Shown here: piece by piece, positions 1-14,713 of the stretch | Numbering within the stretch: position 1 is the stretch's first letter | How the letters are laid out: each line of letters begins with the position of its first letter | NCBI GenBank assembly: GCA_013166835.1 | Contig: JABLTI010000070.1 | Span: 1-14,713, forward strand | Direction: 5' to 3' | Length of the DNA stretch: 14,713 bases | From: Promethearchaeati archaeon | Lineage (GTDB): Archaea; Asgardarchaeota; Heimdallarchaeia; JABLTI01 | Notes under the pieces: generated by a model | What the model was told of the DNA's origin: nothing | The model's input: the letters and a program-made list of their open reading frames with translations, nothing else | Databases searched by the model: none | Translations under genes and position numbers: made by a program

Positions 1-131
1 AGATATAAAAAGGTTTAAGTTTGTTACTGAAACAAACCTTAATATTATTTTTTTGTTGAATCATATAGAAACTTAAAATAATGTAAATGCCTTATATAAT
101 ATTGATTAGCTTATTTGTGGTGATGGGAGCT

Positions 132-1301
132 ATGAAAAGGAATAAAATTAATGTGAGAAATAAAAGGGATATAATTTCGAAAATAACTTTGTTAGTTATT
201 TTAACTATTGCATTTATTACAATTTCAACTTGTAACAAAGCACTTGTTGTTTCAGGAAAATATGTAATGAAAGAACACAATTCTATTCTATTAGATGATG
301 GTGAGAGTGGATTTATTTTATATATACATGATGATATTGCATTCATCGTAATTCAAAATGCTTCTCAAGTGATTGAGGATACGAGTAGTTTACATTTAAT
401 TAACGTGCAACAACCTGAAAATCCAGTTCGACTTGGAATTTATGACATTGCCATTCATTATCGTATTCCAAAACTTATAGTGAATGATAATATTGCATAT
501 CTATTAAGAGAAAAATCTCATTCAGGTAATTATAATTGGACAGTAACACTGCTAAATATTGATAATTTACAAGTTCCAGCTTTCTTAGGGGAAACATTGT
601 TGGAAAACAAAACTATTCCTTCTGATTTTACTCTTTATAATGATTATTTGTACGTTAGTACGAATTCTTCATTAGATATTTTTGATTGCAGCAATCCATC
701 GTCTCCTGTGAAAGCTGCGAATTACTCATTGCCTACTGGGTATGTGCATATCAACAATGATTTCTTGTACATAGTTTCTGATTTCGTAAAAATATATGAT
801 TTAGCAAATCCTATTAATCCTATCTTTTTGGGGGAAGTCAATAGTACTAAGCACACCTTAGCAGGAAGCGGGTTGTATAAGAACAATATAATCTCGGCTT
901 TCTGGTGGTCAGGTTTGCAAAGTTATAATTGTACTGAACCATCTACTCCTACAATTATTGGCAATTATGGGTTTCCTGCTGATGAAACTGAACCTGGTGG
1001 ACAAATCCATGACATGGAGATTCAGGGAGATCGGTTGTTTGCTGGAGGACGAAAACTATTTGTTTTTGATATCAGTAATCCACAAAAACTTCAAAGGATT
1101 GCTGTGAAATACATAGGGAGCCGAGACACATACGGTATCTCTGTATCAGGTAATTACATTTTTGCAAACATTCACAATAACATCAAAGTATACTACTTTA
1201 GTGAGAGTTTTCTTGAACGCAATTTAGGATTAGGAATTGGAATTGGTATAACAGTTTTGATTGGAGGTTCTCTCACTCTTCTAAGGAAAAAGAAGAAGTA
1301 A
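132..1301 (+). CDS. Membrane-anchored extracellular LVIVD-repeat (beta-propeller-like) protein
   Basis: Repeated motifs LHLINVQQPENP, LDIFDCSNPSSP, VKIYDLANPINP and LFVFDISNPQKL. N-terminal hydrophobic signal segment; C-terminal TM helix followed by RKKKK. ATG at 132 follows GTGGTGA/GGGAG and is preferred over the ORF-track start at 87. Confidence 0.85.
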   Translation: MKRNKINVRNKRDIISKITLLVILTIAFITISTCNKALVVSGKYVMKEHNSILLDDGESGFILYIHDDIAFIVIQNASQVIEDTSSLHLINVQQPENPVRLGIYDIAIHYRIPKLIVNDNIAYLLREKSHSGNYNWTVTLLNIDNLQVPAFLGETLLENKTIPSDFTLYNDYLYVSTNSSLDIFDCSNPSSPVKAANYSLPTGYVHINNDFLYIVSDFVKIYDLANPINPIFLGEVNSTKHTLAGSGLYKNNIISAFWWSGLQSYNCTEPSTPTIIGNYGFPADETEPGGQIHDMEIQGDRLFAGGRKLFVFDISNPQKLQRIAVKYIGSRDTYGISVSGNYIFANIHNNIKVYYFSESFLERNLGLGIGIGITVLIGGSLTLLRKKKK

Positions 1302-1782
1302 ATAACATGGATACTATTAAGAGTCCAAACAACTATTTCTTCTTTTCTTTTTTTGTATAAGGAAAGAGTGGATATTATAATATCTACAAAATAAATCCTT
1401 GATTGAATAATAAATTAGTCCTTTCTTGATTATTTTCTATATGGTTTCTAATATTATCTACTGTTTCAATAAGAGAGGAATTCAGAGAAGAACAATCGAG
1501 GATCAAGTCAATTTTTCTTCAGCAAAAAACTCTCTCTTAAAGAAACTATTTGCTTTTAAGAATTATTAATTTTTCTTGAACAATATTAATTTCTTTTTAA
1601 AAGCAACTTACTTGATAATTCTAAGTAGAAAATAATATGTTTAAGGAATTTCTTAGTGAGTGGAATAAAAGAGACTAAATTATTTCCATTTTTCCTTTCT
1701 TTTTTGCCTTGATATTTTATGTATAGAAGGTTAATTTTAAAGAGGAAAAATGCTATAATATATTGTACTGGGGTAGGCTTAA

Positions 1783-1974
1783 ATGACCAGAAAAAAGTAT
1801 TGTCACGTGTGTGGAGCAGAACAAGTGAGAGGATGGGGTAGGAAGCAAAAATTGGAACCAACACAAAAAAAGAAATATCATAGTTCTAAGAGAAGAAAAG
1901 TAATTAATCTTCTTCTAATGCTCATACACTTTTCCAAAGAATTCTCTTCTTTGAATCAAGATTTATCTAATTAG
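1783..1974 (+). CDS. Possible small basic protein with one CxxC knuckle (may be a remnant or spurious)
   Basis: GGGGTAGG just upstream of ATG; begins MTRKKYCHVCG; no second Cys pair; tail looks non-coding. Confidence 0.3.
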   Translation: MTRKKYCHVCGAEQVRGWGRKQKLEPTQKKKYHSSKRRKVINLLLMLIHFSKEFSSLNQDLSN

Positions 1975-1980
1975 AACTGG

Positions 1981-1994
1981 TAACAGTACTGTTA
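1981..1994. repeat. Perfect 14-bp palindrome TAACAGTACTGTTA
   Basis: Read directly from the sequence; function unknown. Confidence 0.6.
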
Positions 1995-2090
1995 ACATAA
2001 TCGACATTATTAGATTTATTACAAAATATATCCGATCACATCATCATCTCTTTTGTTGATTTTATACCTTCACTCTGTCTAACTACAAGT

Positions 2091-2111
2091 GTTGTAAAAT
2101 TATTTTACAAC
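2091..2111. promoter_or_regulatory. Inverted repeat GTTGTAAAAT-T-ATTTTACAAC, candidate protein-binding site
   Basis: Perfect 10-bp arms with a 1-nt spacer, about 30 nt before the structured segment. The regulatory role is inference. Confidence 0.5.
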
Positions 2112-2138
2112 TCAAAGTTTTCTGAGAGAGCATCAAGA

Positions 2139-2275
2139 ATTCCTCACTACGCCCGAGGAATCAGAAGACCACGGGCGTGGGTTTCCCGAGGGTGGAAGCG
2201 TTCAGCGGTTCTCCTTGGGTTCTGCTTCTCTCTTTTGCTTCTAATCATTAATTAGAAGCGTTGTTTTGTTCTTTA
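2139..2275 (+). ncRNA. Candidate structured RNA or ssDNA origin: H-type pseudoknot, long hairpin and terminator-like hairpin
   Basis: Stems 2139-2145/2155-2161, 2147-2154/2173-2180, 2185-2192/2212-2219 and 2237-2245/2251-2259. The non-Watson-Crick pairs in these stems are G-U on the + strand. Confidence 0.45.
2237..2274 (+). terminator. Hairpin GCTTCTAAT-catta-ATTAGAAGC followed by a T-rich run
   Basis: Perfect 9-bp stem, then GTTGTTTTGTTCTTT on the + strand. Confidence 0.4.
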
Positions 2276-2285
2276 TGCGTTGTTC

Positions 2286-2564
2286 CTATTTGATTCTTCT
2301 ATATGTTCCAGATTCCACCTTCGCTAATAATCCATCTGCAACCAATTTATCTAAACTGTATTCTATTATAATCCATTCACTTGGTTTATACATAATTTTT
2401 GAATCTGTGGTATCGTTTTCGACTTTTCTCTTAAGCATAACTTTCCACTCAAACTCATCATTTACATTAATTTTTGTTTGAATGATCTCTTCCAATTCTT
2501 TTGCACGTATTTCTATTTTCTCAGCACTCGGTGAGACAATCGTTTCATGATTTTTTTCTTTCAT
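2286..2564 (-). CDS. Small winged-helix-like DNA-binding protein (92 aa)
   Basis: C-terminal IIEYSLDKLVADGLLAKVESGTYRR fits the wHTH recognition helix plus wing pattern (L..L...G.l..v..G.Y). GTGA ribosome-binding site and a TATA box upstream. Confidence 0.65.
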   Translation of the reverse strand: MKEKNHETIVSPSAEKIEIRAKELEEIIQTKINVNDEFEWKVMLKRKVENDTTDSKIMYKPSEWIIIEYSLDKLVADGLLAKVESGTYRRIK

Positions 2565-2597
2565 TTTTAATCACTATTTTAACAAAAAAAATCGGAG

Positions 2598-2614
2598 TTA
2601 TATAAACTTTCACG
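2598..2614. promoter_or_regulatory. Archaeal TATA box, palindromic TTATATAA (2598-2605), between the divergent wHTH and histone genes
   Basis: On the - strand it reads CGTGAAAG-TTTATATAA (BRE-like plus TATA), about 34 nt before the wHTH start. The core is usable in both directions. Confidence 0.55.
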
Positions 2615-2664
2615 ACCAAAGTTGCCTTTTTATTTCTCTTTCCTTACTTCTTTTTGTGATTGTT

Positions 2665-2895
2665 TTGTCCTCTAAGAAAACTCTAATCCCTACTGGTACT
2701 GTTAAGCGAATTATGAAGGAAACCACTGGTATGATGATCAGTGATGCGTTCGCTGAAGACGTTGCTCAGAAAGCCACGGAATTCATCGTTACCGTTGCTT
2801 TGAAAACGAAGGTTTATGCTGACCATCACAAGAAACGAATTCTTAAGAAGAGCATGTACGACGTCATCGAATTAGCCGAGAGAATGAACGGGTAA
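2665..2895 (+). CDS. Divergent archaeal-type histone-fold protein
   Basis: LIPTGTVKRIMKETTGMMISD...ADHHKKRILK...DVIELA aligns by eye with HMfB-type LPIAPIGRIIKDAGAERVSD...ARHAGRKTIKAEDIELA. TTG at 2665 preceded by GTGAT is preferred over GTG at 2656. Confidence 0.8.
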   Translation: MSSKKTLIPTGTVKRIMKETTGMMISDAFAEDVAQKATEFIVTVALKTKVYADHHKKRILKKSMYDVIELAERMNG

Positions 2896-2897
2896 CT

Positions 2898-3794
2898 TCA
2901 CACCCGACTGGCATGCTCATAATACCCTAATTTTTCTTTAAAGTTTTTAATCCCATGGTAACTTATGATCTCGCTTACCTCTAACTCTAATATCGGTTTA
3001 TTCTCATCTACCTCTGCTTTCAGATTGTATTTCTGAATTCCTCTCCTCGCTTTGTCGAGGTCTCGTTTGAACGGAACAATAACAACGAAGCGTCCTTTCC
3101 CTTTCAGATGATTTTCCGCTGACAATAATCTGGTAATAAACACGTCCTCGTCGTATCCCTCAGCTCCAGTATGCACTTCGAACCAGATATACTCTTTCTT
3201 ATTATTAACTAATACGCGATGACAATTATCAGCGATGTAGTCTCCTTTCCCGTGCCAATGCGGAATCTTGCGACGAGAAGAATCAGTAGTCGTTATCTCA
3301 TCCTCAGTTAATCCTTGTTGGAGCTCTCGGAAACACCAATTACTAAAAACATCGTGATGAGGAAACGGTCTTCGAAACTTGCTCGGAACTAAGCGGTAAG
3401 GAGAACACGTTGGATACCCGAACCAATGCTCGAAGCGAACACCAAGCTTTGGCATAGGATAAGCTGAAACCAAACCTAAACGAAAGATACGAATCGAACC
3501 TCGAAGCGAACCAGTCGGGGAATAATACTCCCTATCAGCGTAGCACTCACCACTGTACAAGTGATTAAACAAACTATCATTCGAAAGATTACCGAGGAAA
3601 TCACCAAAGCACTCGTGAAGAAGAAAAGAGAAGTCATCCTTACTGAAAAGAGGACGTTGAAGAATCATATCAAGAAATTGTAGCTCAGAACTGGAAAGTA
3701 AATTAAAGGGAAGAGAACGAGCTGTCGGAGAACTAACACTACTCCAACCAGTCGGAAGTTTTGGCACAGAAGCGGAAGGGGAACGCTGAAACAC
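2898..3794 (-). CDS. Replication-relaxation (Replic_Relax)-like PD-(D/E)xK nuclease
   Basis: Ordered motifs HHDVFSN, YIAD and WFEVHTGAE resemble the family's H-D/xx, PD and ExDxGTE motifs, followed by the beta-strand FVVIVP. GTG at 3794 after GGTG is preferred over TTG at 3851. Assigned by eye, no HMM. Confidence 0.6.
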   Translation of the reverse strand: MFQRSPSASVPKLPTGWSSVSSPTARSLPFNLLSSSELQFLDMILQRPLFSKDDFSFLLHECFGDFLGNLSNDSLFNHLYSGECYADREYYSPTGSLRGSIRIFRLGLVSAYPMPKLGVRFEHWFGYPTCSPYRLVPSKFRRPFPHHDVFSNWCFRELQQGLTEDEITTTDSSRRKIPHWHGKGDYIADNCHRVLVNNKKEYIWFEVHTGAEGYDEDVFITRLLSAENHLKGKGRFVVIVPFKRDLDKARRGIQKYNLKAEVDENKPILELEVSEIISYHGIKNFKEKLGYYEHASRV

Positions 3795-3804
3795 GACAAG
3801 TAAC

Positions 3805-4013
3805 ACCAATAAAGAGTCTGAAAAAAGAACTAAAAAGACCACGAAAAACAATCAGTCAGAAAGTCAAAAAGTCACTTAAAAAAAGAACGAAAAAAAGCAA
3901 AAAAGAGACTTGGAAACAAGAAGAAAAAAAGAAGGAATCAAGAGAAAAAACAGTCGAAAAGTCCCTAAGAAAAAAGCAAACAAAAGAAAGAATCCCTTAA
4001 GAAACACGAAAAG
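3805..4013. repeat. A-tract-rich low-complexity block with recurring (C)AGTC/AAAGTC motifs
   Basis: Hand count of 37 A in 60 nt at 3841-3900. CAGTCAGAAAGTCAAAAAGTC (3853-3873) and CAGTCGAAAAGTC (3951-3963). Confidence 0.6.
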
Positions 4014-4688
4014 AGCCATGGACCCATGGTGAACTTGTTAATTGATGATCTTCCAGAATATGTTGAAATTGTTAGAGGGAATCCAAGACCAACAAGTATG
4101 GTCAATGGTGTTGAAGGGTGCGATGCAGCAATTTTCTTAGGATATCATGCAAAATTTGGAACAGCTAGATCAACTTTTGATCATACTTACAGTGGAGGAA
4201 GTATTCATAATTTGGAAATTAATGGTATTCCAGTTAGTGAGTTCTTATTAAACGGTTATACTGCTGGAGACTATAATGTTCCCGTCATAATGGTTGCAGG
4301 AGATGCTCAGCTAATAGAGGACGATATTAAACAATATGCCCCTTGGATTGAAACAGTAGCATTGAAATATTCTCTTAGCAGACTTGCTGCAAGGAGTAAA
4401 AGCATGATTACAATAGAAAAGGAGCTTAGAAAAGCAGTTCAAGTTGCGGCTAAGAAATTCAAGGATAAGAAAATGAAACCACTAATTGCAGAAAAAGAAG
4501 TTAAAGTGGGCATCACTTTTCGAACTAGTTTAATGGCAGATACCGCAGAATTACTCCCAATAGTTAAACGAATAGATGGGCTAAAAATAGAGTACACAGC
4601 TAAAGACATGATTGATGCCTATAATATTTTTCAATTATTAGTAGCTGCAGCAAGCGGAACTAATGCAATGATGCAATGGTTACAATAA
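4014..4688 (+). pseudogene. dppA: 5'-truncated M55 family D-aminopeptidase (DppA-like)
   Basis: Frame reads S-H-G-P-MVNL from 4014 and contains GYHA, HTY, SE and GD motifs. The N-terminal ~55 aa with the DxEG metal ligands and the Asp of DSHG are absent, replaced by the A-rich block. Confidence 0.8.
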
Positions 4689-4761
4689 AATCTCTACAGC
4701 GAAAGGTTCAACAGTAATCAAGCTATAGTATACATTAGCTAATTTATAGGTGGGAATAAAC

Positions 4762-4986
4762 TTGGCAGAACCTAAATGTCCAGAATGCGGAAAAAATGAA
4801 TTTGAATATCGATATGTTTTCCCTGAAGGGAAAACCAAAGAGTGGAAGGAAAGACAAATACAGCATCGTGCTGATGGTAGAAATGAACAATGGATCGCAG
4901 ATGTAAAGAAGCAATTCAATGAACAAAATCCATGTGCTGTTGTTTTCTGTACAGATTGTGGGCTCGTTATTGGTGTAGCAAAGTAG
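4762..4986 (+). CDS. Small zinc-ribbon protein
   Basis: CPECG ... CTDCG. TTG start at 4762 after AGGTGGG (ORF-track start 4750). Confidence 0.75.
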   Translation: MAEPKCPECGKNEFEYRYVFPEGKTKEWKERQIQHRADGRNEQWIADVKKQFNEQNPCAVVFCTDCGLVIGVAK

Positions 4987-5008
4987 TTTGTAGTTTCGAT
5001 AGATTTCT

Positions 5009-5851
5009 TCAATTCATTTTCGTTAATTTTTCACTTAGGTTCCATAATTCTTTTTGTAGTTTTTTATCTCGGGCAATTTCGGTCGTTTCCTTCATATCCA
5101 TTTTCATGAAATATTTCCCGGAAACACCTTCCATTTCTTGAGAAGTTACGAAATAGATAGCAATTTTTGCTGCATCACTTGGCATAGCTGCTTTTCGAGA
5201 TCTTAATTTTGTTATTAGTCTCATGCTTCTAAGTGATTGTCCAAGATTCGTTAGTGTGAAACCAGGTGTAAAAGTATTAACGGTTACATTTGAATTTTTT
5301 AATCGAGCGGCTAAATCTAAAGTGAACATAACATTATACAACTTTGATTCAGAATATGCTTTAAACCAACTAAATCTTCTCTTATCAAAATTATAATCAT
5401 CTAATCGAATTTTTCTCACAGCACCATAAGAACCAGAGCAAACGTTTAGTATTCGAGCAGGAGAACTAACCTTAATCATATCAAGTAATAGATTAGTTAG
5501 TAGAAAATAACCCAAATGATTAATTGCAAAAGCACTCTCTATCCCATCTTCAGTTAATATTTTCTTAGATGGCATAACGCCATGATTGTTAACTAAAATA
5601 TCTAGACGATTGTGTTTCTCTCTGAATTTTTTCGCGAAATCATGAATTGATTTTTGTGAAGCAAAATCACAAATCATAAGATCAAGTGAGGTTTTACCTG
5701 TTTCGGTTTTTATTTCTTCTAAAGCTAAGCGACCTTTTTCTTCATTTCTTACTACCATTATTACATGATAATCAAGCTCTGCAAGTTGTTTAGCAGTTTC
5801 TTTTCCTACACCAGAATTTGCGCCTGTTACAATACAGATTTTACCTTTCAT
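5009..5851 (-). CDS. SDR family oxidoreductase, retinol dehydrogenase-like
   Basis: TGANSGVG, LDILVNN, NHLGYFLLT and catalytic YSESK. Confidence 0.93.
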   Translation of the reverse strand: MKGKICIVTGANSGVGKETAKQLAELDYHVIMVVRNEEKGRLALEEIKTETGKTSLDLMICDFASQKSIHDFAKKFREKHNRLDILVNNHGVMPSKKILTEDGIESAFAINHLGYFLLTNLLLDMIKVSSPARILNVCSGSYGAVRKIRLDDYNFDKRRFSWFKAYSESKLYNVMFTLDLAARLKNSNVTVNTFTPGFTLTNLGQSLRSMRLITKLRSRKAAMPSDAAKIAIYFVTSQEMEGVSGKYFMKMDMKETTEIARDKKLQKELWNLSEKLTKMN

Positions 5852-5987
5852 AGTCTATTATTCCTAAAATCGATCTTTAAGGCAAGAAATATGTTTTTTC
5901 TGAAACCAAACAAATATAAAATGTTGGTATTATTTGATTGTATCAATATAGAAATTAGAAAATCGAATGAATTTAGAAGTGTGTACA

Positions 5988-6119
5988 ATGAGTGAAATAG
6001 ATTGTCCTTGTCCAAAAGTTGAATGTGAAAGACATGGAAATTGTGATGAGTGTGAGGAAAACCACACATCAAAGGGAGCATTACCTTTCTGTAAGAGAGA
6101 AGAAGGTGATAAAAATTAA
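5988..6119 (+). CDS. Small Cys/His-rich protein, DUF6485-like (43 aa, not in ORF track)
   Basis: Manual translation MSEIDCPCPKVECERHGNCDECEENHTSKGALPFCKREEGDKN*; pattern CxCxxxxCxRHGxCxxCxxxH...LPxC. Confidence 0.8.
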   Translation: MSEIDCPCPKVECERHGNCDECEENHTSKGALPFCKREEGDKN

Positions 6120-7104
6120 AGTATTAGTAGTTCGACCCACATTAGCTGAATGGTTGGAAAAACATAAGGATTCAATGCCAGAAAATATTGAATTGATTGT
6201 TCCGAAAGAAGGAACCGATGAGGAAATTGAGGAGCTCATTCAGGATGTTGAGATTGTAGTTTGTACTCGATTATCTGCAGAAGCAGCAAGAAAAGGTAAA
6301 AAATTGAAGCTCATTCAGAAGACAGGTGCAGGGGTTGATGCTATACCTTTTGATGCAATAAGAGAGGATATCATTGTTGCTAATACATCTGGAGCTAATC
6401 CAGTTCCTTTAGCTGAAGGAACTATTGCATTAATGATTTCGCTCGCAAAAAAAATACCTCAAAAAAACAGATCATTCCCTGATAGAGTTGTTCTTAGAGG
6501 AACAGAACTTCGAGGGAAAAAAGTTGGAATAATTGGATTGGGAAGCATTGGGCTTGAAGTTGCGAAGCGCCTACAAGCATTTGAAATGAAGATTCTAGGT
6601 ATTAAAAGAAAACCATTAGAGAAACTGAAAGAAGAATTAAATCTTGAATTCTTGGGTGGATCCGATGACCTAGACTATGTTTTGAAAGAAAGTGATTTTG
6701 TTATAGTTATTGTTCCACTTACTCCTGCCACTCGAGGTATGATTGGAGAACGTGAATTAAAATTAATGAAACCTACAGCTTATCTGGTTAATGTTGCAAG
6801 AGCAGCTATAATACAAGAAGAACCATTGTATCGAGCAGTGAATGAAGAGTGGATTGCTGGTGCAGCACTTGATGTTTGGTGGATTCCTCATTGGTGGGAT
6901 CCTAAATGGGGACCTGAAATTGATAAACCTTCTAGATATCCAATTTGGGAATTGCCAAATGTAATTGCTACTCCTCATAACGCAGGGTTTGTTGAACGAA
7001 CAAAACATTCAGATAGAGCTATACAAATTATTGCTGAGAACATTCAACGCATTGCTAAAGGAAAAACTCCGTCAAATCTGGTGGATAAAGAGCATCAATA
7101 CTAA
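6106..7104 (+). CDS. D-isomer-specific 2-hydroxyacid dehydrogenase
   Basis: GAGVD, GIIGLGSIG, LVNVAR, AALDVW and TPHNAG motifs. True start is probably GTG 6106 or ATT 6115, not 6019. Confidence 0.92.
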   Translation: MIKIKVLVVRPTLAEWLEKHKDSMPENIELIVPKEGTDEEIEELIQDVEIVVCTRLSAEAARKGKKLKLIQKTGAGVDAIPFDAIREDIIVANTSGANPVPLAEGTIALMISLAKKIPQKNRSFPDRVVLRGTELRGKKVGIIGLGSIGLEVAKRLQAFEMKILGIKRKPLEKLKEELNLEFLGGSDDLDYVLKESDFVIVIVPLTPATRGMIGERELKLMKPTAYLVNVARAAIIQEEPLYRAVNEEWIAGAALDVWWIPHWWDPKWGPEIDKPSRYPIWELPNVIATPHNAGFVERTKHSDRAIQIIAENIQRIAKGKTPSNLVDKEHQY

Positions 7105-7118
7105 AGCTTGGGATCTTT

Positions 7119-7829
7119 TCAAACCTCTTTCTTCAAACGAAGGAAAAGGAAATGAGGATTAGATAGGAGACTCTCATAGATTCTTGCATCAACCTCTTTT
7201 GCTTCGGGAATTGGAAATGGTTCTAGTAGAACATCTACAAAGAAGCCATTTTTCCTAAAAATTGCAAACATATTAGTCAAAGTTCGATGATAATATTTCA
7301 CTGGATAAGATTTCCCATCAATAATCCATGTTTCTTCGTAAAGTTCTTTCTTAAAGTAATTTGTTTTATTGAGCCACTTCCAGTCAGCATGAGGATGATG
7401 AACAGAAATAACTATTGAACCATCTTTCTTGAGAATTCGTTTGAATTCACTGAAAACAGGCAACCAATTGTTAATGTAATGAAGAACAAGAGAAGCGATA
7501 ATCATATCAATGGAATTTGACTCAAGGAAATTCAAAGGTTCCGAGATATCAGCAATCAAAACTTTGGCTTTTTGACCCAACTTTTTCTTGGTATATTTTA
7601 CCATTTGTTCACTAATATCACAAGCTGTAACAGAAGCTCCTTGATCTACTAACCACTCAGTTAGAGAACCACCACCACAGCCCACTTCGAAAATCTCTTT
7701 ACCTTTTACATCCCCAGCTAATGAAATAATTGCTGGTTGATTATAGTAAGCATTATGGACACTTTGTTTACTTTTTCGAATATAAGCTATACCCATTTCA
7801 TTGTAGTTTTTATCTGGTTCAGCATTCAT
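7119..7829 (-). CDS. Class I SAM-dependent methyltransferase
   Basis: EVGCGGG, DIS, SLVLHY, RILKKDG and HP motifs. Confidence 0.92.
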   Translation of the reverse strand: MNAEPDKNYNEMGIAYIRKSKQSVHNAYYNQPAIISLAGDVKGKEIFEVGCGGGSLTEWLVDQGASVTACDISEQMVKYTKKKLGQKAKVLIADISEPLNFLESNSIDMIIASLVLHYINNWLPVFSEFKRILKKDGSIVISVHHPHADWKWLNKTNYFKKELYEETWIIDGKSYPVKYYHRTLTNMFAIFRKNGFFVDVLLEPFPIPEAKEVDARIYESLLSNPHFLFLRLKKEV

Positions 7830-7943
7830 AAGTTATCTTTGTTTTTGTTTTTAAAAAGTGCTTCTAATAGATAAAGAAATACCCTTTCATCAATATTTAT
7901 GTTAGTATTATTTATTAGTGATATTTACTATAAATCATTCCAA

Positions 7944-8492
7944 TCAAATCTGGGTAATTATGGATTGACCAAGTCTTATTGCTTCATCTTTAAAGTCATC
8001 TAATTTATCCAAATCACCAATTTCTAAAACTCCACTAGCAATTATCTTTCCCTTGTAATGCATCTTCCCATGCTTGACGATTCTCATTAAGATATTTAGC
8101 ATACAGCTCAAGGTTTTATCTTGTTCAGGTTCCATAAGAAGAGCAAATATGATTCCAGTATTTTCATAAACACCTTTTTGATAGAGGATTTCTCTATCAA
8201 GCATCAATTTCATAAAAGACGAAATAAACCAATTACTAATTGGTGTTCCTAGAACAATATTTCTTGCTTTTAAACCTGCTTGTAATATAATCTCGATATC
8301 GTCATTCTTATCACATTGACCGGTTCGTTGGCATTTAAGACAGTAAGTGCATGGCTTAAGTGTTAAATCACTTAAGCGAATGTGTTCAATATCACCACCT
8401 TGACTAATAACCCCTTTCTCAATATATGATAGTAATATTGCTGTATTACCATCATTTCTATGACTACCATTTATCATTAAAACTTCGACCAT
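7944..8492 (-). CDS. Flavodoxin family / iron-sulfur flavoprotein (NADPH-dependent FMN reductase-like)
   Basis: NGSHRNDGNT FMN loop, CxxCxxCxxxxxC (CTYCLKCQRTGQC), GTP and KLMLDR. Confidence 0.88.
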   Translation of the reverse strand: MVEVLMINGSHRNDGNTAILLSYIEKGVISQGGDIEHIRLSDLTLKPCTYCLKCQRTGQCDKNDDIEIILQAGLKARNIVLGTPISNWFISSFMKLMLDREILYQKGVYENTGIIFALLMEPEQDKTLSCMLNILMRIVKHGKMHYKGKIIASGVLEIGDLDKLDDFKDEAIRLGQSIITQI

Positions 8493-8603
8493 TTCATCCC
8501 TCGTATAATAATATCATTTTTTAGGTATAAGGTTTTTTGAAGCTGGTAAACAAAAAGAAGATGTCATTAAGTGGACAGATGATATTGATTAGATTATAGA
8601 AGC

Positions 8604-8969
8604 TTAATTACCTCTCTTCTTATCTCTATGGTAACCATAACCACCTCTACTACCAAGAAAAGGTGTATCTGGTATATATTCAGCTTTACTCTCTCTATCA
8701 TTTCTAATTCGTTTTTGAATCTTCACGATCCGATCAAATTCCTTTCTAGTAATATTGAACCAAGCAAATCCATCTTCAGCTTTAATAAAAAGCTCCATAT
8801 CAAGAGCAATATTAATGTCATCTTTGAAAATCCTAACAACCTGAATAATAACATGAGGTTTCAGTTTCTTTGCTGTTTTTCCAAGCAAATCATCAAAACG
8901 AAAAATCCTTCCTAATTCTTTGTTGTCACTGCTCAAAGCGATCTTATGAATTAAATTTGATTGATCCAC
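8604..8969 (-). CDS. Hypothetical protein, possibly PRC-barrel-like N-terminus
   Basis: AGGTGGG ribosome-binding site before GTG. KIALSSDNKELGRI resembles the PRC-barrel V..sdG..lG.v motif (weak). Confidence 0.6.
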   Translation of the reverse strand: MDQSNLIHKIALSSDNKELGRIFRFDDLLGKTAKKLKPHVIIQVVRIFKDDINIALDMELFIKAEDGFAWFNITRKEFDRIVKIQKRIRNDRESKAEYIPDTPFLGSRGGYGYHRDKKRGN

Positions 8970-9063
8970 TGAATACCCACCTTATGTCACTGACCTCAAG
9001 TTATAATTTTAAAATAATTATATATAACTTTACAATAAATGAAACTGCCTTTATTGAGAGGAA

Positions 9064-10149
9064 CTACTCTTTCTTATCTGTTGATTCATCTTCGGTATCT
9101 TTTTTGAGGAGTTTTTTCTTTATTTCGCCAGCTGTCTTTTTCAATCCGGTATAGATTTCATCAGTTGTTTTTTCAAAGGATTCTTTCATGCCTTTTGTAG
9201 AATGCTTAAAGCCTTCTTTTGCTCGAGTAGTAACTTTCATTTCAGGTTCAGGGATTACTGCTTCCATTAGATTGACAGGCGGTGTGTGAACATCACAAGG
9301 ATGAAGATTTGTATCAGCATTTGGTGAAAACCCATCATTTTCCAACCATTCTTTGGCTTTCGCATATGATTCTTCAATTAATTGTTTTGATTTGGAGAAA
9401 TCATGTGGTCCAACATCAATGCAATCTGGTGGAGGGATTATAATTAATTCTACCTTATCTTTATAGAGTTGTATATCAGTGGCTAACTGACGATTGAGAA
9501 GAAAAATGAAGGCACGTATAAGTACTTCTGCAACAGTCCTTGGTTCTTGATCTGCAGAAGGAACACCAATTGGGAAAACTACAACACGTTCTGCTCCTAA
9601 TCGAACAGCAGTAGAAATTGGGGAATTATTTACCATACCACCATCAACAATTGAATAATTGTGCATACGTTGAGGAGGAAATACACCGGGAATAGCCACA
9701 CTACACATCAAAGCTTCTAGAGCTAATCCTTTATTGAAAACAACCTCTTGTCCACATTTAATATCTGTGCCAATTATATACAAAGGTAATTTTGTTTCCT
9801 CTATTCGAGTGAATTCCATATTTTCGGTAATAAGTTTACGTATATTCTTTGGGGAGATAAGATTTAAACCAAAAGTAGTGATGCTTAAAATAGGTGTAAT
9901 TGGTGAAGGAGAGAAAACATCCCACACTTTAATGTTAAGCCAAACATCCTCAATTGCTTTTACTCCCTCTAATGTTGGGTTATAAGCATACATTGCACCA
10001 TTCAAGCTACCTACTGATGTTCCTAAAACCATGTCAGCTTGAATATCATGCTCTACAATAGCTTTTAGGGCACCACATTCGACTGCTCCTAAACTTGCCC
10101 CACCAGAAAAGACAAAAGCAGTCTTTGGATTATTGGAACGTTCCTTCAT
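9064..10149 (-). CDS. Patatin-like phospholipase
   Basis: SGGASLG, GTSVG nucleophile and DGG motifs. Start moved to ATG 10149 to avoid overlap with the ABC gene; charged C-terminal tail. Confidence 0.92.
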   Translation of the reverse strand: MKERSNNPKTAFVFSGGASLGAVECGALKAIVEHDIQADMVLGTSVGSLNGAMYAYNPTLEGVKAIEDVWLNIKVWDVFSPSPITPILSITTFGLNLISPKNIRKLITENMEFTRIEETKLPLYIIGTDIKCGQEVVFNKGLALEALMCSVAIPGVFPPQRMHNYSIVDGGMVNNSPISTAVRLGAERVVVFPIGVPSADQEPRTVAEVLIRAFIFLLNRQLATDIQLYKDKVELIIIPPPDCIDVGPHDFSKSKQLIEESYAKAKEWLENDGFSPNADTNLHPCDVHTPPVNLMEAVIPEPEMKVTTRAKEGFKHSTKGMKESFEKTTDEIYTGLKKTAGEIKKKLLKKDTEDESTDKKE

Positions 10150-10189
10150 AAGAATTAATTTATTTTGCTTACTTAAGAAGATTCTTTTT

Positions 10190-12001
10190 TTAATCAGAAA
10201 ATACTTCACTAATCTCTGAAATCCATTCAGCGGATTGGTGTTTGAAATAGGTTTCATAAAGTTCTGAGTATAATCCACCATTACTCATTAAAAGAGCATG
10301 ATTTCCTTCTTCAACAAGCTCCCCTTTATCTAGAACAAGTATCCTATCCGAGTTCTGAATGGTAGTTAAACGATGAGCAATAACGATAGAGGTTCTGTTA
10401 GCAAGAAGATGGTCAAGAGCTTCTTGAATTTTTGATTCTGTGTACGCGTCTACCGCTGCAGTGGCTTCATCTAAAATCAATATTTTCGGATCAGTTAATA
10501 GTGTTCGAGCAAATGAAATCATCTGTCTTTGACCCGCAGAAAGACCTTTTCCACGTTCACCGAGTTCAGTTTCTAAGCCTTCAGGTAAGGCATCAATGAA
10601 TTCTTGAGCAGCAACAATATCAAGGACTTCATTGACTTCTTCAATGGTAGCGTCTGGTCTGCCAAATCTAATATTATCAAGAACGGTTCCACTAAAAAGA
10701 AAAACATCTTGACTAACTAAACCAATTTGTGAACGAAGATGTTGTATATCATAGTCACGAATATCAACACCATCAATTTTGATTGAACCGTCCTTTATAT
10801 CATAAAATCTCATCAATAAGGAAGCAATAGTAGTTTTACCTGCGCCAGTATGTCCAACGATAGCAATTGATTCGGTGGGTTTTATATCAACATTAATGTT
10901 CTTTAAGACGGGTTCATTCGGGACATATTCGTGATTTACACTATCAAATGTGATGCGTCCTTTAATTTCTTTGAAAACAGGATTCTCTGGATTCTTCACA
11001 ACTTTTTCTGCATCTACTATGCTGAATATCCTCTCCATGGCAGCAAATCCACTTTGGACTGTTGAAATCTGTGAAGCAACTCGAGCAAGTGGATAAAGAA
11101 ATCTATTCAATAGGAGAATGAAGAATATAATTGTTGAAGCTGAAGCTAAGTTTTGGATTACTAACCATCCACCAAACAGATTGATACTAAATATACTTAG
11201 CACACTAACACCATCCAATACTGGCCAAATACCTGTAAGAGCTAAAGCTCTTCTCCTCGCAATTTGAAATGTTGCATTATTTATTACTTCAAACTCTTCT
11301 TTGGATTTTTCTTCTCTACCAAATGCTTTTGCTACGGATATTCCAGAAACACTCTCTTGAAATGAAGTGTTTACTTCTGCAATGGCTGCTCTCCATTTCC
11401 CGCTTGTTCTTCTGGAAAACCTTCTGAACATGAATGCTGCAATAAAGACCACTGGACCCATACCTAATGTTACAAGCCCTAATTGCCAATTAACAGCAAG
11501 CATTATTCCTAAAACTGAAAAGACGATTACAAAATTCGAGACAAACTGTCCAACAACTGTAATCATATTATTTAATTCTTGAGAATCATTGGTAATACGA
11601 GACATAATTTCTCCTGTTGCTTGAACATCAAAGAACCCTAGATCGTGTTCTTGTAAACTTATGTAAGTCTCCATTTGTATTCTTTTAATCACTTTTTGCG
11701 TAACAATTGCTACTAGAACACCTTGAACTACTTGAAGTACCCATAAAAGGAGGTTTATACCTACATAAGCTATCGCGTAAGGTGCGATAGATATCCATTC
11801 ACCACTAGATTCCAAAATATCGTATACTCTTTCAACCATTAAGGGAGGAACTATACTGATTCCAGAGATTGCTAAGATAGTGAGAATAATGAACACCATT
11901 TGTAATTTGTAAGCCATGAGATATTTCCAGAAGCGACCAATTAATTCTCGATCTGCATATTTTATGCTATAATCACTTCGGAAACTTTCCATTTTTGCCA
12001 T
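10190..12001 (-). CDS. ABC exporter fused permease/ATPase subunit (MdlB/TmrA-like)
   Basis: TM domain plus GHTGAGKT, LSAGQ, LILDEAT and IAHRL. Confidence 0.95.
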   Translation of the reverse strand: MAKMESFRSDYSIKYADRELIGRFWKYLMAYKLQMVFIILTILAISGISIVPPLMVERVYDILESSGEWISIAPYAIAYVGINLLLWVLQVVQGVLVAIVTQKVIKRIQMETYISLQEHDLGFFDVQATGEIMSRITNDSQELNNMITVVGQFVSNFVIVFSVLGIMLAVNWQLGLVTLGMGPVVFIAAFMFRRFSRRTSGKWRAAIAEVNTSFQESVSGISVAKAFGREEKSKEEFEVINNATFQIARRRALALTGIWPVLDGVSVLSIFSINLFGGWLVIQNLASASTIIFFILLLNRFLYPLARVASQISTVQSGFAAMERIFSIVDAEKVVKNPENPVFKEIKGRITFDSVNHEYVPNEPVLKNINVDIKPTESIAIVGHTGAGKTTIASLLMRFYDIKDGSIKIDGVDIRDYDIQHLRSQIGLVSQDVFLFSGTVLDNIRFGRPDATIEEVNEVLDIVAAQEFIDALPEGLETELGERGKGLSAGQRQMISFARTLLTDPKILILDEATAAVDAYTESKIQEALDHLLANRTSIVIAHRLTTIQNSDRILVLDKGELVEEGNHALLMSNGGLYSELYETYFKHQSAEWISEISEVFSD

Positions 12002-12002
12002 T

Positions 12003-13784
12003 TTAATTTTCCTCCATTTTTTTCATAGGTGGCAAATCCGAAAATTTCTCGAACAAGCGTCTATAATCTATATTCCTCATTATTAATTCAGAATGAGTTC
12101 CAGAATCCATAAGGATTCCATCTCGCAAAACAATGATTAAATCAGCATTTTTGATTGTCGCTAATCTATGAGTAACGATAAAAGTAGTTCTATTTTTTAG
12201 CACATTGGCTATAGCTGTTTGAATTCTTCTTTCGGTTTCAGCATCAATTGCACTACTAGCATCATCCAAAACTAGTATTGCAGGATTAACAAGAAGAGCT
12301 CTAGCAATAGCTAGCCTTTGTTTTTGCCCTCCTGAAAGCGTGACCCCGCGTTCCCCAACAATTGTATCATAGCCTTCCTCAAACGATAAGATAAAATCAT
12401 GTGCTTGAGCTAATTTTGAAGCATTCTCTATATCTACTAGACTGGCAGTAGGTTTGCCAAAAGCAATGTTTTCCCGAATAGTTTTACTGAATAAAAAGAC
12501 TTCTTGCTCAATTACTCCTATATTATCTCTAAGATCGGAGAGATCCATTTCTCGAATATCCATATCATCAATATAAATCGATCCTTCTGATGGATCATAT
12601 AATCTCATCAGCAACTTAATTAGAGTTGATTTCCCTGAACCAGGATTCCCTATTATTGCTACATTTGCTCCTCCAGGAACTGAAAAATCAATACCTTTCA
12701 ATGCTTTCCTACTACTCTTGCCATTATATGAGAAGGAGACATTTTCAAAATTAATTGCCCCTTTCTTTTCTTTCCATACATGTGGATTCGCAGGATTTGG
12801 AACATATTCTTCTCGTTCTTTCATATCATAGATTCTTTTTGCAGCTGCCATGCCAATTTGAAATTGAGTTGTTGCCCACCCAAATTGCCAAGTAGGCATA
12901 TTTAAGGTCATCATTAACAAGATAAAGGTAATGAGTTCGGAAAGTTCCATGTTCCCTACTGAGACTTCATACCCACCCCACAAAAAGCTGAGAGCAGTAA
13001 TAATAATTGTAATTACAATAGCATAATATCTAGCACTAATAATCCCTCGTCTTGTATTGATTTTTCTTAATTTCTCAGTTTCTACTTCAAATTCCGCAAT
13101 TTCTTTTCTTTCTTTTACAAAAGCTCTCACAACTCGAATTCCAGTAAGACTTTCCTGTAAACGAGCGTTAAGGATACTGTTCTGTTCCATTTGAGCCATA
13201 GAGATTGGGCGCAATTTTCTATTGAACTCCCAAATAGTCAAAACGTAGAAAGGAAGAGCACCAGCAATTAGGAGTGTTAATTTTGGATTGACCGTTAACA
13301 TCAAGGTAACAGAGAAAATAACCATAAAGAATCCTTCAAAAAGCCATTTTACCCCAGGAGCGATGAAGATGTTCATTTGTCTTGTGTCAAACGTTGCTCG
13401 AGCCATGATGTCCCCAACCTTAATACGATCATGAAATTCTTGGCTCTTCTCCAACATATCGTTGTAAAATTCTTCAGTGACGTTTTTTGTCACTTTGTGA
13501 GCAATTACTTCATTAACGAAACTCTGAATATAATCACCAACAGTTCTAATTACACCAGCTATAGCAATTAAAAGAGCAAAATAAAATAACGTCTCCCTAA
13601 ATCCATCTCCACCAGGCAATATAGCAAAAATTCCAGTAGCATCTGGTAGCACCTCGAATATATTACCGATAAACAAAGGAGTAAGAGAAACTGTTCCAAT
13701 GAAAAGTATAAGAAACACGATCAAAACAATGAGTAATCGTTTCTCTCTGAAAATGTGTTTAAAGAACCATTTTTTATGACCCAT
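12003..13784 (-). CDS. ABC exporter fused permease/ATPase subunit (MdlA/TmrB-like)
   Basis: TM domain plus GNPGSGKS, LSGGQ, LVLDDAS and VTHRL; 1 nt from the partner gene. Confidence 0.95.
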   Translation of the reverse strand: MGHKKWFFKHIFREKRLLIVLIVFLILFIGTVSLTPLFIGNIFEVLPDATGIFAILPGGDGFRETLFYFALLIAIAGVIRTVGDYIQSFVNEVIAHKVTKNVTEEFYNDMLEKSQEFHDRIKVGDIMARATFDTRQMNIFIAPGVKWLFEGFFMVIFSVTLMLTVNPKLTLLIAGALPFYVLTIWEFNRKLRPISMAQMEQNSILNARLQESLTGIRVVRAFVKERKEIAEFEVETEKLRKINTRRGIISARYYAIVITIIITALSFLWGGYEVSVGNMELSELITFILLMMTLNMPTWQFGWATTQFQIGMAAAKRIYDMKEREEYVPNPANPHVWKEKKGAINFENVSFSYNGKSSRKALKGIDFSVPGGANVAIIGNPGSGKSTLIKLLMRLYDPSEGSIYIDDMDIREMDLSDLRDNIGVIEQEVFLFSKTIRENIAFGKPTASLVDIENASKLAQAHDFILSFEEGYDTIVGERGVTLSGGQKQRLAIARALLVNPAILVLDDASSAIDAETERRIQTAIANVLKNRTTFIVTHRLATIKNADLIIVLRDGILMDSGTHSELIMRNIDYRRLFEKFSDLPPMKKMEEN

Positions 13785-13851
13785 TGTTTTTTACCTACGG
13801 ATTTTTACAAGTATTTCTATTTAAAACGATATTGAATTATCTTCTATTTCT

Positions 13852-13865
13852 TTTGAACGTTCAAA
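13852..13865. promoter_or_regulatory. Perfect 14-bp palindrome TTTGAACGTTCAAA, candidate operator of the ABC operon
   Basis: About 70 nt upstream of the ABC start, with related half-sites nearby. Confidence 0.5.
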
Positions 13866-14137
13866 TCGTATTGAAACTAATGGTTTGCTTTTTTATATTT
13901 TACGTTTGAAACGATTCTAAGAAAAGGATAAAGTGAAATTGAAGCGACAAATTACTTCACAGCTAATCATTCAGAGAGTATACGACAAATGTTTAAATAT
14001 TGTACAAATAGCAAGCAGTTTAGCTGTTAGAAAGGAGATTGTCTAAGCTTAAGAATTACTAAGGTTTTCAACAATGTTTACTACATGCAATTAGAGGCAA
14101 TTTCTCTACGAAAACAGCTAAATGGATGTATCTAACT

Positions 14138-14713
14138 ATGACAGAAGAAGTTCAAAGACAACTCCCAAAAAGACCATTTATTCGTGGAAAATTAAATCCA
14201 CGCAAACAATGGGTACCAATCTGGGTGTGTCTATTACTAACTATATTAATAGCAATACCTATGTCACTAATATTGGCATTAATATTTACGGGTACTACAG
14301 AATTAGCTTATAATTTTGCTATGAACCTAGCAGTTTCAGCGCCAATTGCTTTTGTATCAGCATATGTTTTCTATACTTATTTGATTGGTCCCTTTGCAGA
14401 ATGGGCAGTCAAATATGACTTCCAACATGAAATGCGTACAAAAACTCTCGGACAGATGTTGAAAGATGGGAAATTCTGGTTATATGGATTACTTGTTGAT
14501 TTCTTGATCTGTATTTTTATAGCCCTACCAGTTTCTTTCGTGAAGGTGGCATGGTTAGGCATGCATTTCCAAGGACCTTGGGGCATAGAATTGATGAAAG
14601 CTTTTGGTTTAGCATATGCACTTGCCGTTGGTCTAGCACTAATTGGAATCATCATTACCATACAGATTCTTAAGTGGTGGTTATGGAAGCCACCCATGCC
14701 TGATGCTACTGCT
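14138..14713 (+). CDS. Multi-pass membrane protein, runs off the window end (not in ORF track)
   Basis: Open frame from ATG 14138 (MTEEVQRQLPKRPF...) to the end without a stop; four hydrophobic segments; possibly tandem DUF2798-like halves. Confidence 0.8.
   Translation, partial: MTEEVQRQLPKRPFIRGKLNPRKQWVPIWVCLLLTILIAIPMSLILALIFTGTTELAYNFAMNLAVSAPIAFVSAYVFYTYLIGPFAEWAVKYDFQHEMRTKTLGQMLKDGKFWLYGLLVDFLICIFIALPVSFVKVAWLGMHFQGPWGIELMKAFGLAYALAVGLALIGIIITIQILKWWLWKPPMPDATA

Follow-up and report, generated by a model that had tools for sequence, protein, structure and literature searches.

In an archaeon of the class Heimdallarchaeia, positions 2109-4013 of the analysed stretch of DNA may represent a lineage-specific cassette that forms the conserved right end of a variable island of about 4.4 kb inserted in a gene for an M55 peptidase. 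This reading is preferred here tentatively, for one Heimdallarchaeial genus, and with a function that we infer. The stretch (the window, 14,713 nt) is one entire contig from a MAG of the Heimdallarchaeota, called G000 below. The cassette comprises a gene for a nuclease-like protein of about 297 aa, a histone-fold gene, a structured repeat and, in this lineage, a small gene, ORF92. Few known archaea are as closely related to eukaryotes as the Heimdallarchaeia, whose mobile DNA is little known, as are the roles of their histone variants. At this locus, a histone-fold gene that is repeatedly paired with a nuclease-fold gene in accessory DNA is found together with a conserved structured repeat without known family and a naturally polymorphic insertion. 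The features of the window are as follows:

1-4013, no strand assigned: right-hand 3869 nt (145-4013) of a 4415-nt block interrupting the M55 gene, from the empty site in genome G089 and the overlap with contig C258
87-1301, + strand: cargo gene of the block, for an LVIVD-repeat beta-propeller protein that has a signal/anchor (PF08309, E 1e-10)
1783-1974, + strand: ORF63, 5' remnant of a gene whose intact form in G089 encodes 167 aa (partial match)
2109-2297 (core 2118-2251), + strand: conserved structured repeat, from covariance model, fold and homology
2286-2564, - strand: ORF92, small winged-helix-like protein, from structure neighbours in the ESM Atlas and the orthologue in genome G083
2656-2895, + strand: divergent histone-fold protein of 79 aa (PF00808, E 3.9e-7), tail to tail with the nuclease-like gene
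2898-3791, - strand: predicted winged-helix-like and PD-(D/E)xK protein of about 297 aa, from an AlphaFold2 model, fold matches and invariant residues
3792-4013, no strand assigned: purine-rich tract (A-rich on the + strand) upstream of the nuclease-like gene, from purine bias and its attachment in G083
4026-4688, + strand: M55 (DppA-type) peptidase gene lacking about the first 59 codons (PF04951 profile positions 63-263 of 264)

The preliminary description of this DNA proposed a host gene broken at the right junction, and the comparison with related genomes bears this out. The gene retains positions 63-263 of the profile only, homology to the full-length M55 genes of G089, G084, G085 and G090 starts exactly at 4014, and the break lies exactly between 4013 and 4014. 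The N-terminal remnant of M55 was found on the neighbouring contig C258 (10132-10210), whose last 144 nt are window positions 1-144, a stretch shared by no other contig. Because of this remnant and overlap, the inserted block can be delimited from C258:10211 to window position 4013 (4415 nt), which displaces the boundary formerly placed near 2091 or 2140. The self-contained element of 1.9 kb that had been envisaged likewise gives way to an M55-interrupting block of 4.4 kb with the LVIVD gene and other ORFs. The M55 remnant carries a 93-nt deletion and a stop, and this decay argues for an old insertion. In G089 the site is uninterrupted, and its left and right flanks meet at L056:4514.

The right junction is common to G087 and G083 (in G083 from window position 3835 on), and positions 3835-4013, the conserved right end of the block, are still joined to the truncated M55 gene in G083. 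The left end is not conserved: the left junction of G083 is shifted by 9 nt to an earlier position, and the genes behind it are unrelated. In the 340 nt at each end of the block, the longest shared word has 8 nt, which is chance level; the absence of longer terminal repeats, inverted or direct, disagrees with the idea of an element with defined ends. The A-tract described earlier at the right end was recovered as a strand-biased purine tract, with 72% purine and 51% A at 3641-4013, a bias reached in 9e-5 of 34,743 windows. A pyrimidine-rich tract (at least 0.73 over 250 nt) lies upstream of the nuclease gene in 4 of 12 paralogue loci. The interior of the island varies as well. In G083, about 2.7 kb encoding an S9 peptidase and a membrane protein separate the A-tract from the nuclease gene, with the cassette still syntenic; this larger version of the island includes a DUF87/HerA-type ATPase gene, and a similar ORF follows the repeat in the metagenome locus L064. 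Synteny is retained among G000, G083 and G087, while between G083 and G089 this region has undergone several independent indels and the inversion of a membrane gene. Between G000 and G083, the dS values of the cassette are 1.12 and 0.98, as against 0.46 for the flanking M55 gene, whose dN/dS is 0.025-0.075 among G000, G083, G087 and G089. The high dS of the cassette, together with a dN/dS of about 0.07, fits long vertical residence. Movement of the cassette itself is unsupported, the G083 copy being still syntenic with the window.

Both forms of the site occur in nature. The samples from which the genome probably comes contain alleles with and without the block on identical flanks, at about 1:1. 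The coverage shift anticipated at the junction was observed: at the contig level, depth doubles to the right of 4014, from 16.2 to 34 in run X1 and from 33.2 to 68.5 in run X2, and the loose end before 4014 in these runs consists of uninterrupted M55 sequence. The island is missing in about half of the sampled cells, and the ratio of about 1:1 could mean two co-existing strains and not excision. A chimeric junction had been considered earlier, but independent assemblies bridge 4013/4014 in contigs of a separate study (X5 record 23 and X6 record 29).

The coordinates of the three close-set ORFs, 2286-2564 (- strand), 2656-2895 (+ strand) and 2898-3851 (- strand), agree with the tight packing described at the outset, including the convergent histone and nuclease genes with a stop-to-stop gap of 2 nt. 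The compositional distinctness claimed for the whole segment holds for two genes. The GC content of the nuclease gene (42.5%) and the histone gene (42.1%) departs from the genome mean of 33.7% (sd 2.7% in 900-nt windows), and that of the nuclease gene is matched or exceeded by just 0.15% of 11,213 genome windows; ORF92 (30.8%) and the A-tract (31.3%) are not distinct. Extra copies, suggested as a check, were not found, the three genes being present once each in G000. As had been noted, no integrase or transposase is in view: such families were absent among the 17 window ORFs scanned and in ORF119 on C258. A tblastn search of 72,556 plasmid and 50,697 phage records gave no match.

The nuclease ORF is open to 3851 (317 aa), and the start lies near 3791 in most homologues. 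No Pfam family matched the 317-aa ORF at E <= 0.1. Its AlphaFold2 model (pLDDT 82.6) predicts that the C-terminal half is a PD-(D/E)xK nuclease fold, in agreement with the preliminary description. The VIA-align comparison with 48,161 chains gave 52 chains at Z >= 5, and among the matches listed (50 of 52) nearly all are PD-(D/E)xK nucleases; the highest Z is 8.2. Residues 130/162-308 align with Cdn1 (Z 8.2), the XisH-family protein 2okf (8.0), Can2 (7.9) and Bax1 (7.7), and further matches include many restriction enzymes, NucS and TnsA. The Foldseek list is also enriched in the PD-(D/E)xK fold, with no match at E <= 0.001. The N-terminal half appears weakly winged-helix-like in the model; when it is searched alone, winged-helix domains dominate the list at weak Z values of 3.6-5.2. 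Four residues, D205, E222, H224 and E228 (numbered in P0001, which starts 3 residues within the ORF), are invariant in the family. D205 and E222 lie on the expected adjacent strands, and the motif D205...E222-x-H224 is invariant, with histidine and not lysine in the third motif position. This replacement of the canonical lysine of D...(D/E)xK weighs against the role of DNA-processing enzyme that is proposed below.

The family of this protein is previously undescribed and tiny: of 1.84 billion representatives searched with its profile, 26 clusters or proteins reached E <= 0.001. Among 400 Asgard genomes it is present in 8, namely G000, 6 of the 10 others of the genus and 1 of 31 of a neighbouring family, so that the genes do not behave as syntenic core genes, an outcome that had been allowed for. 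It is absent from 4 of the 11 genus genomes and from 392 of the 400 Asgard genomes; since the genomes are 64-92% complete, some absences are uncertain. Family matches number 1-5 per genome, including frameshifted, stop-bearing and fragmentary copies. Two copies, L007 and L014, keep their synteny across two families of archaea. Relative to G083, the dN/dS is 0.078 for the nuclease-like gene and 0.072 for the histone gene.

The histone assignment made earlier was upheld by PF00808 at E 3.9e-7, with 30.7 bits against a cut-off of 21.4. PF00808 matches only one other protein of the genome. Like archaeal histones of the HMfB type, the window protein combines a fold match above the cut-off with the usual alignment pattern. 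It nevertheless scores far lower than the canonical histone of the genome (about 30 against 51.3 bits) and stays below the cut-off of the NCBIfam model archaea_histone (NF043032; 18.5 against 50 bits). A further difference is that its gene belongs to accessory DNA and faces a nuclease-like gene tail to tail. Where the canonical histone has R-K-T, the alignment shows a K-K-[RK]-[ITV] stretch, which we take to be the DNA-binding loop. The combination of genes recurs, as had been surmised: among 12 loci with a readable 3' flank of the nuclease gene, 6 (window, L002, L011, L013, L019 and L063) carry a histone-fold gene in tail-to-tail arrangement, at a spacing of -4 to +20 nt. At two further loci, L007 and L014, an AbrB/MazE-fold gene takes the place of the histone, and one such partner matches the Pfam MazE_antitoxin model (E 1.5e-5). 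An ArdC-N/M78 gene adjoins the histone/nuclease pair at L019. Passages located in the main text of PMC11390915 mention no pairing of a histone with a nuclease-like gene.

ORF92 is the gene of least certainty in the cassette and is confined to the lineage of the window and G083, where its orthologue shows 69.6% identity and a dN/dS of 0.59. It has no match in Pfam, NCBIfam or PHROG. Its neighbours in the ESM Atlas structure search are winged-helix domains (TM 0.54-0.66), which it resembles as first proposed.

The heavy base pairing noticed at the left end of the cassette was confirmed by folding (MFE -57.3 kcal/mol, z -4.09, with none of 200 shuffles as stable), the z value of the - strand being -3.41. 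The covariance model R1 found 11 copies of the repeat, and the window copy scores 137.7 bits. The whole repeat measures about 130-190 nt, of which a core of about 130 nt is conserved; window 2133-2297 is homologous to L028 and window 2109-2255 to L063. Five of the 11 copies (window, L002, L006, L015/L028 and L063) have a nuclease gene at a distance of 57-650 nt, in convergent orientation in every case. The other six have no nuclease gene in the available flank; one of these, L062, is at a contig end. No Rfam match at E <= 1 was found for the whole window, and the 7 matches to 2090-2290 at E <= 10 all score 12.6-16.7 bits against gathering scores of 32-80.

The repeat may be a small RNA gene or a DNA site recognised by a protein. 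That it is a gene for a guide or regulatory non-coding RNA, which would form a ribonucleoprotein with the nuclease-like protein, is quite improbable. In line with such a gene, the + strand fold is the stabler one; two G-U pairs never vary and three pairs switch between G-C and G-U, patterns that are meaningful on the + strand only. Between invariant stems, the hairpin loop differs among copies in its sequence and its length (3-11 nt), T-runs follow the core, and a tRNA-Leu gene on the strand of the repeat precedes the L006 copy by 15 nt. On the other hand, covariation is not significant (241-313 of 500 shuffles reach the observed values), and the primary sequence of the core hardly varies, which would suit a DNA site recognised by a protein just as well as an RNA gene. 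There is no conserved TATA-like box at a fixed distance upstream, the protein gene is missing from the vicinity of 6 of the 11 copies, and none of the RNA runs contains the repeat stretch. The repeat was also considered as a TnpB omega-RNA, or right end of an IS200-IS605 element, and rejected: only 1 of 11 copies, L006, is near a TnpB gene, other TnpB copies align to query position 542 at most, and the tRNA-Leu gene occupies the stretch between this position and the repeat.

For the cassette as a whole, it is proposed that the large protein would be the site-specific DNA-processing enzyme of the island. With the winged helix as its DNA-binding part, it would nick or cleave the DNA at the island end or the structured repeat, like relaxases of the MobC/Replic_Relax type at an origin of transfer. 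The small partner, with a histone fold or, in one lineage, an AbrB/MazE fold, might serve as a DNA-bending accessory factor, on the model of those that serve relaxases and integrases. The more specific version, in which the winged-helix and PD-(D/E)xK protein is an archaeal MobC/Replic_Relax counterpart or a new nuclease-type integrase, the repeat its oriT or attachment site and the histone a DNA-bending cofactor, is doubtful.

Replic_Relax (PF13814) is usually fused to HTH domains according to PMC3424549, a table of which records it for Bacillus/Clostridium and Actinobacteria; in a table of PMC5357655, PF13814 stands for the MobC relaxase superfamily. The window protein shares with Replic_Relax proteins of Gram-positive plasmids the order of a winged helix/HTH followed by PD-(D/E)xK, its own winged helix being weak (Z 3.6-5.2). 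The window gene also stands at the end of accessory DNA beside a conserved structured site, and a DUF87/HerA-type ATPase (G083) or ArdC-N (L019) is present in certain versions of the island. It differs in its archaeal host, the H in place of the motif K, the absence of an HMM match and the absence of a coupling protein from the window; nicking and an origin of transfer are only putative here. The name "replication-relaxation nuclease" given earlier found no HMM support: none of 22 family members matched PF13814 (cut-off 25.3 bits) at E <= 10, and no HMM link to any other family was found. The model was also silent in all 83 genomes of the class, including G000, a result that is unvalidated since 14 control genomes were equally silent. 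Of the 30 clusters nearest in the ESM Atlas feature search, 7 belong to a PF13814-bearing set, and the displayed cluster (score 0.93) has PF13814 in 17% of its members. The putative link to Replic_Relax comes from architecture and this language-model result and is to be taken as a lead only.

The best structural matches of the C-terminal domain are XisH-family and small restriction-endonuclease-like proteins (2okf, 2inb), and the effector nucleases Cdn1, Can2 and Cap4. The match to 2okf has Z 8.0 over 111 residues and that to Cdn1 Z 8.2 over 115, a range that is middling by the tool's own scale, with Foldseek E values of 0.03-0.2 and only 9-14% identity. Unlike Cdn1, Can2 and Cap4, the window protein lacks CARF or SAVED and has a winged-helix-like N-terminal half instead. 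Like islands that interrupt genes or flank tRNA genes, the block has an empty counterpart both in a relative and within its own population, and one paralogous cassette is directly 3' of a tRNA-Leu gene. As in genomic islands, one conserved end with a putative DNA-processing gene is combined with variable cargo. It differs from integrative elements by the lack of a tyrosine or serine recombinase, of direct repeats at the junctions and of a conserved left end.

The same observations can be read in other ways. It is somewhat unlikely that the genes form an addiction or defence cassette, in which a toxic or anti-invader nuclease and a small DNA-binding antidote or controller ride on islands with no role in moving them. 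An interchangeable small DNA-binding partner, in one case matching MazE_antitoxin, the patchy, multi-copy distribution with decayed copies and the presence of CRISPR- and CBASS-linked effectors (Cdn1, Can2, Cap4) among the closest folds would agree with it, as would the HEPN-type (L016), DUF4145/HEPN (L058) and RAMP (L059) genes nearby. But the genes are convergent and not co-transcribed, which is unusual for toxin-antitoxin pairs, the histone-fold proteins of 72-91 aa have no obvious extra toxin-binding tail, and the recurrent, orientation-fixed link to the repeat would be left unexplained. It is unlikely that the locus holds ordinary lineage-specific chromosomal genes, for example a nuclease linked to repair or chromatin and a variant histone, in a region prone to rearrangement, with M55 broken by rearrangement. 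Strong purifying selection (dN/dS 0.07-0.08), the synteny kept in G000, G083 and G087 and, for L007/L014, across families, the lack of terminal repeats, integrase or transposase, and the indels and inversion between G083 and G089 all suit this explanation. It is harder to reconcile with the coexistence of inserted and empty alleles on identical flanks, the 42% GC, the 1-5 copies per genome, some of them frameshifted or fragmentary, and the absences in the genus and among Asgard genomes, even with some of these uncertain.

That positions 2091-4013 by themselves constitute a minimal mobile element, autonomous and akin to a plasmid, satellite or transposon, as was first supposed, is very improbable. 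The unit from the repeat to the purine tract recurs in 5 loci with fixed orientation, and its right end coincides with the M55 break; yet a further 2.5 kb of other genes lie between its left end and the M55 remnant, its three genes are single-copy in G000, and plasmid and phage records gave no match.

The readings differ in what they would mean. If the nuclease processes the repeat with the help of the histone, as in the island-cassette reading preferred here, it would be a new use of histones as well as a novel type of mobile element in archaea. If the relaxase or integrase version were true, it would define a new class of mobilisable or integrative Asgard island with a histone recruited into a mobile-DNA machine; a toxin-controller pair would make the histone fold a new member of the known set of such controllers.

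Some minor observations concern the surroundings of the paralogous loci and the cargo. A HEPN-type gene is near L016, a DUF4145/HEPN gene is at L058 and a RAMP gene at L059. A homologue of the LVIVD gene is located directly before the repeat copy in L064, and in the ORF63 region only window 1748-1833 matches L032 (2756-2671, 83.7%).

The window comprises the entire contig C181 of a 3.56-Mb genome (260 contigs, 33.7% GC), and the relatives of its proteins carry the name Candidatus Heimdallarchaeota in public records. A structured repeat (2109-2297) and three genes form a cassette extending to position 4013:

2286-2564, - strand, ORF92, 92 aa
2656-2895, + strand, histone ORF, 79 aa
2898-3851, - strand, nuclease-like ORF, 317 aa

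The preliminary description of this region as a compact, compositionally distinct unit with a base-paired left end, an A-tract right end and a broken host gene was borne out in most respects. The stops of the convergent histone and nuclease ORFs are 2 nt apart, the left end folds with a z-score of -4.09, the + strand of the right end (3641-4013) contains 72% purines, a degree of bias seen in a fraction of 9e-5 of windows, and the adjacent M55 peptidase ORF lacks profile positions 1-62. The distinct composition applies to the nuclease gene (42.5% GC) and the histone gene (42.1%), which are outliers at a level reached by 0.15% of the 900-nt windows (n = 11,213), but not to ORF92 (30.8%) or the A-tract (31.3%). 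No tRNA or tmRNA genes were found in the window. A lysine-rich ORF of 79 aa crosses the A-tract on the + strand (3761-4000), and a tblastn match of 64 residues in a related genome, G087, shows 62% identity to it. This ORF is probably a consequence of base composition and not a gene.

The broken gene made it possible to delimit the insertion. An orthologue of the M55 peptidase is present in 7 of the 11 genomes of the genus, with open frames of 282-304 aa in genomes G089, G084, G085 and G090 and of 234-253 aa in G083, G087 and the genome of the window (G000). The homology to full-length M55 begins exactly at position 4014, within the S-H-G-P-M codons. Contig C258 of G000 matches the upstream half of this locus in G089; it contains the M55 start codon, and the remnant there ends at 10210, followed by unrelated sequence. 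C258 terminates in 144 nt that are identical to positions 1-144 of the window, a stretch that occurs at these two contig ends only. The overlap and the end of the remnant indicate that the inserted block comprises 4415 nt, from C258:10211 to window position 4013. Besides the repeat and the three genes, it contains a 119-aa ORF, an LVIVD propeller gene and the remnant of a gene, and no terminal repeats beyond chance were found in it.

The N-terminal remnant of the peptidase gene (C258, 10132-10210) has lost 93 nt compared with G089 and G083, leading to an in-frame stop. The truncated frame downstream of the block (4026-4688) encodes 220 aa and lacks the N-terminal ~59 residues. Comparison of the truncated genes of G000, G083 and G087 and the intact gene of G089 yielded dN/dS values of 0.025-0.075 at dS of 0.24-0.50, corresponding to strong purifying selection. 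Either the truncated protein is still functional, or the genes were truncated recently and independently of one another.

In G083, the truncated M55 gene is adjoined by the same right end as window positions 3835-4013, then by genes of an S9 peptidase and a membrane protein, and then by the cassette. The junction on the left is located 9 nt earlier and is followed by large genes, one of which encodes a DUF87/HerA ATPase. This indicates that the right end is conserved while the rest is variable. A different context of the cassette in G083 was considered and dropped, since an S9 peptidase gene split between contigs C35 and C61 of that genome links the two; the locus is therefore syntenic, with an extra 2.7 kb. 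The sole further stretch of the left part of the window conserved in G083 is non-coding (1451-1578) and is 82% identical to a sequence downstream of a DUF3644 gene (5791-5923 of locus L002).

The junction at 4013/4014 is spanned by independent contigs from two runs of a separate study and thus is no assembly chimera. In the two possible source runs, the depth rises twofold at 4014 (16.2 to 34 in one, 33.2 to 68.5 in the other), and in both of them a loose end before this position carries uninterrupted M55 sequence. It follows that inserted and empty alleles coexist at about 1:1, on flanks assembling as one contig for ~10.8 kb. This ratio may reflect excision, recent insertion or a mixture of strains, among which contig data cannot discriminate. 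Among the 22 runs listed, no RNA run contains the stretch.

The 317-aa protein has no match in Pfam, NCBIfam or PHROGs, in plasmid and phage records, or, at E ≤ 10, among PDB sequences. A search of a library of 1.84 billion representatives returned only its own family, with 26 proteins at E ≤ 0.001; in another estimate, one library contained 23 clusters at 90% identity. Among 400 Asgard genomes, the family occurs in eight: the genome of the window, 6 of the 10 others of the genus and 1 of 31 of a neighbouring family. There are one to five copies per genome, including copies with internal stops and fragments. A comparison of G000 with G083 indicates strong purifying selection on the gene (dN/dS 0.078 at dS 1.12).

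An AlphaFold2 model built from a 22-sequence alignment (pLDDT 82.6) gave no Foldseek match to the PDB at E ≤ 0.001, but the list was nonetheless rich in PD-(D/E)xK nucleases. In a VIA-align comparison with 48,161 chains, residues 130/162-308 aligned best to Cdn1 (Z 8.2, rmsd 3.6, 115 residues), followed by the XisH-family structure 2okf (Z 8.0), with Can2, Bax1, NucS, VRR-NUC, TnsA and a large number of restriction enzymes also present; such Z values are middling according to the tool's own note. Because the list is uniform and the motif D205...E222-x-H224 is invariant in the family, the predicted PD-(D/E)xK fold of the C-terminal part is a reasonable assignment. When modelled separately (pLDDT 69), the N-terminal 160 residues reached only Z ≤ 5.2, with matches mostly to winged-helix domains (TFE, ORC2, Fur, MarR, ArsR).

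It had been thought that this protein belongs to the Replic_Relax family (PF13814). This was not supported, as none of 22 homologues matches the family at E ≤ 10; the profile found nothing in the 83 genomes of the class, and control genomes were equally silent. In the accessible part of PMC3424549, Replic_Relax is described as a PD-(D/E)xK domain usually fused to an HTH, and a table in the portion available of PMC5357655 equates it with MobC relaxases. With its winged-helix-like and PD-(D/E)xK halves, the protein has the architecture given for Replic_Relax in that part of PMC3424549. Of the 30 nearest clusters in the ESM Atlas, seven are in a PF13814-carrying set (17% of members of the cluster shown), which is only a lead towards such a link. 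In terms of folds, the preliminary list of parts largely holds; the family membership is not supported.

The histone-fold HMM recognises the 79-aa protein. The genome has just two histone-fold genes, and the other one scores far higher. Six of the 12 nuclease loci with a readable 3′ flank have a histone-fold gene placed tail-to-tail at -4 to +20 nt.

Histone-fold partners of nuclease-family genes and the basis of their recognition:
window: Pfam PF00808
L002 (G083): 88% identity to the window histone
L011: tblastn, E 2.9e-7
L013: tblastn, E 2.7e-13
L063: tblastn, E 1.3e-8
L019: Pfam, E 7.6e-11

The partners at L011 and L013 have no Pfam match of their own at E ≤ 0.01. At loci L007 and L014, an AbrB/MazE-fold gene occupies the position of the histone, and no small partner was seen at L006, L015, L016 and L025. 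The histone gene is also under strong purifying selection (G000 vs G083, dN/dS 0.072 at dS 0.98). ORF92, which resembles winged-helix domains in an Atlas structure search, evolves fast (dN/dS 0.59) and is confined to the lineage of the window and G083. Modelling the nuclease together with a histone dimer gave a complex score of 0.01 against a mark of 0.32, which counts neither way. No description of the histone-nuclease pairing was found in listings from full-text searches on Heimdallarchaeal histones, nucleases and mobile elements, in main-text passages of PMC11390915, or in passages from papers mentioning Replic_Relax. In genome G081 (contig C11, 6361-11021), a nuclease-histone pair adjoins an ArdC-N/M78 gene and a DUF4145/HEPN gene, and this cluster directly adjoins uS10 and the genes for ribosomal proteins L3-L4-L23-L2.

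The repeat at the left end of the cassette has two further genomic copies, both on contig C139. A covariance model detected eight copies in 5 of the 12 genomes of the family, and a pattern scan added three from metagenomes (11 in total). The 65-nt core is near-invariant, and one hairpin loop is variable, both in sequence and in length. Covariation did not exceed that of shuffled controls with either 8 or 11 copies. The case for the structure therefore depends on thermodynamics, on the variable loop and on G-U pairs that are strand-specific. A nuclease-family gene is located 57-650 nt from five of the 11 copies (window, L002, L006, L015/L028, L063), convergent with the copy every time; a 6862-nt contig in run X2 is a lead to a sixth case. 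The remaining copies adjoin unrelated genes. Rfam gave no match at E ≤ 1 for the whole window and only sub-threshold matches for a short stretch.

Tentatively, the cassette is best read as the conserved end-module of a variable island, in which the nuclease-fold protein would process the DNA of the island and the small DNA-binding protein would serve as its cofactor. That the genes form an addiction or defence pair seems rather unlikely, and it is unlikely that they are ordinary lineage-specific genes in a plastic region. A ribonucleoprotein with the repeat as its RNA is quite improbable. Very improbable is the autonomous minimal element of 1.9 kb initially proposed, which is not supported since the inserted block measures 4415 nt.

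Several repeat loci deserve mention. At L006 (6002-7928), a TnpB gene (OrfB_IS605 plus Cas12f1-like TNB), tRNA-Leu(CAG) and the repeat, which starts 15 nt after the tRNA, follow in series on one strand; the TnpB-tRNA pair also occurs without the repeat in G081 and G086. The TnpB gene upstream of the repeat prompted consideration of the repeat as a TnpB omega-RNA, which was ruled out, and a conserved block nearby, taken for the right end of an insertion sequence, proved to be the tRNA-Leu gene. An empty-site test at the L006 locus, one of the paralogues, showed only replacement by unrelated genes, and the boundaries were not clean. On C139, direct copies (391-520 and 4274-4404) lie either side of a 3.7-kb segment with a membrane protein of 269 aa and an ORF of 843 aa, secreted-protease-like in appearance; the second copy is ~200 nt upstream of an isolated uS19-like gene, as judged by eye. 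In G089 (contig C165, 1501-2170), a full copy and a partial 5′ copy (window 2109-2169, 79%), ~500 nt apart, flank a 114-aa ORF, and the position of the three-gene cassette of G083 is occupied in G089 by a gene for a PRC-barrel protein and by a membrane-protein gene in inverted orientation. In the metagenomic locus L064 (898-2875), the repeat directly follows the LVIVD propeller gene, without the 800-nt spacer of the window, and precedes an ORF of 490 aa that contains a P-loop and is, by eye, similar to the DUF87/HerA ATPase of the G083 island.

Follow-up and report, generated by a model that had tools for sequence, protein, structure and literature searches.

A conserved structured element, very probably an RNA gene, recurs tail-to-tail with putative endonuclease genes in one genus of Heimdall-group Asgard archaea

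Free-standing homing endonuclease genes adjoin conserved genes, as the seg and mob genes of phage T4 do. Other nucleases are associated with guide RNAs, among them the HEARO or omega RNA of IscB and the right-end RNA of TnpB, and in type I toxin-antitoxin pairs such as txpA/RatA the two genes overlap at their 3' ends. Heimdall-group Asgard archaea are the closest known relatives of eukaryotes, and their catalogue of non-coding RNAs is sparse. A passage of one report describes HeimM2 of Heimdallarchaeum, in which a homing-endonuclease homologue is inserted between the 16S rRNA gene and a tRNA gene (PMC8813620). Here we describe two unannotated structured RNA families, candidate additions to that catalogue, that lie beside endonuclease genes.

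We began from a window of 14,713 nt, by which we mean the whole stretch of DNA that was analyzed. Genomes and contigs are labeled Gnnn:Cn; the window contig is G000:C181, from a genome (G000) of 3.56 Mb in 260 contigs, and the L-numbered loci L052 and L131 are metagenome contigs. At about 26 to 44% G+C per 500 nt the window is AT-rich, with a G+C-rich island at 2139 to 2275. A preliminary description had read this island as an H-type pseudoknot followed by two hairpins. We find it to be part of a longer element, which we call type A RNA.

2112 to 2251, + strand: type A RNA, as delimited by a 142-bit match to covariance model R1
about 2122 (TGAGAG) to about 2241 (TTTGCTT), + strand: stretch conserved in the alignments of all 10 full-length copies
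2236 to 2285, + strand: 3' trailer, comprising a terminator-like hairpin (2236-2260), a T-rich tail and then GCGTTGTTCC

The individual pairings of the preliminary description are all present in the window. S1 (ATTCCTC, 2139-2145, with GAGGAAT, 2155-2161) has seven Watson-Crick pairs; S2 (CTACGCCC, 2147-2154, with GGGCGTGG, 2173-2180) has seven and one U-G pair; and the second hairpin (CCCGAGGG, 2185-2192, with TCCTTGGG, 2212-2219) has six and two G-U pairs. CCCGAGG does occur twice, at 2152 and 2185, so that CCUUGG has two CCGAGG partners, and after the terminator-like hairpin at 2236-2260 comes TTGTTTTGTT. Folding against dinucleotide shuffles, which had been suggested as a check, gave -56.2 kcal/mol for the + strand of 2130-2285 versus -40.3 +/- 3.9 for the shuffles (z -4.09), and 0 of 200 shuffles did as well; the - strand reached z -3.17, with two shuffles as good. 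A search for terminators found one terminator-like site where 0.4 was expected.

The element was also said to be unannotated, and this held: Rfam 15 had no match across the whole window, and in a permissive search of 1850-2650 the best hit over the element was the ylbH leader, at 13.6 bits versus a threshold of 50. ARAGORN, which can miss intron-bearing or split genes, found no tRNA or tmRNA gene in the window, and by eye we saw no consistent order of C/D or H/ACA boxes. Among the papers listed on Asgard and Heimdallarchaeal non-coding RNAs, none appeared, by its title or abstract, to describe the type A RNA. Aloposons, also considered, are unrelated elements with giant proteins.

How widely does the type A RNA occur? 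Model R1 was built from eight copies and run on 83 genomes of the class. There are at least 10 full-length copies: 8 in 5 of the 11 genomes of one Heimdallarchaeota genus and at least 2 on metagenome contigs. Two truncated copies add to these. The full-length copies score 125 to 148 bits, except L131 at 106 bits, and R1 found type A in none of the 72 genomes of the class outside the genus. G000 holds exactly three copies by nhmmer, on two contigs; the two besides that of the window lie on contig C139, are 84 to 89% identical to it, and are intact and without a nuclease gene. A 17-mer scan of metagenome contigs yielded, among the matches listed, 2 of 118 stretches that are true by the model (L052 and L131), and on viral contigs none of 6 candidates was true by the model. 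A pattern scan of genome contigs gave 3 true copies among the 80 loci scanned with the model; it omitted 38 further short loci, one of which (L252) is the known copy of G003:C143. One type A copy abuts a tRNA-Leu gene, directly following it. The trailer to about 2285 is kept in a subset of copies, and its motifs recur behind type B RNAs, while the hairpin plus T-run at 2236-2260 is not kept in most copies. We conclude that, as far as the genomes and contigs searched go, type A appears restricted to a single genus of Heimdall-group Asgard archaea. Among the sequencing runs listed, the stretch 2050-2400 occurs in DNA runs of marine or other sediment metagenomes and in no RNA run.

The RNAalifold consensus of the copies holds three pairings, P1, P2 and P3, to which the following segments belong.

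2164-2172 (GAAG.CCAC) with 2177-2185 (GUGG.UUUC; consensus GUGG.YUUC), + strand: P2 hairpin, 97.7% of cells paired in 11 copies
2186-2192 (CCGAGGG) with 2212-2218 (UCCUUGG), + strand: P3 hairpin, 95.7% of cells paired
2155 to 2160 (GAGGAA), + strand: nearly invariant segment, with UUC.UCUC at 2226-2232 (P1) or the 5' tract at 2140-2145 (S1) as its partner

P1 is paired in 93.8% of cells, with one pair that varies (GC 5, GU 3, AU 2). The loop of P2 (2173-2176) is 3 to 9 nt long among copies and varies in sequence, and indels are confined to it. P3 is the second hairpin of the preliminary description; its apical part AGCGUUCAGCGG is nearly invariant, and it contains two invariant G-U pairs and no compensatory change, so P3 is compatible with the copies but not proven by them. 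Taken together, the three pairings are paired in 96.3% of cells versus 46 to 64% with slid partners, in an alignment that was itself fitted to the model. Only one pair of type A changed on both sides, and shuffles reach that covariation score in 97 of 500 cases. There is almost no covariation because the copies are too alike, and since shuffled controls attain the same values, the structure is likewise compatible with the copies rather than proven. A possible terminal helix of 5 to 8 bp between the 5' CUCAAAG region and the 3' GCUUUGAAUC region was seen in several copies by eye only. We do not claim it, since the register differs between copies and AT-rich flanks yield matches of this kind at close to chance level.

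The strand is better supported than the pairings. Invariant G-U pairs on the + strand would become A-C mismatches on the other strand, and the consensus energy is -18.8 on the + strand versus -12.9 for its reverse complement; the type A fold thus fits the + strand, as the preliminary description had argued from its G-U pairs. By these comparisons of copies, the conserved, strand-specific structured type A element is very probably an RNA gene. Its promoter, transcript ends and expression we infer.

The pseudoknot fared differently. S1 and S2 of the window copy do interleave with the topology of an H-type pseudoknot, with loops of 1, 0 and 11 nt. A 1-nt loop 1 that spans an 8-bp S2 is sterically tight. 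However, the nested minimum-energy fold of the window uses S2 as a plain extended hairpin, leaves S1 unused and needs no knot. In the 11 aligned copies S1 is paired in 70% and S2 in 53% of cells, which shuffled partners match: 189 of 500 shuffles reach the observed value. An unbroken S1 of at least six pairs is found in 3 of the 10 full-length copies; S2 has eight pairs in the window copy only and six pairs in two others. Both stems can form (at least six pairs each) in one of the 10, that of the window. In the relatives, 2173-2176, which supplies part of the 3' strand of S2, is a hairpin-loop-like segment of 3 to 9 nt, variable in both length and sequence. Judged by these copies, the pseudoknot is an accident of one copy, peculiar to the window. 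This correction is our main result with respect to the preliminary description.

Its suggestion that the fold could switch finds some room in the copies. Of 10 copies, 4 have an S2-like hairpin as their local minimum-energy fold (-19.1 kcal/mol for that of the window) and the other 6 have P2, which by itself is weak in the copy of the window (-4.0 kcal/mol). GUGGG could therefore pair with either of two conserved segments, YCAC to the 5' side or the CCAC of P2. Given the double partners of GUGGG and CCUUGG, a fold switch is possible.

The RNA lies at the edge of a cassette that recurs elsewhere.

2153 to 3848, no strand assigned: cassette of about 1.7 kb, common to G003:C61 at 81% identity, with unrelated flanks
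2286 to 2564, - strand: ORF of 92 aa with no family match, whose stop codon abuts the RNA trailer
2656 to 2895, + strand: histone-fold gene, 79 aa (PF00808, E 3.9e-07), with a homologue in G003:C61
2898 to 3842, - strand: putative endonuclease gene, 314 aa, with a winged-helix-like N-terminal part and a C-terminal part of predicted PD-(D/E)xK-type fold
3826 to 3843, + strand: degenerate direct repeat at the right cassette junction, matching the RNA segment 2156-2173 at 14 of 18 positions and containing the 9-mer AAGACCACG

The cassette comprises the 3' two-thirds of the RNA and the three genes; the sole homologue of the 92-aa ORF lies in the cassette of G003:C61 (70% identity). G003:C35 shares the window from about 3835 rightward without the cassette, which puts the right junction at about 3835-3843. 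G003:C61 and G003:C143 retain the motif of the direct repeat upstream of their nuclease genes. Since the region contains 16 short repeat families, of which this is one, the repeat by itself is not significant. The finding of the same 1.7 kb between unrelated flanks in G000:C181 and G003:C61 indicates that the cassette is mobile. G009:C165 has the neighboring genes of G003:C61 and an intact type A RNA and lacks the cassette; one of these neighboring genes, gene X, is inverted there, and the contig also carries a partial type A copy that ends in ...CAGAAGAC. Between filled and empty sites we found no base-for-base alignment, and to the left of the cassette in the window synteny is absent. An orphan RNA copy upstream of uS19 is uninformative on the empty site, because synteny with relatives begins about 100 nt past the RNA.

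The endonuclease gene belongs to an uncharacterized family of proteins of about 300 aa. Relatives begin at the position of residue 17 or so, and the true start may therefore be near 3794. None of its 23 homologues of about 300 aa bears a function name, and two are called "hypothetical protein" of Heimdallarchaeota; the family has 28 cluster representatives among 1.84 billion proteins. Searches with the nuclease and the 92-aa ORF gave nothing significant in Pfam, NCBIfam, PADLOC or PDB sequences, and a protein atlas returned unnamed clusters only, one with Replic_Relax on 17% of its members, which we take as a lead only. The AlphaFold model (pLDDT 87.5) shows two domains. With VIA-align, residues 130 to 310 or so match many PD-(D/E)xK enzymes, among them Cdn1, XisH, Can2, Bax1, type II restriction enzymes and TnsA, at Z 8.0 to 5.0, in a range where a best Z of 7 to 8 is common for unmatched models, and Foldseek found no match to the nuclease model at E 0.001 or better. 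The N-terminal domain, modeled alone (pLDDT 86.4), weakly matches winged-helix proteins (Z 4.5 or less). D205, E222 and H224 are invariant (ADNC ... W.E.HTG), their placement on strands being judged by eye; because His takes the place of Lys at the third catalytic position, nuclease activity cannot be taken for granted. The consistent theme of the matches, with scores in the common range, suggests a C-terminal domain of PD-(D/E)xK fold and a putative endonuclease, which could be a site-specific enzyme.

Of the 83 genomes of the class, 8 carry the nuclease gene; a single genome has as many as 5 matches, internal stop codons interrupt some of them, and viral contigs yielded none. Multiple, patchy and sometimes broken copies are the pattern of a selfish gene.

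The preliminary description had linked the RNA to its neighboring nuclease gene, and the copies bear this link out: in 5 of the 10 type A loci a homologue of the ORF at 2898-3842(-) runs convergently with the RNA, at the following distances.

G000:C181 (window): type A-nuclease gap of 650 nt, convergent
G003:C61: gap of 649 nt, convergent
G003:C143: gap of 60 nt, convergent
G005:C84: gap of 379 nt, convergent
L052 (metagenome): gap of 328 nt, convergent

Counted from the nuclease side, 9 of 13 assessable loci face an RNA (2 more at contig ends were left out), all of them convergent, with gaps of 60 to about 1,800 nt. Five of the nine face type A. At the other four (G003:C89, G021:C42, G004:C105 and G006:C9, by covariance model R2) the place of type A is occupied by a different G+C-rich element, type B. 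Neither type lies within about 1.4 kb of the remaining 4 of the 13 nuclease genes (G001:C6, G001:C11, G003:C20 and the broken G001:C39).

Type B is found at 16 places in 9 of the 83 genomes, with one copy in G000, and an Rfam search with four loci found nothing at E up to 1. Changes on both sides are seen in 8 of the 21 pairs predicted for type B (for example AU 8 / GC 5, GC 8 / AU 6 and CG 9 / UA 6). It covaries via G-U intermediates, one pair being U-G in 14 of 15 sequences, and its fold fits the strand convergent to the nuclease. By this covariation type B is clearly a structured RNA. At 7 of 7 loci (G000:C246 included), the subtype B1 and a gene of about 540 aa with LAGLIDADG_3 and HTH_3 domains are again convergent, with some 25 nt between the stop codon of the gene and the RNA. 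Putative endonuclease genes of two unrelated folds are thus recurrently tail-to-tail with a type A or type B RNA.

The models do not relate the two RNAs to each other: R1 gave a single hit on type B (17.9 bits, E 0.066), and R2 gave none on type A. Common to both are flank motifs, CTCAAAG on the 5' side and CTTCTC..GAATCA..CATTAAT..GCGTT on the 3' side. The RNA type does not track the relatedness of the nucleases, close relatives of which face type A or type B, and at G005:C84 the RNA is 86% identical in nucleotides and the nuclease 36% in amino acids. Neither RNA is universal in the genus: of its 11 genomes, which are 64 to 92% complete, 5 contain type A, 7 contain type B and 8 contain at least one of the two. 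Such patchy presence within a genus would be odd for a housekeeping gene.

Why do nuclease genes face these RNAs? One answer is that the RNA is a functional partner of the nuclease, either a convergent, antisense or antitoxin-like brake or a bound cofactor or guide; RNA copies that lack a nuclease would then be leftovers or act in trans. The tail-to-tail arrangement in 9 of 13 nuclease loci and in all 7 LAGLIDADG loci fits this idea, the RNA moves together with the cassette, and in three loci (G003:C143, G003:C89 and G021:C42) no more than some 60 nt separate the RNA from the stop codon, so that transcript 3' ends could overlap. However, two other genes stand between RNA and nuclease in the window and in G003:C61, the RNA is much more conserved than the protein, and intact copies persist without any nuclease. 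Close nuclease relatives face model-unrelated RNA cores, while unrelated LAGLIDADG enzymes share type B. Nor does the RNA have a variable, guide-like segment beside a constant scaffold, and the N-terminal domain of the nuclease weakly resembles DNA-binding winged helices. On balance we consider a regulatory or partner role unlikely, though it ranks second among the readings weighed here. A bolder reading, in which types A and B would be RNA subunits or antidotes and the selfish endonucleases of these Asgard archaea a new, RNA-dependent class, strikes us as quite improbable. Were it true, winged-helix PD-(D/E)xK and LAGLIDADG-HTH proteins would each need, or be restrained by, a convergent RNA, and the nuclease-RNA module would be unrelated to CRISPR, TnpB/IscB or Argonaute.

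Could the element instead act as DNA? The preliminary description had offered a single-strand or nick origin, or a replication-control or primer RNA, and a recombination or attachment site or a transposon end would be alternatives of the same kind. Cassette homology starts within the element, at 2153; both ends of the cassette carry an 18-nt degenerate direct repeat; the partial copy of G009:C165 stops at ...CAGAAGAC; and one copy adjoins a tRNA-Leu gene. Yet 15 other short repeat families of the region are at least as strong as that repeat, one strand carries invariant G-U pairs (two of them in the P3 of type A, besides the U-G pair in 14 of 15 type B sequences), the consensus energies prefer one strand, and type B covaries through G-U intermediates. 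The cassette carries no Rep/HUH, integrase or transposase gene, and the TnpB genes of G000 are on contigs other than those of type A. As regards an integron attC site, which would be expected in arrays of cassettes that each end in one imperfect hairpin, beside an integrase, no recombinase was seen among the 10 window ORFs scanned, and type A has only three copies in G000, on two contigs. An origin or another replication role also sits poorly with the lack of any Rep/HUH or replication gene nearby, with a predicted nuclease fold like that of restriction endonucleases and with the absence of anything related on viral contigs. A DNA site is therefore a doubtful reading, and we rank it third. A duplicated 3'-end element between convergent genes, such as a structured terminator, an mRNA stabilizer or a REP/BIME-like sequence, seems to us slightly less probable again. 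It would suit the T-rich tails after the core and the several copies that lie just downstream of a same-strand gene (L131, L003, and the MazE-like ORFs before type B2), but invariant single-stranded segments of 18 to 20 nt would be superfluous in a terminator, the hairpin plus T-run at 2236-2260 is absent from most copies, one copy directly follows a tRNA gene, and there are only three type A copies and one type B copy in 3.56 Mb.

The reading that we rank highest, and still hold tentatively, is that type A is a resident small RNA gene that functions by itself and whose 3' flank is a landing place for homing-type endonuclease cassettes. We prefer it because the RNA persists intact without the nuclease and is far better conserved, because close nuclease relatives swap RNA types, and because an unrelated enzyme family has one of these RNA types as well. 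Under this proposal the RNA would work on its own as a resident gene, and its 3' flank would be a preferred settling site for selfish cassettes. The cassettes would recognize DNA at the RNA gene or next to it, and as they spread, the 3' part of the RNA would be co-converted; this would account for a cassette homology that begins within the RNA, at 2153. In addition, expression of the nuclease may be damped by convergent transcription of the RNA. The invariant single-stranded segments GGAAUCAGAAGA and AGCGUUCAGCGG suggest that the RNA binds a protein or pairs with a target; in a target search the best genomic complement to the invariant loops was 14 nt long (C61:4634), at about chance level. 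The mismatch between RNA type and nuclease relatedness sits badly with a homing target recognized by its sequence, unless that site is in the shared trailer. Whether as hotspots for selfish nucleases, and hence a handle on gene flow, or as co-workers of nucleases, these RNAs stand beside two unrelated endonuclease families.

How does the locus compare with the described systems? The likeness to RNA antitoxins, such as that of txpA/RatA, and to antisense brakes of selfish genes is that a structured RNA lies opposite a selfish nuclease gene, within 60 nt in three loci. Points of difference are the position of the RNA, at the 3' and not the 5' end of the gene, the frequent presence of other genes in between, the size of the "toxin", which would have to be an enzyme of 300 aa, and the existence of intact RNA copies that stand alone. 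With HEARO or omega RNA the locus shares a conserved structured RNA of about 100 to 200 nt beside a mobile nuclease gene, at the edge of an element. Here, however, the RNA is convergent to the nuclease and not co-oriented with it, the nuclease has a predicted PD-(D/E)xK fold and not RuvC/HNH, no guide-like variable end is seen, and one nuclease family goes with two model-unrelated RNA cores. An omega RNA of TnpB or IscB was also rejected on gene content: the TNB domain (PF07282) is found in G000 only on C137 and C246 and is absent from C181 and C139. Type B does lie near TnpB in L297, L294 and C246, in inconsistent orientation.

Homing endonucleases offer a further comparison. The locus differs from the known cases in that the neighbor is a new, non-universal small RNA and not an rRNA or tRNA, in the extra genes of the cassette (the histone fold and the 92-aa ORF), and in an RNA type that does not follow nuclease relatedness. 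The likeness is that genes assigned to classical families (LAGLIDADG, PD-(D/E)xK) lie beside a conserved RNA gene here too, that they are multi-copy, patchy and sometimes broken, and that their presence or absence varies at a syntenic locus. Such variation at a syntenic locus, together with patchy and decaying copies, is one mark of a free-standing homing endonuclease gene, and the genomes compared here display it.

To the left of the window's type A RNA (the small structured RNA described by covariance model R1) lies a short open reading frame:

1783-1974 (+): 63-aa ORF containing a CxxC motif, 140 nt ahead of the type A RNA

In G009:C165, a relative's contig, the sequence ahead of the type A RNA preserves the first ~30 residues of this ORF, as well as the window DNA at 1748-1833.

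At the right end of the nuclease cassette and beyond it, two features were listed:

3761-4000: lysine-rich 79-aa ORF
4026-4688: Peptidase_M55 (D-aminopeptidase) gene, by profile match

The Peptidase_M55 gene is truncated: the profile match covers only positions 63-263 of 264. The full-length genes of relatives are open frames of 282-285 aa whose homology with the window starts at 4014. A ~170-nt A-rich tract, which carries the lysine-rich ORF, precedes the gene (noted region 3843-4688). The identical truncation was found in G003:C35, where the nuclease cassette is absent.

Type A itself also occurs in truncated form, in two loci:

L008 (G009:C165), 2096-2154 (-): truncated copy, ending at ...CAGAAGAC
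L012 (G003:C20), 1490-1560 (+): truncated copy, ending directly after GUGGGCUU

The end point in L008 falls within a 9-mer that is likewise a marker of the cassette junction.

Two further loci have distinctive surroundings. The first contains tRNA sequences:

L272 (G003:C143), 1277-1325 (+) and 2597-2684 (-): two tRNA-Leu sites, one complete gene and one partial copy

The complete gene, a tRNA-Leu(CAG), reads in the same direction as the type A RNA and precedes it by 10 nt. By eye, we noted beyond the nuclease gene an inverted partial copy of a tRNA-Leu 5' half on the opposite strand, accompanied by a TATA-like box. The arrangement could reflect a split or intron-containing tRNA, or be the trace of a rearrangement. 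In the second locus, L269 (G001:C6), a further stretch of ~250 nt, rich in hairpins and in G+C (up to 63%), lies ~1 kb beyond the stop codon of the nuclease gene; it matched neither R1 nor R2 (the type B model), the two models compared.

Type B is a second undescribed structured RNA family, with a copy in the window's own genome:

G000:C246:4654-4746 (-): type B RNA

Fifteen further loci (L290-L305) carry it. Compensatory changes were found in 8 of its 21 pairs; the closing helix is CUCAAWA/UWUUGAG, and tandem G-A/A-G flanks the inner hairpin. The genes facing type B encode PD-(D/E)xK or LAGLIDADG-HTH proteins. A MazE/AbrB-like small ORF lies immediately upstream of five copies. Three type B RNAs have TnpB (OrfB_IS605 / Cas12f1-like TNB) genes 0.4-3 kb away, in differing orientations, and a RAMP (CRISPR) gene is found close to two other copies. 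The TnpB genes are:

G000:C246:1527-1718 (-)
L297, 2-1090 (+)
L294, 3-1024 (-)
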